A DNA stretch of 5,053 nt, taken from IMG/VR virus record IMGVR_UViG_2671181111_000008; one strand, given 5' to 3'. Source of the stretch: a virus. Taxonomy: Duplodnaviria > Heunggongvirae > Uroviricota > Caudoviricetes. The position numbers were made by a program, and so were the translations under genes. Numbering within the stretch: the stretch's first letter is position 1; each line of letters starts with the position of its first letter. The notes beneath the pieces are model-generated. The model was not told the DNA's origin and made no database searches. It worked only from the letters and a program-made list of their open reading frames with translations. Below, piece by piece: positions 1 through 5,053 of this stretch.

Positions 1-61
1 ATAGATGGGCGCGATTGTTGCCAGACAGGACAATTTTCACAAGACGTCGCTGATGGGGCGC

Positions 62-82
62 TTACCGTAATGATGGCGACAT
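62..82 (-). pseudogene. Probable remnant of an SAR-endolysin (R21-like) start: ATG overlapping the holin stop, then MSPSLR and TAA
   Basis: Minus strand reads GAA-TAA-TG: ATG at 82..80 overlaps the S stop (84..82) in a TAATG arrangement, as in lambdoid S-R junctions. It translates M-S-P-S-L-R and then stops at TAA (64..62). From memory, phage 21 endolysin begins MPPSLRK. Downstream sequence does not continue an endolysin-like frame. Confidence 0.35.
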
Positions 83-297
83 TATTCACCTCTCGCAGCC
101 TTACGCTTGTCTTCTCTGATTTTGAAGTACAGATTTGTCAGATAAGTCAGGAAGCCCAGAACCAGACTCCCCAGTACACCAATCGCAGCCCACTGTGACG
201 GACTGACCTGATCAAGCCACTGTAAAAACCAGTAGCCAGCACTGCCTGCGGAGGTGCCGTAGGCAATGCCCGTTGAAATTTTGTCCATGGATTTCAT
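82..297 (-). CDS. S: Class II holin / pinholin, S21-like (71 aa)
   Basis: 71-codon ORF with ATG at 297..295 and GGAGG Shine-Dalgarno (309..305) 7 nt upstream. N-terminus MKSMDK gives the Met1/Met4 dual-start motif. Two hydrophobic segments and a charged C-tail ([13 protein letters not shown]). The sequence matches my recollection of the phage 21 pinholin. Position downstream of Q and tRNAs fits a lambdoid late operon. Confidence 0.85.
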
Positions 298-404
298 AGC
301 CTCACCTCCGCAAATAACGGATGGCGTAGTTTTACACTGAGAAATGAAAGGGATTTGAAAAGAAAAAACCGCAAAAGCGGGCGAAACGATATATACAGTA
401 AGGA

Positions 405-457
405 AAGCACTCTATCCAACAAACCACTCACAGTTAATCGGAATAAAAGCAGAGTGC
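405..457. repeat. Perfect 9-bp inverted repeat (aagcactct / agagtgctt) with 35-nt spacer
   Basis: Arms at 405-413 and 449-457 are exact reverse complements, read directly from the sequence. Confidence 0.6.
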
Positions 458-530
458 TTATGAATGATCGCCTGCCCGAAGGTTAGTATTTCTGCACAGC
501 AATTTTGCAAAAAAAAGCGATCATTCATAA
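458..530. repeat. Perfect 14-bp inverted repeat (ttatgaatgatcgc / gcgatcattcataa) with 45-nt spacer containing an A8 run
   Basis: Arms at 458-471 and 517-530 are exact reverse complements. The spacer 472-516 contains aaaaaaaa at 509-516. Confidence 0.65.
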
Positions 531-537
531 CTTAAAC

Positions 538-583
538 GTCTTTCAGTCACTCCGGGATTTCCCATCATCGCAGACTGAAAGAC
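538..583. repeat. Perfect 11-bp inverted repeat (gtctttcagtc / gactgaaagac) with 24-nt spacer, immediately 3' of the tRNA-Gly-like gene
   Basis: Arms at 538-548 and 573-583 are exact reverse complements. It sits 7 nt beyond the CCA end of the tRNA at 590. Confidence 0.6.
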
Positions 584-589
584 TCTAAC

Positions 590-656
<67 letters not shown>

Positions 657-664
<8 letters not shown>

Positions 665-795
665 NNNNNNNNNNNNNNNNNNNNNNNNNNNNNNNNNNNN
701 NNNNNNNNNNNNNNNNNNNNNNNNNNNNNNNNNNNNNNNNNNNNNNNNNNNNNNNNNNNNNNNNNNNNNNNNNNNNNNNNNNNNNNNNNNNNNNN
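657..795. other. 139-nt run of N (assembly gap or masked sequence)
   Basis: Read directly. It removes the 5' end of the tRNA at 590-664 and about 130 nt of what is otherwise tRNA-cluster spacer. Confidence 1.
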
Positions 796-817
796 ACCTA
801 CTGAGCCAAGTCGGCAC

Positions 818-894
818 TGGACCGCCACCGGGGACTCGAACCTCGCACACTCAACTTAAAGGGTTGACGCTCTTTCCTGATGAGCTAGTGGCGG
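818..894 (-). tRNA. tRNA-like gene with atypical anticodon loop CCUUUAA (C33; anticodon positions read UUU); isotype uncertain
   Basis: Reverse complement folds as a cloverleaf: perfect 7-bp acceptor stem (CCGCCAC/GTGGCGG, C1-G72), D-stem GCTC/GAGC with 9-nt loop containing GG, anticodon stem TCAAC/GTTGA, 5-nt variable loop, T-arm CGAGG-TTCGAGT-CCCCG with one A-C mismatch, discriminator U, encoded CCA at 820..818. Position 33 is C rather than the near-universal U. Confidence 0.6.
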
Positions 895-895
895 T

Positions 896-971
896 TGGTG
901 GCCCTTGCTGGATTTGAACCAGCGACCTGGCGATTATGAGTCGCTCGCTCTCACCACTGAGCTAAAGGGCC
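896..971 (-). tRNA. ileZ: tRNA with CAU anticodon, tRNA-Ile2 (lysidine-type, ileZ-like) rather than tRNA-Met
   Basis: 76-nt cloverleaf: acceptor GGCCCTT/AAGGGCC, D-arm GCTC-AGTGGTGA-GAGC, anticodon loop CUCAUAA (U33, anticodon CAU), T-arm GCTGG-TTCAAAT-CCAGC, discriminator A, encoded CCA. It closely resembles my recollection of E. coli tRNA-Ile2 (ileX), and lambdoid Q-to-S regions typically carry ileZ. Confidence 0.8.
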
Positions 972-980
972 GAGCGCAGG

Positions 981-1009
981 ATAATAACGTTACGAAATCA
1001 ATGTTGCAA
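981..1009 (-). promoter_or_regulatory. Candidate sigma70 promoter for the tRNA cluster (TTGCAA -17- TATTAT)
   Basis: On the minus strand, -35 TTGCAA (1009..1004), 17-nt spacer, -10 TATTAT (986..981), then a GC-rich discriminator cctgcgctc before the tRNA 5' end at 971. The predicted start lies only about 4-6 nt upstream of the mature tRNA. Confidence 0.4.
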
Positions 1010-1069
1010 GCATTCAAAAATCACCCTTATCTCCTCCACCAGCGCATTCACCATGTCTATCCGAGATAA

Positions 1070-1100
1070 GTGGCACAAAAAACCCGCTTGTGGGCGGGTT
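1070..1100 (-). terminator. Rho-independent terminator (candidate tR-prime), bidirectional in appearance
   Basis: Stem aacccgc (1081-1087) / gcgggtt (1094-1100) with 6-nt loop. On the minus strand it is followed by UUUUUUGUG; on the plus strand by ttgtttgctttt. It lies 70-100 nt downstream of the Q-like stop. Confidence 0.6.
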
Positions 1101-1152
1101 TTGTTTGCTTTTGCCATCACGTACAAAATCGGCAAAATATCAGATTTGCATG

Positions 1153-1181
1153 AATATATGCCTTTCAATCTACTTTTGCAA
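1153..1181 (-). promoter_or_regulatory. Candidate late promoter (pR-prime-like), TTGCAA -17- TATATT, overlapping the Q-like stop codon
   Basis: On the minus strand, -35 TTGCAA (1181..1176), 17-nt spacer containing the TAG stop (1172..1170), -10 TATATT (1158..1153). The predicted start near 1146 would give a short transcript ending at the terminator at 1070-1100, the geometry expected of a Q-modified late promoter. Confidence 0.45.
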
Positions 1182-1880
1182 CACTTTGCTTTGAAAATGC
1201 CGTCTTTTTTTTGAACGTGTTCTCATTACAAACAATAAAGCCTCACTATCCAGTCGGTGAAAAATGTGTTTCATTACAACCCAGTGACCAGTAAATGTTT
1301 TGGACCAGTTTTTGGTTGTTACTCCCGCCAGTAATGCCAGCTCCTGATATTCATAACCTTCCCCACCAACCTGGTATTCATAACCTTCCCCACCAAAAAG
1401 TTCTGCTTTTACTGCCTGCGCCGCCAGCCAGATTAATTTTTTCAGGCGTTCCTGCGTTTTCCCTGCAATTTTTCTGGTACCGGATTGAGCATTAAATTCA
1501 TTCCACGCCCACTGTGTTATCGCGATCTGATATTCCCAACAAATACTCCCGCTGTAACACCACAACAACCAGGCTTTATGATGTTCTTCAAGAGACAGAA
1601 CAGCCCGCCGCCACGATGATGTCGAAAACTCAACCGGACTGACCAGAGGAATTGACGTCCCCTTCGCCAGCGATTGCTTTCCCGGGATTGGTGGATTATC
1701 CCGCGTTATCATTTTTCCAGTCACTTCATCGCGGTACCGGATTTTTTTACGCCTGTAACGCCCTGTATCGAACATGGCATTCTCTTGCCAGGCTTCAAGC
1801 TGACCTTTTGTTGCCCCACTCAAATCAGCGGTGGCGATAATGAGCTGCTCACGCACAAACTGTAAATACTGGTTATTCAT
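1170..1880 (-). CDS. Putative late-gene antiterminator (Q-like, about 236 aa), assigned mainly by synteny
   Basis: Long ORF immediately downstream of rusA and upstream of the candidate late promoter, terminator, tRNAs and holin, which is the canonical Q position. The ORF track starts at a GTG (1886); the ATG at 1880..1878 overlaps the rusA TGA stop as ATGA and is the more likely start. I do not recognise a specific Q-family motif, so the function is inferred. Confidence 0.55.
   Translation of the reverse strand: MNNQYLQFVREQLIIATADLSGATKGQLEAWQENAMFDTGRYRRKKIRYRDEVTGKMITRDNPPIPGKQSLAKGTSIPLVSPVEFSTSSWRRAVLSLEEHHKAWLLWCYSGSICWEYQIAITQWAWNEFNAQSGTRKIAGKTQERLKKLIWLAAQAVKAELFGGEGYEYQVGGEGYEYQELALLAGVTTKNWSKTFTGHWVVMKHIFHRLDSEALLFVMRTRSKKRRHFQSKVLQK
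1343..1396. repeat. Tandem 27-bp direct duplication (26/27 identical) inside the Q-like CDS, encoding GGEGYEYQ twice
   Basis: Copy 1 at 1343-1369 (cctgatattcataaccttccccaccaa) and copy 2 at 1370-1396 (cctggtattcataaccttccccaccaa). In frame, giving GGEGYEYQV-GGEGYEYQE in the protein. Confidence 0.9.
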
Positions 1881-2242
1881 GCGCACCCCAGTTCTGTGAT
1901 TTTTATCCCCAGCCGCCCACCAGGAACGAGCTGACCGCGCACAATATTGATTTCATCAAACTGCTCGTCGTCTATAAGTAGTCCAGCATGCGTCAGCGCA
2001 TCCAGCGGTGCCTTCAGGATATTGTCCAGGTCACGACGGCGCTTATCCGGTGGCTCTGCAATAATCTTTATCGCCAGCCTTCCGGACAGGTTTAATTTCA
2101 GTCGCTGCTGGCGAACAATTAGCGCCACATCACGGCGATAACGCTCACCGGCTTTTGATACAAAATATGTGCTGCCACGACGTCGCCAGTAGGTGTTCAC
2201 CGTTGGCGGGTAAGGCAAAACAAATTCTATGCGTTCGGTCAT
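1877..2242 (-). CDS. rusA: Crossover junction endodeoxyribonuclease RusA (Holliday junction resolvase)
   Basis: 121-aa ORF with clear similarity to my recollection of E. coli RusA: PDKRRRDLDN (vs RusA PDRRRRDLDN), LIDDEQ acidic pair, C-terminal GGRLGIKITELG (vs GGRLELTITEMG). ATG at 2242..2240 directly follows the upstream TAA (TAAATG). Confidence 0.9.
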   Translation of the reverse strand: MTERIEFVLPYPPTVNTYWRRRGSTYFVSKAGERYRRDVALIVRQQRLKLNLSGRLAIKIIAEPPDKRRRDLDNILKAPLDALTHAGLLIDDEQFDEINIVRGQLVPGGRLGIKITELGCA

Positions 2243-3301
2243 TTATGCTTTCCACTTCAGAACACCCGAATTTCTCGCGTGCATTAAAAAACGAATCAGC
2301 AACAACAACTGACTACCGTGTTTTTCTTCAAAATCTTTTACCCCGGCGTGTAGTTCGTTATGGCATTTACGACACAGCGGAATAACAAACAAATCGTCAG
2401 CCTTTGTTCCCATCCCTCCCAGTCCATGACCAATGATGTGGTGCGGATCATCTGCCTGATTGCCACACGTCATGCATTTCTGCGTTTTTACCCAGCGCGT
2501 GTATACAGGCATCTCTTCCCGTTGTGGTTTCTGGCGCTGGAGATACTGAGCCGGAGATTCCGGATCAACGGCAATGCTGACCACCGTCTCTTCCTGTGGT
2601 GGATTCTGTTGCTGGTGGGCGTGAGGCAGCGGCGCAAGATTTTTTGTGCGCTGCTTCAGTATGCTGGTGGAGGTCTGCTCTCCCGGCACGATGTCGCTTT
2701 CACGGTACATTGAGCGGATTTTTTCCGCACGCAACCCCAGCGAACGACGTAATACCGCTTCCGGTAGCGCGTCCGCCACCTGATTGCGGACCGCCCACCA
2801 GGATAATTCAGCCAGAGATAATTCACGCTCCTGCGTACCGCTTATTGCGTGACCGATGACGTCAATCATCCATGCTGACAGGTTTTGATGAGCAAGTTGC
2901 TCGAGTGATTCGGATGTCTGGTCACGCAACTGGTTGTCGCAGTGCCAGCACAACACCATTGCGCCGGTACCATAACGGTGAATGACGGTTTCGCTGTGAT
3001 GATAATCGCCGTGTGGCCACTGGCAGGATTTCATATGGCGCAACAGCCAGTCAGACAATGCGCCAGCACCACCAGCAGCACGAATCACCCGTGCGTTACT
3101 GAAAAACGGCAGCAATGTTTTGTCTTCCACCAGCGGCTGGCGAACGGCAGGAACGACCCCGGACGGCAGATTACGCATGCTTTTCGGTTCCGGCTCCACC
3201 AGTACCCGGGTATTGTGGAATACCGGCATGGATTCACGGCCTGGCTTAAGGACCACCAGCCCGAGTTCCGGAACCAGAACAGGTCGAAGTAATACCCGCA
3301 C
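2243..3301 (-). CDS. Prophage nin-region protein, DUF968/YdfU-like with a C-terminal NinG/YbcO-like Cys-His module; probable GTG start
   Basis: 352-codon ORF. C-terminal segment CMTCGNQADDPHHIIGHGLGGMGTKADDLFVIPLCRKCHNELH has the CxxC...H...CxxCH pattern I recall from lambda NinG (Rap) and DLP12 YbcO. Size and position resemble Qin-prophage ydfU. Start is GTG at 3301..3299 with GGAGG (3310..3306) 4 nt upstream; the in-window ATG at 3303 is in another frame. Confidence 0.7.
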   Translation of the reverse strand: MRVLLRPVLVPELGLVVLKPGRESMPVFHNTRVLVEPEPKSMRNLPSGVVPAVRQPLVEDKTLLPFFSNARVIRAAGGAGALSDWLLRHMKSCQWPHGDYHHSETVIHRYGTGAMVLCWHCDNQLRDQTSESLEQLAHQNLSAWMIDVIGHAISGTQERELSLAELSWWAVRNQVADALPEAVLRRSLGLRAEKIRSMYRESDIVPGEQTSTSILKQRTKNLAPLPHAHQQQNPPQEETVVSIAVDPESPAQYLQRQKPQREEMPVYTRWVKTQKCMTCGNQADDPHHIIGHGLGGMGTKADDLFVIPLCRKCHNELHAGVKDFEEKHGSQLLLLIRFLMHARNSGVLKWKA

Positions 3302-3302
3302 A

Positions 3303-3581
3303 TTACCTCCAGATCCGTTGCTGGAATGTGCAGGACGGACGCGGTGGCCGTTCGGAATAAGGGAGCCTGACGAAGATTATCCAGTGACGATAATCGAGAC
3401 TGAGGGCTTTCTTAATCTCGTATCCGTGTCTGCGGTAGCGCTGAATCAGCCATTCAGCCTGTTCTTCGGTGCAGGGGTCGTGCTGATACCAGTCAGATTT
3501 GAATGCATGAGAACGCCGCCCGTGCCTGCTGGCAGGGGCGGCAGAGTTATCCGAATTGTAAAATTTGGTATCGTGCGCCAT
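3303..3581 (-). CDS. Hypothetical prophage protein (92 aa); the ORF-track 135-aa version is over-extended
   Basis: The track ORF starts at a GTG (3710) upstream of, and spanning, the hok terminator (3653-3680), so its first 43 codons are likely untranslated. The first ATG after the terminator is at 3581..3579. The stop TAA (3305..3303) sits 1 nt before the downstream GTG. No recognisable motif; the SD is weak. Confidence 0.45.
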   Translation of the reverse strand: MAHDTKFYNSDNSAAPASRHGRRSHAFKSDWYQHDPCTEEQAEWLIQRYRRHGYEIKKALSLDYRHWIIFVRLPYSERPPRPSCTFQQRIWR

Positions 3582-3652
3582 CTGTTTTCTCTGCTGGCGC
3601 AGCAGGTGCCAGTTGTTCAGGCTGACGGATGGATTGTAAACCAGAACGACCA

Positions 3653-3680
3653 GAAAAAACAAAACCCGCCGAAGCGGGTT
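3653..3680 (-). terminator. Rho-independent terminator of the hok transcript (UUCG tetraloop hairpin plus U-tract)
   Basis: Minus-strand RNA: stem aacccgc / gcgggtt (3680..3674 and 3669..3663) closed by a UUCG loop, followed by UUUUGUUUUUUC (3662..3651). Confidence 0.7.
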
Positions 3681-3748
3681 AAGTGCGGGTGCGTTGAGGA
3701 TGCCTGACACATCAGCGGTGGCGAGGGATTTCTCCCCCGCCGGGTCTC

Positions 3749-3904
3749 TTACTCCTCAGGTTCGTAAGCTGTGAAGACAGCGACCTCCGTCTGGCCGGTT
3801 CGGATTCGTACCTCGCAGAGGTCTTTCCTCGTTACCAGTGCCGTCACTATGACGGTTAAACAGATGACGATCAGGGCGATTAACATCGCCTTTTGCTGCT
3901 TCAT
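3749..3904 (-). CDS. hok: Hok/Gef-family type I toxin (51 aa), HokD/RelF-like
   Basis: Translation MKQQKAMLIALIVICLTVIVTALVTRKDLCEVRIRTGQTEVAVFTAYEPEE matches my recollection of E. coli HokD/RelF. Single N-terminal TM segment and conserved Cys. ATG at 3904..3902 preceded by AAGGAG about 9 nt upstream. The 70-aa track ORF is an in-frame upstream extension. Confidence 0.9.
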   Translation of the reverse strand: MKQQKAMLIALIVICLTVIVTALVTRKDLCEVRIRTGQTEVAVFTAYEPEE

Positions 3905-4078
3905 AGCCTGCTTCTCCTTGCCTTTCGGCACGTAAGAGGCTAACCTACATGTGTTCAGCATGGATTGAGCCTCAGATTAATGTTAAGCGTCTTGCAGGAC
4001 GCGTAATGTTAACTGGGGCTTTTCTCTATCTGCCTTTTGGTGTTCATGCCTGAGACAGATAGCCTCAAGCACCCGCAG
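3905..4078 (-). promoter_or_regulatory. hok mRNA 5' leader (tac-like 5' end, 5' stem-loop, upstream translation-initiation region)
   Basis: Minus-strand sequence gcttgaggctatctg...cagatag...agcctcttac...gcaaggagaag...ATG parallels the plasmid R1 hok leader as I recall it. The 5' segment (about 4078..4063) is complementary, with one bulge, to the 3' UTR segment (about 3700..3685), the fold-back arrangement characteristic of hok mRNAs. Confidence 0.5.
3975..4075 (+). ncRNA. Candidate Sok-like antisense RNA region (ends not determined)
   Basis: By analogy with hok/sok, the antitoxin RNA is transcribed antisense to the hok leader, starting near the upstream initiation region and running toward the hok mRNA 5' end. 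The plus strand here carries weak -10 candidates (TAATGT at 3978-3983 and 4004-4009) and the complement of the hok 5' stem-loop. I could not fix a clean promoter or terminator. Confidence 0.3.
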
Positions 4079-4080
4079 TC

Positions 4081-4109
4081 ATTCTACTTAACTAAGATTT
4101 CCCTGCAAA
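4081..4109 (-). promoter_or_regulatory. Candidate sigma70 promoter of hok mRNA (TTTGCA/TTGCAG -16/17- TAGAAT)
   Basis: On the minus strand, -35 TTGCAG (4108..4103), 16-nt spacer, -10 TAGAAT (4086..4081). Predicted start near 4074, just upstream of the gcgggtgcttgaggct leader segment. Confidence 0.5.
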
Positions 4110-4163
4110 CCGTTTTTGTCCGGCACAGTAAATATCCAACTAAACCAATAGCGTTCGCTGTAT

Positions 4164-4343
4164 TTACCGCCAGTATTCAATGCACATGACCGCCATGAAC
4201 ACCCCTAAAAAAAGGGCATTTATATGTCCAAACATTAATATCAAAACATCAATTTTTTCCATATACCTTGCTGTGAAGATGATGGGCATACATGATGCGA
4301 ACAACCAGAACGCAACAAACAAAAACTGCAATGCGTTTTTCAT
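4164..4343 (-). CDS. Possible small hydrophobic (two-TM) protein, 59 aa, in an AT-rich island
   Basis: Internal ATG (4343..4341) of the 72-aa track ORF is preceded by AGGGGGAATA, an acceptable SD about 5 nt upstream. Product MKNALQFLFVAFWLFASCMPIIFTARYMEKIDVLILMFGHINALFLGVFMAVMCIEYWR has two hydrophobic stretches. AT-rich DNA readily produces spurious ORFs, and an overlapping antisense ORF exists. Confidence 0.25.
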   Translation of the reverse strand: MKNALQFLFVAFWLFASCMPIIFTARYMEKIDVLILMFGHINALFLGVFMAVMCIEYWR

Positions 4344-4555
4344 TATTCCCCCTACAATCAATGTGCAATAACATTTAAACACACCTCAATTTGGCCGGAC
4401 ATATAAATATCTAAACCAGAAAAAATCACTTACATAGCGTTACAAACTCTTTAGTCTAAATACTCATCGTAAAACATTCCCCATACTTATCAGTCCGTTC
4501 CGCGCCAGGTAGCTTATTGCCTTATCTGGCAACCTATAATCAGGTTTCCGCTTTT

Positions 4556-4978
4556 TCAGTTGGCTGGTCGTTTAACCGACATAGTTAACCCATTAATCTG
4601 GTTGCCGGATGCTGGTGGATTTTCGCGTTTTAGTTGTTCATAAAAGTGCACAGCTTTAACCAGTTCTTCTGATGTAACCGGGACTGGTGGGGCAGTGAAT
4701 AAGGCCTGAATTTCATAGTTCGGCCTGTCGTTACAATCCTCTTTTTTCGGTACATATTTCCAGTCACCAACCCACAACTCCCCCTGAGAGTCCATAACAC
4801 CTTTTTTCACGTAGCGATATCGCCACGCTATCGGCTCTGCTTCCAGCGATGCCCGTGCAATTTTGAATAACTCGCCCTCTACTCGCGCCATCCCTGAATT
4901 GGGGTGGCATTTCGTAATCGCTATTTTTAATTTGGCTTCTTCGATTAATTGTTCTTTTGTTAATTCAGTCATTTTCAT
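4556..4978 (-). CDS. Hypothetical protein (140 aa), unknown function
   Basis: ATG-initiated ORF (4978..4976) of normal GC content and non-repetitive composition, same orientation as the rest of the prophage genes. I recognise no motifs. The IS1 end lies 9 bp upstream of its start codon. Confidence 0.6.
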   Translation of the reverse strand: MKMTELTKEQLIEEAKLKIAITKCHPNSGMARVEGELFKIARASLEAEPIAWRYRYVKKGVMDSQGELWVGDWKYVPKKEDCNDRPNYEIQALFTAPPVPVTSEELVKAVHFYEQLKRENPPASGNQINGLTMSVKRPAN

Positions 4979-4987
4979 TACCGCCCT

Positions 4988-5053
4988 GGTAATGCTGCCA
5001 ACTTACTGATTTAGTGTATGATGGTGATTTTAAGGTGCTTGCGTGGCTTCCAT
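4988..5053 (+). mobile_element. Left end of an IS1-family insertion sequence (divergent isoform), truncated by the window edge
   Basis: ggtaatgctgccaacttactgatttagtgtatgatggtgattttaaggtgcttgcgtggcttccat aligns with my recollection of the IS1 left end (GGTGATGCTGCCAACTTACTGATTTAGTGTATGATGGTGTTTTTGAGGTGCTCCAGTGGCTTCTG), with about 8 mismatches in 66 nt. Confidence 0.85.
5043..5053 (+). CDS. insA: Start of IS1 insA (partial, runs off the window)
   Basis: GTG GCT TCC AT.. at 5043 onward corresponds to the InsA N-terminus M-A-S of IS1, at the expected distance from the left inverted repeat. Only 11 nt are in the window. Confidence 0.45.

Follow-up and report, generated by a model that had tools for sequence, protein, structure and literature searches.

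In the lysis system of phage 21, the pinholin only depolarises the membrane, upon which the signal-anchor-release (SAR) endolysin is released and activated, and Rz/Rz1 then disrupt the outer membrane. The closest described counterparts of the gene considered here are the SAR endolysins R21, from phage 21, and RrrD, from the DLP12 prophage of Escherichia coli K-12, GH24 phage lysozymes (PDB 4ZPU and 3HDE/3HDF) whose genes come directly after an S21-type holin gene and overlap its stop codon as TAATG. DLP12 belongs to the cryptic lambdoid prophages of E. coli K-12 and Shigella (DLP12, Qin and Rac type), which are riddled with insertion sequences (IS); both DLP12 and Qin retain their rrrD/rrrQ lysozyme genes. 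Among insertion sequences, the IS66 family is defined by terminal inverted repeats that begin GTAA(GCG), and its three-ORF members (tnpA-tnpB-tnpC, around 2.7 kb) include IS679.

The stretch of DNA analysed here, referred to as the window, comprises 5,053 nucleotides of a viral record, and is a 4.9-kb lambdoid late-region prophage remnant bracketed by an IS66-family element and IS1. It has the same Qin/DLP12-like late gene order as the cryptic prophages mentioned above, and is likewise IS-bounded and IS-truncated, but its lysozyme gene is cut at codon 6. Very probably, an IS66-family element disrupted the SAR endolysin gene in the course of IS-driven prophage decay, leaving the lysis cassette defective. 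The S21-type holin, the RrrD-type SAR lysozyme, the IS66-family element and IS1 all belong to known families, and an IS-bounded remnant is what IS-driven genome decay usually looks like in Shigella. The inactivation of prophage genes by IS elements is already well known in both Shigella and E. coli, and nothing here is unexpected.

The holin gene and the frame that follows it

The features at the lysis end of the window, in window coordinates, are the following.

297..82 (stop included), minus strand: intact class II (S21-type) holin gene, from the ORF list, PF04971 and identity to the prophage of E. coli FDAARGOS_944 (L001)
82..62, minus strand: stub frame MSPSLR plus stop, with ATG at 82..80 and TAA at 64..62, from translation
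82..66, minus strand: 17 nt, ATGTCGCCATCATTACG, the authentic 5' end of an rrrD/R21-type SAR endolysin gene, from base-by-base comparison with L001
73..66, minus strand: predicted 8-bp IS66-family target site, TCATTACG, deduced from the duplication GAAAAACG around the full-length IS of E. coli NDM6 (L006) and from PMC6778807
65..1, minus strand: left end of an IS66-family insertion sequence, namely, terminal inverted repeat plus leader upstream of tnpA, from similarity to IS66-like copies

The holin frame (297..85, with its stop, TAA, at 84..82) encodes a product of 71 aa, which matches PF04971 (Phage_holin_2_1) with E=1.4e-35 over positions 1-63 of the 64 in the profile, and its nucleotide sequence is 100% identical to that of the holin gene of the intact prophage L001. 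The start of the product, MKSM, is the S21 dual-start arrangement. The holin stop and an ATG (82..80) overlap as TAATG (84..80, minus strand), and the frame opened by this ATG reads ATG TCG CCA TCA TTA CGG TAA, that is, MSPSLR and a stop. The initial annotation had reported the overlap, the MSPSLR peptide and the TAA at the seventh codon, and all three are present upon translation of the minus strand. It had also likened MSPSLR to an MPPSLRK start of the phage 21 SAR endolysin; such a start is borne out for R21/RrrD, as the sequence of PDB 4ZPU begins MPPSLRKAVAAAIGGG.

An intact version of this region is available for comparison. When positions 650..1 of the window were compared by megablast with 5,426 complete E. 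coli genomes, prophages matching the window were found, among others, in strains FDAARGOS_944 (100%) and FDAARGOS_943 (99.8%), with all alignments ending at window position 66; the holin-IS66 junction is absent from this set of genomes, where the best coverage stops at that same position. The prophage of FDAARGOS_944 (L001) was used as the reference for an intact rrrD gene. Its gene order is holin, annotated rrrD, lysis protein, HNH endonuclease and terminase genes, and window positions 650..66 are 100% identical to it over 585 nt. The rrrD product of this prophage, of 165 aa and beginning MSPSLRKAVAVAIGGG, is a PF00959 lysozyme (E=1.7e-44) that aligns over all 165 residues with PDB 4ZPU, 'Lysozyme RrrD' (E=1.3e-107), and also full-length with PDB 3HDE, the phage 21 SAR endolysin R21. 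Its SAR helix is seen as AVAVAIGGGAIAIASVLITG.

Base by base, the window and L001 agree perfectly through the holin gene and ATGTCGCCATCATTACG, and only at chance level afterwards, where the intact rrrD reads MSPSLRKAVAVAIGGGAIAIASVLITG. The breakpoint lies between rrrD nucleotides 17 and 18 (window 66/65), and the 17 nt of ATGTCGCCATCATTACG are the sole remainder of rrrD inside the window. This comparison identifies the MSPSLR stub as the genuine beginning of an rrrD/R21-type gene, by homology and not by chance, because these 17 nt are identical to an intact rrrD in an otherwise 100%-identical prophage. The arrangement is also that of a holin-endolysin pair, with the rrrD start directly 3' of the holin gene and overlapping its stop. 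However, when compared with RrrD and R21, the stub consists of six codons only and has neither a SAR helix nor a catalytic domain, which makes it a gene remnant and not a functional member of the group. As the initial annotation had stated, nothing resembling a signal anchor lies between the holin and the window edge: a Gly/Ala-rich SAR helix is absent from the three minus-strand frames of 84..1. Neither was rrrD-like sequence encoding the lysozyme catalytic domain found past window position 66, nor in the 0.4 to 7 kb beyond in four relatives that share the junction (L002, L003, L007 and L009). The earlier statement that the functional endolysin start had been lost needs qualification, since the start codon with its TAATG overlap is still there, as are the 17 nt that open the gene; it is everything after them that is displaced.

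The IS66-family element at the window edge

The sequence that replaces rrrD begins GTAAGCGCCCC at window position 65, and its first seven bases (65..59) are GTAAGCG. The first G of this terminus finishes codon 6, which is CGC in the intact gene and CGG here, both for Arg, and bases 2-4 are the in-frame TAA of the stub. The premature stop is, therefore, the tip of a mobile element, because this TAA belongs to the IS terminus. A stop that appears so suddenly at codon 7, behind a flawless gene start, could also result from a nonsense change of one nucleotide in an endolysin gene that is complete in all other respects. However, a gene altered at one position would continue to resemble rrrD past window position 66, where identity is instead at chance level, IS66-family ends match and the downstream frames bear no resemblance to a lysozyme. 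The base-by-base alignment with L001 rules this explanation out, and we accord it practically no probability. The initial annotation had set a nonsense change against a deletion junction; alignment with the intact R21-type gene, with identity through 17 nt followed by an IS66-family end, points to neither, but to a third option, namely, IS66-family insertion.

The identity of the element is supported by other copies. First, window positions 84..1 alone have matches in 692 E. coli records, at several places per genome and on both chromosomes and plasmids, and these matches sit immediately ahead of genes that bear the annotation 'IS66-like element accessory protein TnpA'. Second, window positions 65..1 are identical to the IS copy in strain MIN10, with 100% identity over 66 nt in L005; tnpA, tnpB and tnpC are annotated in L004, L005 and L006. 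Third, these positions differ by one base from the complete copy in E. coli NDM6, which served as reference (L006 4004-6712), spans 2709 bp and carries tnpA, tnpB and tnpC. Both ends of this copy begin GTAAGCGC, the left one starting GTAAGCGCCCC and the right one finishing GCGCTTAC; they are imperfect inverted repeats, complementary at some 20 of their first 32 positions, and the copy is flanked by the 8-bp direct repeat GAAAAACG. Thus, the window shares with the three-ORF IS66 family the GTAAGCG terminus, and the reference copy has the inverted repeats, the 8-bp duplication and the IS66 Pfam domains, whereas only the first 65 nt of the element lie inside the window. The IS was named to family level only.

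An 8-bp target-site duplication has been reported for IS66 (PMC6778807), and together with the duplication around the NDM6 copy it suggests TCATTACG, the last eight bases of the rrrD remainder, as the probable target. If the insertion was simple, a second copy of TCATTACG is predicted past the far end of the IS. Searches for the reciprocal junction, namely, the IS right end followed by TCATTACG and the rest of rrrD, gave no match with two patterns in viral contigs and one in metagenome contigs.

Recurrence of the junction and sequence beyond the window

An exact 43-nt pattern spanning the breakpoint was used to scan other genomes for the junction. It occurs in two complete chromosomes, those of Shigella flexneri SFBU1023 (L003) and of a genome of 4.44 Mb that bears the label E. 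coli ECMA0423 (L002). Three IMG/VR contigs (L007 to L009) contain it as well. Since the same junction is found in two closed genomes and three contigs, it is real and inherited, and common to several Shigella-type genomes. One of the contigs, L008, matches the window at 100% over 4..656 and differs from it at a single position over 796..5053; it stops four bases before the window edge is reached. The ends of the window lie around 65 nt inside two multicopy IS elements, which suggests that both it and L008 are contigs of draft assemblies that broke at repeats. Such ends (IS66-family sequence at 1..65 and IS1 at 4988..5053) are typical of short-read contig breaks, and would be compatible with a chimeric contig end, produced when a read from a repeated IS was attached to prophage sequence. 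Nevertheless, an assembly artefact of this kind would not be expected to recur identically in two complete chromosomes and three independent contigs, where the IS continues for 0.4 to 2.2 kb; the recurrence in closed genomes rules out a chimera, whose probability we consider minute.

Past the window edge, both S. flexneri SFBU1023 and the contig L007 encode TnpA (PF01527), TnpB (PF05717) and TnpC (PF13007, PF13005 and PF03050). In S. flexneri, tnpA encodes 224 aa with PF01527 and its ATG is located 82 nt from the IS tip, or 18 nt past the window edge; tnpB encodes 115 aa with PF05717; and tnpC is cut at 275 codons, retaining PF13007, PF13005 and only the first 75 of the 284 positions of PF03050. 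The tnpC part in the Shigella relatives is only about 70% identical to that of the E. coli reference copy, so the element may be a mosaic or a different family member. The tnpA ATG shares its reading frame with MSPSLR, and, because two stops intervene, no MSPSLR-TnpA fusion protein is made.

These longer sequences also settle the nature of the minus-strand frame that is open from position 83 to the window edge. The initial annotation had noted an open frame from position 80 and allowed for a shifted gene within it; the open frame is there, but the shifted gene is not, as the frame is IS sequence. Although it has no stop within the window, and could for that reason be read as a shifted or alternative endolysin gene, in S. 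flexneri the same frame is closed by a stop after 50 codons and does not leave the IS leader, with no ATG, GTG or TTG near its start, and a BLASTP comparison with RrrD gave E=4.4, that is, no lysozyme similarity. The continuation and the BLASTP comparison rule out an endolysin in this frame, to which we attach a vanishingly small probability. Both observations that could have overturned the initial annotation, an intact endolysin in the downstream frame and a coincidental six-codon match, have thereby turned out otherwise, the former being IS sequence and the latter homology. Its main proposal, namely, a cryptic prophage in which the holin survives but a working endolysin does not, and thus a defective lysis cassette, is supported by the IS66-family junction.

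Whether the endolysin gene was split or partly deleted affects its history but not the verdict, because the endolysin is non-functional either way. After a simple insertion, the rest of rrrD, with Rz and the genes that follow, could be intact just past a 2.7-kb IS in the genome of the window. IS66-family insertions normally do no more than split the target in two and duplicate 8 bp of it, and in L007 the IS runs uninterrupted to at least element position ~2171, where the contig ends. However, in the closed S. flexneri genome an IS3-family element breaks off tnpC after 275 codons and borders directly on a truncated tail module of myovirus type, with no rrrD within 7 kb, and the predicted reciprocal junction is absent from the viral and metagenome collections. 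Likewise, L002, L003, L007 and L009 lack any sequence resembling the remainder of rrrD or the Rz, HNH and terminase genes that follow it in L001. We regard a merely split gene as unlikely, albeit with an appreciable chance, and the loss of the 3' part, rather than its relocation, as the probable outcome in the genome of the window.

As for the disrupted tnpC locus of S. flexneri SFBU1023 (3950-6006 in L003), the IS3-family element (orfA/orfB, with PF01527 and rve) is followed on its far side by a truncated tail-terminator gene and then by the myovirus sheath and tube genes of another prophage. In this strain, nested IS events join two unrelated prophage remnants.

Taken together, the most plausible history is that an IS66-family element transposed into the rrrD/R21-type gene of a lambdoid prophage, with the break falling after nucleotide 17 of the coding sequence, at the predicted target TCATTACG. 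The IS terminus GTAAGCG completes codon 6 (CG+G, Arg) and supplies an in-frame TAA, so that only MSPSLR would be made, with the signal-anchor-release domain and the entire muramidase domain gone from this position. A later IS-mediated rearrangement then probably eliminated the 3' part of rrrD or moved it elsewhere, in the S. flexneri lineage at least. The holin, Q and tRNA cluster upstream are intact. A simple insertion is probable, although the right end of this IS copy and a second TCATTACG were not found; recombination between IS copies could in principle also give the junction. Late transcription would at most yield the membrane-depolarising pinholin, and the cassette would be unable to lyse the cell because it has no endolysin, its relatives being also devoid of Rz/Rz1 or structural genes downstream.

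It could be speculated that the intact pinholin, Q and tRNA genes serve the host, for instance, as a lysis-free, membrane-depolarising suicide or abortive-infection module, or that Q-dependent late transcription drives the co-oriented IS66 tnpA, 82 nt behind the stub. If tnpA were so driven, IS66 transposition would be coupled to prophage induction signals. We consider these two scenarios, even jointly, to be highly improbable.

Disruption of the endolysin gene by an IS66-family element matters little beyond annotation. It accounts for the lack of an annotatable endolysin behind this holin, identifies the window edge as IS66-family sequence, and marks the window as an IS-bounded prophage remnant of Shigella type. 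The shared junction could be used to trace the lineage of its carrier strains, and, more generally, a stop codon that comes too early near the end of a contig may belong to the terminus of a mobile element and not reflect a point mutation.

The rest of the prophage remnant

From the IS1 end towards the lysis end, the prophage genes, all on the minus strand, follow the order hok-type toxin, DUF968, RusA, Q, tRNAs and holin, with the following features.

4988..5053, plus strand: IS1 copy, left end, running to the window edge, from the end match at 4988..5010 and annotated copies
3961..3749, minus strand: hok/gef-type toxin ORF, PF01848, E=3e-23
3301..2243, minus strand: DUF968 protein, from profile and ORF list
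2242..1877, minus strand: RusA, from profile and ORF list
1886..1170, minus strand: late-gene antiterminator Q, an open 238-aa frame, PF06323, E=4e-88
971..590, minus strand: phage tRNA cluster between Q and holin (Met/Ile-CAT, Lys, Thr and Gly), from ARAGORN on the window and L008, and from the L001 annotation

The listed hok/gef ORF is 70 aa long owing to an upstream ATG start, and its homologue in L001 is annotated as HokD. Three further minus-strand ORFs, at 4556-4978, 4164-4382 and 3303-3710 (140, 72 and 135 aa, respectively), have no Pfam match. The Q gene carries an in-frame 27-nt tandem duplication at 1343..1396 (GGEGYEYQV/GGEGYEYQE). The prophage L001, near-identical in other respects, lacks this duplication, and its Q carries a frameshift annotation. 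A scan of 1..1250 for promoters and terminators gave nothing above the shuffle expectation that bears on the stub or the IS.

Within the tRNA cluster, tRNA-Thr and part of tRNA-Gly are hidden by a run of Ns at 657..795. This run is 139 nt long, and all relatives, including L008, have 67 nt there, corresponding to tRNA-Thr and the start of tRNA-Gly. Either the masking did not preserve length, or the source has some 72 extra bases, roughly one more tRNA.

The IS1 copy mentioned in the initial annotation is indeed present. Its left end (4988..5010) has one mismatch to the IS1 end used for comparison, which was matched in 0 of 200 shuffles, and the IS1 sequence of the window (4988..5053) is 100% identical to annotated IS1 copies. 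This IS1 end begins upstream of the 140-aa ORF, 10 nt from its start codon, and the insertion may have parted this ORF from its promoter. Both the window and L008 carry the IS1 end, whereas L002 (5534-5546), L007 (7075-7087) and L009 (5289-5301) have only its first 13 nt, GGTAATGCTGCCA, followed by unrelated sequence. This 13-nt piece could be what remained after a deletion, or a recombination scar, and the right boundary of the remnant differs between lineages.

Follow-up and report, generated by a model that had tools for sequence, protein, structure and literature searches.

A conserved three-hairpin element, with the features of a structured RNA, between the tRNA array and the holin gene of lambdoid prophages

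We analysed a 5,053-nt stretch of caudoviricete DNA (IMG/VR record IMGVR_UViG_2671181111_000008; hereafter the window), which represents the late-control region of a lambdoid (P27-like) prophage, with the minus-strand gene order DUF968, RusA, Q antiterminator, tRNA array, an interval containing hairpins, and holin. The Q antiterminator gene lies at 1886–1170 (minus strand; Pfam PF06323), and sequence scans placed a pR′-like promoter at 1181–1153 (minus strand) and a bidirectional terminator downstream of it at 1102–1079. A sigma-70 promoter-like site (981–1009, minus strand; TTGCAA, 17 nt, TATTAT) ends 9 nt before the first gene of the tRNA array, which has a CAU anticodon (896–971, minus strand; called by ARAGORN and, at 72.5 bits, by the Rfam tRNA model) and is named tRNA-Ile in relatives (PGAP annotation of locus L005). 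The second, tRNA-like gene (818–894, minus strand; ARAGORN, and 44 bits with the Rfam tRNA model) combines a tRNA-Arg(UCU)-type body with the anticodon UUU (loop CCUUUAA), and its anticodon loop is variable among relatives. Most of a tRNA-Thr(UGU) gene and the 5′ end of a tRNA-Gly gene are covered by a masked run of 139 N (657–795); because L005, identical in other respects, has just 66 nt at the corresponding place, the mask may hide one additional tRNA. The visible 3′ part of tRNA-Gly(UCC) spans 590–656 (minus strand), with its CCA ending at 590 (Rfam tRNA, 41.6 bits at 601–655; anticodon loop CUUCCAA), and the annotations of phage phi467 and L005 give tRNA-Gly(tcc) at the corresponding gene. 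From the end of tRNA-Gly, 292 nt lead to the first late gene downstream, a P21-type holin S (82–297, minus strand; Pfam PF04971); these flanking genes are those that an earlier note on this DNA had described. Escherichia coli FDAARGOS_943 carries a copy 100% identical to window positions 340–592, in the annotated order Q, tRNA-Ile, tRNA-Lys, tRNA-Thr, tRNA-Gly, class II holin, rrrD and P27-family terminase.

Within positions 290–620, a repeat search returned exactly three inverted repeats, each 100% complementary, with the arm lengths that the earlier note had reported: 405–413/451–459 (9 bp, 37 nt between arms), 458–471/517–530 (14 bp, 45 nt between arms) and 538–548/573–583 (11 bp, 24 nt between arms). 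The first two have bases 458–459 in common, so that their helices abut. When segment 298–592 was shuffled with dinucleotides preserved (counting perfect repeats of at least 9 bp with loops of 3–60 nt), three or more perfect repeats appeared in 1 of 5,000 shuffles, and one or more repeats of at least 11 bp, of which the window itself has two, in 9 of 5,000. Folding of the minus-strand RNA (592–298), suggested earlier as a check, predicted a stable structure (−94.8 kcal/mol, z = −4.85; the plus strand of the same segment gave z = −2.8). Neither the repeat search nor nhmmer found a further copy of the element within the window. No conserved open reading frame was found between tRNA-Gly and the holin; a small protein from the region's only open reading frame (38 amino acids; 412–528, minus strand) was rejected, as this frame is broken by poly-T length changes in relatives, with a stop after 10 codons in its counterpart in phage HK639.

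Comparison across related prophages showed the three palindromes to be predicted, independently folding domains, here termed HP1, HP2 and HP3 in order of transcription, of a conserved minus-strand RNA. For an alignment of 19 diverged representative copies (A3), RNAalifold returned 60 pairs in seven helices, including 12 pairs with compensatory double changes, most of which (the HP3 outer stems excepted) split two main clades and thus represent few independent events. Standard pairs occupied 98.6% of the paired cells of this alignment, versus 39–47% if partners were slid by 1–3 columns, and none of 500 shuffles reached the observed paired fraction or covariation score. G·U pairs outnumbered A·C pairs by 161 to 9, and a mirror-image fold of the opposite strand would have 85% of cells paired. 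Given this G·U excess, the structure fits a minus-strand transcript only, that is, one from the strand of the tRNAs and late genes. Of the explanations that had been offered for the repeats, RNA structure on the late transcript is thus supported by compensatory arm changes and by tolerance of G·U on the minus strand only. With the arms conserved in this way, the repeats also pass the earlier note's own refutation test, in which arms without conservation would have pointed to chance.

HP1 (538–583, minus strand) consists of an 11-bp stem extended by G571·U549 and C570–G550, an internal loop (GAUGA, 569–565, opposite GA, 552–551), a 4-bp inner stem (564–561 with 556–553) and a variable apical loop of 3–4 nt. 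The internal loop has the sequence pattern of a kink-turn (canonical stem, 3-nt bulge, tandem G·A/A·G, then U·G), reading G571-C570 / GAU / G566 A565 / U564 GGG versus CCC G553 / G552 A551 / G550 U549, and from this pattern we predict it to be a probable kink-turn. As the initial scan pattern had forced the loop, its conservation was judged on loci re-collected via HP3: the loop was identical in 99 HP1-bearing copies of this set and differed in five others, and in the four intact variants among those five the G·A positions were unchanged, the flanking pair changed from U·G to U·U or G·U, and the 3n position was G or U only. The two strands also resemble the boxes of C/D RNAs (5′ strand AUGAUGG, similar to box C, RUGAUGA; 3′ strand CGGA here, or CUGA in locus L193, similar to box D), and a C/D snoRNA model gave a weak match spanning exactly the HP1 loop stretch; unlike box C/D RNAs, however, HP1 has neither a guide sequence nor a second C′/D′ pair. 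We know of no L7Ae-type kink-turn-binding protein in E. coli. The HP1 apex (GAUGAUGGG...CCCG) locally resembles the variable region and T-arm of tRNA-Gly (GAUGAUGCGGG...CCCG).

In HP2 (458–530, minus strand), a 15–16-bp basal stem closes a three-way junction with helices P2a (513–506 with 496–489; loop AAAUUGCUG) and P2b (482–481 with 476–475; UUCG loop). The base of the stem is kept under a different top in one locus (L114), and P2a is kept with other sequences in two more (L154 and L147). We considered whether a promoter within HP2 (TTGCAA...TACTAA) could account for the conservation of the loop; because the hexamer is replaced in L154 and L147 while P2a persists, we rejected this in favour of a constraint acting on RNA.

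HP3 (405–459, minus strand) is a bulged hairpin composed of an outer stem (459–450 with 414–405), a 7-nt bulge and an inner core of two helices (442–437 with 420–415 and 435–432 with 425–422). The core (UCCGAU-U-AACU...GGUU-U-GUUGGA) is almost invariant, and its 3′ side is conserved and rich in G and U (GGGUGGUUUGUUGGAU in relatives, GAGUGGUUUGUUGGAU in the window), whereas the outer stem has been swapped for at least five unrelated sequences and, across unrelated contexts, shows three pair types at one position. A BLAST search of the phage collection with an HP3-only variant gave no match.

The element was present in 536 of 5,426 complete E. coli genomes, always on the chromosome and in 1–3 places per genome, and annotation at these sites named only the neighbouring tRNA-Gly. 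Four E. coli phages carried copies 98–99% identical to that of the window (including the Stx2e phage phi467, at 99%), the copy in HK639 was 76% identical, Salmonella phage Fels-1 had a decayed copy, and an exact-pattern scan of IMG/VR yielded at least 120 loci. Among species-representative genomes, true copies were confined to E. coli and Shigella flexneri; 11 other matches came from unrelated lineages, most of them uncultured (largely actinobacterial MAGs), and were judged to be chance. REP- or MITE-like dispersed repeats were dismissed on the grounds of the 1–3 places per genome and of the same prophage context in every full or tRNA-linked copy examined; isolated HP3 alone was also found in another type of operon leader. 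The earlier note had placed the tRNA-to-holin interval in the slot where stx genes are carried. In the nearest Stx phage, phi467, stx2e is found upstream of the tRNA-Thr and tRNA-Gly genes rather than in the interval from tRNA-Gly to the holin, which holds the intact element; the layout of this phage indicates that the interval is not the stx slot in this phage family and that the hairpins are no remnant of a deletion.

The three domains behave as separable modules in a fixed order. In nhmmer profile searches for HP1, HP2, HP3 and tRNA-Gly, run on pattern-collected loci so that the counts are not population frequencies, the full Gly-HP1-HP2-HP3 architecture accounted for 116 of about 165 element-bearing loci, with smaller numbers of HP2-HP3 (11 loci), HP1-HP2 (8), HP3 alone (8), HP1-HP2-HP3 (7), Gly-HP2-HP3 (6) and Gly-HP1-HP2 (3). 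Module order was never permuted within clusters, the sole oddity being an HP1-like match 196 nt downstream of HP3 in locus L181. In essentially all arrays, HP1 starts at a fixed distance of 6–7 nt past the CCA of tRNA-Gly(UCC). All three hairpins are kept in HK639, where tRNA-Gly and the neighbouring tRNA-Asn are remnants, and this persistence beyond the tRNA suggests selection on the hairpins in their own right. The holins downstream belong to at least four unrelated families, which argues that the element is independent of the downstream genes. HP3 alone occurs directly after pR′/tR′ in other Q-bearing phages and, in one group, within the 5′ leader of an operon of early type, where 20 nt separate it from the first start codon. 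Where a lone HP3 precedes a coding gene with no terminator between them (L143 and L176/L195/L197), it looks more like a cis-acting leader element.

Signals that could delimit a transcript lie on both sides of the tRNA-plus-hairpin unit. In arrays starting with tRNA-Ile(CAU), a TTGCNN-17-TAT(T/C)AT arrangement lies 9 nt before the tRNA; of 57 distinct related arrays, 25 satisfied a strict rule for it (background 3.8%), and most of the arrays that failed were near-misses at the same place. The site at 981–1009 (minus strand) thus appears to be a putative promoter of the tRNA operon itself. The same simple scan found no promoter-like site in HK639 or in phi467-type arrays, whose first gene is tRNA-Thr; in these phages the hairpin RNA may come from pR′ only. 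At the other end, a terminator-like hairpin with a U-run (357–382, minus strand; GCCCGCUUUUGCGGUUUUUUCUUUUC) follows HP3 by about 20 nt and precedes the holin start by some 60 nt, confirming the weak hairpin and T-run that the earlier note had located at about 365–384 and read as possible partial termination before S. Its stem is weak (4 bp, CCGC/GCGG) and represents a common allele with GCGGUU in place of GCGGGC; relatives have GCCCGC/GCGGGC or unrelated strong terminators at this position. Across distinct HP3 contexts, 50 of 64 had a terminator-like hairpin with a T-run, starting at a median of 28 nt past the HP3 motif, which supports the partial terminator before S proposed in the earlier note. 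The position is thus conserved while the sequences are unrelated between clades, which argues that ending the RNA there is under selection, and positions 382–357 are the likely 3′ end of the predicted tRNA-plus-hairpin transcript if Q is absent. HP1–HP3 themselves do not qualify as intrinsic terminators (none was called by the scan, their loops measure 24–45 nt and no conserved U-run follows them). Attenuation, another of the roles suggested for the repeats, is not supported: no competing base-pairing with the terminator was seen, and U-tracts are lacking from all three hairpins.

Comparison with known RNA families gave no assignment. At E ≤ 1, Rfam 15 had no match at 298–592 in a search of the whole window, and a search of 290–600 alone at E ≤ 10 gave three matches of 13–15 bits, far below gathering scores; a literature search with sequence strings from the element found no matching paper. 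A tRNA or tRNA-like element was rejected for want of a cloverleaf by ARAGORN or the Rfam tRNA model. T-boxes, other riboswitches and HDV-like ribozymes gave no model match, nor did the hammerhead ribozyme (HP1 has no three-way core, and has GAGU where GAAA is needed). IpeX and the DLP12 prophage of E. coli K-12 were likewise set aside, with nmpC on the opposite strand and HP1–HP3 absent from the DLP12 late region by nhmmer. A 10-mer, GGUCUGCGAU, which we take to be common to the element and GcvB, was judged compatible with chance.

Several systems are nevertheless similar in position or design. The 3′ETS-leuZ RNA, which is the 3′ external transcribed spacer from the glyW-cysT-leuZ tRNA operon of E. 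coli, is a short sponge of small RNAs (sRNAs) with one known function, pairing with RyhB and RybB. Like it, the hairpin RNA lies between the last tRNA (here the 3′ end of tRNA-Gly) and a terminator, on the tRNA strand, and release by tRNA 3′ processing with an end at a terminator hairpin would, as we propose, be common to both; unlike it, the hairpin RNA would be about 220 nt long, with three elaborate domains, and is prophage-borne, and neither sequence similarity between the two nor a partner sRNA of the hairpin RNA was identified. The sRNAs encoded between Q and the holin (STnc100/PasD, PasA/PasC, AgvB/AsxR and StxS) occupy the same lambdoid slot and end at intrinsic terminators, as HP3 is followed by a terminator hairpin and U-run. 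STnc100 has the late-gene orientation of the hairpin element and adjoins it in the HK639 and Fels-1 leaders. None of these sRNA families had an Rfam match in the window, and the same tool detects STnc100 strongly in Fels-1. The Pas sRNAs have been described as directly adjacent to the holin/lysozyme operon in EPEC prophages; identity with them was rejected, as the printed PasA sequence is unrelated to the element and PasA is on the other strand. The hairpin RNA also differs from the Q-to-holin sRNAs in being larger and tied to a tRNA 3′ end, and the linker from HP3 to the terminator, the usual place of Hfq-type seeds, is not conserved between clades.

More distant parallels exist in other phages. 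The stable RNAs C and D of phage T4 (species 1 and 2) derive from the phage tRNA gene cluster and have no known function; like them, the hairpin RNA would be a structured non-tRNA RNA beside co-transcribed phage tRNAs, proposed to be cleaved from the same precursor, although the T4 RNAs, compared here by description, belong to a different type of phage and lie inside a lytic-phage tRNA cluster rather than before a lysis cassette. GOLLD and ROOL, Rfam families of large, ornate phage and prophage RNAs often found beside tRNA genes, are similarly phage-borne, multi-domain structured RNAs adjoining tRNA genes, but are several-fold larger and occur in other taxa, and the element had no Rfam match to either. 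With the put RNAs of HK022 and HK639 (the latter being among the phages that use them), the element shares a phage-encoded structured RNA in an operon leader. A put antiterminator was rejected for the element, since put RNAs are about 70 nt long with two stem-loops just past the early promoters, versus about 190 nt with three domains in the late leader; moreover, the terminators after the element must work in the lysogen, so that put-like antitermination there would be lethal.

The reading that we prefer, as possible rather than probable, is that the element forms a structured 3′ trailer on a prophage tRNA operon that has its own promoter, and acts as a stable non-coding RNA. With Q absent, as in a lysogen, transcription would run as one unit from the tRNA promoter through the tRNAs and HP1-HP2-HP3 to the terminator, and the hairpin RNA would be the 3′ external transcribed spacer of the operon. 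What remains once RNase E and RNase P have freed tRNA-Gly would be an RNA of about 220 nt, made long-lived by its three compact domains and terminator hairpin. It could work as a stand-alone regulator, sponge or protein ligand, with candidate recognition surfaces in HP1 (the kink-turn-like loop), HP2 (the P2a loop and the junction) and HP3 (the inner core). After induction, Q-modified polymerase from pR′ would read through, which would place the hairpins in the leader of the late transcript for lysis and morphogenesis. The proposal of a stand-alone RNA draws on the parallel with 3′ETS-leuZ and with the Q-to-holin sRNAs of other lambdoid prophages.

Alternatively, the element may be a cis-acting leader of the late transcript, the main rival account, which we think rather unlikely overall. 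Excision of the tRNA would create the 5′ end of the leader, the hairpins, or RNase III or RNase E sites, would stabilise or process the lysis and morphogenesis mRNA, and HP3 could be an operator for an RNA-binding factor. This would be consistent with the location of the element, which is always between pR′/tR′ and the first late gene across the different Q types and holin families; with loci in which HP2-HP3 or HP3 remains joined to the lysis cassette although the tRNA side has been exchanged (L141-type loci and L186); with the terminator-less lone HP3 copies, 20–25 nt before a start codon; with HK639, in which the scan gave no separate promoter; and with the short distance from the tRNA 3′ end to HP1. 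However, protection of a 5′ end needs a stem only, which leaves over the strict conservation of loops, bulge and junction; most lineages maintain a terminator directly behind HP3, the mark of a 3′ end of an RNA and not of a leader; and the holins and ribosome-binding regions downstream are unrelated, which makes it unlikely that the element pairs specifically with the first late gene over a long range. The trailer and leader roles are not mutually exclusive.

A broader interpretation, which we consider doubtful, is that the element founds a class of its own among phage non-coding RNAs, with a kink-turn domain, a three-way-junction domain and a widely shared leader hairpin (HP3), each of them a module that specific host or phage factors would recognise. 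It would then be a smaller, enterobacterial equivalent of GOLLD and ROOL. Equally doubtful within that interpretation are effects in trans on tRNA metabolism, RNA-based regulation in the host or anti-phage defence, and a role for the HP3 core (UCCRAY-UAACC...GGGGUGGUUUGUUGGRU) as an unrecognised leader signal of late and early phage operons.

We judge it improbable that the hairpins serve as a termination insulator, pausing or slowing polymerases that come from the tRNA promoter or leak past tR′, so that the terminator behind them becomes efficient and the lethal lysis genes are kept silent in the lysogen. Leakage into the holin gene is presumably counter-selected, 78% of distinct contexts have a terminator after the element, the leader of several phages contains a series of two to four, and help could matter where the terminator is as weak as in the window. 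Simple strong terminators, already present in relatives, would suffice for this purpose, however, and HP1–HP3, with their long, complex loops and no U-tracts, are poor candidates for it; the conservation of loop sequences and the terminator-less HP3 copies would also be left unexplained.

A function of the palindromes in DNA (as sites for dimeric proteins, as sites of recombination or module exchange, or as cruciforms) is very improbable, even though the arms are perfect in the window copy and the interval lies at a known lambdoid mosaic boundary with insertions and IS elements nearby (L026, L052 and L186). The arms covary while the loops stay fixed, the opposite of a protein-binding palindrome, and the G·U excess together with the poor mirror pairing (85% versus 98.6% of cells) in effect rules out explanations at the level of DNA; the protein-binding sites put forward in the earlier note are disfavoured by the same strand-specific G·U tolerance and compensatory changes. 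Chance palindromes or the scar of deleted cargo such as stx, also put forward there, have the position in a cargo-rich interval in their favour and nothing else, and we give them next to no weight, given the shuffling result, the conservation of the element across the 536 genomes and diverged phages, and the intact element of phi467 with its toxin genes upstream of the tRNAs.

Whichever role applies, about one complete E. coli genome in ten, as well as Shigella, carries a predicted 190-nt structured RNA that is unnamed in annotation, Rfam and the searchable literature. Its place, the stretch from Q to the holin in lambdoid prophages, is already a source of Shiga toxin, phage tRNAs and several regulatory sRNAs for pathogenic strains. 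If the element yields a stable tRNA-trailer RNA, it would be a second and far more elaborate example beside the single well-studied 3′ETS regulator, and would place a probable kink-turn RNA in an organism without a known kink-turn-binding protein; if it is cis-acting, it would be a conserved element that controls how the lysis cassette is expressed. The separable HP3 may in addition help to mark operon leaders in uncharacterised enterobacterial phages. HK639, the source of the 76% identical copy, is a plaque-forming phage.

The interval between the antiterminator gene Q and the holin gene was also found to hold small RNA elements in related phages, with STnc100-type sRNA modules present in the Q-to-holin leaders of HK639 (3240-3470) and Fels-1 (1897-2110, 2311-2433 and 3434-3652; three Rfam hits, up to 138 bits), each closed by a terminator. 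The HK639 copy was identified solely via a shared sequence motif, without a model search. Given these modules, the leader looks like a row of non-coding RNA cassettes. Directly after Q in the window, region 1077-1181 contains a pR′-like promoter (TTGCAA-17-TATATT; 1181-1153, minus strand) and, downstream of it, a strong bidirectional terminator (1079-1102). Between them, these two elements would constitutively produce a short RNA, about 70 nt in length, resembling lambda 6S RNA or StxS; the same region (1077-1181, minus strand) is covered by weak Rfam matches of the isrJ and isrK type.

Variants of the hairpins between tRNA-Gly(UCC) and the holin gene were observed at other loci. At L035 (6680-6936, minus strand), tRNA-Gly and HP1, the hairpin nearest the tRNA, are retained and HP3, the hairpin nearest the holin, is missing; downstream of HP1 lies a different long hairpin enclosing an internal hairpin of unrelated sequence, followed by a terminator, such that the architecture is preserved without sequence similarity. 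An HP3-type hairpin with an unchanged inner core and a different outer stem (13 bp, CAGGCAUGCAYACC...) was present in three IMG/VR contigs (L176, L195 and L197) from a different kind of phage, where it lies ahead of an early-type operon, 20 nt before its first gene; this operon encodes a DUF4406-like protein and then an exonuclease-like protein.

HP1 may itself derive from a partial duplication of tRNA-Gly, because the variable region and T-arm of the tRNA (GAUGAUGCGGG...CCCG) are similar to the HP1 apex (GAUGAUGGG...CCCG). On one viral contig (L009, 1908-1990), tRNA-Gly is retained only in its 5′ half, up to and including the anticodon stem, and a deletion places this half immediately next to the HP1 loop, with CAGCC followed at the junction by TGCGATGATGGG.

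Within the tRNA array, the second tRNA-like gene (818-894, minus strand; shared with loci L006-L125) has a constant, tRNA-Arg(UCU)-type body and an anticodon loop that varies among otherwise near-identical prophages. This loop is CCUUUAA in the window (interpreted as Lys-UUU, position 33 being C), CUUCUAA (Arg-UCU) in other prophages, and only 5-6 nt long in some relatives (UAAAU, UUAAU, UUUAU or CCAGGU), for which ARAGORN returned Phe, Leu, 'Stop' or undetermined; the variation could reflect either decay or diversifying pressure on the anticodon loop. The masked run in the array (657-795) spans 139 nt, as opposed to 66 nt (the remainder of a tRNA-Thr plus the beginning of tRNA-Gly) for the corresponding stretch of the otherwise identical locus in Escherichia coli FDAARGOS_943; either the mask is not length-preserving or one more tRNA, about 73 nt long, lies in this array.

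The Q open reading frame is intact in the window (238 amino acids), whereas the annotation of FDAARGOS_943 marks Q at this locus as frameshifted. Near the C terminus of Q, the peptide GGEGYEYQ is doubled by a direct repeat (approximately 1355-1408, minus strand) whose unit measures about 21 nt and whose period is 27. Elsewhere in the window, a complete hok/sok-type toxin-antitoxin module was recovered (3749-4074, minus strand), comprising a Hok/Gef protein of 70 amino acids (3749-3961, minus strand) and sok (3899-4074, minus strand; 118.9 bits to the Rfam sok model), with a weak isrK-like match immediately beside it (3659-3740; 27 bits, E = 0.006).

Follow-up and report, generated by a model that had tools for sequence, protein, structure and literature searches.

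The window, by which is meant the whole 5,053-nucleotide (nt) stretch of DNA analysed, carries a tRNA cluster between the gene for antitermination protein Q and the lysis cassette (Table 1). All genes of the cluster lie on one strand and are separated by spacers of 1–3 nt, the arrangement of a lambdoid late region, and the RefSeq annotation of relatives agrees on a placement between the Q and holin genes. In the window as given, ARAGORN finds a minus-strand Lys(UUU) and, on the same strand, a tRNA with a CAU anticodon that the program names Met and RefSeq names tRNA-Ile, but no others. Beyond them stands the only run of Ns in the window, whose coordinates and length of 139 nt had been correctly given in an earlier note on this DNA. 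The run truncates two further minus-strand tRNA genes, tRNA-Thr(UGU) and tRNA-Gly(UCC), and masks no intergenic spacer as such.

Table 1. Coordinates of the tRNA cluster, its neighbours and the ends of the window
Feature	Position	Strand	Remarks
IS66-family terminal 65 nt; reverse complement starts GTAAGCGCCCC	1..65	.	left scaffold end
Class II holin gene, PF04971, P21-type	82..297	-	first gene downstream of the tRNA cluster
tRNA-Gly(UCC), visible 3′ 67 nt (nt 9–75)	590..656	-	identical to E. coli K-12 glyT
Two artefactual ORFs, 622–828 and 650–850	622..850	-	N codons read as X
Run of 139 N	657..795	.	probable scaffold gap, size over-estimated
tRNA-Thr(UGU), visible 5′ 20 nt (GCCGACTTGGCTCAGTAGGT)	796..815	-	thrU with A9G
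Spacer GT, 2 nt, tRNA-Lys/tRNA-Thr	816..817	-	
tRNA-Lys(UUU), argN-type family	818..894	-	ARAGORN; Rfam 44.4 bits
tRNA with CAU anticodon	896..971	-	ARAGORN: Met; RefSeq: tRNA-Ile (ileZ-type Ile2)
Antitermination protein Q gene, PF06323	1170..1880	-	directly upstream of the tRNA cluster
IS1 terminal 66 nt (GGTAATGCTGCCAACTTACTGATTTAGTGTATGATGGTG...)	4988..5053	.	right scaffold end

Two tRNA genes truncated by the N run

The tRNA-Gly gene has lost little to the run. Its visible portion, which in minus-strand sense reads CGTATAATGG...CCCGCTCCA from 656 to 590, comprises the 3′ 67 nt of a 75-nt gene and includes the UCC anticodon, and only nt 1–8 (GCGGGCAT) fall under the Ns. The earlier statement that the run starts 8 nt short of a tRNA 5′ end is therefore exact. 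Rfam finds a partial tRNA match at 601–655 (41.6 bits, where the gathering score is 29; model positions 10–63), and this covariance-model match together with the anticodon identifies the gene as a tRNA-Gly(UCC) of the glyT type.

The tRNA-Thr gene, in contrast, retains only its first 20 nt, which match the Thr gene of relatives at every base, while nt 21–76 lie beneath the run. These 20 nt had gone unrecognized as part of a gene. The distance of 22 nt from the run to the 3′ end of the next tRNA had been counted correctly, tRNA-Lys ending at 818, but it had been read as spacer; positions 815–796 are tRNA-Thr nt 1–20, and the spacer is confined to the GT at 817–816. The proposal that the run could hold one more complete tRNA gene fares similarly: a fourth gene, tRNA-Thr(UGU), does exist and in the window escapes every predictor, but it is not wholly under the mask. 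When the consensus 67 nt of relatives is put back in place of the Ns, ARAGORN calls four tRNAs in the order Ile2(CAU; called Met)-Lys(UUU)-Thr(UGU)-Gly(UCC), with Gly at c[590,664]. The call Thr(tgt) is made both in this restored window and in L006, an IMG/VR contig.

Two open reading frames that run through the Ns had been dismissed as artefacts, and rightly so. Their translations are runs of X, and look-ups found neither product on record as a gene product.

The junction in relatives

In relatives, the minus-strand counterpart of the N run is AGAGCAACTGACTTGTAATCAGTAGGTCACCAGTTCGATTCCGGTAGTCGGCACCA-TAT-GCGGGCAT, a stretch of 66–67 nt that consists of tRNA-Thr nt 21–76, the spacer TAT and tRNA-Gly nt 1–8. 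The 67-nt form comprises 64 nt of tRNA and 3 nt of spacer, which contradicts the roughly 130 nt of hidden spacer assumed earlier. In every relative, the N run exceeds the homologous stretch by 72–73 nt.

L006 matches the window at 100% over 4–656 and with one mismatch over 796–5053, and it has 67 nt at the junction. Together with L014–L022 it forms the group of closest contigs, which share the window's Q allele, have 66–67 nt in place of the Ns and differ from the window solely at position 3872, a synonymous site in hok. Ten NCBI contigs encode the exact Q protein of the window with its rare 27-nt duplication, and all ten have 66–67 nt of the same sequence at the junction. In the complete E. 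coli genomes nearest to the window, tRNA-Ile, -Lys, -Thr and -Gly lie between the Q and class II holin genes, again with 66–67 nt at the junction.

Broader samples give the same length. Both flanks are contained in 31 of the fetched loci, each of which has 66 or 67 nt and is free of N runs. Both flanks are present in 502 complete E. coli genomes; among the best 60 of these 502, every place (60/60) spans the canonical 533–535 nt and only four tRNA names are listed. Two-piece places sampled in another search of complete E. coli genomes have 66–67 nt in seven of seven cases. The junction aligns contiguously in all three phages compared, vB_EcoS-689R5 (ON470583), vB_EcoM-606R7 (ON470580) and PhiR47_1 (PV340566). 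Across 264 loci, Thr(UGU) and Gly(UCC) stand 3–4 nt apart in 40 of the 40 clusters that carry both, and cluster architecture varies at the second tRNA position, never between Thr and Gly.

Gapped pattern scans found the canonical spacing in nine IMG/VR contigs, no spacing of 76–146 nt in IMG/VR (scans of 76–106 and 116–146 nt included), and no spacing of 125–155 nt in species-representative genomes. The exact pattern of the Thr/Lys junction occurs in two other genomes only, both unmasked. A fifth tRNA or a small RNA is absent from the 31 loci, the ten same-allele contigs, 67 listed E. coli genomes, the three phages and the 40 clusters with Thr and Gly. The small RNA that had been suggested as a possible content of the run thus has no counterpart in any relative.

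Copies of host tRNA genes

The source of the Thr and Gly genes is recognizable in the host. In E. coli K-12, the thrU-tyrU-glyT-thrT operon lies upstream of tufB, and its Thr and Gly genes are shared with the prophage. The prophage Thr gene is thrU with the substitution A9G, and its exact shared stretch with the host is 68 nt; the prophage Gly gene is glyT at 75 of 75 positions, with an exact shared stretch of 77 nt. These two stretches abut to form a 145-nt block, and k-mers of any length up to 77 are shared between the prophage locus and the host operon. This block encloses the whole 67-nt counterpart of the N run, a placement that a random interval would have with a chance of 1.6%. The counterpart lies, in other words, inside a repeat of host thrU/glyT, as a scaffold gap caused by repeated sequence would. 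In FDAARGOS_944, the flanks of the run match at 5–7 places. A repeat had been named before as a possible cause of an assembly gap; this suggestion survives in a modified form, since the most plausible repeat is the tRNA pair itself, with its exact copies of host thrU and glyT.

The pair looks like a captured host thrU-tyrU-glyT operon from which tyrU and the spacers were precisely lost, because its TAT spacer corresponds to the host base after thrU followed by the two bases before glyT. In contrast to the host operon, the prophage pair is devoid of tyrU and the host spacers (206/209 nt) as well as of thrT and tufB, and it is set among phage late genes. In a related contig, L107, thrU is still present along with the 8-nt host spacer and 35 nt from the start of tyrU.

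Contig ends and insertion sequences

Both ends of the window lie inside insertion sequences. Relatives free of the left element align with the window from position 66 only, and the IS66 genes continue in L014. On the right, the alignment of relatives ends at 4987, and InsA is encoded just past that end in L006. The prophage in the window appears to be a remnant bounded by IS66-family and IS1 termini. In L014–L019, IS66-family genes follow directly after the holin gene, at the place that genes for lysozyme and a lysis protein occupy in L001 and other intact relatives.

If the N run joins two contigs, four contig ends can be compared. Three of them lie at a depth in repeated sequence that resembles k−1: the outer ends reach 65 nt into the IS66-family element and 66 nt into IS1, and the inner end of the left contig reaches 67 nt into glyT. 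This pattern is as expected for de Bruijn contigs built with a k of about 67. At the fourth end, 796, the depth in the thrU-identical stretch is just 11 nt, against the roughly 66 nt that the same model predicts; a cluster variant diverging near 862, which would explain this end, was not found among the fetched loci. Contigs of 2–5 kb account for 268 of the 405 index blocks of public assemblies in which the exact Q protein occurs, a majority consistent with assemblies that often break at the locus. The similarity of lambdoid prophages to one another hampers draft assemblies (PMC4587872).

Origin of the N run

The N block is very probably an over-estimated scaffold gap in a short-read draft, hiding the end of the Thr gene and the start of the Gly gene of a four-tRNA cluster. 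The window would then be an entire scaffold built from short reads, representing a lambdoid prophage of the E. coli/Shigella group that is degraded and lies between an IS66-family element and IS1. Because its Thr gene copies host thrU almost exactly and its Gly gene copies host glyT exactly, short reads would not be uniquely placeable there. The assembler would yield two contigs, 1–656 and 796–5053, and the scaffolder would join them through a run of Ns, with 139 as the estimated length. From the comparison of sequences we infer both the scaffolder origin of the run and the error in its length.

The length itself behaves as an estimate, with 139 Ns standing against 66–67 nt in all relatives, near-identical ones included. 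With 67 nt as the true gap, the estimate would be 72 nt too long, a large error, and these 72 surplus Ns are best read as an error of estimation. The true sequence under the run is almost certainly the 67 nt of the relatives, with the end of Thr, TAT and the first 8 nt of Gly. The run resembles estimated-size scaffold gaps at short repeats in short-read E. coli/Shigella drafts in its N length, which is not a conventional one, in its place within genome-repeated sequence, in three contig ends about k−1 bases inside repeats, and in a scaffold bounded by insertion sequences. The present case differs from them in that one of the four contig ends departs from the k-mer rule and in that we infer the cause of the gap.

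Were the run instead a base-for-base mask, the source strain would hold a real insertion of about 72 nt between or within the Thr and Gly genes. It might be a partial duplication, a remnant of the host tyrU/spacer region or a small additional tRNA, the fifth of the cluster. The 72–73 nt by which the run exceeds the homologous stretch would then be genuine. With 139 as the true length, subtraction of the Thr (56 nt) and Gly (8 nt) parts leaves 75 nt, roughly the size of a tRNA with short spacers, and the cluster is indeed tightly packed. The thrU, 8-nt spacer and 35 nt of tyrU in L107 also indicate that intermediate forms of the captured operon exist. Nevertheless, more than 100 relatives were examined and none has such a spacing or a fifth gene. 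The flanks match the 67-nt lineages in all but one synonymous base, so that they are compatible only with a very recent insertion that happens to coincide exactly with the unreadable stretch. Duplication of a Thr or Gly unit would add 78–79 nt rather than the 72 needed, and a full hidden tyrU is too large, as its 8+85 nt and the Thr and Gly parts together exceed 139. Moreover, the ends of the window within IS elements mark it as a scaffold of short reads, where the length of an N run is an estimate. An insertion of this kind is thus very unlikely; if the 139 nt were real, they would document a step in the capture and remodelling of host tRNA operons by phages.

There is similarly little probability that the Ns came from a masking or consensus step, applied to low-quality or multi-mapping sequence or during data preparation, over an ordinary Thr-Gly junction and with a padded or arbitrary length. 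Masking in place preserves length, yet 139 differs from 67. Although the genome_contigs collection is described as having a few stretches masked as N, no mask covers homologous loci in the same collections. The deviation of the right contig's inner end from the simple k-mer model speaks for a masking step; the IS-bounded ends and the position in a host-identical repeat are, in contrast, what a scaffold gap predicts. Deliberate masking on the basis of homology is unlikely, the homologous genome_contigs loci L012 and L013 being unmasked.

What an over-estimated scaffold gap would hide here is already known and annotated elsewhere, and the N block is most likely an assembly artefact and no biological feature. 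The interpretation given in the earlier note is partly supported. The practical effect is that the run hides two of the four tRNA genes from predictors and creates two false ORFs. Since tRNA predictors are defeated by the Ns, automated annotation would under-count the tRNAs of such a prophage. Caution is also needed with the size of the run, for the length of a gap is no measure of hidden coding capacity.

Comparison with known tRNA clusters

The three Escherichia phages named above carry the cluster Ile2(CAU)-Lys(UUU)-Thr(UGU)-Gly(UCC) at this place, with Q and holin on either side, and about 500 complete E. coli genomes have it in their prophages. The visible tRNAs of the window are 98–100% identical to theirs, and the order, strand and neighbours, with Q upstream and holin downstream, are alike. 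The window differs in that 64 nt of Thr and Gly are unreadable and in that an IS66-family element and IS1 truncate the prophage. The Thr-Gly pair is a phage copy of host thrU-glyT in a common cluster, already annotated in hundreds of complete genomes.

Stx-converting phages with the ileZ-argN-argO cluster (e.g. AP012530) share the position just downstream of Q, and the first two tRNAs of the window are about 93% identical to their ileZ-argN. Despite this similarity, the second tRNA of the window reads UUU, whereas argN of the Stx phages reads an Arg anticodon. Thr and Gly occupy the third and fourth positions in the window, where the Stx phages carry argO, and no stx genes follow. The phages SfI, Sf6, ST64T, PS3 and P21 also have tRNA genes downstream of Q (PMC3636060).

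The Lys(UUU) tRNA in second position has the anticodon loop CCUUUAA, with a C at position 33. U33 is almost universal in tRNAs. Its kin are the argN-type tRNAs found in second position in clusters downstream of Q, which are Arg(UCG) or, in L158, Arg(UCU) with the anticodon loop CUUCUAA. Of the 33 copies of this tRNA in the fetched loci, 29 are identical, and some records leave the gene unannotated. It may be a retargeted or a decaying tRNA.

Genes for tRNAs at the position downstream of Q are a known feature of lambdoid phages and are thought to supplement rare codons (PMC3636060). Such supplementation has been proposed for the clusters of the Stx-phage and SfI type, and the genes of the window are likewise enriched in ACA and ATA. 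Its seven genes (1063 codons) contain 11.3 ATA and 16.9 ACA per 1000 codons. The published ACA value for S. flexneri Sf301 is 7.1 and that for phage SfI is 17.3, both printed as percentages (PMC3636060). In this model, the cluster would supply decoders for codons such as AUA and ACA.

Expression of the cluster and other features of the window

Consensus matching places a promoter-like site at 1181–1153, overlapping the end of Q, and a strong hairpin followed by a T run lies at 1102–1079 in minus-strand sense, with T runs on both strands. The combination resembles the pR′/tR′ arrangement of a late promoter, as far as motif matching can suggest. A second promoter-like site, also a consensus match only, is located at 1009–981, immediately upstream of the first tRNA. 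The tRNA cluster is most likely transcribed within a Q-dependent late operon, or else from this putative promoter at 1009–981.

The Q gene itself contains a direct repeat with a 27-nt period, in which 22-nt exact copies occupy 1348–1369 and 1375–1396. On the minus strand, this repeat (1348–1396) duplicates nine residues (GGEGYEYQV/E). The duplication occurs in L006 only among 2.9 million IMG/VR contigs, and the exact protein is found in 405 index blocks of public assemblies.

A hok/sok toxin-antitoxin locus lies at 3749–4074 on the minus strand, where Rfam finds sok at 3899–4074 with 118.9 bits and a 51-aa Hok ORF spans 3749–3904. Within this ORF, position 3872 is C in the window and A in all near-identical relatives compared base by base, a synonymous difference in codon Leu11 of Hok. 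The C allele is common among other hok copies: 240 unrelated loci matched, and these loci were reused as a survey set.

Follow-up and report, generated by a model that had tools for sequence, protein, structure and literature searches.

The window analyzed here, a 5,053-nucleotide stretch of a lambdoid prophage (IMG/VR record IMGVR_UViG_2671181111_000008), contains a tRNA operon with the gene order Ile2(CAU)-Lys(UUU)-Thr(UGU)-Gly(UCC), located between the Q antiterminator gene and the holin gene (Table 1). The second gene of this operon, referred to below as the Lys gene, is 77 nt long with an encoded CCA and has an anticodon loop with C instead of U at position 33. In RefSeq, the intact allele of this gene is already labeled tRNA-Lys; the gene recurs in 798/5426 complete E. 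coli genomes (~15%) and is therefore no chance match. We conclude that it is a real prophage-borne tRNA gene with a lysine anticodon.

Table 1. Coordinates of the prophage tRNA operon and neighboring features in the window.
Feature	Position	Strand	Evidence
Holin, class II (P21-type), opening the lysis cassette that follows the tRNA operon	82..297	-	Pfam PF04971; L001 annotation
tRNA-Gly(UCC), visible part	590..656	-	Rfam; same as K-12 glyT where readable; first 8 nt masked
tRNA-Thr(UGU), first 20 nt only	796..815	-	thrU copy with A9G; remainder under N run 657-795
tRNA-Lys(UUU) gene with C33	818..894	-	ARAGORN (894..818, tRNA-Lys, anticodon ttt); Rfam tRNA 44.4 bits; RefSeq tRNA-Lys on identical gene
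Anticodon loop CCUUUAA of the Lys gene	856..862	-	Direct sequence reading and cmscan alignment
Single-base spacer between Ile2 CCA and Lys 5′ end	895..895	-	ARAGORN coordinates; base is A in the window and G in some other alleles
tRNA-Ile2 (anticodon CAU), first gene of the operon	896..971	-	ARAGORN; Rfam 72.5 bits; RefSeq tRNA-Ile
Sigma-70 promoter-like site TTGCAA-17 nt-TATTAT	981..1009	-	Motif scan; directly upstream of Ile2
G+C-rich hairpin with T runs on both strands	1079..1102	.	tR′ position, downstream of Q
Q antiterminator gene	1170..1886	-	Pfam PF06323, E = 4.2e-88

Of the checks named in the initial annotation, ARAGORN and covariance-model scoring supported a tRNA gene: ARAGORN called tRNA-Lys(ttt), and the Rfam tRNA model RF00005 (gathering score, i.e., the threshold for tRNA membership, 29 bits) matched 894..821 with a standard cloverleaf (44.4 bits, E = 2.8e-07). 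By position, the loop reads C32 (862), C33 (861), UUU at 34-36 (860..858), A37 (857), and A38 (856); the anticodon U34-U35-U36 followed by A37 is that of a Lys isoacceptor. The near-invariant uridine of the U-turn, U33, ranks among the best-conserved nucleotides in biology, and the C at window position 861 stands where a bacterial-type elongator tRNA has this uridine. This reading of the loop, which had been made from the sequence at the outset, agreed with the cmscan alignment; sequence reading of other registers restored U33 in none of them, and a one-base shift would leave a loop of 6 nt and place C opposite U as a mismatch. With C33, the hydrogen-bond donor of the U-turn is lost.

The nucleotides involved in tertiary contacts (U8, A14, G18G19, a T loop UUCGAGU with A58, and the 3′ CCA) were all found in the Lys gene. 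The cloverleaf had been described as otherwise excellent, a description that is borne out by the standard fold and not by the A51.C63 mismatch in the T stem, the C1-G72 pair, the U73, or the score; 44.4 bits is low for a bacterial tRNA (79.2 bits for host lysT), though close to the 43.0 bits of the canonical, U33-containing argN gene of phage 2851. Single-sequence MFE folding yielded no cloverleaf even for canonical argN and is therefore uninformative for the Lys gene.

A phage tRNA cluster next to an Ile2-type gene, as initially annotated, was confirmed by ARAGORN and Rfam; the ARAGORN coordinates also confirmed that the CCA of Ile2 is followed by exactly one base before the Lys gene starts. 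This spacing is tight, but not unusually so as the annotation had it, because the K-12 tRNA genes valT-lysW and valZ-lysY are only 2 and 3 nt apart, respectively. In an alignment of 94 haplotypes, both hexamers of the promoter-like site upstream of Ile2 were retained although the surrounding upstream regions had diverged; in VT2-Sakai, a terminator and a promoter for the tRNA genes are annotated at relative positions matching those of the hairpin and the promoter-like site. In relatives of the operon, the Thr and Gly genes show 100% identity to thrU and glyT of the host.

Relationship to argN and host tRNA-Lys

By sequence comparison, the Lys gene is a paralogue of argN, the tRNA-Arg(UCG) gene of Stx phages, and no captured host tRNA. 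Only 47/79 aligned positions match K-12 lysT, as compared to 84% identity to argN of phage 2851, which argues against descent from bacterial tRNA-Lys genes. The argN genes of 933W, VT2-Sakai, and phage 2851, which are part of an ileZ-argN-argO cluster, have a scaffold in common with the Lys gene (81-84% identity); both have a CCGCCAY acceptor stem, C1-G72, U73, A20, and matching D and T arms. The slot is also the same, right after Ile2 and downstream of Q and a dedicated tRNA promoter; the comparison with argN suggested by the initial annotation therefore led to a true homologue. The isoacceptor changes from Arg in argN to Lys, with loss of U33: argN has loop CUUCGAA (U33, anticodon UCG) on stem CAG/CUG, whereas the Lys gene has loop CCUUUAA on stem CAA/UUG, including a compensatory change of G30-C40 to A30-U40. 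The Lys gene differs from the argN alleles at 12-15 positions, 8-9 of which fall in the 22 nt of the anticodon arm and variable loop (Fisher p ~0.003). C35 is, along with A20, an ArgRS identity element; the Lys gene keeps A20 and has U at position 35, and so lacks the Arg anticodon of the argN family.

Copies of this scaffold with a UCG or UAU anticodon have U33. Several scaffold relatives called tRNA-His with C33 by ARAGORN were rejected as C33 genes, since they refolded with a 7-bp anticodon stem and loop GUGACAG (U33, Val GAC). Scaffold relatives with non-decoding loops are also kept, with a 6-nt loop on Salmonella plasmids and with loop CAUUGCC in Yersinia phages.

The anticodon loop of host lysT (CUUUUAA) differs from that of the Lys gene at position 33 only, while outside this loop the two genes differ in the acceptor stem, the discriminator, the D loop, the anticodon stem, and the T stem. 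The isotype had been considered impossible to assign with confidence; for the anticodon this was overly cautious, as every tool and RefSeq gave Lys, whereas the reservation stands for aminoacylation, given the Arg-type body and U73. UUU is the main LysRS identity element, and A73 is reportedly a secondary one; at the discriminator position 73, the window allele has U, and one minor allele has G.

Alleles, distribution, and an A33 branch

The intact allele was the commonest allele found; E. coli ECMA0423 and Shigella flexneri SFBU1023 have Lys and Ile2 genes that are the same as those in the window, strain FDAARGOS_943 has exactly the window allele, and the Lys gene is also present in plaque-forming temperate phages (PhiR47_1, 606R7, 689R5, and Evi). 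About half of the E. coli carriers have damaged alleles, either dU12, in which the D stem lacks U12, or U8C; these are not called by RefSeq and not detected by Rfam. In an Ile2-anchored resample, slot 2 of related prophages was often plainly degenerate, examples being alleles with destroyed T loops and a Lys-derived one without an anticodon arm. Decay to a pseudo-tRNA, one of two possibilities raised in the initial annotation, describes the derived dU12 and U8C alleles only; the stems of the window allele are intact save for A51.C63, and its design is kept in two lineages, with covariation.

The identical intact allele was found behind several upstream regions that differ from each other at 20-40% of positions. 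Nucleotide diversity (π) was 0.023 for the Lys gene, 0.21 for the promoter, and ~0.4 for the flanks; because the loci had been retrieved with patterns from within the Lys gene, the estimate for this gene is biased downward, so that the difference between the gene and its flanks supports constraint within a biased sample. The diversity of the Lys gene was three times that of the adjoining Ile2 gene.

A second branch, identified in more distant lambdoid phages, combines an argN-type scaffold with loop CAUUUAA (A33). It was found in seven IMG/VR and six metagenome contigs, comprises at least five alleles, and has 83% identity to the E. coli form. The gene is again located just downstream of a Q gene, here of a different Pfam family, in phages without other nucleotide similarity; in this branch, the Lys gene comes after Gly, in places ~360 nt downstream. 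It nonetheless retains its four stems, UUU as the anticodon, C32/A37/A38, and a nucleotide other than U at position 33. The UUU copies recovered from E. coli-type phage contigs had C33 in every case, and scans of IMG/VR and the JGI metagenomes that allowed A, G, or T at position 33 matched A33 only, with no U33 or G33 found together with UUU on this scaffold. In these two large collections, UUU on an argN-type scaffold thus occurs with C33 or A33, never with U33.

Across 19 family members, 98% of cells in the cloverleaf were paired, a value reached in 0/500 shuffles, and three anticodon-stem pairs changed on both sides; pair 27-43, for example, is U-A in C33 members, A-U in A33 members, and C-G or U-G in argN. 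The acceptor stem is perfectly conserved in the family and CCA is encoded, while the discriminator varies: it is U or G in E. coli, whereas alleles of the A33 branch have either A73, as most do, or U73. On this evidence, the C33 form of E. coli and Shigella prophages and the A33 form of more distant lambdoid phages represent one conserved phage tRNA-Lys(UUU) family. We found no description in the literature of a phage or bacterial elongator tRNA family with C33 or A33, and a literature search for the Lys gene sequence or for a phage C33 tRNA gave no match. To our knowledge, the known exceptions to U33 are all eukaryotic; functional natural examples include the C33 initiator tRNA-Met of multicellular eukaryotes, the C33 tRNA-Leu(GAG) of yeast, and the G33 tRNA-Ser(CAG) of Candida, all of which are chromosomal, unlike the phage-borne Lys gene.

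Anticodon nucleases and the proposed role of the Lys gene

Host tRNA-Lys(UUU) is a favored target of several nucleases. PrrC cuts it 3′ of U33 and RloC cuts it as well (PMC2610378); AriB of PARIS cuts it at 40|41, with U39A alone ending cleavage and with D-loop U16-U17 also of importance (PMC12409363); P2-Old attacks it (PMC12445682); and it is cleaved by the Schlafen protein RorSlfn5 (PMC13056530) and likewise by Cas13a. Phage tRNA-Lys has been shown to rescue infection from PARIS and PrrC170 (PMC11464382; PMC11555353), and tRNA-Thr of the lambdoid phage 21 protects against P2-Old. Among the coliphage tRNA-Lys genes of a published survey, none had a mutation at the PrrC junction, and the survey had to turn to RNA repair as an explanation.

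Every mapped site at which host tRNA-Lys is cut or recognized is changed in the Lys gene. The changes are C33 in place of U33 at the PrrC/RloC junction, GUU instead of UCA at the AriB site (39-41), and CA instead of UU at D-loop positions 16-17; the paired CNG motifs associated with P2-Old are absent (CAA at 28-30 and UUG at 40-42). By sequence, the Lys gene therefore has the features of a predicted nuclease-evading phage tRNA, i.e., an anticodon of the target type and changed sites.

Two characterized systems resemble this arrangement. [quoted passage not shown] However, T5 is a virulent phage with ~23 tRNAs, the body of its tRNA-Lys is Lys-like (G1-C72, A73), U33 is still present in the loop (CUUUUAA), and its resistance has been demonstrated by experiment, while that of the Lys gene would follow from its sequence. 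The tRNA-Thr(UGU) of phage 21 (tRNA-Thr21), which suppresses P2-Old toxicity, is likewise a lambdoid tRNA with the anticodon of a host tRNA destroyed by a prophage-borne nuclease, and it has changes in the CNG motif of its anticodon stem; it is, however, a different isoacceptor, and in relatives of the window the Thr copy equals host thrU, with an altered arm in the Lys gene only. The identity of the Thr and Gly genes to those of the host also means that the tRNA cluster is not uniformly composed of resistant variants; the whole operon was considered as an anti-PARIS or anti-Old set, Lys and Thr being the prime targets of AriB, and this was ruled out for Thr and Gly.

We consider it probable that the Lys gene encodes a selected tRNA-like RNA with a lysine anticodon. 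A specialized phage tRNA, the other possibility raised in the initial annotation, is the better supported one, as a nucleotide other than U33 is kept in both the C33 and A33 lineages on covarying anticodon stems. The full counter-defense mechanism, in which a selected divergent tRNA-Lys replaces host tRNA-Lys(UUU) under nuclease attack, seems to us about evenly balanced between true and false. In this mechanism, the lysine anticodon UUU and the host-like C32, A37, and A38 would be carried on an argN chassis; the gene would be co-transcribed with Ile2, Thr, and Gly from a sigma-70 promoter that belongs to the operon and lies a short distance downstream of Q and tR′, and probably also by Q-antiterminated read-through, and the tRNA would be released by RNase P and 3′ trimming. 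Its most likely role would be to stand in for host tRNA-Lys(UUU) hit by anticodon-arm nucleases, so that the phage could keep translating while defense nucleases destroy host tRNA-Lys.

In this mechanism, LysRS would recognize the anticodon and lysylate the tRNA, which would decode AAA and AAG, probably lack t6A37, and resist the nucleases; all of these properties we infer. Lysylation is uncertain because of U73 instead of A73 and the Arg-type body. C33 blocks t6A37 formation by E. coli TsaBCDE in vitro (PMC8887486) and decoding of AU-rich codons depends heavily on t6A37-type stabilization (PMC5041475), suggesting that the phage tRNA may decode poorly; yeast tRNA-Leu(GAG) nevertheless works as an elongator with C33 and is barely affected by it (PMC13492127). 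A more specific proposal, that lambdoid phages of enterobacteria carry a dedicated tRNA-Lys(UUU) class in which replacement of U33 by C or A disables HEPN-type anticodon nucleases (PrrC, RloC) at 33|34 and makes the tRNA an uncleavable decoder or a competitive decoy, is tentative. T5 tRNA-Lys evades AriB with U33, and a nucleotide other than U33 is therefore not required for evasion; γ-toxin cleaves C33 and U33 substrates equally well.

Alternative explanations

The Lys gene may alternatively be a non-functional or barely functional relic, i.e., an argN copy whose anticodon loop mutated, which lost useful decoding, and which persists 1 nt from a selected Ile2 gene in a small cassette that recombines as a whole. 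The low model score and T-stem mismatch, the absence of a near-universal uridine with predicted loss of t6A37, the further damage in about half of the E. coli carriers, the frequent degeneration of slot 2, and the higher diversity relative to Ile2 are all consistent with this explanation, and tight linkage to Ile2 could account for conservation across different flanks. Hitch-hiking with Ile2 fails, however, for the A33 branch, in which the gene follows Gly in phages without other nucleotide similarity and still keeps its stems, UUU, and non-U33. The compensatory changes in the anticodon stem, the clustering of differences from argN in the anticodon arm rather than an even spread, and the presence of the commonest, intact allele in viable phages also argue against a relic, which we regard as unlikely, although it is the main rival explanation.

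We regard as less probable still that the gene encodes a decoy, a tRNA-shaped RNA whose Lys-type anticodon loop binds a nuclease, or a modifying or sensing factor, but is uncuttable or unusable and so titrates this factor during lytic growth. C33 or A33 lies at the 5′ side of the scissile bond of PrrC and RloC, and poor decoding is predicted; the variable discriminator fits weak selection on aminoacylation, and competition by over-expressed viral tRNAs has been raised as a possibility by the authors of PMC12409363. The scaffold relatives on Salmonella plasmids and in Yersinia phages, still kept with loops unable to decode, are in line with a decoy, but they may only be decaying. No tRNA is known to act in stoichiometric amounts as a decoy for a catalytic nuclease, and the encoded CCA and perfectly kept acceptor stem are those expected of a charged tRNA.

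A role in codon supply, with an additional tRNA-Lys for AAA and AAG codons of late genes and C33 as a neutral, tolerated quirk, is improbable. While the phage uses AUA, ACA, and GGA 1.6-1.8-fold more than K-12, matching Ile2, Thr(UGU), and Gly(UCC) of the operon, and while yeast tRNA-Leu(GAG) is barely affected by C33, AAA usage is about equal in phage and host, and codon supplementation was rejected for Lys on this basis. The host has at least five identical lysT-type tRNA-Lys(UUU) genes, the phage captured exact copies of thrU and glyT and not of lysT, and if the change at position 33 were neutral, one would not expect it to stay non-U in two lineages. Finally, recoding, in which a U-turn at U34 would present UUA for reading of UAA stop codons or cause frameshifting, is very improbable: its sole support is the UUA one position downstream of the anticodon in CCUUUAA, whereas the loop is a standard 7-nt loop in which an anticodon shift has no known mechanism, the A33 branch (CAUUUAA) keeps UUU in the canonical register, and the neighboring genes give no hint of a need for recoding.

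If the proposed replacement role is correct, a tRNA lacking the U-turn uridine can be used by bacterial ribosomes and LysRS, or exploited by phages. Under the more specific, tentative proposal on PrrC and RloC, no earlier family of bacterial-type elongator tRNAs would be known to work without that uridine and probably without t6A37, and this would represent the first natural substitution at position 33 that serves immune evasion. The family would also fill a gap in the hypothesis that phage tRNAs evade anticodon nucleases, namely the PrrC-junction mutants missing from the published survey. Because PhiR47.1, a plaque-forming lambda relative, has the Lys gene, the idea of evasion is directly testable. 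Such a tRNA could explain how temperate phages without RNA ligases survive the many defenses directed against tRNA-Lys(UUU).

The tRNA-Lys gene and its operon

The tRNA with C33 and a lysine anticodon is real. Its gene (minus-strand sequence CCGCCACUAGCUCAUCAGGAAAGAGCGUCAACCCUUUAAGUUGAGUGUGCGAGGUUCGAGUCCCCGGUGGCGGUCCA) was called as tRNA-Lys by ARAGORN, a check proposed in the initial annotation; its anticodon stem (UCAAC/GUUGA) closes the loop CCUUUAA, in which C33 (window position 861) precedes the UUU anticodon (860..858), as had been read from the sequence. CCA is encoded. The cloverleaf, initially considered otherwise excellent, does pass the Rfam tRNA model (44.4 bits over 894..821; threshold, 29), but A51.C63 is mispaired and the score is low by bacterial tRNA standards (host lysT, 79.2 bits). 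The single base (895) between the Ile2 CCA and this gene had been regarded as unusually tight spacing, a view not upheld by K-12, where the valT-lysW and valZ-lysY spacers are 2 and 3 nt, respectively.

The Lys gene is the second in an operon (Ile2(CAU)-Lys-Thr(UGU)-Gly(UCC)) with its own predicted promoter. An N run masks Thr and the start of Gly in the window; the same arrangement is legible in E. coli FDAARGOS_943, where the genes annotated by RefSeq from the Q antiterminator to the class II holin are those for tRNA-Ile, tRNA-Lys, tRNA-Thr, and tRNA-Gly. The annotated layout of ileZ-argN-argO in VT2-Sakai, including tRNA promoter and terminator, is the same as that of the window, which farther upstream contains RusA, DUF968, and Hok genes and a sok RNA. 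Weak matches to two sRNA families just downstream of Q probably represent the short pR'-tR' transcript that lambdoid phages typically have.

Features of the window around the tRNA-Lys gene
Feature	Position	Strand	Basis or comment
tRNA-Lys (anticodon ttt)	818-894	minus	ARAGORN
CAU-anticodon tRNA (Ile2)	896-971	minus	ARAGORN; Rfam 971..899, 72.5 bits
Partial tRNA	655..601	minus	Rfam tRNA model
N run	657-795
Visible start of tRNA-Thr	796-815	minus	GCCGACUUGG
Promoter-like site	1009..981		TTGCAA-17-TATTAT, just ahead of Ile2
Terminator hairpin	1079-1102		tR' position
isrK- and isrJ-like stretch	1077-1150	minus	Sub-threshold sRNA family matches; leader/terminator region
Q antiterminator gene	1170-1886
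Holin gene	82-297
hok/sok toxin-antitoxin module	3749-4074	minus	sok RNA 3899-4074 (118.9 bits); Hok-family ORF 3749-3961

The interval from the Lys 3' end (818) to the inferred Gly 5' end (664) is 153 nt, as compared to 80-82 nt (just tRNA-Thr) in all 102 related loci; the stretch with the N run is thus about 72 nt longer than expected, and may include a fifth tRNA-sized element, unless masking was not length-preserving. The visible tRNA-Thr start differs from K-12 thrU by A9G, and the tRNA-Thr of the closest full relative (L001 3946-4022) is missing one G from the 3' acceptor strand. The window's Thr copy may be damaged, whereas phage PhiR47_1 has an exact thrU copy.

An argN paralogue and its alleles

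Capture of a host tRNA was ruled out, as 47 of 79 aligned positions match K-12 lysT; in PhiR47_1, by contrast, Thr and Gly match thrU and glyT at 100% identity. Comparison with argN, which had also been proposed initially, indicates that the Lys gene is a paralogue of this Stx-phage tRNA-Arg(UCG) gene. The two genes occupy the same slot, correspond in their D and T arms, and share A20, U73, and the acceptor stem CCGCCAY (C1-G72); the Lys gene is 84% identical to argN of phage 2851. Relative to four argN alleles, the Lys gene presents 12-15 differences, 8-9 of which fall within the 22 nt of the anticodon arm and variable loop (Fisher p about 0.003); changes in the arm include U33C, C35U, and G36U in the normal argN loop (CUUCGAA), as well as the compensatory G30-C40 to A30-U40 and U27.G43 to U27-A43. 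Because argN itself scores only 43.0 (phage 2851) or 54.8 bits (933W) in Rfam, the low score of the Lys gene is due to the scaffold (i.e., the common argN-type tRNA body) rather than to C33. A G3:U70 acceptor-stem pair, the pair that defines alanine identity, is present in scaffold alleles with Arg or Lys anticodons (the phage 2851 argN, L002 2504-2577, and another locus, L106 601-676).

The 77-nt Lys gene was matched in 798 of 5426 complete E. coli genomes (279 at 100% identity), and a pattern search of one-genome-per-species bacterial and archaeal assemblies found the scaffold pattern confined to E. coli and Shigella flexneri. Isolated temperate phages carrying the gene are PhiR47_1, vB_EcoM-606R7, vB_EcoS-689R5, and Evi; PhiR47.1 is a lambda relative used as a plaque-forming phage. 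The gene is already annotated, the intact allele being tRNA-Lys in RefSeq; the literature that could be searched makes no mention of its C33 or of the wider C33/A33 family. Two common derived alleles, one with a 1-nt D-stem deletion (in STEC PPompW prophages, with argO next) and one with the haplotype C4U/U8C/C11U, have no RefSeq call and are not detected by Rfam; about half of an evenly spaced sample from the 798 carrier genomes has a callable allele. Among 140 IMG/VR copies, all of which have C33 and UUU (C32 is altered in rare copies), 79 represent the window allele, 26 the U8C haplotype, and 15 the D-stem deletion.

Conservation and decay in a family without U33

A search for the scaffold with other anticodon arms identified an A33 branch (loop CAUUUAA, stem AUAAC/GUUGU, one additional base after position 26) in 7 IMG/VR and 6 JGI metagenome contigs; the branch comprises five or more alleles and shares 83% identity with the E. 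coli form. These genes are tRNA-Lys(ttt) according to ARAGORN, score 36.3 bits in Rfam, and have no mispaired stem position. Their clusters (Ile2-Gly-Lys) are directly downstream of a Q antiterminator of a different Pfam family (PF06530), and nucleotide similarity of these phages to known phages is limited to the tRNA genes. Scans of IMG/VR and the metagenome collection with A, G, or T at position 33 yielded only A33, with no U33 or G33 with UUU on the scaffold; the lone U33 match was an unrelated tRNA-Lys within a large tRNA array. U33 is present on the scaffold with other anticodons, i.e., UCG (argN) and UAU (a Hafnia plasmid). A further scaffold member located between Ile2 and Gly (L283 4579-4656; tRNA-Cys in ARAGORN) has another non-U33 loop, CCACAAG (C33, anticodon ACA).

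The Lys gene is a structurally sound tRNA gene with a lysine anticodon and a conserved non-U33 design. When 19 family members were aligned, 98% of cells conformed to the cloverleaf, a value reached by 0 of 500 shuffles, and in three of the five anticodon-stem pairs both bases vary; at pair 27-43, the C33 branch has U-A, the A33 branch A-U, and argN C-G or U-G. Conservation across the C33/A33 divergence is the main argument that this design is selected: four stems, UUU, C32, A37, A38, and a non-U33 base have all been retained, which would not be expected of a pseudogene.

The leading alternative, that the gene is a relic hitch-hiking with Ile2, appears unlikely. Since Ile2 is only 1 nt away, hitch-hiking could account for Lys conservation across mosaic E. 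coli contexts; in an E. coli prophage sample chosen by Lys sequence, diversity (pi) was far lower in Lys (0.023) than in the promoter (0.21) or the flanks (about 0.4), but three times as high as in Ile2. In an Ile2-anchored sample, moreover, the slot after Ile2 is often decayed, with argN alleles with broken T loops and a Lys-derived form without an anticodon arm. Hitch-hiking with Ile2 cannot, however, explain the A33 branch.

Other altered scaffold copies were also observed; the first three kinds below likewise count as signs of weak or lost function. One common allele in this slot (L158, L159, and L160; about 25 of 101 Ile2-anchored IMG/VR loci) has a 7-bp hairpin with a 3-nt loop instead of the anticodon arm, keeps the acceptor and D arms, and in most copies has a destroyed T loop (GGCGGGU); what persists between Ile2 and argO is a tRNA-shaped remnant. 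In Yersinia phages YeP1-3, the scaffold lies downstream of Q and has the loop CAUUGCC (A33, C37, C38; L114 301-378 in YeP2); the annotation is tRNA-OTHER in YeP1 and YeP3, and in YeP2 a hypothetical CDS overlaps this copy, which appears to derive from the A33 Lys form. On 145 Salmonella plasmids, including Infantis pN55391 (L292 4001-4077), the scaffold occurs as a solo copy whose anticodon loop has 6 nt (CCCGAG) and to which ARAGORN assigns no anticodon; it is intergenic, near adiA, on large conjugative plasmids whose gene tables, which leave out RNA genes, have nothing at this site. Three IMG/VR copies of 80-81 nt (L162, L164, and L172), tRNA-His(gtg) per ARAGORN, fold instead with a 7-bp anticodon stem, itself unusual, and the loop GUGACAG (Val GAC).

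Decoding and possible evasion of tRNA nucleases

LysRS recognition is mainly via U34-U36, making lysylation plausible despite U73, while ArgRS requires C35, so that arginylation would be lost although A20 is retained. In yeast tRNA-Leu(GAG), C33 is compatible with elongation (PMC13492127). With C33, E. coli TsaBCDE no longer forms t6A37 in vitro (PMC8887486), and U33 contacts stabilise the anticodon, most importantly for AU-rich codons (PMC5041475), suggesting that the Lys tRNA may be a weak decoder.

Unusually many defence nucleases target host tRNA-Lys(UUU). The PrrC cut falls 3' of U33, and RloC cuts out the wobble base (PMC2610378); PARIS AriB cuts at 40|41 within U36-A-A-U-C|A, with cleavage abolished by U39A alone and a contribution from D-loop U16-U17 (PMC12409363; PMC11464382); the Schlafen nuclease RorSlfn5 (PMC13056530) and Cas13a also cleave this tRNA. 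P2-Old, which excludes lambdoid phages, cuts tRNAs with paired CNG motifs at 28-30 and 40-42 (PMC12445682). Compared with host tRNA-Lys, the window tRNA is altered at every mapped nuclease site, with C33 at the PrrC/RloC site and G39-U40-U41 and D-loop C16-A17 for AriB; CAA and UUG take the place of the CNG motifs, which are present in argN. Phage tRNA-Lys rescues infection from PARIS and PrrC170, as phage 21 tRNA-Thr does from P2-Old. We give roughly even chances to a mechanism in which the window tRNA would serve as a replacement decoder for nuclease-attacked host tRNA-Lys(UUU). As caveats for evasion through position 33, T5 tRNA-Lys evades AriB yet keeps U33, and gamma-toxin cuts C33 substrates normally.

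A role as a tRNA decoy is a rather improbable alternative to replacement decoding. Ordinary codon supply is more doubtful still: relative to K-12, PhiR47_1 overuses AUA, ACA, and GGA 1.6-1.8-fold but AAA about equally, and the host has at least five tRNA-Lys(UUU) genes, so codon supply is not the explanation. A recoding tRNA is very improbable.

We file the Lys gene with phage tRNAs divergent from a host tRNA that nucleases target; a tRNA specialist would find the case moderately surprising, and, with a phage available, it is directly testable. A survey of anticodon-loop evasion reported no mutation of coliphage tRNA-Lys at the PrrC junction (CU-UUUAA) and turned to RNA repair as the explanation (PMC10264068); the C33/A33 family would be the case missing from that survey.

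Follow-up and report, generated by a model that had tools for sequence, protein, structure and literature searches.

The stretch of viral DNA analysed here, the window, is 5053 nucleotides long (IMG/VR record IMGVR_UViG_2671181111_000008, Caudoviricetes), and all of its genes lie on the minus strand. The locus of interest begins at the 3' end of a gene for a Q-type antiterminator and extends through a promoter, a pause element and a terminator into a late region of tRNA and lysis genes. Its features, in the approximate direction of transcription, are as follows.

1170..1880, minus strand: Q82-family antiterminator gene, 236 aa (ATG at 1880, stop codon TAG at 1172..1170)
1181..1176, minus strand: -35 hexamer TTGCAA, within the last codons of Q (scan)
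1158..1153, minus strand: -10 hexamer TATATT, 17 bp after the -35 (scan)
1146..1149, minus strand: predicted transcription start, from 82 pR' numbering and IsrJ coordinates
1142..1131, minus strand: sigma70-dependent pause element TG-a-TATTTT-GCC, assigned from the positions published for 82 pR' and from conservation
1122..1123, minus strand: predicted promoter-proximal pause at +25/+26 (U1123, A1122), by analogy to 82 pR'
1076..1147, minus strand: predicted short terminated transcript of ~72 nt, corresponding to lambda 6S RNA, StxS and IsrJ
1109..1137, minus strand: hairpin 1 of the nascent RNA in the minimum free energy structure, UUUUGCC (1137..1131) pairing with GGCAAAA (1115..1109)
1075..1102, minus strand: intrinsic terminator tR' with stem AAAACCCGC/GCGGGUUUU and loop CCACAA; its U tract runs to 1077 and is followed by G and U
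1009..981, minus strand: second promoter-like site, TTGCAA-17-TATTAT, downstream in the read-through unit (scan)
971..896, minus strand: tRNA(CAT), read-through unit
894..818, minus strand: tRNA-Lys, read-through unit
657-795: masked Ns
655..601, minus strand: partial tRNA, read-through unit
82..297, minus strand: gene for a P21-type holin S, first of the late (lysis) genes (PF04971, E=1.4e-35)

The start codon of the upstream gene overlaps the stop codon of rusA as ATGA. Its product matches Pfam PF06323 (E=4e-88) and phrog_304, 'anti-termination protein Q-like' (E=4e-106), has the RefSeq name 'bacteriophage antitermination protein Q' and is 70.8% identical to the experimentally characterised Q protein of phage 82 (X92588), whose record closes with the Q stop codon. 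PF06323 is the Q82 family, to which the families of Q-lambda (PF03589) and Q21 (PF06530) are unrelated, and whether Q82 acts by a closed nozzle is still open (PMC9388147). An earlier note, made from the DNA letters and a list of open reading frames, called the 236-aa protein an antiterminator and took the geometry of the adjacent promoter and terminator as the main support for that call. The call holds, since the protein belongs by homology to the Q82 family and not to an unrelated one, but its main support is this direct homology and not the geometry. A search of solved structures by sequence with the Q protein gave no match.

The window's allele of Q has two peculiarities. An in-frame 27-bp tandem duplication at 1343-1396 adds nine residues (GGEGYEYQV) to a conserved region; among the viral loci that were fetched it is found only in the window's own contig (L015/L095), and none of the E. 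coli genome matches listed carries it, each being 24-27 nt shorter and split in two pieces. The last 14 residues of the protein are read in another frame than in other family members. This frameshifted tail is common to the E. coli lineage and occurs in hundreds of E. coli prophages, including records of inducible phages such as vB_EcoS-689R5, and so it is probably tolerated.

The near-consensus promoter that the earlier note placed over the Q stop codon is present on the minus strand, with the TAG inside its 17-bp spacer. In the promoter scan, TTGCAA-17-TATATT matches the consensus at 9 of 12 positions, which by itself is not significant: the window contains 10 such matches, with 5.9 +/- 2.7 expected. 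The ordered combination of a promoter, the pattern TGnTAnnnT 9-20 nt further on and, within 90 nt, a hairpin with a T tract is found at a single place in the window; it arose in 0.2% of 1000 first-order Markov simulations of the window, a figure that is rough because the composite pattern was set after the data had been seen. Conservation of the spacer does not define an element bound by Q, because the spacer also encodes the C-terminus and stop codon of the Q protein.

By analogy with phage 82, our preferred start site (+1) is A1147, the first A of a conserved AAAUC. The canonical spacing of 7 nt puts the start at A1146, and the equivalent of the 5' end of IsrJ by primer extension, located from the IsrJ coordinates (PMC2330248) and the Gifsy-1 sequence, is about G1149, 2-3 nt upstream of the preferred start. 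Compared with most relatives, the window lacks one base between the -10 hexamer and the AAAT start, and a 1-nt shift of the start and of the pause register is possible. The reference list of PMC5001585 cites transcript slippage at the 82 late promoter, with which the AAA start of the window agrees.

A search for a pause-inducing -10-like element just downstream of the start, which the earlier note had suggested as a check, found one at the position known for 82 pR', and it is conserved. It consists of an extended TG (1142..1141), a -10-like hexamer TATTTT (1139..1134) and a G/C-rich GCC (1133..1131). The earlier note had overlooked it. Counted from A1147, TG is at +6/+7, TATTTT at +9..+14 and GCC at +15..+17, and there is a U at +25. 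In the published description of 82 pR' (PMC5001585), pausing occurs at +25/26, with a U at +25, and the sequence features listed are an AT-rich stretch, GCC at +15-17 and an extended -10-like element. When these positional descriptions are compared with the window, the features appear to agree position for position, provided that A1147 is +1. According to Bird et al., the pause element of phage 82 is nearer to TATAAT than that of lambda.

The terminator is also where the earlier note had put it, about 50-75 nt after the promoter, as a minus-strand hairpin at 1102..1079 followed by a U tract. Its arms are AAAACCCGC (1102..1094) and GCGGGTTTT (1087..1079) around the loop CCACAA, and the Us run to 1077 before G1076 and T1075. 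The hairpin occupies +46..+69, and the terminator ends ~70 nt past the predicted start. On folding, the terminator stem alone has a free energy of -12.4 kcal/mol, and an 80-nt transcript gives -24.7 kcal/mol (z = -3.2 against shuffled sequences). The terminator scan called this hairpin on the plus strand only, because the scan absorbs the Ts into the stem; both sides of the symmetric hairpin are rich in T.

The earlier note remarked further that the stem is identical to that of the hok terminator and that this might be coincidence or a shared sequence family. The identity is real (7 bp, AACCCGC/GCGGGTT, at 3680..3663), but it does not reflect a shared family: flanks and loops are unrelated, the alignment being confined to the 7-bp stem and the T run. 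The stem pattern occurs in more than 120 viral contigs, two copies being present in several, and in one relative (L254) tR' is the exact hok-type hairpin AACCCGCTTCGGCGGGTT. An identical stem also lies downstream of ydfT, an unrelated Q gene of the Qin prophage of E. coli K-12. These comparisons mark it as a generic, widespread terminator stem. Qin itself was considered as a relative of the window and rejected, as ydfT is not homologous to the window Q gene and the pause element there is of lambda type (AACGATGGG).

The main strong evidence for the module, drawn from sequence comparison, is its conservation across relatives. Locus diversity was gathered by queries with the proteins of loci L009 and L013, and an alignment-based locus search gave the same close relatives; identity to the window was measured in 68 dereplicated divergent relatives. 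It reaches 95% in the -35 hexamer, 93% in the -10 and 91% at +1..+5. Within the pause element it is 97% for TGn, 93% for GCC and 77% for the hexamer, of which T1, A2, T3 and T6 are each conserved in 100% of the relatives. For flanking DNA the values are 18-26% (linker 0.26, downstream 0.18). The -35 nucleotides have been retained although the lineage of the window reads them in another frame than the rest of the family.

The terminator is conserved in another manner. A hairpin with a T tract is in the same place in 62 of 69 dereplicated family members, ending between +47 and +86 (median +75), and takes the form of 53 distinct sequences, as would be expected from selection on function and not on sequence. 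The module was observed at the Q stop codon in every complete locus examined. The whole of it lies immediately behind Q82-family genes in E. coli, Shigella, Citrobacter, Klebsiella, Raoultella, Buttiauxella and Salmonella as well as in many viral contigs. Of 5426 complete E. coli genomes about 949 carry it (~17%, roughly one in six), including O157 strains. In the GenBank record of phage 434, Q is annotated as 'Q82-like' and a terminator is annotated at the equivalent place.

Taken with the homology of Q to phage 82 Q and with the pause element, this conservation after Q82-family genes supports the pR'/tR' interpretation already proposed in the earlier note, and we are confident that 1181..1075 on the minus strand constitutes, in a lambdoid prophage of the phage 82 type, the module for late-gene control. 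The phage 82 late region resembles it in having a PF06323 Q protein (71% identical), a promoter at the end of Q, the same pause-region features at the published positions (including the AT-rich stretch) and an intrinsic terminator before the late genes. It differs in that the window comes from another lineage, a PPompW-type E. coli prophage, has TATTTT as its pause hexamer and starts its late operon with tRNA genes.

Promoter activity, the exact start, pausing, Q binding and read-through are proposed here on the basis of phage 82 biochemistry and the detection of IsrJ in vivo. A sigma70 promoter overlapping the end of Q, pR', would initiate at about A1147. Sigma70 would stay on the polymerase and re-bind TG-a-TATTTT at +6..+14, with GCC following at +15-17, and the complex would pause near +25. 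Without Q, the polymerase would leave the pause and stop at the terminator, releasing an RNA of ~72 nt. The Q82-family protein, once accumulated, would load onto the paused complex at its DNA binding element, and the Q-loaded polymerase would resist termination and pass tR' into the tRNA, holin/lysis and morphogenesis genes.

The short RNA predicted from this arrangement resembles an RNA already known from Salmonella. IsrJ is a 74-nt RNA with a 5' end established by primer extension and a size confirmed by northern blot (PMC2330248). In Gifsy-1 it is headed by the module TTGCAA-17-TATATT-AAATCTGATATCGTCGCC, with the same promoter as the window, and the 5' ends, of the form UG(U/C)AAAUCUGAUAU, are nearly identical, as are the first 15 nt of the window RNA and IsrJ in the Rfam alignment. 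Both RNAs consist of a 5' single strand, a hairpin, a linker and a terminator, and the lengths are 74 nt for IsrJ and about 72 nt for the window. The sequences of hairpin 1 and of the terminator differ, and in Gifsy-1 isrK-orf45-anrP (with Rfam C4 and c4-a1b1 matches) lies between antQ and isrJ, whereas the window module abuts Q.

The window matches Rfam isrJ (RF01393) over its full length at 1078-1150 with 24.5 bits, under the gathering threshold of 37; Gifsy-1 isrJ scores 100.3 bits. Among the relatives, L008 (70.5 bits), L012 (69.4) and L009 (38.3) pass, and L005 (36.6) just fails; the passing matches lie right after a Q82-family gene, in Citrobacter, Raoultella and Klebsiella loci. The promoter, the 5' end and the genomic context, an 82-type late promoter before tRNA and lysis genes, are homologous, while the window's score falls below the gathering threshold. 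We take the predicted ~72-nt RNA to be a diverged homologue of Gifsy-1 IsrJ, and IsrJ would in turn be the short RNA of a late promoter of the 82 type.

Lambda 6S RNA and StxS share the general arrangement: the late promoter is constitutive, a sigma-dependent pause lies close to it, a terminator follows at once, and the short RNA is abundant in lysogens (PMC7547250). Their Q families are unrelated to that of the window, their RNAs have no sequence similarity to the window RNA, and they are longer, the lambda RNA being 194 nt and StxS being processed to 74 nt from a precursor. IsrK, also a terminator-ended RNA of ~75 nt downstream of a Q82-like gene, was considered and rejected as an identity. 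Its family (RF01394) matches the window at 1077-1149 with 22.7 bits, against a gathering threshold of 50, a score that comes from the terminator hairpin. The promoter of IsrK is a separate one, TTGACA-17-TATATT, with no pause element, and IsrK overlaps the Rfam c4-a1b1 and C4 antisense matches. On these comparisons, the window RNA is not related to IsrK.

Several other candidates were set aside. A second isrK-like match at 3659-3740 is the 3' end of hok and is driven by its terminator, and Rfam matches to the Phe, Trp and Leu leader peptides reflect only a hairpin-plus-terminator shape. The small open reading frames over the region (53 and 34 aa on the plus strand, 56 aa on the minus strand) are not conserved, downstream identity being 0.18, and the ATG at 1117 is missing from most relatives. 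A full-text literature search for strings of the window RNA gave no match.

The evidence for hairpin 1, which comes from the alignment, is moderate. It is present only in 'long-form' family members, where 82.6% of the alignment cells are paired, against 28-55% when the partners are slid, and changes on both sides are seen at six pairs. Other relatives have alternative stems in the same place (UGUCA/UGACA, GUCG/CGAC and CUGCC/GGCGG).

It is possible, if on balance doubtful, that the ~72-nt RNA also acts in trans as an Hfq-binding small RNA, as the E. coli counterpart of IsrJ or an analogue of StxS; such a role would add to the late switch and would not exclude it. The homology to IsrJ points this way, with the nearly identical 5' 15 nt, the same context and the full-length Rfam alignment, and an isrJ mutant reportedly shows reduced invasion of host cells and slower translocation of effector proteins (PMC2330248). 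With StxS there is a precedent for pR'-tR' RNAs turning into Hfq-dependent regulators, a development that its authors propose to be common (PMC7547250). The window RNA combines a 5' hairpin that shows some covariation with an A-rich linker and a U-tailed terminator, and its module is carried by roughly one in six complete E. coli genomes; both points would suit such a role. Yet the 5' conservation is fully accounted for at the DNA level by the start site and the pause element, the remaining RNA is poorly conserved, with the linker at 0.26, short-form relatives do without hairpin 1, and the RNA scores under the Rfam threshold. That the E. coli members are constitutive, structured and trans-acting in the lysogen, within a large unrecognised family of 82-type late-promoter RNAs that includes IsrJ, we consider rather unlikely. 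Were it so, IsrJ, published as an island-encoded small RNA, would represent the leader, from pR' to tR', of the late operon of Gifsy-1, and its E. coli counterparts, in roughly one of six complete genomes, would have trans functions of their own and a conserved 5' hairpin with compensatory changes.

The remaining alternatives concern the switch itself. The Q allele of the window raises the prospect of a fossil, in which promoter and terminator work but a damaged Q has lost read-through and only the short RNA is made; the duplication in a conserved region, its restriction to this contig among the loci and listed matches described above, the out-of-frame C-terminal residues and the 1-nt deletion between the -10 and the start could all be taken as signs of decay. 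We judge this improbable, as the duplication keeps the reading frame and copies a native segment, the frameshifted tail is widespread among E. coli prophages and the cis elements are all intact. It is very improbable indeed that the hairpin merely ends the early right operon, to which Q belongs, or terminates in both directions, beside fortuitous promoter hexamers. Promoter matches of this quality are not rare in the window, and the symmetric hairpin was called on the plus strand, but conservation reaches 91-97% in the -35, the -10, the start and the pause element, as against 18-26% in the flanks, the -35 nucleotides survive a change of reading frame, and the homologous promoter is active in Salmonella. 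Moreover, there is nothing evident to terminate on the plus strand, because the genes of the window are all on the minus strand.

As a late-gene switch, the module is ordinary and well conserved, and its type is known from earlier work on phage 82. That system is a textbook model, and the locus accordingly offers the field little new mechanism. For annotation, it fixes the boundary between the early and late operons of a kind of prophage that some 17% of complete E. coli genomes contain, and marks the site that gates late-gene (lysis) expression.

The analysis also yielded a comparative picture of the 82-type late promoter, covering about 150 distinct sequences, in which the invariant promoter and pause bases can be seen, together with a downstream RNA hairpin that is kept in most, though not all, members. 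A further by-product is the recognition of Salmonella IsrJ as the probable terminated leader of an 82-type late promoter. This reframes its regulation, because the conditions of IsrJ expression, and any Q-dependent read-through, should then follow the logic of a prophage late promoter.

The feature at 1181..1070 (minus strand) is a well-conserved, ordinary late control module of the phage 82 type, a kind that is already known. The earlier note had read it as a late promoter (pR') and terminator (tR') serving a Q-like antiterminator gene, and this reading is borne out by the Q82-family gene, by a pause element in register and by conservation in relatives. Specialists might take an interest only in its link to the Salmonella small RNA IsrJ and in a conserved RNA hairpin. 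Every recognised gene is on the minus strand, and together they make up a lambdoid prophage's right arm.

Genes and elements recognised in the window
4978..4556, minus: phage protein, 140 aa, function not assigned
3961..3749, minus: hok of hok/sok (Rfam sok match, 118.9 bits)
3303-3710, minus: mechanical 135-aa open reading frame containing a small phrog_1212 protein (last 66 residues only, E=2.4e-33)
3301..2243, minus: DUF968/HNH protein
2242..1877, minus: RusA
1880..1170, minus: Q, 236-aa protein
1181..1070, minus: late control module (promoter, pause element, terminator)
1181..1176, minus: -35 hexamer TTGCAA, 17-bp spacer to the -10
1158..1153, minus: -10 hexamer TATATT (promoter with 9/12 consensus positions)
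971..601, minus: two tRNA genes, masked Ns and a partial third tRNA
297..82, minus: P21-type holin S gene

The mechanical 135-aa frame runs over the hok terminator, and the true start of the phrog_1212 gene is probably near 3503. In the tRNA cluster, 139 Ns at 657-795 mask part of the sequence, leaving the tRNA at 601-655 visible in part only; two related loci (L002 and L004) have four tRNA genes at this place. The window sits within IMG/VR contig IMGVR_UViG_2724679540_000004. Its Q-to-tRNA stretch is 98% identical to E. coli 'PPompW' prophages and some induced E. coli phages, and is matched in 1408 of 5426 complete E. coli genomes, with at least 80% covered in 949 of these.

Q proteins fall into three unrelated families, of which the Q82 family corresponds to PF06323 (PMC9388147). 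The 236-aa protein matches PF06323 (Phage_antiter_Q) over its full length (E=4e-88), PHROG 304 'anti-termination protein Q-like' (E=4e-106) and phage 82 Q (X92588; 70.8% identity, full length). It was rightly called an antiterminator in the earlier note, although the main support is not the promoter and terminator geometry cited there; the call is made because the protein is directly homologous to the biochemically characterised phage 82 Q. Q21 and Q-lambda form a closed 'nozzle' (PMC9388147); a sequence search of solved structures with the window's Q returned no match.

The promoter, TTGCAA-17-TATATT, is near consensus as described earlier, and its spacer contains the TAG (1172..1170) that ends Q. 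Promoter matches of such quality number 10 in the window against 5.9 +/- 2.7 expected, which is not significant alone. Promoter, extended -10-like element and terminator come together in this order a single time in the window and in 0.2% of 1000 simulated sequences, a value that is indicative only, as the pattern was set after seeing the data. The -35 hexamer lies in coding sequence, usually as ATT-GCA-AAA (Ile-Ala-Lys) in the family. In the window's lineage an upstream 1-nt deletion shifts this frame to GTG-TTG-CAA-AAG with the nucleotides unchanged, which points to selection on the -35 as DNA, not protein. Overlapping the palindromic TTGCAA, TTGCAACACTTTGC at 1176-1189 (plus) matches the CII-box pattern TTGC-N6-TTGC; this site is within coding sequence and partially conserved in relatives, and the GenBank record of phage 434 marks the corresponding position both as a CII site and as the -35 of the antisense promoter paQ.

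From the -10, the minus strand reads TATATT-catgc-AAATC-TG-a-TATTTT-GCC-GATTTTGTA. A pause-inducing -10-like element, which the earlier note proposed to look for, is thus present downstream of the predicted start as TG-a-TATTTT. At the phage 82 late promoter this element is near consensus with an extended -10, and is followed by a G/C-rich GCC at +15-17 and an AT-rich stretch; the paused RNA has its 3' end at U +25, with a second pause at +26 (PMC5001585, Bird et al.). If transcription starts at A1147, all these features are in register, with TG at +6/+7, TATTTT at +9..+14, GCC at +15..+17, GAUUUUG at +18..+24 and U at +25. Counting by the canonical 7-nt rule would place the start at A1146, as in the earlier guess, since the window lacks one T that most relatives have after the -10. 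By these arguments we predict the start at 1147 +/- 1. Among the references of PMC5001585 is work on transcript slippage at the late promoter of phage 82; slippage there would fit a start on a run of A.

We collected 316 loci with Q relatives from GTDB genomes (E. coli, Shigella, Citrobacter, Klebsiella, Raoultella and Buttiauxella) and IMG/VR. To these we added phage 434, in whose record Q is described as 'Q82-like' and a terminator is marked at the corresponding position. The module is present at the Q stop in every fetched locus that reaches beyond this stop, including some in which the stop is shifted into the -35 hexamer. Its cis elements keep their order and are conserved, while the linker and the DNA past the terminator have diverged.

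Identity to the window in the dereplicated set (n=68; <75% identity to the window over the region, <90% pairwise)
-35 hexamer: 0.95
-10 hexamer: 0.93
+1..+5: 0.91
TGn: 0.97
Pause hexamer: 0.77 overall; 1.0 at T1, A2, T3 and T6
GCC: 0.93
Linker: 0.26
DNA past the terminator: 0.18

A hairpin with a T tract follows in 62/69 sequences, ending at +47 to +86 (median +75). The 62 sequences bearing tR' have 53 distinct hairpin sequences, and such diversity at a kept position is the pattern expected of a terminator retained for function.

In the window, the hairpin and U tract reported earlier are AAAACCCGC-CCACAA-GCGGGUUUU at 1102..1079 (minus) and six consecutive Us (1082..1077), then G and U. Folding energies are -12.4 kcal/mol for the stem alone and -24.7 kcal/mol for the 80-nt transcript (z = -3.2). 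The hairpin is symmetric, and our scan tool listed it on the plus strand only because it absorbs Ts into the stem. The 7-bp stem is indeed identical to that of the hok terminator (3680..3663), but the shared sequence family that had been suggested for the two falls away, with no alignment between these regions outside the stem and T run. AACCCGC-N3-8-GCGGGTT occurs in at least 120 viral contigs, several with two copies within a few kb; tR' in one relative (L254) is the exact hok-type hairpin, loop included; and in K-12 Qin the stem recurs in the terminator that follows ydfT. With unalignable flanks and this wide occurrence, we take AACCCGC/GCGGGTT to be a common stable terminator stem whose presence in both terminators does not indicate common descent. 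The Qin locus (L438; NC_000913.3 1642300-1642540, minus) has, downstream of ydfT (QuuQ), whose Q protein is unrelated to the window's, a promoter-like TTGCAT-17-TAAAAT, then AACGATGGG (lambda-type pause element), then a terminator with this stem. A sub-threshold Rfam isrK match at 3659-3740 (minus; 27.2 bits, threshold 50) covers the hok mRNA 3' UTR and terminator, and is probably a coincidence of shape and terminator.

Between the pause element and tR', UUUUGCC (1137..1131) pairs with GGCAAAA (1115..1109) as hairpin 1. Most relatives have a hairpin at this position (long form), some with alternative stems (UGUCA/UGACA, GUCG/CGAC, CUGCC/GGCGG), whereas six members, including 434, pass directly from the pause region to the terminator (short form). 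When 60 long-form sequences are aligned without gaps, 82.6% of cells pair, against 28-55% with slid partners, and six pairs have changes on both sides. This is moderate evidence that hairpin 1 is a selected RNA structure. Hairpin 1 is unable to form before polymerase is well beyond the +25 pause, and this, with its absence from short-form members, makes a role in the released RNA or in post-pause elongation more likely than one in Q loading.

The Rfam models isrJ and isrK both match window 1078-1150 over their full length, below threshold (24.5 bits against 37, and 22.7 against 50). The isrJ consensus 5' start, uguAaauCUGAUAuC, is the conserved start and pause-element sequence, and isrJ scores above threshold directly after a Q82-family gene in three relatives (L008, 70.5; L012, 69.4; L009, 38.3 bits) and slightly below it in a fourth (L005, 36.6 bits). 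In Salmonella Gifsy-1 (L317; NC_010392.1, reverse complement of 31226-35713; stretch 1360-2310), the order is antQ, whose annotation notes a similarity to phage 82 Q; a TTGACA-17-TATATT promoter with isrK, overlapping matches to Rfam C4 antisense RNA and a1b1 targets; orf45 and anrP; immediately past the stop of anrP, isrJ with its promoter, TTGCAA-17-TATATT-ttatgt-AAATCTGATATCGTCGCC (isrJ at 2234-2308 in L317, 100.3 bits); and tRNA-Arg, isrI, gogA and a holin gene. Judged by sequence, IsrJ is the terminated leader of the 82-type Gifsy-1 late promoter, since this promoter precedes it and it starts with an 82-type pause element (AAATCTGATATCGTCGCC). Because of the C4 and a1b1 matches, the isrK-orf45-anrP block between antQ and the isrJ promoter resembles an inserted P1-type c4/antirepressor module.

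In vivo, IsrJ was observed as an RNA of 74 nt; primer extension located its 5' end, and the 3' end was assigned to the terminator's last U (PMC2330248). This lends experimental support to activity of the homologous promoter and terminator, although the mapped 5' end is 2-3 nt upstream of the equivalent of A1147. Our literature search for IsrJ linked to a late promoter found no such paper; Sy et al. link IsrK, not IsrJ, to a late promoter, and count the 6S RNA of lambda, along with short RNAs from phages 21, phi80, 82 and P22, in the same class (PMC7547250).

We infer the activities of the module from phage 82 biochemistry and IsrJ. Sigma70 holoenzyme would initiate at about A1147; retained sigma70 would re-bind TG-a-TATTTT, and the complex would scrunch and pause near +25. 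Without Q, polymerase would escape, transcribe hairpin 1 and terminate at 1077-1075, giving an RNA of about 72 nt. With Q and NusA, which is reported with Q82 action (PMC9388147), the paused complex would be modified and read through tR' into the tRNAs, holin gene and rest of the late operon.

It is possible, though we consider it unlikely, that the module is intact while the window's own Q is impaired, because Q carries a duplication and a frameshifted tail and the -10-to-start distance is one base shorter than in most relatives. The duplication, an in-frame 27-bp tandem repeat at 1343-1396 (minus; 2.0 copies, 96% match), inserts nine residues, GGEGYEYQV, into a conserved segment. Of the viral loci fetched, only the contig that holds the window has it, and it is absent from all E. 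coli genome matches listed. The C-terminal ~14 residues (1170-1215, minus) are KKRRHFQSKVLQK, frameshifted relative to the family tail EQKAAFSKQSIAKVD because the two differ by 1 nt at an A8 run, and the family stop is at 1167..1165. This frameshifted tail is common to a whole widespread E. coli lineage, and slippage on the A run could in principle switch between the two tails.

A second promoter-like site, TTGCAA-17-TATTAT at 981-1009 (minus), lies downstream of tR', with the first tRNA gene 9 nt further on. The tRNAs may be transcribed independently of Q, since L004 retains the hexamers and spacing (TTGCAG-17-TATTAT) amid diverged intergenic DNA. Given 92% identity between the 981-1009 region and the sequence preceding ileZ in Stx2 phages, the 'tRNA-Met (CAT)' gene probably encodes a tRNA of the ileZ type. 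Past the tRNAs and ahead of the holin gene, a weak hairpin, CCGC-TTTT-GCGG, with six Ts at 361-383 (minus), may be a second weak terminator, one that would be passed solely by Q-modified polymerase.

Follow-up and report, generated by a model that had tools for sequence, protein, structure and literature searches.

Within a truncated lambdoid prophage of Shigella flexneri type, the gene for a Q antiterminator carries a 27-bp in-frame tandem duplication that lies exactly where the ancestry of the gene switches from one allele to another. The gene was analysed in a window of 5,053 nucleotides (IMG/VR virus record IMGVR_UViG_2671181111_000008; positions count from its first letter, and the gene lies on the minus strand). 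It is a clean chimera, with the sequence of one group of alleles (A-type) on its left, 5' side and that of a second S. flexneri allele (allele C) on its right, 3' side. On balance we consider it probable that the duplication is a lineage-specific product of an out-of-register exchange between an A-type allele and allele C, and that it has since been carried along as a clonal marker that is most probably selectively neutral.

Results

Anatomy of the repeat

Tandem Repeats Finder reported a period-27 array of 2.0 copies at 1343-1396 (96% matches, 0 indels, score 101), and a repeat search found its two units (Table 1) to be identical at 26 of 27 positions, a match that is far beyond chance for a tandem pair within 5 kb. 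The sole mismatch, A1347 versus G1374 on the plus strand, reads TAT versus TAC on the gene strand; both codons specify Tyr, and the difference is synonymous. An earlier note on this DNA had called the duplication perfect and in frame, and of this description the in-frame tandem pair stands while the word perfect has to be given up. The period breaks exactly at both ends of the array (t1342 versus a1369; a1397 versus c1370), so that the boundaries of the units are unambiguous and flanking microhomology is absent.

Table 1. Positions of the features discussed in the text and the evidence on which each is placed.
Feature	Position	Strand	Evidence
Q antiterminator gene, Q82 family (PF06323), 236 aa	1170..1880	-	ORF and Pfam match
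Repeat copy 1 (first in gene direction), TTGGTGGGGAAGGTTATGAATACCAGG	1370..1396	-	Tandem Repeats Finder, repeat search
Repeat copy 2, TTGGTGGGGAAGGTTATGAATATCAGG	1343..1369	-	Tandem Repeats Finder, repeat search
Q 5' part, A-type ancestry	1370..1886	-	SNP comparison
Q 3' part with late promoter, terminator, tRNAs and holin, allele C ancestry	66..1369	-	SNP comparison
Differences from A-type loci on the 3' side	1347, 1320, 1314, 1289, 1276, 1137, 1023, 973, 587, 398
A8 run (gene strand), where most family members have AAAACAAAA	1205..1212	-	Alignment
Sigma-70-like promoter TTGCAA-17-TATATT, overlapping the Q 3' end; putative PR'	1153..1181	-	Consensus match alone
GC-rich hairpin and T-run; putative tR'	1075..1102	-	Scan, which read the + strand
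tRNA cluster downstream of Q	601..971	-	CAT anticodon, tRNA-Lys(TTT), N-run 657-795, partial tRNA
Phage-21-type holin S (PF04971; pinholin), sole remaining late protein-coding gene	82..297	-	Pfam
hok/sok type I toxin-antitoxin module, complete	3749-4074	-	Hok/Gef PF01848, E = 3e-23; Rfam sok RF01794, 119 bits

The repeat is in frame within the minus-strand Q ORF, which reads ...KAEL-F-GGEGYEYQ-V-GGEGYEYQ-ELALLAG... across it. In the 236-aa protein, copy 1 accounts for residues 162-171, (F)GGEGYEYQ(V), and copy 2 for residues 171-180, (V)GGEGYEYQ(E), which align with the conserved G...Y motif of the Q family. An antisense ORF on the plus strand (1295-1495) also runs across the repeat; it was rejected as a gene, there being no supporting evidence.

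Identity of the gene and its 3' end

The ORF matches PF06323 (Phage_antiter_Q) with E = 4e-88 and 295 bits, against a curated cut-off of 25, which bears out its earlier assignment as a putative antiterminator gene. The match covers profile positions 1-214 of 220 and sets 223 protein residues against 214 profile positions, a surplus of 9 residues. Lambdoid Q antiterminators fall into three unrelated families, of which PF06323 represents the Q82 family; how Q82 works has been named a research priority, and Q82 may not act as a closed nozzle (PMC9388147). The window Q resembles the Q82-family antiterminators of phage 82 and CP-933P in its full-length HMM match and its gene order and, the insertion apart, is ~93% identical to the nearest 229-aa cluster representative; the CP-933P-type Q antiterminator of S. 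flexneri is closely related to it. It differs from this family in its nine-residue loop duplication, seen in none of 120 cluster representatives, and in a frameshifted 13-residue tail that is common to several Shigella and E. coli alleles.

The start listed by the ORF program is a GTG at 1886, six bases upstream of the ATG. The stop codon of rusA and the ATG of Q overlap as ATGA at 1877-1880, an arrangement that suggests translational coupling of the two genes and favours the ATG start (236 aa) over the upstream GTG.

The altered tail is the result of a 1-nt deletion at the A8 run, from AAAACAAAA to AAAAAAAA, that shifts the Q frame. The last 13 residues before the stop are consequently KKRRHFQSKVLQK instead of KQKAAFSKQSVAKVD, and the protein ends two residues early, whereas the normal tail (RSxQK...AK.D) is nearly invariant across the family. 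The deletion is common to the single-copy alleles examined (P0135, P0136, P0137 and the allele C loci) and thus predates the duplication; P0135, with the same deletion, sits in apparently intact prophages. The Q copy of E. coli FDAARGOS_944 has been annotated by PGAP as a frameshifted pseudogene.

The surrounding element

Read along the minus strand, the window holds an unannotated ORF of 140 aa, the hok/sok module, a small ORF, a DUF968/HNH gene, the gene for RusA, Q and a promoter-like site, followed by a hairpin with a T-run, a tRNA cluster that is partly N-masked and a phage-21-type holin gene. Q lies directly upstream of the promoter-like site, the hairpin and the lysis gene, as in lambdoid prophages. 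The TTGCAA-17-TATATT site occupies the position expected for the late promoter PR', and the hairpin is at the place expected for the Q-controlled terminator tR'. In the T-run just past TATATT on the gene strand (~1152) there is a 1-nt deletion that leaves the hexamer intact and makes the discriminator one base shorter; it is common to the two-copy locus L002 and E. coli FDAARGOS_944 and absent in four other aligned E. coli alleles. The tRNA cluster is annotated in relatives as Ile(CAT)-Lys-Thr-Gly, of which the Thr gene and some of the Gly gene are masked by the N-run, and it differs from the Ile-Arg-Arg set of O157 Stx-phage-type loci.

Likeness to intact prophages stops at about position 66 of the window, about 16 bp past the holin stop codon. 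Beyond the holin, related loci carry IS66-family genes and intact relatives carry lysozyme, Rz, terminase and portal genes. On this gene content the element is a prophage remnant that has lost its endolysin and all morphogenesis genes; with the late genes gone, the tRNAs and the orphan holin are the only possible targets of Q in cis. The same holin-IS66 junction occurs in 2457T-type loci and in one allele-C contig, which makes the IS insertion older than the diversity of Q alleles. Two changes upstream of Q mark sub-lineages among near-identical S. flexneri contigs: a 14-bp deletion at 3173-3186 inside the DUF968/HNH gene, which is not called in L009, L011 and L019, and a TT>AA change at 3681-3682.

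Distribution of the two-copy allele

The exact 236-aa protein is recorded as "antiterminator [Shigella flexneri]" in 410 contigs, in 405 blocks of the collection, and the same two copies are found in seven chromosome-scale assemblies as well as in drafts. Five of these chromosomes are closed and of serotype 3a (FDAARGOS_74, FDAARGOS_713, AUSMDU00021847, AUSMDU00022017 and 888048; PMC9455713; PMC8549364), so that every closed two-copy genome of known serotype (n=5) is 3a; a sixth two-copy chromosome, CP045522, is S. flexneri of unstated serotype. Most S. flexneri, including the 2a strain 2457T, carry the single-copy allele P0137 at the orthologous locus (1972 blocks), and single-copy alleles occupy the same locus in 2a, 2b and 3b genomes.

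Outside S. flexneri the gene was found with one copy of the motif. A search of 5,426 complete E. coli genomes (~940 matching records) gave no two-copy locus, the matches listed being single-copy with spans of 690/691 bp for the 717-bp query; a shorter query of 114 bp placed over the repeat has as its best E. coli matches two-piece alignments in which 112 query bases correspond to 85 bp. All 13 phage matches are single-copy. The best 120 protein-cluster representatives, which come from E. coli, Citrobacter, Enterobacter, Salmonella and Leclercia and have a modal length of 229 aa, include none with the duplication, and in alignments of 106 full-length representatives the nine extra columns are unique to the window sequence. 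A scan for the repeat-junction pattern gave 0 matches in genome contigs and 1 in viral contigs, an identical S. flexneri-type contig, and a literature search for this duplication found no description of it.

Because homologues elsewhere are single-copy, the duplication is recent and specific to this lineage, as the earlier note had supposed; its suggestion of a strain- or allele-specific length polymorphism agrees with the confinement of two copies to S. flexneri records, and the ancient repeat that it had set against a recent event, with two diverged copies in all homologues, is not what these homologues show.

Many S. flexneri draft assemblies break in or beside the Q gene (contigs L033-L035 and L046-L053), and hundreds of partial proteins terminate in or close to the GGEGY motif or else ~95 nt ahead of the start codon. 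Among the partial proteins P0059, P0073 and P0122-P0134, several are mosaics of A and C. The broken drafts and the mosaic partial proteins together suggest paralogous prophage copies or assembly chimeras.

Ancestry of the two flanks

The A-type alleles comprise P0135, from apparently intact E. coli and Shigella prophages, and P0137, each with a single copy that has TAC. Allele C is represented by P0138 and many partial proteins, and its single copy has TAT. In the SNP-by-SNP comparison of the Q 5' part, the window differs at 0 positions from the P0135-type loci included, at 3 from P0137 and at 35 from allele C, the last counted over 1370-1900. On the other side of the joint there are 0 differences from the allele-C contig L046 over 1-656 and 796-1369 (1230 nt, reaching beyond the holin-IS66 junction), and the A-type loci differ at 6-9 positions, the set varying by locus (Table 1). 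Identity with the P0135-type loci compared extends over 1348-2670 and gives way to 6-7 differences in 973-1347. P0137 of strain 2457T (AE014073) shares with the window the truncated prophage, the holin-IS66 junction and the C-terminal frameshift; it differs in having one copy (TAC), in His100Tyr, in the 3 nucleotides of the 5' part and in 8-9 nucleotides from the repeat to the holin.

The switch of ancestry therefore falls exactly at the duplication, whose flanks come from different haplotypes, and each copy bears its parent's base: copy 1 has the A-type base (C on the gene strand, G1374) and copy 2 that of allele C (T, A1347). This order, with TAC preceding TAT in gene direction, was found at 12 of 12 two-copy loci. 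All A-type single copies examined have TAC and the allele C single copies TAT; none of the E. coli alleles examined has TAT, and the C-right haplotype reaches at best 96.8% identity in complete E. coli genomes. A mutation after the duplication is probably not the source of the mismatch, since the T is explained by allele C. Each of the two alleles is present in S. flexneri records, allele C only in short draft contigs of at most 2.1 kb, and S. flexneri has other mosaic Q alleles.

The single-copy TAT form

Six contigs code for a protein that equals that of the window minus nine residues (P0136). The five that were retrieved (GCA_018427725.1, GCA_040130405.1, GCA_037413815.1, GCA_013918485.1 and GCA_013942955.1) are all short-read drafts of 2-5 kb in which an A-left part, a single TAT copy and a C-right part follow each other. 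Two of them (L018 and L020) have the TT>AA change at 3681-3682 that is also present in the two-copy contig L010, and a third (L019) has the 14-bp deletion at 3173-3186 seen in the two-copy contigs L009 and L011. P0136 was rejected as the ancestor of the duplication, because its two sub-haplotypes also exist with two copies; their sharing points instead to derivation of P0136 from the two-copy allele more than once. Either true contraction or, equally well, collapse during assembly could lie behind this: at k of 22 or less, the 22-nt stretch common to the copies would close a cycle in a de Bruijn graph, and a path that skips it would give a single TAT. The copy number is thus one in these 6 contigs and two in 410, and a three-copy form is absent.

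Predicted structure

AlphaFold2 was run on the single-copy relative P0001 (106 sequences, mean pLDDT 72). In that model, a helix at 140-161 is followed by a 7-residue loop at 162-168 (pLDDT ~82) and by helices at 169-176, 180-186 and 188-225. The two-copy model (mean pLDDT 64) has the same helices, linked by 15 residues of coil at 163-177 in which pLDDT falls below 50 at 164-176. Confidence in both models is only moderate. The nine extra residues would accordingly fall in a Gly-rich loop between two helices, ahead of a short pair (169-186) that may be helix-turn-helix-like, a predicted answer to the earlier question of whether the repeat lies in a loop or a domain. In the family alignment the downstream copy occupies the conserved G...Y motif, with Val in place of a variable residue, so that the native context of the following helix is kept. 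Across the family, the duplicated motif hardly varies at its G and Y, which indicates that the region matters structurally.

Neither model gave a significant Foldseek match in the PDB (best E 0.55 and 0.70). The only weak fold match with a related function that recurred with both models (residues ~90-225) was to AlpA in an RNA-polymerase-loaded complex (7xyb_G; probability 0.44-0.60, TM 0.40-0.46), a possible hint that the Q82 family may share a helical core with Q21/AlpA-type antiterminators. By family assignment the latter have the same regulatory role as the window Q, from which they differ in sharing no sequence similarity and no significant fold match with it (all E >= 0.5). Foldseek matches to Rex/CadC winged helices are weak leads only. 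When the C-terminal 96 residues were scanned permissively against Pfam, PF06323 alone came up, with no HTH or sigma-4 family, and a sequence search of a 2026 PDB copy found no Q-family structure; a match to Ply in that search (E = 0.005) was rejected as spurious.

Discussion

The duplication, the chimerism of the gene and the mismatch between the copies are together accounted for by one exchange between two parents that have both been observed. In the most likely mechanism, a single step would have joined two diverged Q alleles out of register, by unequal or illegitimate exchange. An A-type parent would have given the Q 5' part and the first copy with its TAC, and an allele C parent, from the same holin-IS66 locus in another S. 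flexneri, the second copy with its TAT and everything downstream. The C/T mismatch would then be a parental polymorphism rather than a later mutation, and the duplicated loop would have persisted as a clonal marker. The direction of descent proposed here follows from parsimony over the observed haplotypes. Exact protein look-ups found no three-copy form, no two-copy form with an A-type 3' part and no two-copy allele C. Against this mechanism stands the joint itself, which has neither microhomology nor homology in the shifted register, so that ordinary homologous recombination is excluded as the route of the exchange.

The earlier note had named slipped-strand mispairing or unequal crossover as the source of the repeat, and the evidence separates the two. 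Slippage, or template switching between sister strands, within one allele would have given a TAC-TAC pair and required a later C-to-T change in the downstream copy; the five SNPs just downstream would be a separate recombination patch, and the two-copy allele would be the secondary source of the T in allele C and in the single-copy TAT form, passed on through recombination or contraction. Slippage is a common source of tandem duplications of this size, mosaicism is rampant among these Q alleles, and four of the five downstream markers (A, C, G and T at 1320, 1314, 1289 and 1276) are found alongside TAC in an unrelated allele (P0004, L017), so that the downstream patch without the T does exist in nature. 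This sequence of events nevertheless needs at least two unobserved intermediates and, for allele C, a donor that is likewise unobserved; a TAC-TAC locus was not encountered, and a two-copy protein with an A-type 3' part is absent from ~15 billion proteins. The single-copy alleles (CTTT/TTGG...CAGG/AGCT) have no flanking direct repeats and share no boundary bases, so the flanking microhomology that would mark slipped-strand mispairing is missing from the single-copy form. That the ancestry switches (from 0/35 to 0/0 differences) exactly at the repeat is also left unexplained, and we regard an origin by slippage as unlikely and favour unequal exchange between the two alleles. There is a negligible chance that the repeat came from an error in the sequencing or assembly of this record: the masked N-run at 657-795 is a sign of record processing and nothing else specific points that way, whereas the identical two-copy sequence occurs in seven independent chromosome-scale assemblies, several drafts and an IMG/VR contig, one of the closed two-copy genomes being a Nanopore plus Illumina hybrid.

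Whatever its origin, the duplication might have been selected for its function, if a longer loop changes or abolishes the activity of Q and, for example, silences read-through into the orphan pinholin; in a variant of this idea, the copy number of the repeat would change back and forth between one and two, as at a contingency locus. In favour of selection, a lineage that has been successful is fixed for the allele (405 blocks), the duplicated motif holds the nearly invariant G and Y, an orphan holin that lacks its endolysin could plausibly be a burden, and the occurrence of the single-copy TAT form on two backgrounds shared with two-copy strains hints at repeated change from two copies to one. 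A clonal pathogen, however, fixes alleles without any need of selection, and the common S. flexneri allele stays single-copy in the same decayed prophage. The contracted form is known from only 6 of ~416 contigs, all of them short-read drafts, and by our reasoning exactly this form would come out of a low-k de Bruijn graph if the path bypassed the repeat cycle; there is no three-copy form, and the context of the downstream helix is kept. Selection for function therefore seems improbable to us. We give still less credence to a full on/off length switch, in which the loop expansion would alter or switch off a Q82-family antiterminator, with the C-terminal helix pair positioned differently on DNA or RNA polymerase, and the repeat would contract at appreciable frequency; if this were true, an orphan pinholin would be silenced in an epidemic S. 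flexneri 3a lineage. The duplication is most probably neutral, given that the element is decayed and has lost its endolysin and morphogenesis genes.

Mosaic recombination among lambdoid prophages is well known, and unequal or illegitimate exchange is familiar as a source of in-frame duplications at the junction. The window is like such cases in having flanks of two haplotypes and a parental SNP in each copy; it differs in that the joint is intragenic, in frame and with zero microhomology, and in that the parents have not been seen in one genome. The allele itself is already present in hundreds of public assemblies and is biologically ordinary.

For work on S. flexneri, the 27-bp length and the C/T pair provide a marker for a lineage that includes serotype 3a, to be used with the caution that short-read assemblies may collapse the repeat or break there. 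More broadly, the repeat shows that mosaic prophage genes can gain in-frame insertions. For the Q82 family, which has no solved structure, this allele is a natural loop-insertion mutant, and it suggests that nine extra residues may be accommodated in the loop ahead of the C-terminal helices, provided that the protein is still active.

What the first reader, a model, noticed from the sequence alone, without database searches (positions are those of the whole stretch)
3653..4109. Complete hok/sok-type toxin-antitoxin module in the prophage nin region, not attached to relBE
The Hok protein looks like HokD/RelF, which in E. coli K-12 is recalled as the third gene of relBEF without its own regulatory elements. 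Here there is no relBE-like ORF upstream. Instead the locus has its own promoter, an R1-like leader, complementary 5' and 3' segments, and a UUCG-loop terminator. That points to an autonomous, possibly active, type I TA unit that could stabilise the prophage or act in abortive infection.
Basis: partly seen in the sequence, partly recalled or inferred. Interest (0 to 1): 0.6.

Follow-up and report, generated by a model that had tools for sequence, protein, structure and literature searches.

The report
Intact prophage hok/sok toxin-antitoxin locus
This is a complete, textbook hok/mok/sok RNA-controlled toxin-antitoxin cassette in a lambdoid prophage; it is real, but the same cassette occurs in about 72% of complete E. 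coli genomes, and a near-identical copy (hokW-sokW of phage 933W/Sp5) has already been shown experimentally to work.

Summary
On the minus strand of 3655-4109 lies a complete hok-family type I toxin-antitoxin locus:
- a promoter;
- a 170-nt leader that matches the Rfam hok/sok model (118.9 bits);
- an in-frame mok ORF;
- a 51-aa hok ORF, 100% identical in DNA to K-12 hokD;
- a 3' segment that pairs with the 5' end;
- a UUCG-loop terminator;
- a convergent Sok antisense gene on the plus strand.

There is no relBE upstream. K-12 homology stops 14 nt before the hok ATG.

The interpretation (an autonomous and probably active module) is supported, but it is not new. The leader is 97% identical and the Sok region 99% identical to hokW/sokW of phage 933W/Sp5. 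That locus was annotated in the 933W GenBank record AF125520 and shown in 2021 to be a working toxin-antitoxin pair that speeds lysis on prophage induction.

3927 of 5426 complete E. coli genomes carry at least 80% of this 457-nt locus. Five sequenced lambdoid phages have it at the same place, upstream of DUF968-RusA-Q. K-12's relBEF arrangement is the exception.

Verdict: already known, low interest.

The parts
4081..4109 (-). hok/mok mRNA promoter: -35 TTTGCA (4109..4104), 17-nt spacer, -10 TAGAAT (4086..4081). The inferred start is G at 4074.
   Evidence: Consensus scan, the only hit in 3560-4260. The -10 is conserved in 933W. The start site is inferred from position 1 of the Rfam model.
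3655..4074 (-). Full-length hok mRNA, about 420 nt.
   Evidence: Fold at -173 kcal/mol, z=-7.8, closed by 5'/3' pairing. An R1-type hok mRNA has the same architecture, as does the five-locus consensus fold.
4063..4074 (-). 5' element (tac): GGGUGCUUGAGG. It pairs with the 3' element in the full-length RNA. Once the 3' end is removed it forms a local 5' hairpin instead.
   Evidence: Conserved in 933W, a P1-like plasmid and hokC; U-A is replaced by C-G in the R1-type locus.
3899..4074 (-). Leader matching Rfam RF01794 ('sok'; the model is in hok-mRNA sense). It contains hairpin 1, the Sok-target hairpin, the mok start region and the hok Shine-Dalgarno.
   Evidence: 118.9 bits against a gathering score of 59, E=1.4e-27, model positions 1-157 of 157. 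97.1% identical to the 933W hokW leader.
3749..3961 (-). mok ORF (70 aa). ATG at 3961, GAGG Shine-Dalgarno 8 nt upstream, in frame with hok and sharing its stop codon.
   Evidence: ORF list. The first 63 residues are identical to the annotated MokW of 933W; the four differences fall in the last seven, the Hok C-terminus.
3749..3904 (-). hok ORF (51 aa): MKQQKAMLIALIVICLTVIVTALVTRKDLCEVRIRTGQTEVAVFTAYEPEE.
   Evidence: 156/156 nt identical to K-12 hokD and 47/51 aa identical to HokW. Pfam HOK_GEF 81.6 bits. Annotated hokD in RefSeq genomes.
3918..3946 (+). Sok promoter: -35 TTGCCT (3918-3923), 17-nt spacer, -10 TAACCT (3941-3946).
   Evidence: Read directly from the sequence. Identical in 933W/Sp5, where mutating this -10 with primers YO-421/422 abolished the antitoxin effect. 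It is too weak a consensus match to pass the simple scan.
3953..4025 (+). Sok antisense RNA, about 71-73 nt: a single-stranded 5' tail complementary to the mok start region, then a long hairpin and a U-run.
   Evidence: Maps onto the annotated sokW of 933W. 77/78 nt identical, and the single difference falls in the hairpin loop. Fold at -31.8 kcal/mol, z=-4.8.
3687..3699 (-). 3' fold-back element (fbi): CCUCAACGCACCC, complementary to the 5' end.
   Evidence: It is retained in K-12 hokD, although K-12 has lost its pairing partner.
3655..3680 (-). Intrinsic terminator: 7-bp stem, UUCG loop, U-run.
   Evidence: Shared with K-12 hokD but not with 933W.

Best explanation
This is a functional hok-family type I toxin-antitoxin cassette: the intact form of hokD, equivalent to hokW-sokW. 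It sits in the early (replication-to-Q) operon of a lambdoid prophage.

Inferred mechanism, taken from the R1 hok/sok and Sp5 hokW/sokW paradigms:
1. A constitutive promoter makes a stable mRNA of about 420 nt.
2. This mRNA is translationally silent because its 3' element pairs with its 5' end.
3. Slow 3' trimming removes that clamp, and the 5' end refolds into a local hairpin.
4. The mok start site and the Sok target then become accessible.
5. The short, unstable Sok RNA is made convergently from the plus strand. It pairs across the mok start region (mRNA nt 51-124), blocks mok translation and, through coupling, hok translation. The duplex is cleaved by RNase III.
6. When Sok supply stops, Hok is made, inserts in the inner membrane and depolarises or kills the cell.

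In the closest studied relative, the trigger is prophage induction, and the result is earlier lysis and about twice as much phage release.

Shown here: the sequence elements, the folds and the homology. Inferred: transcription, processing, toxicity and the trigger.
For: - Protein and RNA family hits.
- Promoter and terminator.
- 5'/3' closure in the minimum-free-energy fold, z=-7.8.
- Refolding of the 5' end into a local hairpin when the 3' end is removed.
- Same architecture in an R1-type hok mRNA and in a five-locus consensus fold. In that fold 17 pairs keep pairing through changes on both sides, including one in the 5'/3' clamp.
- Sok fold: single-stranded tail plus hairpin plus U-run.
- Leader 97.1% and Sok region 98.7% identical to 933W hokW/sokW; Hok 47/51 aa identical to HokW and identical to K-12 HokD.
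- Experiments on hokW-sokW (PMC8621323): HokW is toxic; sokW expressed from its own promoter neutralises it; mutating the -10, which is identical here, abolishes protection; sokW RNA disappears and HokW appears on RecA-dependent induction; deleting the locus halves phage yield.
- Conservation: at least 80% of the locus is present in 3927 of 5426 complete E. coli genomes.
Against: - No expression data exist for this particular copy.
- The Sok promoter is a weak consensus match and did not pass the simple scan.
- The host prophage looks partly decayed in the nearest genome: Q is frameshifted, and the portal and terminase genes are pseudogenes. An induction-linked role may therefore be moot in that host.
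- The C-terminal residues differ from HokW (FTAYEPEE against FVDYESEK).
Confidence: 0.85

Rival explanations
1. The locus is structurally intact but physiologically inert. Both RNAs are made and Sok always wins. The cassette persists as a selfish hitch-hiker that recombines between phages, giving no benefit to phage or host.
For: [quoted passage not shown] The homology shared between different contexts is limited to the cassette itself: window 3677-4117 with 933W and 3687-4077 with P1-like plasmids. That fits a mobile unit. Deleting hokW-sokW had no effect on growth without induction.
Against: The 97-99% identical hokW-sokW regulatory region gave measurable phenotypes on induction. All regulatory elements are strongly conserved across about 72% of E. 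coli genomes, and pairs are kept through compensatory changes. Both argue for selection on function.
Confidence: 0.25
2. Its main role is to stabilise the prophage (post-segregational killing of cells that lose it), or to abort infection by other phages.
For: R1 hok/sok stabilises plasmids and reduces T4 plating (summarised in PMC8621323). hok genes are about four-fold enriched in prophages.
Against: Neither role has been shown for the hokD/hokW subfamily. In Sp5 the locus helped the resident phage rather than blocking phages. hok is not enriched next to defence systems (bioRxiv 10.1101/2025.08.07.668861; section heading, discussion).
Confidence: 0.3
3. It is a decayed remnant like K-12 hokD: a hok ORF without working regulation.
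For: RefSeq annotates only 'hokD' here, with no mok or sok. The CDS is identical to the K-12 copy.
Against: The leader, the Sok gene and the promoter are all present and 97-99% identical to a working locus. K-12 homology ends at 3918, so this copy has exactly the part that K-12 lacks.
Confidence: 0.03

Closest known systems
hokW/mokW/sokW of Stx2 phage 933W and Sakai prophage 5 (GenBank AF125520; Takada et al. 2021, PMC8621323)
   Same: Leader 165/170 nt identical. Sok region 77/78 nt identical, including the -10 that was tested experimentally. The first 63 of the 70 mok residues are identical. Hok is 47/51 aa identical. Same 5'/3' clamp sequences.
   Different: - Four of the last eight Hok residues differ.
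- The promoter region is only 78% identical.
- 933W lacks the UUCG terminator; homology ends just after the 3' clamp.
- The location differs. In 933W the locus is near attR, beyond the tail genes. Here it is between the replication genes and DUF968-RusA-Q.
hokD (relF) of the E. coli K-12 Qin prophage, third gene of relBEF
   Same: Coding sequence 156/156 nt identical. 3' UTR, 3' clamp and terminator about 97% identical. Same downstream neighbours: a Rem-like ORF, DUF968/YdfU and Q.
   Different: K-12 homology stops 14 nt upstream of the hok ATG. The promoter, 5' clamp, mok and Sok are replaced by relE-relB. The window has the complete locus and no relBE.
hok/sok (parB) of plasmid R1 and R1-type IncF plasmids
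   Same: Same parts in the same order. Same 5'/3' closure of the full-length mRNA, followed by a terminal hairpin. The antisense RNA covers the mok start, not the hok start.
   Different: Hok is only about 40-45% identical. (Takada et al. report 44% for HokW against R1 Hok.) The leader aligns only in part, about 70% over 45% of its length. From my own recollection, and not checked here, mok is out of frame with hok in R1, whereas here it is in frame. The replicon is a plasmid, where the role is post-segregational killing.
hokC/mokC (gef) chromosomal locus
   Same: Identical 5' clamp and hairpin-1 sequences, in-frame mok, and about 83% DNA identity over hok plus the proximal leader.
   Different: Core-chromosome location between dnaJ and nhaA. 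Different Sok-target hairpin and terminator.

Membership tests
[quoted passage not shown] | Small (about 50 aa) Hok/Gef-family membrane toxin ORF | tested here: met
   Pfam PF01848 at 81.6 bits against a cut-off of 22. PHROG 251 at 114.7 bits. Identical to K-12 HokD. The NCBIfam Hok models are hit only below their curated cut-offs: 48.5 against 73 and 40.2 against 89.
[quoted passage not shown] | Overlapping upstream mok reading frame whose start region, rather than that of hok, is the antisense target | tested here: met
   ATG at 3961 with GAGG 8 nt upstream, in frame with hok. The Sok region 3953-4025 covers mRNA nt 51-124, which includes the mok Shine-Dalgarno and AUG (nt 102-116) but not the hok AUG (nt 171).
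[quoted passage not shown] | Leader RNA with the conserved family structure | tested here: met
   Rfam RF01794 matched full-length at 118.9 bits against a gathering score of 59. Hairpin 1 keeps its pairs through compensatory changes across five loci.
[quoted passage not shown] | Long-range pairing of the mRNA 5' end (tac) with a 3' element (fbi), followed by a terminal hairpin | tested here: met
   12 pairs with one bulge in the minimum-free-energy fold. Kept in the consensus fold of five loci, with one U-A to C-G double change. The same closure appears in the R1-type mRNA.
[quoted passage not shown] | Cis-encoded convergent antisense RNA (Sok) with its own promoter, a single-stranded 5' tail and a terminator hairpin | tested here: met
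   Promoter TTGCCT-17-TAACCT and a 71-73-nt RNA with a tail-hairpin-U-run fold. 77/78 nt identical to sokW, which has been detected by Northern blot. Expression of this copy was not tested.
[quoted passage not shown] | Toxicity of Hok and its neutralisation by Sok; 3' processing of the mRNA | not testable with these tools
   Shown for hokW-sokW (PMC8621323). Inferred here from sequence identity.
relBEF-type hokD (K-12 arrangement) | relB-relE immediately upstream, co-transcribed with hok, and no hok leader | tested here: not met
   No RelB/RelE ORF in 4110-5053. In the nearest genome the only RelB/ParE-like pair is 5.5 kb away on the other strand and is unrelated in sequence to K-12 RelBE.

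The most novel reading that the evidence does not exclude
The hok cassette may be wired into early phage transcription.

Here, and in five sequenced lambdoid phages, it lies co-oriented inside the replication-to-Q (PR) operon. In 933W it lies co-oriented downstream of int, across attP, so it would be reached by PL transcription only after excision and circularisation.

Antiterminated read-through on induction would then run head-on into the Sok promoter and silence it. It would also supply extra hok-sense RNA. This could explain the unexplained RecA- and induction-dependent disappearance of sokW RNA reported for Sp5.

Nothing in my data tests transcription. Only the gene orientations are shown.
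Probability: 0.25. Interest if true: 0.4.

Novelty: already known. Interest (0 to 1): 0.1.

Why it matters
It matters little as a discovery. The locus type is annotated as mokW/hokW/sokW in the 933W GenBank record AF125520. It is recognised by Pfam, Rfam and PHROGs. It is catalogued as enriched in prophages (bioRxiv 10.1101/2025.08.07.668861). A 97-99% identical regulatory region has been characterised experimentally (PMC8621323).

There are two useful points:
- Routine annotation (PGAP) labels only 'hokD' and omits mok and sok. A reader who knows only K-12 could therefore wrongly assume the gene is an orphan.
- This copy shows what the K-12 relBEF-hokD fusion was derived from.

If the read-through idea were right, it would give a concrete mechanism for how induction triggers Hok.

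Tried and rejected
- Degenerate-leader hypothesis: rejected.
- Is a relBE operon hidden nearby? The nearest genome has a RelB/ParE-family pair 5.5 kb away on the opposite strand. It shows no meaningful similarity to K-12 RelB or RelE (local alignment scores 20 and 25), so it is unrelated to the relBEF story.
- The simple sigma-70 scan did not find the Sok promoter. I accepted the promoter only because the identical sequence was tested by mutation in Sp5.
- The sub-threshold Rfam isrK hit on the hok 3' end (3659-3740, 27 bits against a gathering score of 50) was treated as terminator-hairpin resemblance, not as a separate sRNA.
- The TadA editing site. The Tyr47 codon UAC followed by G (the UACG motif) is present, and the CDS is identical to K-12 hokD, which is reported as edited (PMC5630033). 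A local fold of the site showed no distinctive hairpin (z=+1.2), so I make no structural claim.
- The hydrophobic 59/72-aa ORF upstream (4164-4382) has no family hits. Its differences between homologues are mostly non-synonymous. I did not accept it as part of the module.
- Pedersen and Gerdes 1999 was not available in the library. Its conclusions are cited second-hand, through.

Full report
**What is in the sequence**

All parts of a hok-family locus lie in the canonical order on the minus strand between 4109 and 3655.

- Promoter. A sigma-70-like promoter (TTTGCA, 17 nt, TAGAAT; 4109..4081) is the only such match in 3560-4260.
- Leader. From the inferred start at G4074, the first 176 nt match Rfam RF01794 over the whole model at 118.9 bits (gathering score 59, E=1.4e-27). 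That model is labelled 'sok' but is written in hok-mRNA sense and ends at the hok AUG.
- mok. It starts at ATG 3961, has GAGG 8 nt upstream, and runs in frame into hok.
- hok. It spans 3904..3749 (51 aa) and hits Pfam HOK_GEF (81.6 bits) and PHROG 251 'MokW-like host killing' (114.7 bits).
- 3' UTR. It contains CCUCAACGCACCC (3699..3687), complementary to the 5' end GGGUGCUUGAGG. It ends in a 7-bp hairpin with a UUCG loop and a U-run (3680..3663).
- Sok. On the plus strand, TTGCCT (3918-3923), a 17-nt spacer and TAACCT (3941-3946) precede a 71-73-nt antisense RNA (about 3953-4025). This RNA folds as a single-stranded 5' tail, a long hairpin and a U-run (-31.8 kcal/mol, z=-4.8). It covers mRNA nt 51-124. 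That stretch includes the mok Shine-Dalgarno and AUG but not the hok AUG.

**Folding**

- The 420-nt transcript folds at -173 kcal/mol (z=-7.8; 0 of 100 shuffles as stable). The 5' and 3' elements pair to close the whole molecule.
- When the last 47 nt are removed, the 5' end instead forms a local hairpin with nt 19-29. This is the kind of rearrangement the R1 model requires.
- An R1-type hok mRNA, whose Hok matches the R1 sequence as I recalled it, shows the same closure followed by a terminal hairpin.
- I made a consensus fold of five loci: the window, 933W, a P1-like plasmid, an intact hokC and the R1-type locus. It keeps the 5'/3' clamp and hairpin 1. 17 pairs are maintained through changes on both sides, including U-A to C-G within the clamp. 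Five sequences is a small sample. The result agrees with the published family model but does not prove it independently.

**Comparison with known loci**

- K-12 hokD. The coding sequence is 156/156 nt identical, and the 3' UTR and terminator are about 97% identical. K-12 homology ends at about window 3918, 14 nt upstream of the hok ATG, and relE lies beyond that point.
- 933W hokW/sokW. The leader is 165/170 nt identical and the Sok region 77/78 nt identical; the single Sok difference falls in a hairpin loop. The 933W GenBank record annotates mokW, hokW and a 71-nt sokW at the corresponding positions.
- In short, this window holds the intact form of the hokD locus, with a hokW-type regulatory half.

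**Is relBE nearby?**

No RelB or RelE ORF lies between the locus and the window end. In a 99.8-99.9% identical chromosome (E. coli FDAARGOS_944), the genes upstream of hok are phage early genes of unknown function and replication genes. The only RelB/ParE-like pair there is 5.5 kb away on the other strand, next to the repressor. It is unrelated in sequence to K-12 RelBE.

**How common is it?**

- 4938 of 5426 complete E. coli genomes match some part of the 457-nt locus, and 3927 have a place that covers at least 80% of it. K-12 strains cover only 58%.
- 79 phage records match.
- The sequenced phages vB_EcoS-640R1, mEp460, Tritos, vB_EcoM-606R7 and Evi carry hok at the same place, upstream of and co-oriented with DUF968/YdfU, RusA and Q.
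- Homology shared with other contexts is confined to the cassette: window 3677-4117 with 933W and 3687-4077 with P1-like plasmids. The second interval runs exactly from the 3' clamp to the transcription start. The transcribed core therefore moves as a unit, while promoters and terminators are exchanged.

**What is known experimentally**

Takada et al. 2021 (PMC8621323) reported the following for the Sp5 copy:
- HokW is toxic.
- sokW expressed from its own promoter neutralises it.
- Mutating the sokW -10, which is the same TAACCT as here, abolishes protection.
- RNase III and Hfq contribute to the antitoxin effect.
- sokW RNA disappears and HokW appears in the inner membrane after RecA-dependent induction.
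- Deleting the locus delays growth arrest and halves phage release.

A 2025-26 preprint (10.1101/2025.08.07.668861) catalogues 44,248 Hok homologues and finds hok about four-fold enriched in prophages. K-12 hokD mRNA is reported to be edited by TadA at the Tyr codon corresponding to Tyr47 here (PMC5630033). The UAC-G motif is present in this identical coding sequence.

**Mechanism**

The best-supported explanation is a working hok/mok/sok module. The full-length mRNA is locked by the 5'/3' clamp and is activated by 3' trimming. Sok blocks mok and hence hok translation. Hok is released when Sok supply fails.

The sequence elements, the folds and the homology are shown here. Transcription, processing, toxicity and the trigger are inferred from hokW-sokW and R1.

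As for biological role, helping lysis on induction is the only one shown for this subfamily. Prophage stabilisation and abortive infection remain possible but untested. Intact chromosomal hok loci have failed post-segregational killing tests. In the nearest genome the prophage also looks partly decayed, so an induction-linked role may not apply in that host.

**A speculative extension**

In all nin-region copies, hok is co-oriented with the early rightward operon. In 933W it is co-oriented with the leftward operon across attP, and so would be reachable only after circularisation. Antiterminated read-through colliding with the convergent Sok promoter could explain why sokW RNA vanishes on induction. 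This rests on gene orientation alone.

**Verdict**

K-12's relBEF-hokD fusion is the unusual case.

Noticed in passing
window 1343-1396 (within the Q gene, 1170..1886, minus strand): A 27-nt in-frame tandem duplication (2.0 copies, 96% match) repeats GGEGYEYQ inside the Q antiterminator ORF. In the 99.9% identical genome FDAARGOS_944 the Q gene is annotated as frameshifted.
   Followed up: partly
window 1077-1150, minus strand: A hairpin plus U-run lies immediately downstream of Q, with weak sub-threshold Rfam isrK/isrJ hits (22-25 bits). The fold has z=-2.8. It is probably the late-promoter leader and its terminator.
   Followed up: partly
window 601-971, minus strand (N-masked at 657-795): A tRNA cluster lies between Q and the holin gene: tRNA-Lys(UUU), a CAT-anticodon tRNA and a partial third tRNA at the edge of the mask. 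The homologous genome has Gly-Thr-Lys-Ile at this position.
   Followed up: partly
window 4110-4550: An AT-rich stretch (34-40% GC), unannotated in the RefSeq relatives checked, lies just upstream of the hok promoter. It holds a hydrophobic 59/72-aa ORF (4164..4382, minus strand; GGGGGA before ATG 4343). The ORF has no Pfam, NCBIfam or PHROG hit. It is intact in relatives, but the differences are mostly non-synonymous.
   Followed up: partly
window 3677-4117 against 933W; window 3687-4077 against P1-like plasmids: Homology with copies in unrelated contexts stops at the functional edges of the cassette. With P1-like plasmids it runs exactly from the 3' clamp to the transcription start. Promoters and terminators are swapped while the transcribed core is kept.
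   Followed up: partly
L001 (933W) 2460-2530, downstream of hokW: 933W/Sp5 hokW lacks the UUCG terminator found here and in K-12. Homology ends right after the 3' clamp, and the next gene (L0136) follows on the same strand. The 3' end of hokW mRNA must therefore be formed differently.
   Followed up: no
L002 (FDAARGOS_944) 14848-15332: The same prophage carries a RelB/ParE-family type II pair next to its repressor genes. It is unrelated in sequence to K-12 RelBE.
   Followed up: yes
Rfam RF01794: The Rfam model named 'sok antitoxin' matches the hok-mRNA sense strand and ends at the hok AUG. A hit therefore marks the hok leader, not the strand that encodes Sok.
   Followed up: yes

Follow-up and report, generated by a model that had tools for sequence, protein, structure and literature searches.

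The in-frame mok and hok reading frames of a prophage hok/sok locus: an ordinary arrangement compatible with R1-type translational coupling

The hok/sok locus and the anatomy of its mRNA

The DNA analysed here (the window, a stretch of 5,053 nucleotides) carries on its minus strand a prophage toxin–antitoxin locus of the hok/sok type (Table 1). Its surroundings are those of a lambdoid prophage, with DUF968, RusA and Q genes and then tRNA genes. The Hok protein of the locus is a Hok/Gef toxin of about 50 aa (Pfam HOK_GEF, 81.6 bits; cut-off 22), which tblastn matches to HokD with 100% identity; in the closest E. coli genome, the gene is likewise named hokD.

The promoter of the hok mRNA sits immediately 5' of the position at which the Rfam leader match starts (4074). 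This match, to family RF01794, scores 118.9 bits (gathering score 59; E = 1.4e-27) and covers the full model, 1-157. The 5' end of the mRNA was placed from the promoter together with the start of the Rfam model, and the 3' end from the intrinsic terminator. In the predicted fold of the resulting RNA, the 5' end pairs with the 3' end (-178.8 kcal/mol; z = -7.67 versus shuffled sequences). This long-range contact is made by two elements, tac and fbi, positions 4076-4063 being paired with 3699-3685 in the minimum-energy fold; pairing of the ends through tac and fbi is typical of hok mRNAs. The tac element is kept in VT2-Sakai and in K-12 hokC, and the fbi element in VT2-Sakai. The name "tac" for the 5' element comes from the R1 literature (PMC9841398). 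When a MAFFT alignment of 76 leaders was submitted to RNAalifold, no consensus structure was predicted, probably due to indels that shift the stems.

Table 1. Features of the hok/sok locus, in positions of the window.
Feature	Position	Strand	Remarks
hok mRNA promoter	4081..4109	-	TTTGCA, 17-nt spacer, TAGAAT; sole sigma-70-like site in 3600-4200
Full-length hok mRNA	3656..4076	-	about 420 nt; both ends inferred
tac element	4063..4076	-	GCGGGUGCUUGAGG; at mRNA 5' end; pairs with 3685-3699 in minimum-energy fold
hok mRNA leader (sok/hok leader)	3899..4074	-	Rfam RF01794; Rfam scan
mok Shine-Dalgarno	3970..3973	-	GAGG, 8 nt 5' of mok ATG; read from sequence
mok frame	3749..3961	-	70 codons + stop; 19-codon extension MLNTCRLASYVPKGKEKQA, then Hok; stop common to hok
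Out-of-frame ATG, then TAG	3945..3950	-	3' arm of hairpin around mok start
Conserved motif	3932..3941	-	AGCCTCTTAC; nearly invariant in 76 leaders, with any mok frame
In-frame GTG	3929..3931	-	offset -27; non-conserved start codon
hok Shine-Dalgarno	3914..3918	-	AGGAG, 9 nt 5' of hok ATG; read from sequence
hok	3749..3904	-	51 codons + stop; identical to HokD/RelF (WP_000813254.1)
fbi element	3685..3699	-	CCUCAACGCACCCGC, complementary to 5' tac; pairs with 5' end in minimum-energy fold
Intrinsic terminator of hok mRNA	3653..3680	-	stem AACCCGCTTCGGCGGGTT, then T tract
Sok antisense RNA	3953..4023	+	predicted, 71 nt; coordinates via alignment to annotated sokW of VT2-Sakai
Putative Sok promoter	3918..3946	+	TTGCCT, 17-nt spacer, TAACCT; 6 nt before start 3953

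The mok frame and other upstream start codons

In the list of open reading frames, ATG 3961 opens a single 70-aa ORF (3961..3749, minus strand), and the ATG of hok at 3904 lies 57 nt, or 19 codons, downstream of it and in frame. The first-pass annotation had read both ATG 3961 and a GTG in the leader as sharing the frame of hok within one continuous 70-aa ORF, and the ORF and the GTG (3931) bear this out. The upstream frame has its own Shine-Dalgarno sequence and is open to the hok stop. GAGG, the core of the Shine-Dalgarno sequence that precedes the mok ATG across the survey, is invariant in a 10-sequence alignment, and AAGGAG, before hok, is kept in all three classes of mok frame described below. 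By itself, an open stretch of 19 codons is unremarkable, since its chance expectation, (61/64)^19, is ~0.4.

The 70-aa ORF matches Pfam HOK_GEF at residues 25-66. It has no match to DUF5431 (Pfam) or PRK13720 (NCBIfam), the families of R1 Mok, to which an R1-type Mok scores 140 and 151.6 bits, respectively. R1-type Mok is the product of a 58-nt offset, and the window ORF, with an offset of 57 nt, does not belong to that type; it is instead an in-frame leader of the mokC/mokW type ("Gef leader protein").

There are four ATGs between the 5' end of the mRNA and hok: 4047, 3961, 3950 and 3904. ATG 3950 is not conserved, related leaders reading ACGTAG, ATCTAG or ACATAA at this place, and it is probably a by-product of a CATG...CATG stem. 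ATG 4047 is out of frame, lacks a Shine-Dalgarno sequence, opens an ORF of 12 codons and lies in the 5' stem-loop. Thus, an earlier statement that the sole out-of-frame upstream AUG is followed directly by UAG is accurate within 3902-3961, where ATG 3950 is meant, but leaves out the further ATG at 4047, which lies outside that interval. The position aligned to GTG 3931 differs among leaders (GTG, GGA, ACG, CCG, CGC).

The predicted Sok antisense RNA

As predicted, Sok begins with a 9-nt 5' leader, GUUCAGCAU, which its fold (-31.5 kcal/mol; z = -5.96) leaves unpaired. The leader is complementary to the AUG of mok and its codons 2-3, and precedes a long hairpin and a U tail. The predicted position of Sok agrees with those of the annotated sokW and sokC. 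The putative Sok promoter matches the consensus poorly, scoring below the threshold of the consensus scan, and was placed by position only. Its layout is the same as that of the R1-type locus (TTGCGC, 17-nt spacer, TATCCT). The -10 element TAACCT spans 3941-3946, its first base and the adjoining end of the spacer lying within the AGCCTCTTAC motif, and the -35 element overlaps the hok Shine-Dalgarno sequence on the opposite strand.

Comparison with plasmid R1

A 129-nt R1 leader sequence, used as the query, occurs with at least 99% identity in 2655 plasmids. One of these loci, L010, which carries the published R1 primers and probe (PMC1635323), was taken as the R1 sequence itself. In L010 the ATG of mok (515) precedes that of hok (573) by 58 nt, and a sister record annotates exactly this 70-codon CDS as mok. 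In the published numbering of R1, the mok AUG occupies 116-118 and the hok AUG 174-176, and Mok is a 70-aa leader peptide (PMC9841398). In R1-type loci, then, the mok ATG lies 58 nt before that of hok, mok is out of frame with hok, and its 70 codons end 4 nt before the hok stop. The statement in the first-pass annotation that R1 mok overlaps hok in another frame is upheld by both L010 and the published numbering.

The window and R1 share the order of elements (tac, the mok Shine-Dalgarno GAGG, the mok ATG, GCCTCTTAC, AAGGAG and the hok ATG), a frame of 70 codons, the layout of the Sok promoter and the Rfam family. From GCCTCTTAC to the hok ATG there are 36 nt in each, whereas the stretch from the mok ATG to GCCTCTTAC is 21 nt long in the window and 22 nt long in R1. 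A 1-nt shift of the upstream AUG, with the spacing from the motif to hok unchanged, had been noticed beforehand, and these distances agree with it. The 1-nt difference falls upstream of the AGCCUCUUAC motif. The two differ in their upstream product: R1 Mok is an alternative-frame protein of the DUF5431/PRK13720 kind, whereas the ORF of the window would give an N-extended Hok. Their Hok proteins are 43% identical (BLAST).

An IncFII plasmid locus (L002; NZ_CP128973.1, 544-759) has mok in frame at -57, although its Hok matches that of R1 with 100% identity. The frame change is caused by changes in the Sok recognition loop, which reads ATGTCTGACAAC instead of ATGTCTAGTCCAC. Since L002 is in frame despite its R1-identical Hok, loci very closely related to R1 can also differ in frame.

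Other annotated hok loci

The closest annotated counterpart is mokW/hokW/sokW of the Stx2 phages (VT2-Sakai/Sp5 and 933W), also a lambdoid prophage locus, which is 94.7% identical to the window over 393 nt. Over the 80 nt that run from the mok Shine-Dalgarno sequence through hok codon 3, VT2-Sakai and the window do not differ. In the VT2-Sakai record, hokW (156 nt) has the same stop as mokW (213 nt), which is described as "similar to Gef leader protein", and sokW is annotated as well, in the same position as Sok of the window. The 70-aa MokW is in frame with the 51-aa HokW, and its first 60 residues are identical to the window ORF. The differences lie further downstream: the C-terminus of Hok has four residue changes (VDYESEK in VT2-Sakai, TAYEPEE in the window), and the sequences diverge after the fbi element, hence the terminators are different. 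The position in the prophage also differs, as the window locus adjoins the DUF968-RusA-Q genes. The record of phage Stx2a_F422 contains the same paired annotation ("host cell-killing modulation protein" and "host cell-killing protein"). By experiment, hokW-sokW is a type I toxin–antitoxin system that depends on RNase III and Hfq, and the 51-aa HokW is toxic alone (PMC8621323).

In E. coli K-12 MG1655, mokC (16751-16960; orf69) and hokC (16751-16903; gef) likewise have a common stop and a 57-nt in-frame offset. The 69-70-aa ORF is 75% identical to that of the window, the first six residues (MLNTCR) being the same, and sokC starts 8 nt inside mokC, in the same relative position as Sok of the window. 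However, hokC has 1 nt missing before GCCTCTTAC and 1 nt added after it (20 + 37 nt versus 21 + 36 nt), and owing to this spacing the middle of the extension is read differently from the window. The sokC hairpin is 18 nt shorter than that of the window. Downstream of hokC, IS186 cuts the K-12 copy, which can be aligned with the window only to a point before the fbi element.

K-12 mokB/hokB is R1-like, with an offset of 58 nt. Mok of hokB is a 55-aa alternative-frame peptide and R1 Mok has 70 aa; both are unrelated to Hok. An in-frame ATG at -57 with a Shine-Dalgarno-like sequence is also found in plasmid loci of the srnB and pndA types, which encode SrnB and PndA sequences.

The hokD gene (relF) of the Qin prophage of K-12 encodes a 51-aa Hok identical to that of the window. 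Here, however, the similarity extends only from window position 3918, 14 nt 5' of the hok ATG, to past the stop; the promoter, tac, mok and Sok, all of which lie upstream of 3918, are absent, and relBE is present instead. Because the similarity begins only at 3918, the window carries the locus in its intact, ancestral form, of which K-12 keeps a truncated version.

Survey of mok frames

Mok frames were surveyed in 173 loci: 80 from viral contigs, 80 from contigs of one genome per species, and the reference loci. Hok was located by tblastn, as a search for ORFs by regular expression had missed 23 loci. These loci yielded 103 unique 120-nt leaders, 91 with a recognisable mok, defined as a Shine-Dalgarno sequence and a start codon 45-75 nt upstream of hok. 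The sample is weighted to relatives of HokD and HokC, which are related by descent, so that the counts are descriptive and do not represent independent events.

With this in mind, mok is in frame with hok in 59 of the 91 unique leaders (57 at -57 and 2 at -60), and is R1-like, at -58, in 21. In the other 11, mok is at -56 or -59 and has only 19-20 codons, its TGA overlapping the hok ATG as ATGA. The -56 class (L090, L088, L048, L108, L109, L111, L131, L149, L163 and L165, mostly with the hok ATG at ~601) has a mok of 19 codons, and L166 is a -59 variant with 20. The ATGA overlap is the only layout in which coupling by termination and reinitiation could be possible, and the -56 class is thus the one that may differ in mechanism.

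All three frame classes are found among loci with identical HokD. Nevertheless, in every one of the 89 unique leaders that have a Shine-Dalgarno sequence and an ATG, the frame of the mok ATG runs open past the hok ATG, as against 22 and 17 of the 89 for the other two frames. The non-random feature is thus that the mok frame stays open through the hok ATG; it drifts over all three registers but is always open through the start of hok. The alternative frame used by a -58 mok is not clearly kept open longer in the -58 loci than in the others; in the HokD coding sequence, it is open for ~49 codons in all classes.

The indels that change the frame are single alignment columns. The most visible one falls directly after the mok start codon, in the Sok recognition region, and others occur beside the GCCTCTTAC motif and in the small hairpin that precedes the Shine-Dalgarno sequence of hok. 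Conserved nucleotides (GCCTCTTAC and AAGGAG) are read in different frames, giving ...VPLT... in hokC and ...LASY... in the window. Since the same conserved nucleotides are translated differently across loci, the constraint is on the RNA or DNA and not on the Mok peptide.

Six of the loci (L102, L112, L119, L154, L155 and L156) are identical or nearly identical to those of E. coli or plasmids and lie on short contigs with the labels Veillonella, Acinetobacter, Xanthomonas, Ferruginibacter, Streptomyces and Oscillibacter, most likely because enterobacterial DNA contaminated these assemblies.

Probable translational coupling of hok to mok

Very probably, the window contains an intact hok/sok locus in which ATG 3961 is the start of mok and translation of mok couples that of hok, the frame being irrelevant. 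The anatomy, the offsets, the identity with mokW and the distribution of frames that enter into this explanation are those observed above; coupling, 3' processing and the action of Sok are carried over from the R1 literature. The full-length mRNA would be locked by the tac/fbi pairing until processing of its 3' end frees the region of the mok start. Sok, with its 5' end covering ATG 3961, would block translation of mok and thereby, indirectly, that of hok. When Sok is missing, ribosomes starting at ATG 3961 would read 19 codons to the Shine-Dalgarno sequence and AUG of hok, resulting in hok translation. Whether mok is in the frame of hok would have no bearing on this coupling, and the frame would vary by 1-nt indels; given the 57-nt offset, the mok product would be a 70-aa N-extended Hok, as in the annotated pairs mokW/hokW and mokC/hokC. 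Experiments have demonstrated coupling for R1 and, as is reported of Poulsen et al. (1991), for gef/orf69.

The genetics of R1 provide the basis for this scheme. In R1, mutations in the GAGG of the mok Shine-Dalgarno sequence abolish Hok toxicity, and the mok ATG is required for it. Stop codons in mok have an effect when placed upstream of the hok AUG and none when placed downstream. Translation of mok is therefore needed up to the hok start region only, and the Mok peptide and any further translation are immaterial (PMC9841398). Because the mok ribosome would read through the hok start region in the window as it does in R1, the in-frame layout needs no different coupling, and the logic of coupling appears to be the same as in R1. 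The pattern of frames across loci likewise fits R1 genetics, in suggesting that what matters is the act of translating the upstream codons.

Consequently, the proposal of the first-pass annotation that this locus departs from characterised hok loci, and may use a different coupling, is not supported, because mokW/hokW, mokC/hokC and the srnB- and pndA-type loci are all in frame. Nor is the arrangement unusual: the in-frame state is that of the majority in the sampled loci, and it is R1, the paradigm for an out-of-frame mok, that represents a minority state in the sample. The in-frame arrangement is ordinary and already known, since it has been annotated as mokW/hokW and mokC/hokC for years and is the commonest in the hok loci sampled.

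That an N-extended Hok may be made, as the first-pass annotation suggested, can be read from the sequence itself. A different possibility is that the in-frame layout is itself functional, the 70-aa N-extended Hok accumulating and either being membrane-active or modulating the 51-aa toxin. If so, there would be two proteoforms, and the output of in-frame loci would differ from that of R1. Any ribosome that starts at 3961 and does not stop would be bound to make a 70-aa protein with the whole HOK_GEF domain; moreover, the in-frame state is the commonest among the unique leaders, and the extension MLNTCRLASYVPKGKEKQA is short and basic, which would be compatible with a cytoplasmic N-terminus before the membrane helix. 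However, the extension is not conserved as a peptide, as hokC and the -58 and -56 classes read the same nucleotides otherwise, and all three frame classes are represented among close relatives that have an identical Hok. In addition, the Shine-Dalgarno sequence and AUG of hok are conserved in in-frame loci too, HokW is toxic in its 51-aa form alone (PMC8621323), and the excess of in-frame loci may reflect only sampling and shared descent. A functional layout is therefore considered unlikely, and it is quite doubtful that in-frame loci yield two toxin proteoforms, with the 70-aa form accumulating and membrane-active, and that selection accounts for the excess of 59 in 91.

It is very unlikely that the locus is a decayed, non-functional chromosomal copy of hok, in which the 70-aa ORF would be without consequence. 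Tested chromosomal hok loci of E. coli gave no post-segregational killing (summarised in bioRxiv 10.1101/2025.08.07.668861), and hokD of K-12 is truncated just 5' of the hok Shine-Dalgarno sequence. In the window, however, the promoter, tac, the Shine-Dalgarno sequence and ATG of mok, Sok, the hok Shine-Dalgarno sequence, hok, fbi and the terminator are all intact. Related intact leaders are widespread, since 4031 of 5426 complete E. coli genomes have a match that spans at least 80% of the 401-nt query. The identity of 94.7% is to a working system, and by likeness to hokW-sokW (PMC8621323) the Hok of the window would be toxic and would be suppressed by Sok.

Finally, that the upstream start lies elsewhere, for example at GTG 3931, which is in frame and preceded by AGG, or that hok is translated independently of the upstream frame, is scarcely credible, given that ATG 3961 and GAGG are conserved but GTG 3931 is not, that Sok overlaps 3961 but not 3931, and that the corresponding ATG of R1 is required for Hok toxicity (PMC9841398).

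The pattern of open mok frames may help in annotating Mok, which is hard to call and was left out of the annotation in a 2026 survey of Hok diversity (44,248 homologues). A simple rule suggested by the leaders studied here would be a GAGG Shine-Dalgarno sequence and an ATG 56-60 nt 5' of hok whose frame is open through the hok ATG.

Other features of the window

Directly upstream of the hok promoter, on the minus strand, lies a very hydrophobic ORF of 72 aa (4164-4382), and the sequence around it (4200-4500) is AT-rich, with 35-40% GC. The closest genome has no annotated CDS in the interval from the hypothetical protein gene to hokD.

Two weak matches to isrK and isrJ, small RNA families of Salmonella prophages, occur on the minus strand with 22-27 bits, below the gathering scores. 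One (3659-3740) covers the 3' end of the hok mRNA and its terminator, and the other (1077-1150) is downstream of Q; both are probably terminator-like hairpins.

The Q antiterminator gene (ORF 1170-1886, minus strand) contains a 27-nt tandem duplication at 1343-1396 (2.0 copies, 96% match), which repeats the peptide GGEGYEYQ, and the closest genome annotates Q as frameshifted. The prophage tRNA cluster includes a partial tRNA match (601-655) and, on the minus strand, tRNA-Lys (818-894) and tRNA-Met(CAT) (896-971), and within it positions 657-795 are a run of 139 N, that is, masked or unresolved bases.

Follow-up and report, generated by a model that had tools for sequence, protein, structure and literature searches.

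Where a terminus of an insertion sequence lies a few base pairs before a start codon, the locus raises the question whether the gene behind it is complete, whether it can still be expressed, and what the element has done to its surroundings. Such a junction closes the window, by which we mean the whole 5,053-nt stretch of DNA analyzed here. An IS1-type terminus, GGTAATGCTGCC, begins at position 4988 and faces the ATG of a minus-strand ORF, visible on the plus strand as the 'cat' at 4976-4978. The preliminary description of this DNA had placed an IS1 left inverted repeat at 4988, 9 bp from an ORF start at 4978, and direct reading of the sequence confirms it. The features are collected in Table 1.

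Table 1. Features of the window, with positions counted from its first base.
Feature	Position	Strand	Remarks
IS66-family terminal repeat	1-65	-	reverse complement GTAAGCGCCCC...; homology to IS-free L001 stops at 66
Holin gene	82-297	-	P21-type
tRNA array	601-971		downstream of Q; partial tRNA match at 601-655
Masked stretch	657-795		139 N, part of the tRNA array
Tandem duplication in Q antiterminator gene	1343-1396		27 bp, 2 copies, 96% match
hok/sok type I toxin-antitoxin locus	3749-4074		complete
Hok/Gef ORF	3749-3961	-	within the hok/sok locus
sok (Rfam match)	3899-4074		118.9 bits
72-aa ORF	4164-4382		hydrophobic-rich; between 140-aa ORF and hokD
Intact phage ORF	4556-4978	-	140 aa from ATG 4978; starts MKMTELTKEQ...
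Native 8-mer GGTAATGA	4975-4982	-	overlaps first ATG; equals IS1 right-end terminus
9-bp spacer TACCGCCCT	4979-4987		native DNA between IS1 end and first ATG; remaining 3' arm of the upstream hairpin (coding strand)
IS1F-type IS1 left end	4988-5053	+	66/66 to K-12 IS1F; window stops within element
Terminal inverted repeat IRL	~4988-5010		part of IS1 left end
Inward promoter-like site CTGCCA-16-TATGAT	4995-5022		within IS1 left end
insA GTG start	5043		first 11 nt of insA inside window

The junction and the isoform of IS1

From 4988 onwards the window reads GGTAATGCTGCCAACTTACTGAT..., which is the left end of IS1, and the plus strand across the junction is ...gtcattttcat taccgccct/ggtaatgctgccaacttactgatttagtg.... 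The IS1 end is 15 bp from the second ATG (window 4972), where the RefSeq annotation starts the gene. Alignment to the window revealed about 20 complete E. coli genomes that carry the region without IS1. IS-free homologues are 97-100% identical to the window and their alignments end precisely at 4987. E. coli FDAARGOS_944, for instance, is 100% identical over 688 bases and then continues into native DNA, ...cattaccgccct ttcaggcggcctcctgatg..., as does L002; across the insertion site the IS-free copies L001 and L002 read ...cattaccgccct/ttcaggcggcctcc.... The spacer is presumably one copy of a 9-bp target duplication; the second copy is absent from the available genomes. IRL and insA point away from the ORF, which the insertion left untouched.

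Against IS1A of K-12 MG1655 (L006) the 66 bases of IS1 in the window show 58 identities, and the 8 differences (12.1%) agree with the divergence of about 12 percent from canonical IS1 noted earlier. The same 66 bases are identical throughout to IS1F of K-12 MG1655 (L029 3473-4240, beside fecIR) and to the annotated IS1F of LC567836. Matches of this quality are far beyond chance, and the complete identity to K-12 IS1F shows that the suggested non-K-12 isoform is in fact a known diverged isoform of K-12 and Shigella. By our computation 73 of 768 positions distinguish IS1F from IS1A in K-12, and 73 mismatches are likewise given between IS1F and the IS1A/E consensus (PMC12428005).

Searching IMG/VR with the exact 44-nt junction gave a single match, the 5462-bp contig L004, and species-representative genomes gave none. 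From window position 4, and setting the masked stretch aside, L004 differs from the window by one mismatch at 3872, within the hok ORF. It runs 484 bases further than the window and contains 550 bases of IS1F in all, identical at 545/550 positions to IS1F of K-12, at 547/550 to that of LC567836 and at 496/550 to IS1A. The extension holds the complete insA. L004 then stops inside IS1, as is typical of draft assemblies at repeats. With 550 of 768 bp readable in this contig nearest to the window, we took the complete element from two genomes with the same junction, L010 and L016, which a lookup of the exact ORF protein in public assemblies had returned together with L026. Both hold the full IS1 (aligned over 1-768), so a true IS1 body extends beyond 5053 and not merely a repeat-like fragment.

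The sister 768-bp copies are identical to K-12 IS1F at 761-763 positions. In L010 the terminal repeats have arms GGTAATGACTCCAACTTACTGAT and ATCAGTAAGTTGGCAGCATTACC of 23 nt, which are 87% complementary. The insA gene has 91 codons in the extended contig L004 as well as in L010, L016 and L015, the last being a separate insertion treated below; the full copies in L010, L016 and L015 have the A6C frameshift motif AAAAAAC at position 307 and a longest open (insB) frame of 174 codons. Gene calls in L023 are Zn_ribbon_InsA, HTH_Tnp_IS1 and DDE_Tnp_IS1. Sequence identity, a length of 768 bp with repeats of about 23 bp and the insA/insB' layout all assign the copy, by these predicted features, to the IS1F isoform of the IS1 family, known from K-12, where it lies beside the fec operon, and from Shigella. 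It differs from the K-12 copy in its coding capacity: insB7 of K-12 IS1F is annotated as a pseudogene, whereas the sister copies keep the 174-codon frame open. IS1F hardly transposes in K-12 (PMC12428005).

The ORF and its start region

The RefSeq protein for the ORF, WP_005069274.1, begins at the second ATG and has 138 aa. The ORF product matches phrog_660, a phage protein family of unknown function, with E = 6.3e-47, residues 1-139 aligning to profile positions 1-133 of 193. We found no match in Pfam, NCBIfam, PADLOC or PDB, and no Rfam family upstream of the ORF. Since the IS1 end lies so close to the ATG, one may ask, as the preliminary description did, whether a longer gene lost its 5' end to IS1, leaving an ORF that now starts at a fortuitous in-frame ATG. 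That closeness is all that speaks for it. In IS-free copies of the same prophage an upstream stop limits the maximal ORF to the identical 140 aa, with the gene annotated in RefSeq as 138 aa, and the phrog_660 alignment places profile position 1 at residue 1. The start is therefore native, the chance of a longer gene is negligible, and the ORF is a complete phage gene that has not been truncated.

Next to the 140-aa ORF lies a smaller one of 72 aa, which matches no entry in any of the family libraries. RefSeq leaves it unannotated in FDAARGOS_944, and other gene callers give a 59-aa version.

Upstream of and into the 140-aa ORF the IS-free coding strand reads CATCAGGAGGCCGCCTGAAAGGGCGGTAATGAAAATG. 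Between a GGAGG and the ATG it contains a native 7-bp hairpin with a GAAA loop (CCGCCT-GAAA-GGGCGG; L001 6679-6700). The segment from GGAGG through the hairpin to UAAUG has a predicted folding energy of -12.9 kcal/mol (z = -3.2), and 0 of 200 shuffles fold as well. The IS1 insertion point is the 3' edge of the hairpin loop; GGAGG, the 5' arm and the loop now lie beyond IS1. We rejected the hairpin as an intrinsic terminator, as no T-run follows it on either strand and a terminator scan found none. In phage T4 genes 38 and 25 the Shine-Dalgarno sequence and the start codon are reportedly brought together by a hairpin that lies between them. A GGAGG set apart from the ATG by a stable GAAA-loop hairpin gives the IS-free sequence a likeness to these genes, a resemblance drawn from sequence alone. 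The native hairpin could present the distant GGAGG to the start codon or could instead mask a proximal Shine-Dalgarno-like GGCGGT, and the latter would set it apart from the T4 genes.

The start region also contains a short native mimic of the element. The 8-mer GGTAATGA occurs once in the window outside IS1 and is present in the IS-free homologues as well. Together with the inserted IRL its region makes an inverted repeat of 7 nt with the arms CATTACC (4976-4982) and GGTAATG (4988-4994). In RNA reading out of IS1, CAUUACC is predicted to pair with GGUAAUG and thereby to cover the first AUG.

The far end of IS1 and neighboring insertions

With the nearest contig ending inside IS1, the far end of the element was inferred from L010, which matches the window except for one mismatch and the masked stretch. 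For comparison we used an IS-free reference prophage (L030), which sits at tRNA-Ser/mtfA. Starting from the ORF, its order is Ea22-like, DUF4406, DUF977, DNA-binding/replication, YdaT and a cro/cI-like HTH pair, followed by relBE, ydfABC, dicB, DUF1482, exonuclease, DUF4224 and integrase. In L010 this IS1 copy leads, at its IRR end, directly into the 3' part of the exonuclease gene, at L030 position 9566. Beyond it the same prophage continues in the same orientation, collinear via DUF4224 and integrase to mtfA. Relative to the IS-free reference L010 lacks about 8.9 kb, comprising the Ea22-like gene, DUF4406, DUF977, replication, YdaT, the cro/cI-like pair, relBE, ydfABC, dicB and most of the exonuclease. 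Thus the far IS1 end that had been called for beyond the window could be located in L010; the accompanying 8-9-bp target duplication is absent, the DNA there having been deleted.

This layout fits the classical outcome of either an adjacent deletion promoted by IS1 or recombination with another, directly oriented IS1 copy, and no duplication is left at the far end because either route is expected to lose it. According to section 5.2.1 of PMC9330008, which cites Turlan & Chandler 1995, intramolecular deletions and inversions by IS1 go along with the loss of one direct repeat, IS1/Tn9 being the case given. L010 resembles the adjacent deletion described there, with one end fixed at the ORF, the other 8.9 kb away and no direct repeat. 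Two-copy recombination would give the same deletion product.

L016 shows a different outcome at the same junction. The next 447 bp are inverted there and lie between two IS1F copies of opposite orientation (L016 4011-5991), and an inverted 8-bp target duplication is present (CAAATATG/CATATTTG). Such an arrangement is the signature of intramolecular replicative inversion, and like the deletion it has no notable difference from the known IS1 rearrangements. The fresh 8-bp duplication indicates IS1F activity in cis or in trans. In a further group (L007, L008, L009, L011, L013, L014, L019, L020 and L027) the IRL is reduced to GGCAGCATTACC, a 12-bp scar (L007 5975-5995) that joins DNA near the integrase through TGGC microhomology.

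The primary insertion was inferred from the exact break relative to the IS-free copies and from a sister insertion that has its duplication. At the window-type junctions whose far end is readable, L010 and L016, unrelated prophage DNA flanks IS1. Searches of viral, genome and metagenome collections for the expected right-hand junction, with a duplication of variable length, returned nothing or the sister (type B) insertion only, and no genome with the window-type insertion and an intact 9-bp duplication was found in these scans. The window junction was likewise absent from 5,426 complete E. coli genomes, in which the IS1 copies near the homologous ORF sit at other positions and are of IS1A, IS1B or another kind. 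Two further independent insertions of this sort lie elsewhere in the homologous ORF/small-ORF region: an IS1B-family copy (L032 2069-2836) with a 9-bp duplication CCCTTCCTG and an IS1A-family copy (L033 1501-2268) with a 9-bp duplication CAAAACATC. The homologous ORF is annotated as frameshifted in both genomes.

In type B insertions (L015, L017, L018 and L021-L024) IS1F lies 10 bp further upstream with unchanged orientation, and in L015 (5214-5981) it is framed by a perfect 9-bp duplication, GCCGCCTGA. In L012 an IS66-family end stands directly before TGAAAGGGCGGTAATG, and 66 bp of native upstream DNA are missing (L012 ~3545-5986). A stretch of about 20 bp in front of the ORF thus has three IS junctions, each in a different lineage, two of them IS1F insertions 10 bp apart and one an IS66-family insertion. 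Over 2.4 kb beside the junction the IS-free copies take a central position: they show 5-6 differences from each IS-bearing type, while the IS-bearing types differ from one another by 6-9. The three IS events are therefore independent of one another.

The window-type junction (type A) might nevertheless descend from a type B IS1F by a 10-bp IS1-adjacent deletion at the IRL end. Type B reads IS1/GCCGCCTGAAAGGGCGGTAATG, and dropping the 10 bp beside IRL yields exactly the junction of the window; the two IS1F copies point the same way and are over 99% identical, and the scanned collections contain type A only without an intact duplication. The SNP distances stand against such a descent, as IS-free copies differ from type A at 5-6 positions and from type B at 5, and the two types from each other at 8-9, which derives each type from an IS-free ancestor. 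In our judgement a 10-bp intramolecular target would also lie very near the element's own end. We therefore give a derivation from type B very little credence and retain a separate insertion of type A.

Each of the three events takes away either GGAGG or the hairpin's 5' arm, and each adjoins the native GGTAATGA, whose identity to the IS1 terminus could attract transposase. It is tempting to see in the 20 bp before the ORF a true IS target hot spot, or the result of selection that favors disconnecting the ORF, hokD, Q and the lysis genes, although we consider this rather doubtful.

Expression of the ORF and decay of the prophage

All genes of the window, namely the ORF, hok/sok, DUF968, RusA, Q, tRNAs and holin, are on the minus strand in the early-right to late layout of lambdoid phages, with the ORF as the first gene of a hokD/DUF968/rusA/Q block. 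Genes in this layout are normally transcribed from an immunity-region promoter. In the layout of L010 the immunity-region promoter region would be deleted. A candidate native promoter, TTGAGA-16-AATAAT, lies about 90 bp upstream in the IS-free copies, a site not above chance (1 found vs 3.2 expected), and IS1 cuts it off from the ORF. Within IS1 and across the junction, a scan for consensus matches passed no outward promoter-like site on the strand of the ORF; the sole site of this kind at the junction is the inward one of IS1.

Of the earlier proposal that the insertion removed the native promoter and left the ORF to read-out or hybrid promoters, the first part is supported, in a stronger form than proposed: the ORF is cut off from its native upstream DNA, about 8.9 kb of which is gone in L010. 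A hybrid promoter at the IS1 end is unlikely, as the scan is empty and 9 bp to the ATG puts the transcription start inside the ORF. More generally, IS1 could have activated the ORF by an outward or hybrid promoter at its left end or by read-out from within. IS1 can create fusion promoters (Prentki et al. 1986, among the cases mentioned in PMC9330008), TTGGCA, which matches a -35 hexamer at 5 of 6 positions, occurs in the IRL read outwards, and the insertion frees GGCGGT from the native hairpin. However, the best outward combination found by direct reading pairs TTGGCA with GAAAAT, the only following hexamer with A2 and T6, across an over-long spacer of 19 nt. As GAAAAT overlaps both ATGs, transcripts would start inside the ORF, and the predicted pairing of the IS1 end with the start region would cover the first AUG in RNA arriving from within IS1. 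Together with the empty scan this makes activation improbable.

We instead favor a loss of expression. The ORF would have lost its upstream GGAGG, and with the rest of the block (hokD, DUF968, rusA, Q, tRNA and holin) it would be deprived of any local promoter as well as of the early rightward one. Because IS1 offers no convincing outward promoter, the ORF is probably promoterless and silent or weakly expressed. The Shine-Dalgarno-like GGCGGT is retained 7 nt before the second ATG, and translation of read-through RNA via this site would still be possible.

At its other end the window is closed by an IS66-family element, which interrupts the lysozyme gene immediately behind that for the holin. 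Just beyond this end L010 carries HTH_Tnp_1, TnpB_IS66 and DDE_Tnp_IS66 genes. The window is therefore an island of about 4.9 kb between IS1F and IS66-family ends. In public assemblies 1786 of 3333 blocks with the ORF protein sit on contigs of 5-10 kb, and such short contigs are expected if IS copies flank the ORF.

Inside the island, the tandem duplication in the Q gene yields GGEGYEYQV twice; the IS-free E. coli copy, in which Q carries a frameshift annotation, lacks it. Where the tRNA array is masked in the window, L004 has 67 real bases, and its tRNAs are Met(cat), Lys, Thr and Gly; the calls in the window itself are Lys and Met(cat).

The IS-free reference shares gene set and order with Qin/Rac-like prophages (ydfABC, dicB, relBE, hokD, rusA, Q, essD/rrrD), and the window retains hok/sok, DUF968, RusA, Q, tRNAs and a P21-type holin from this set. 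The copy here differs from Qin and Rac in its site at tRNA-Ser/mtfA and in being cut down to the island between the two elements.

Taken together, an IS1F-type IS1 would have transposed into the GC-rich hairpin in the short untranslated stretch upstream of the ORF, the gene that opens the late-early (nin-like) block. The lambdoid prophage concerned is integrated at tRNA-Ser/mtfA, and its host genome is of Shigella type. The far IRR end of the element would then have become joined to the exonuclease gene with deletion of the early region, as seen in L010. In other strains the same copy would have made an inverted duplicate with the 8-bp inverted target duplication, or would have been nearly erased to the 12-bp scar. 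What is left would be a dead prophage remnant bracketed by IS elements, in which the ORF is silent or weakly expressed. We consider this course of events, an IS1F insertion beside an intact ORF followed by adjacent deletion in what became a prophage remnant, highly probable as a whole. Its components, IS1F, IS1 deletion and inversion and a Qin/Rac-like cryptic prophage, are all of known kinds and in this sense ordinary.

Beyond annotation the result matters little. A draft contig of a Shigella-type genome is explained as an island between two IS copies, the small ORF beside IS1 can be annotated as a complete phage gene, and the IS1 itself as the familiar IS1F isoform. A single point is mildly new: independent IS events cluster beside a mimic of the IS1 end and a hairpin. 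For the prophage, IS1F would have driven a stepwise decay by insertion, 8.9-kb deletion, inversion and scar formation. This textbook series of IS1 rearrangements fits the known expansion of IS1 in Shigella, where it is the most expanded insertion sequence (PMC7373316).
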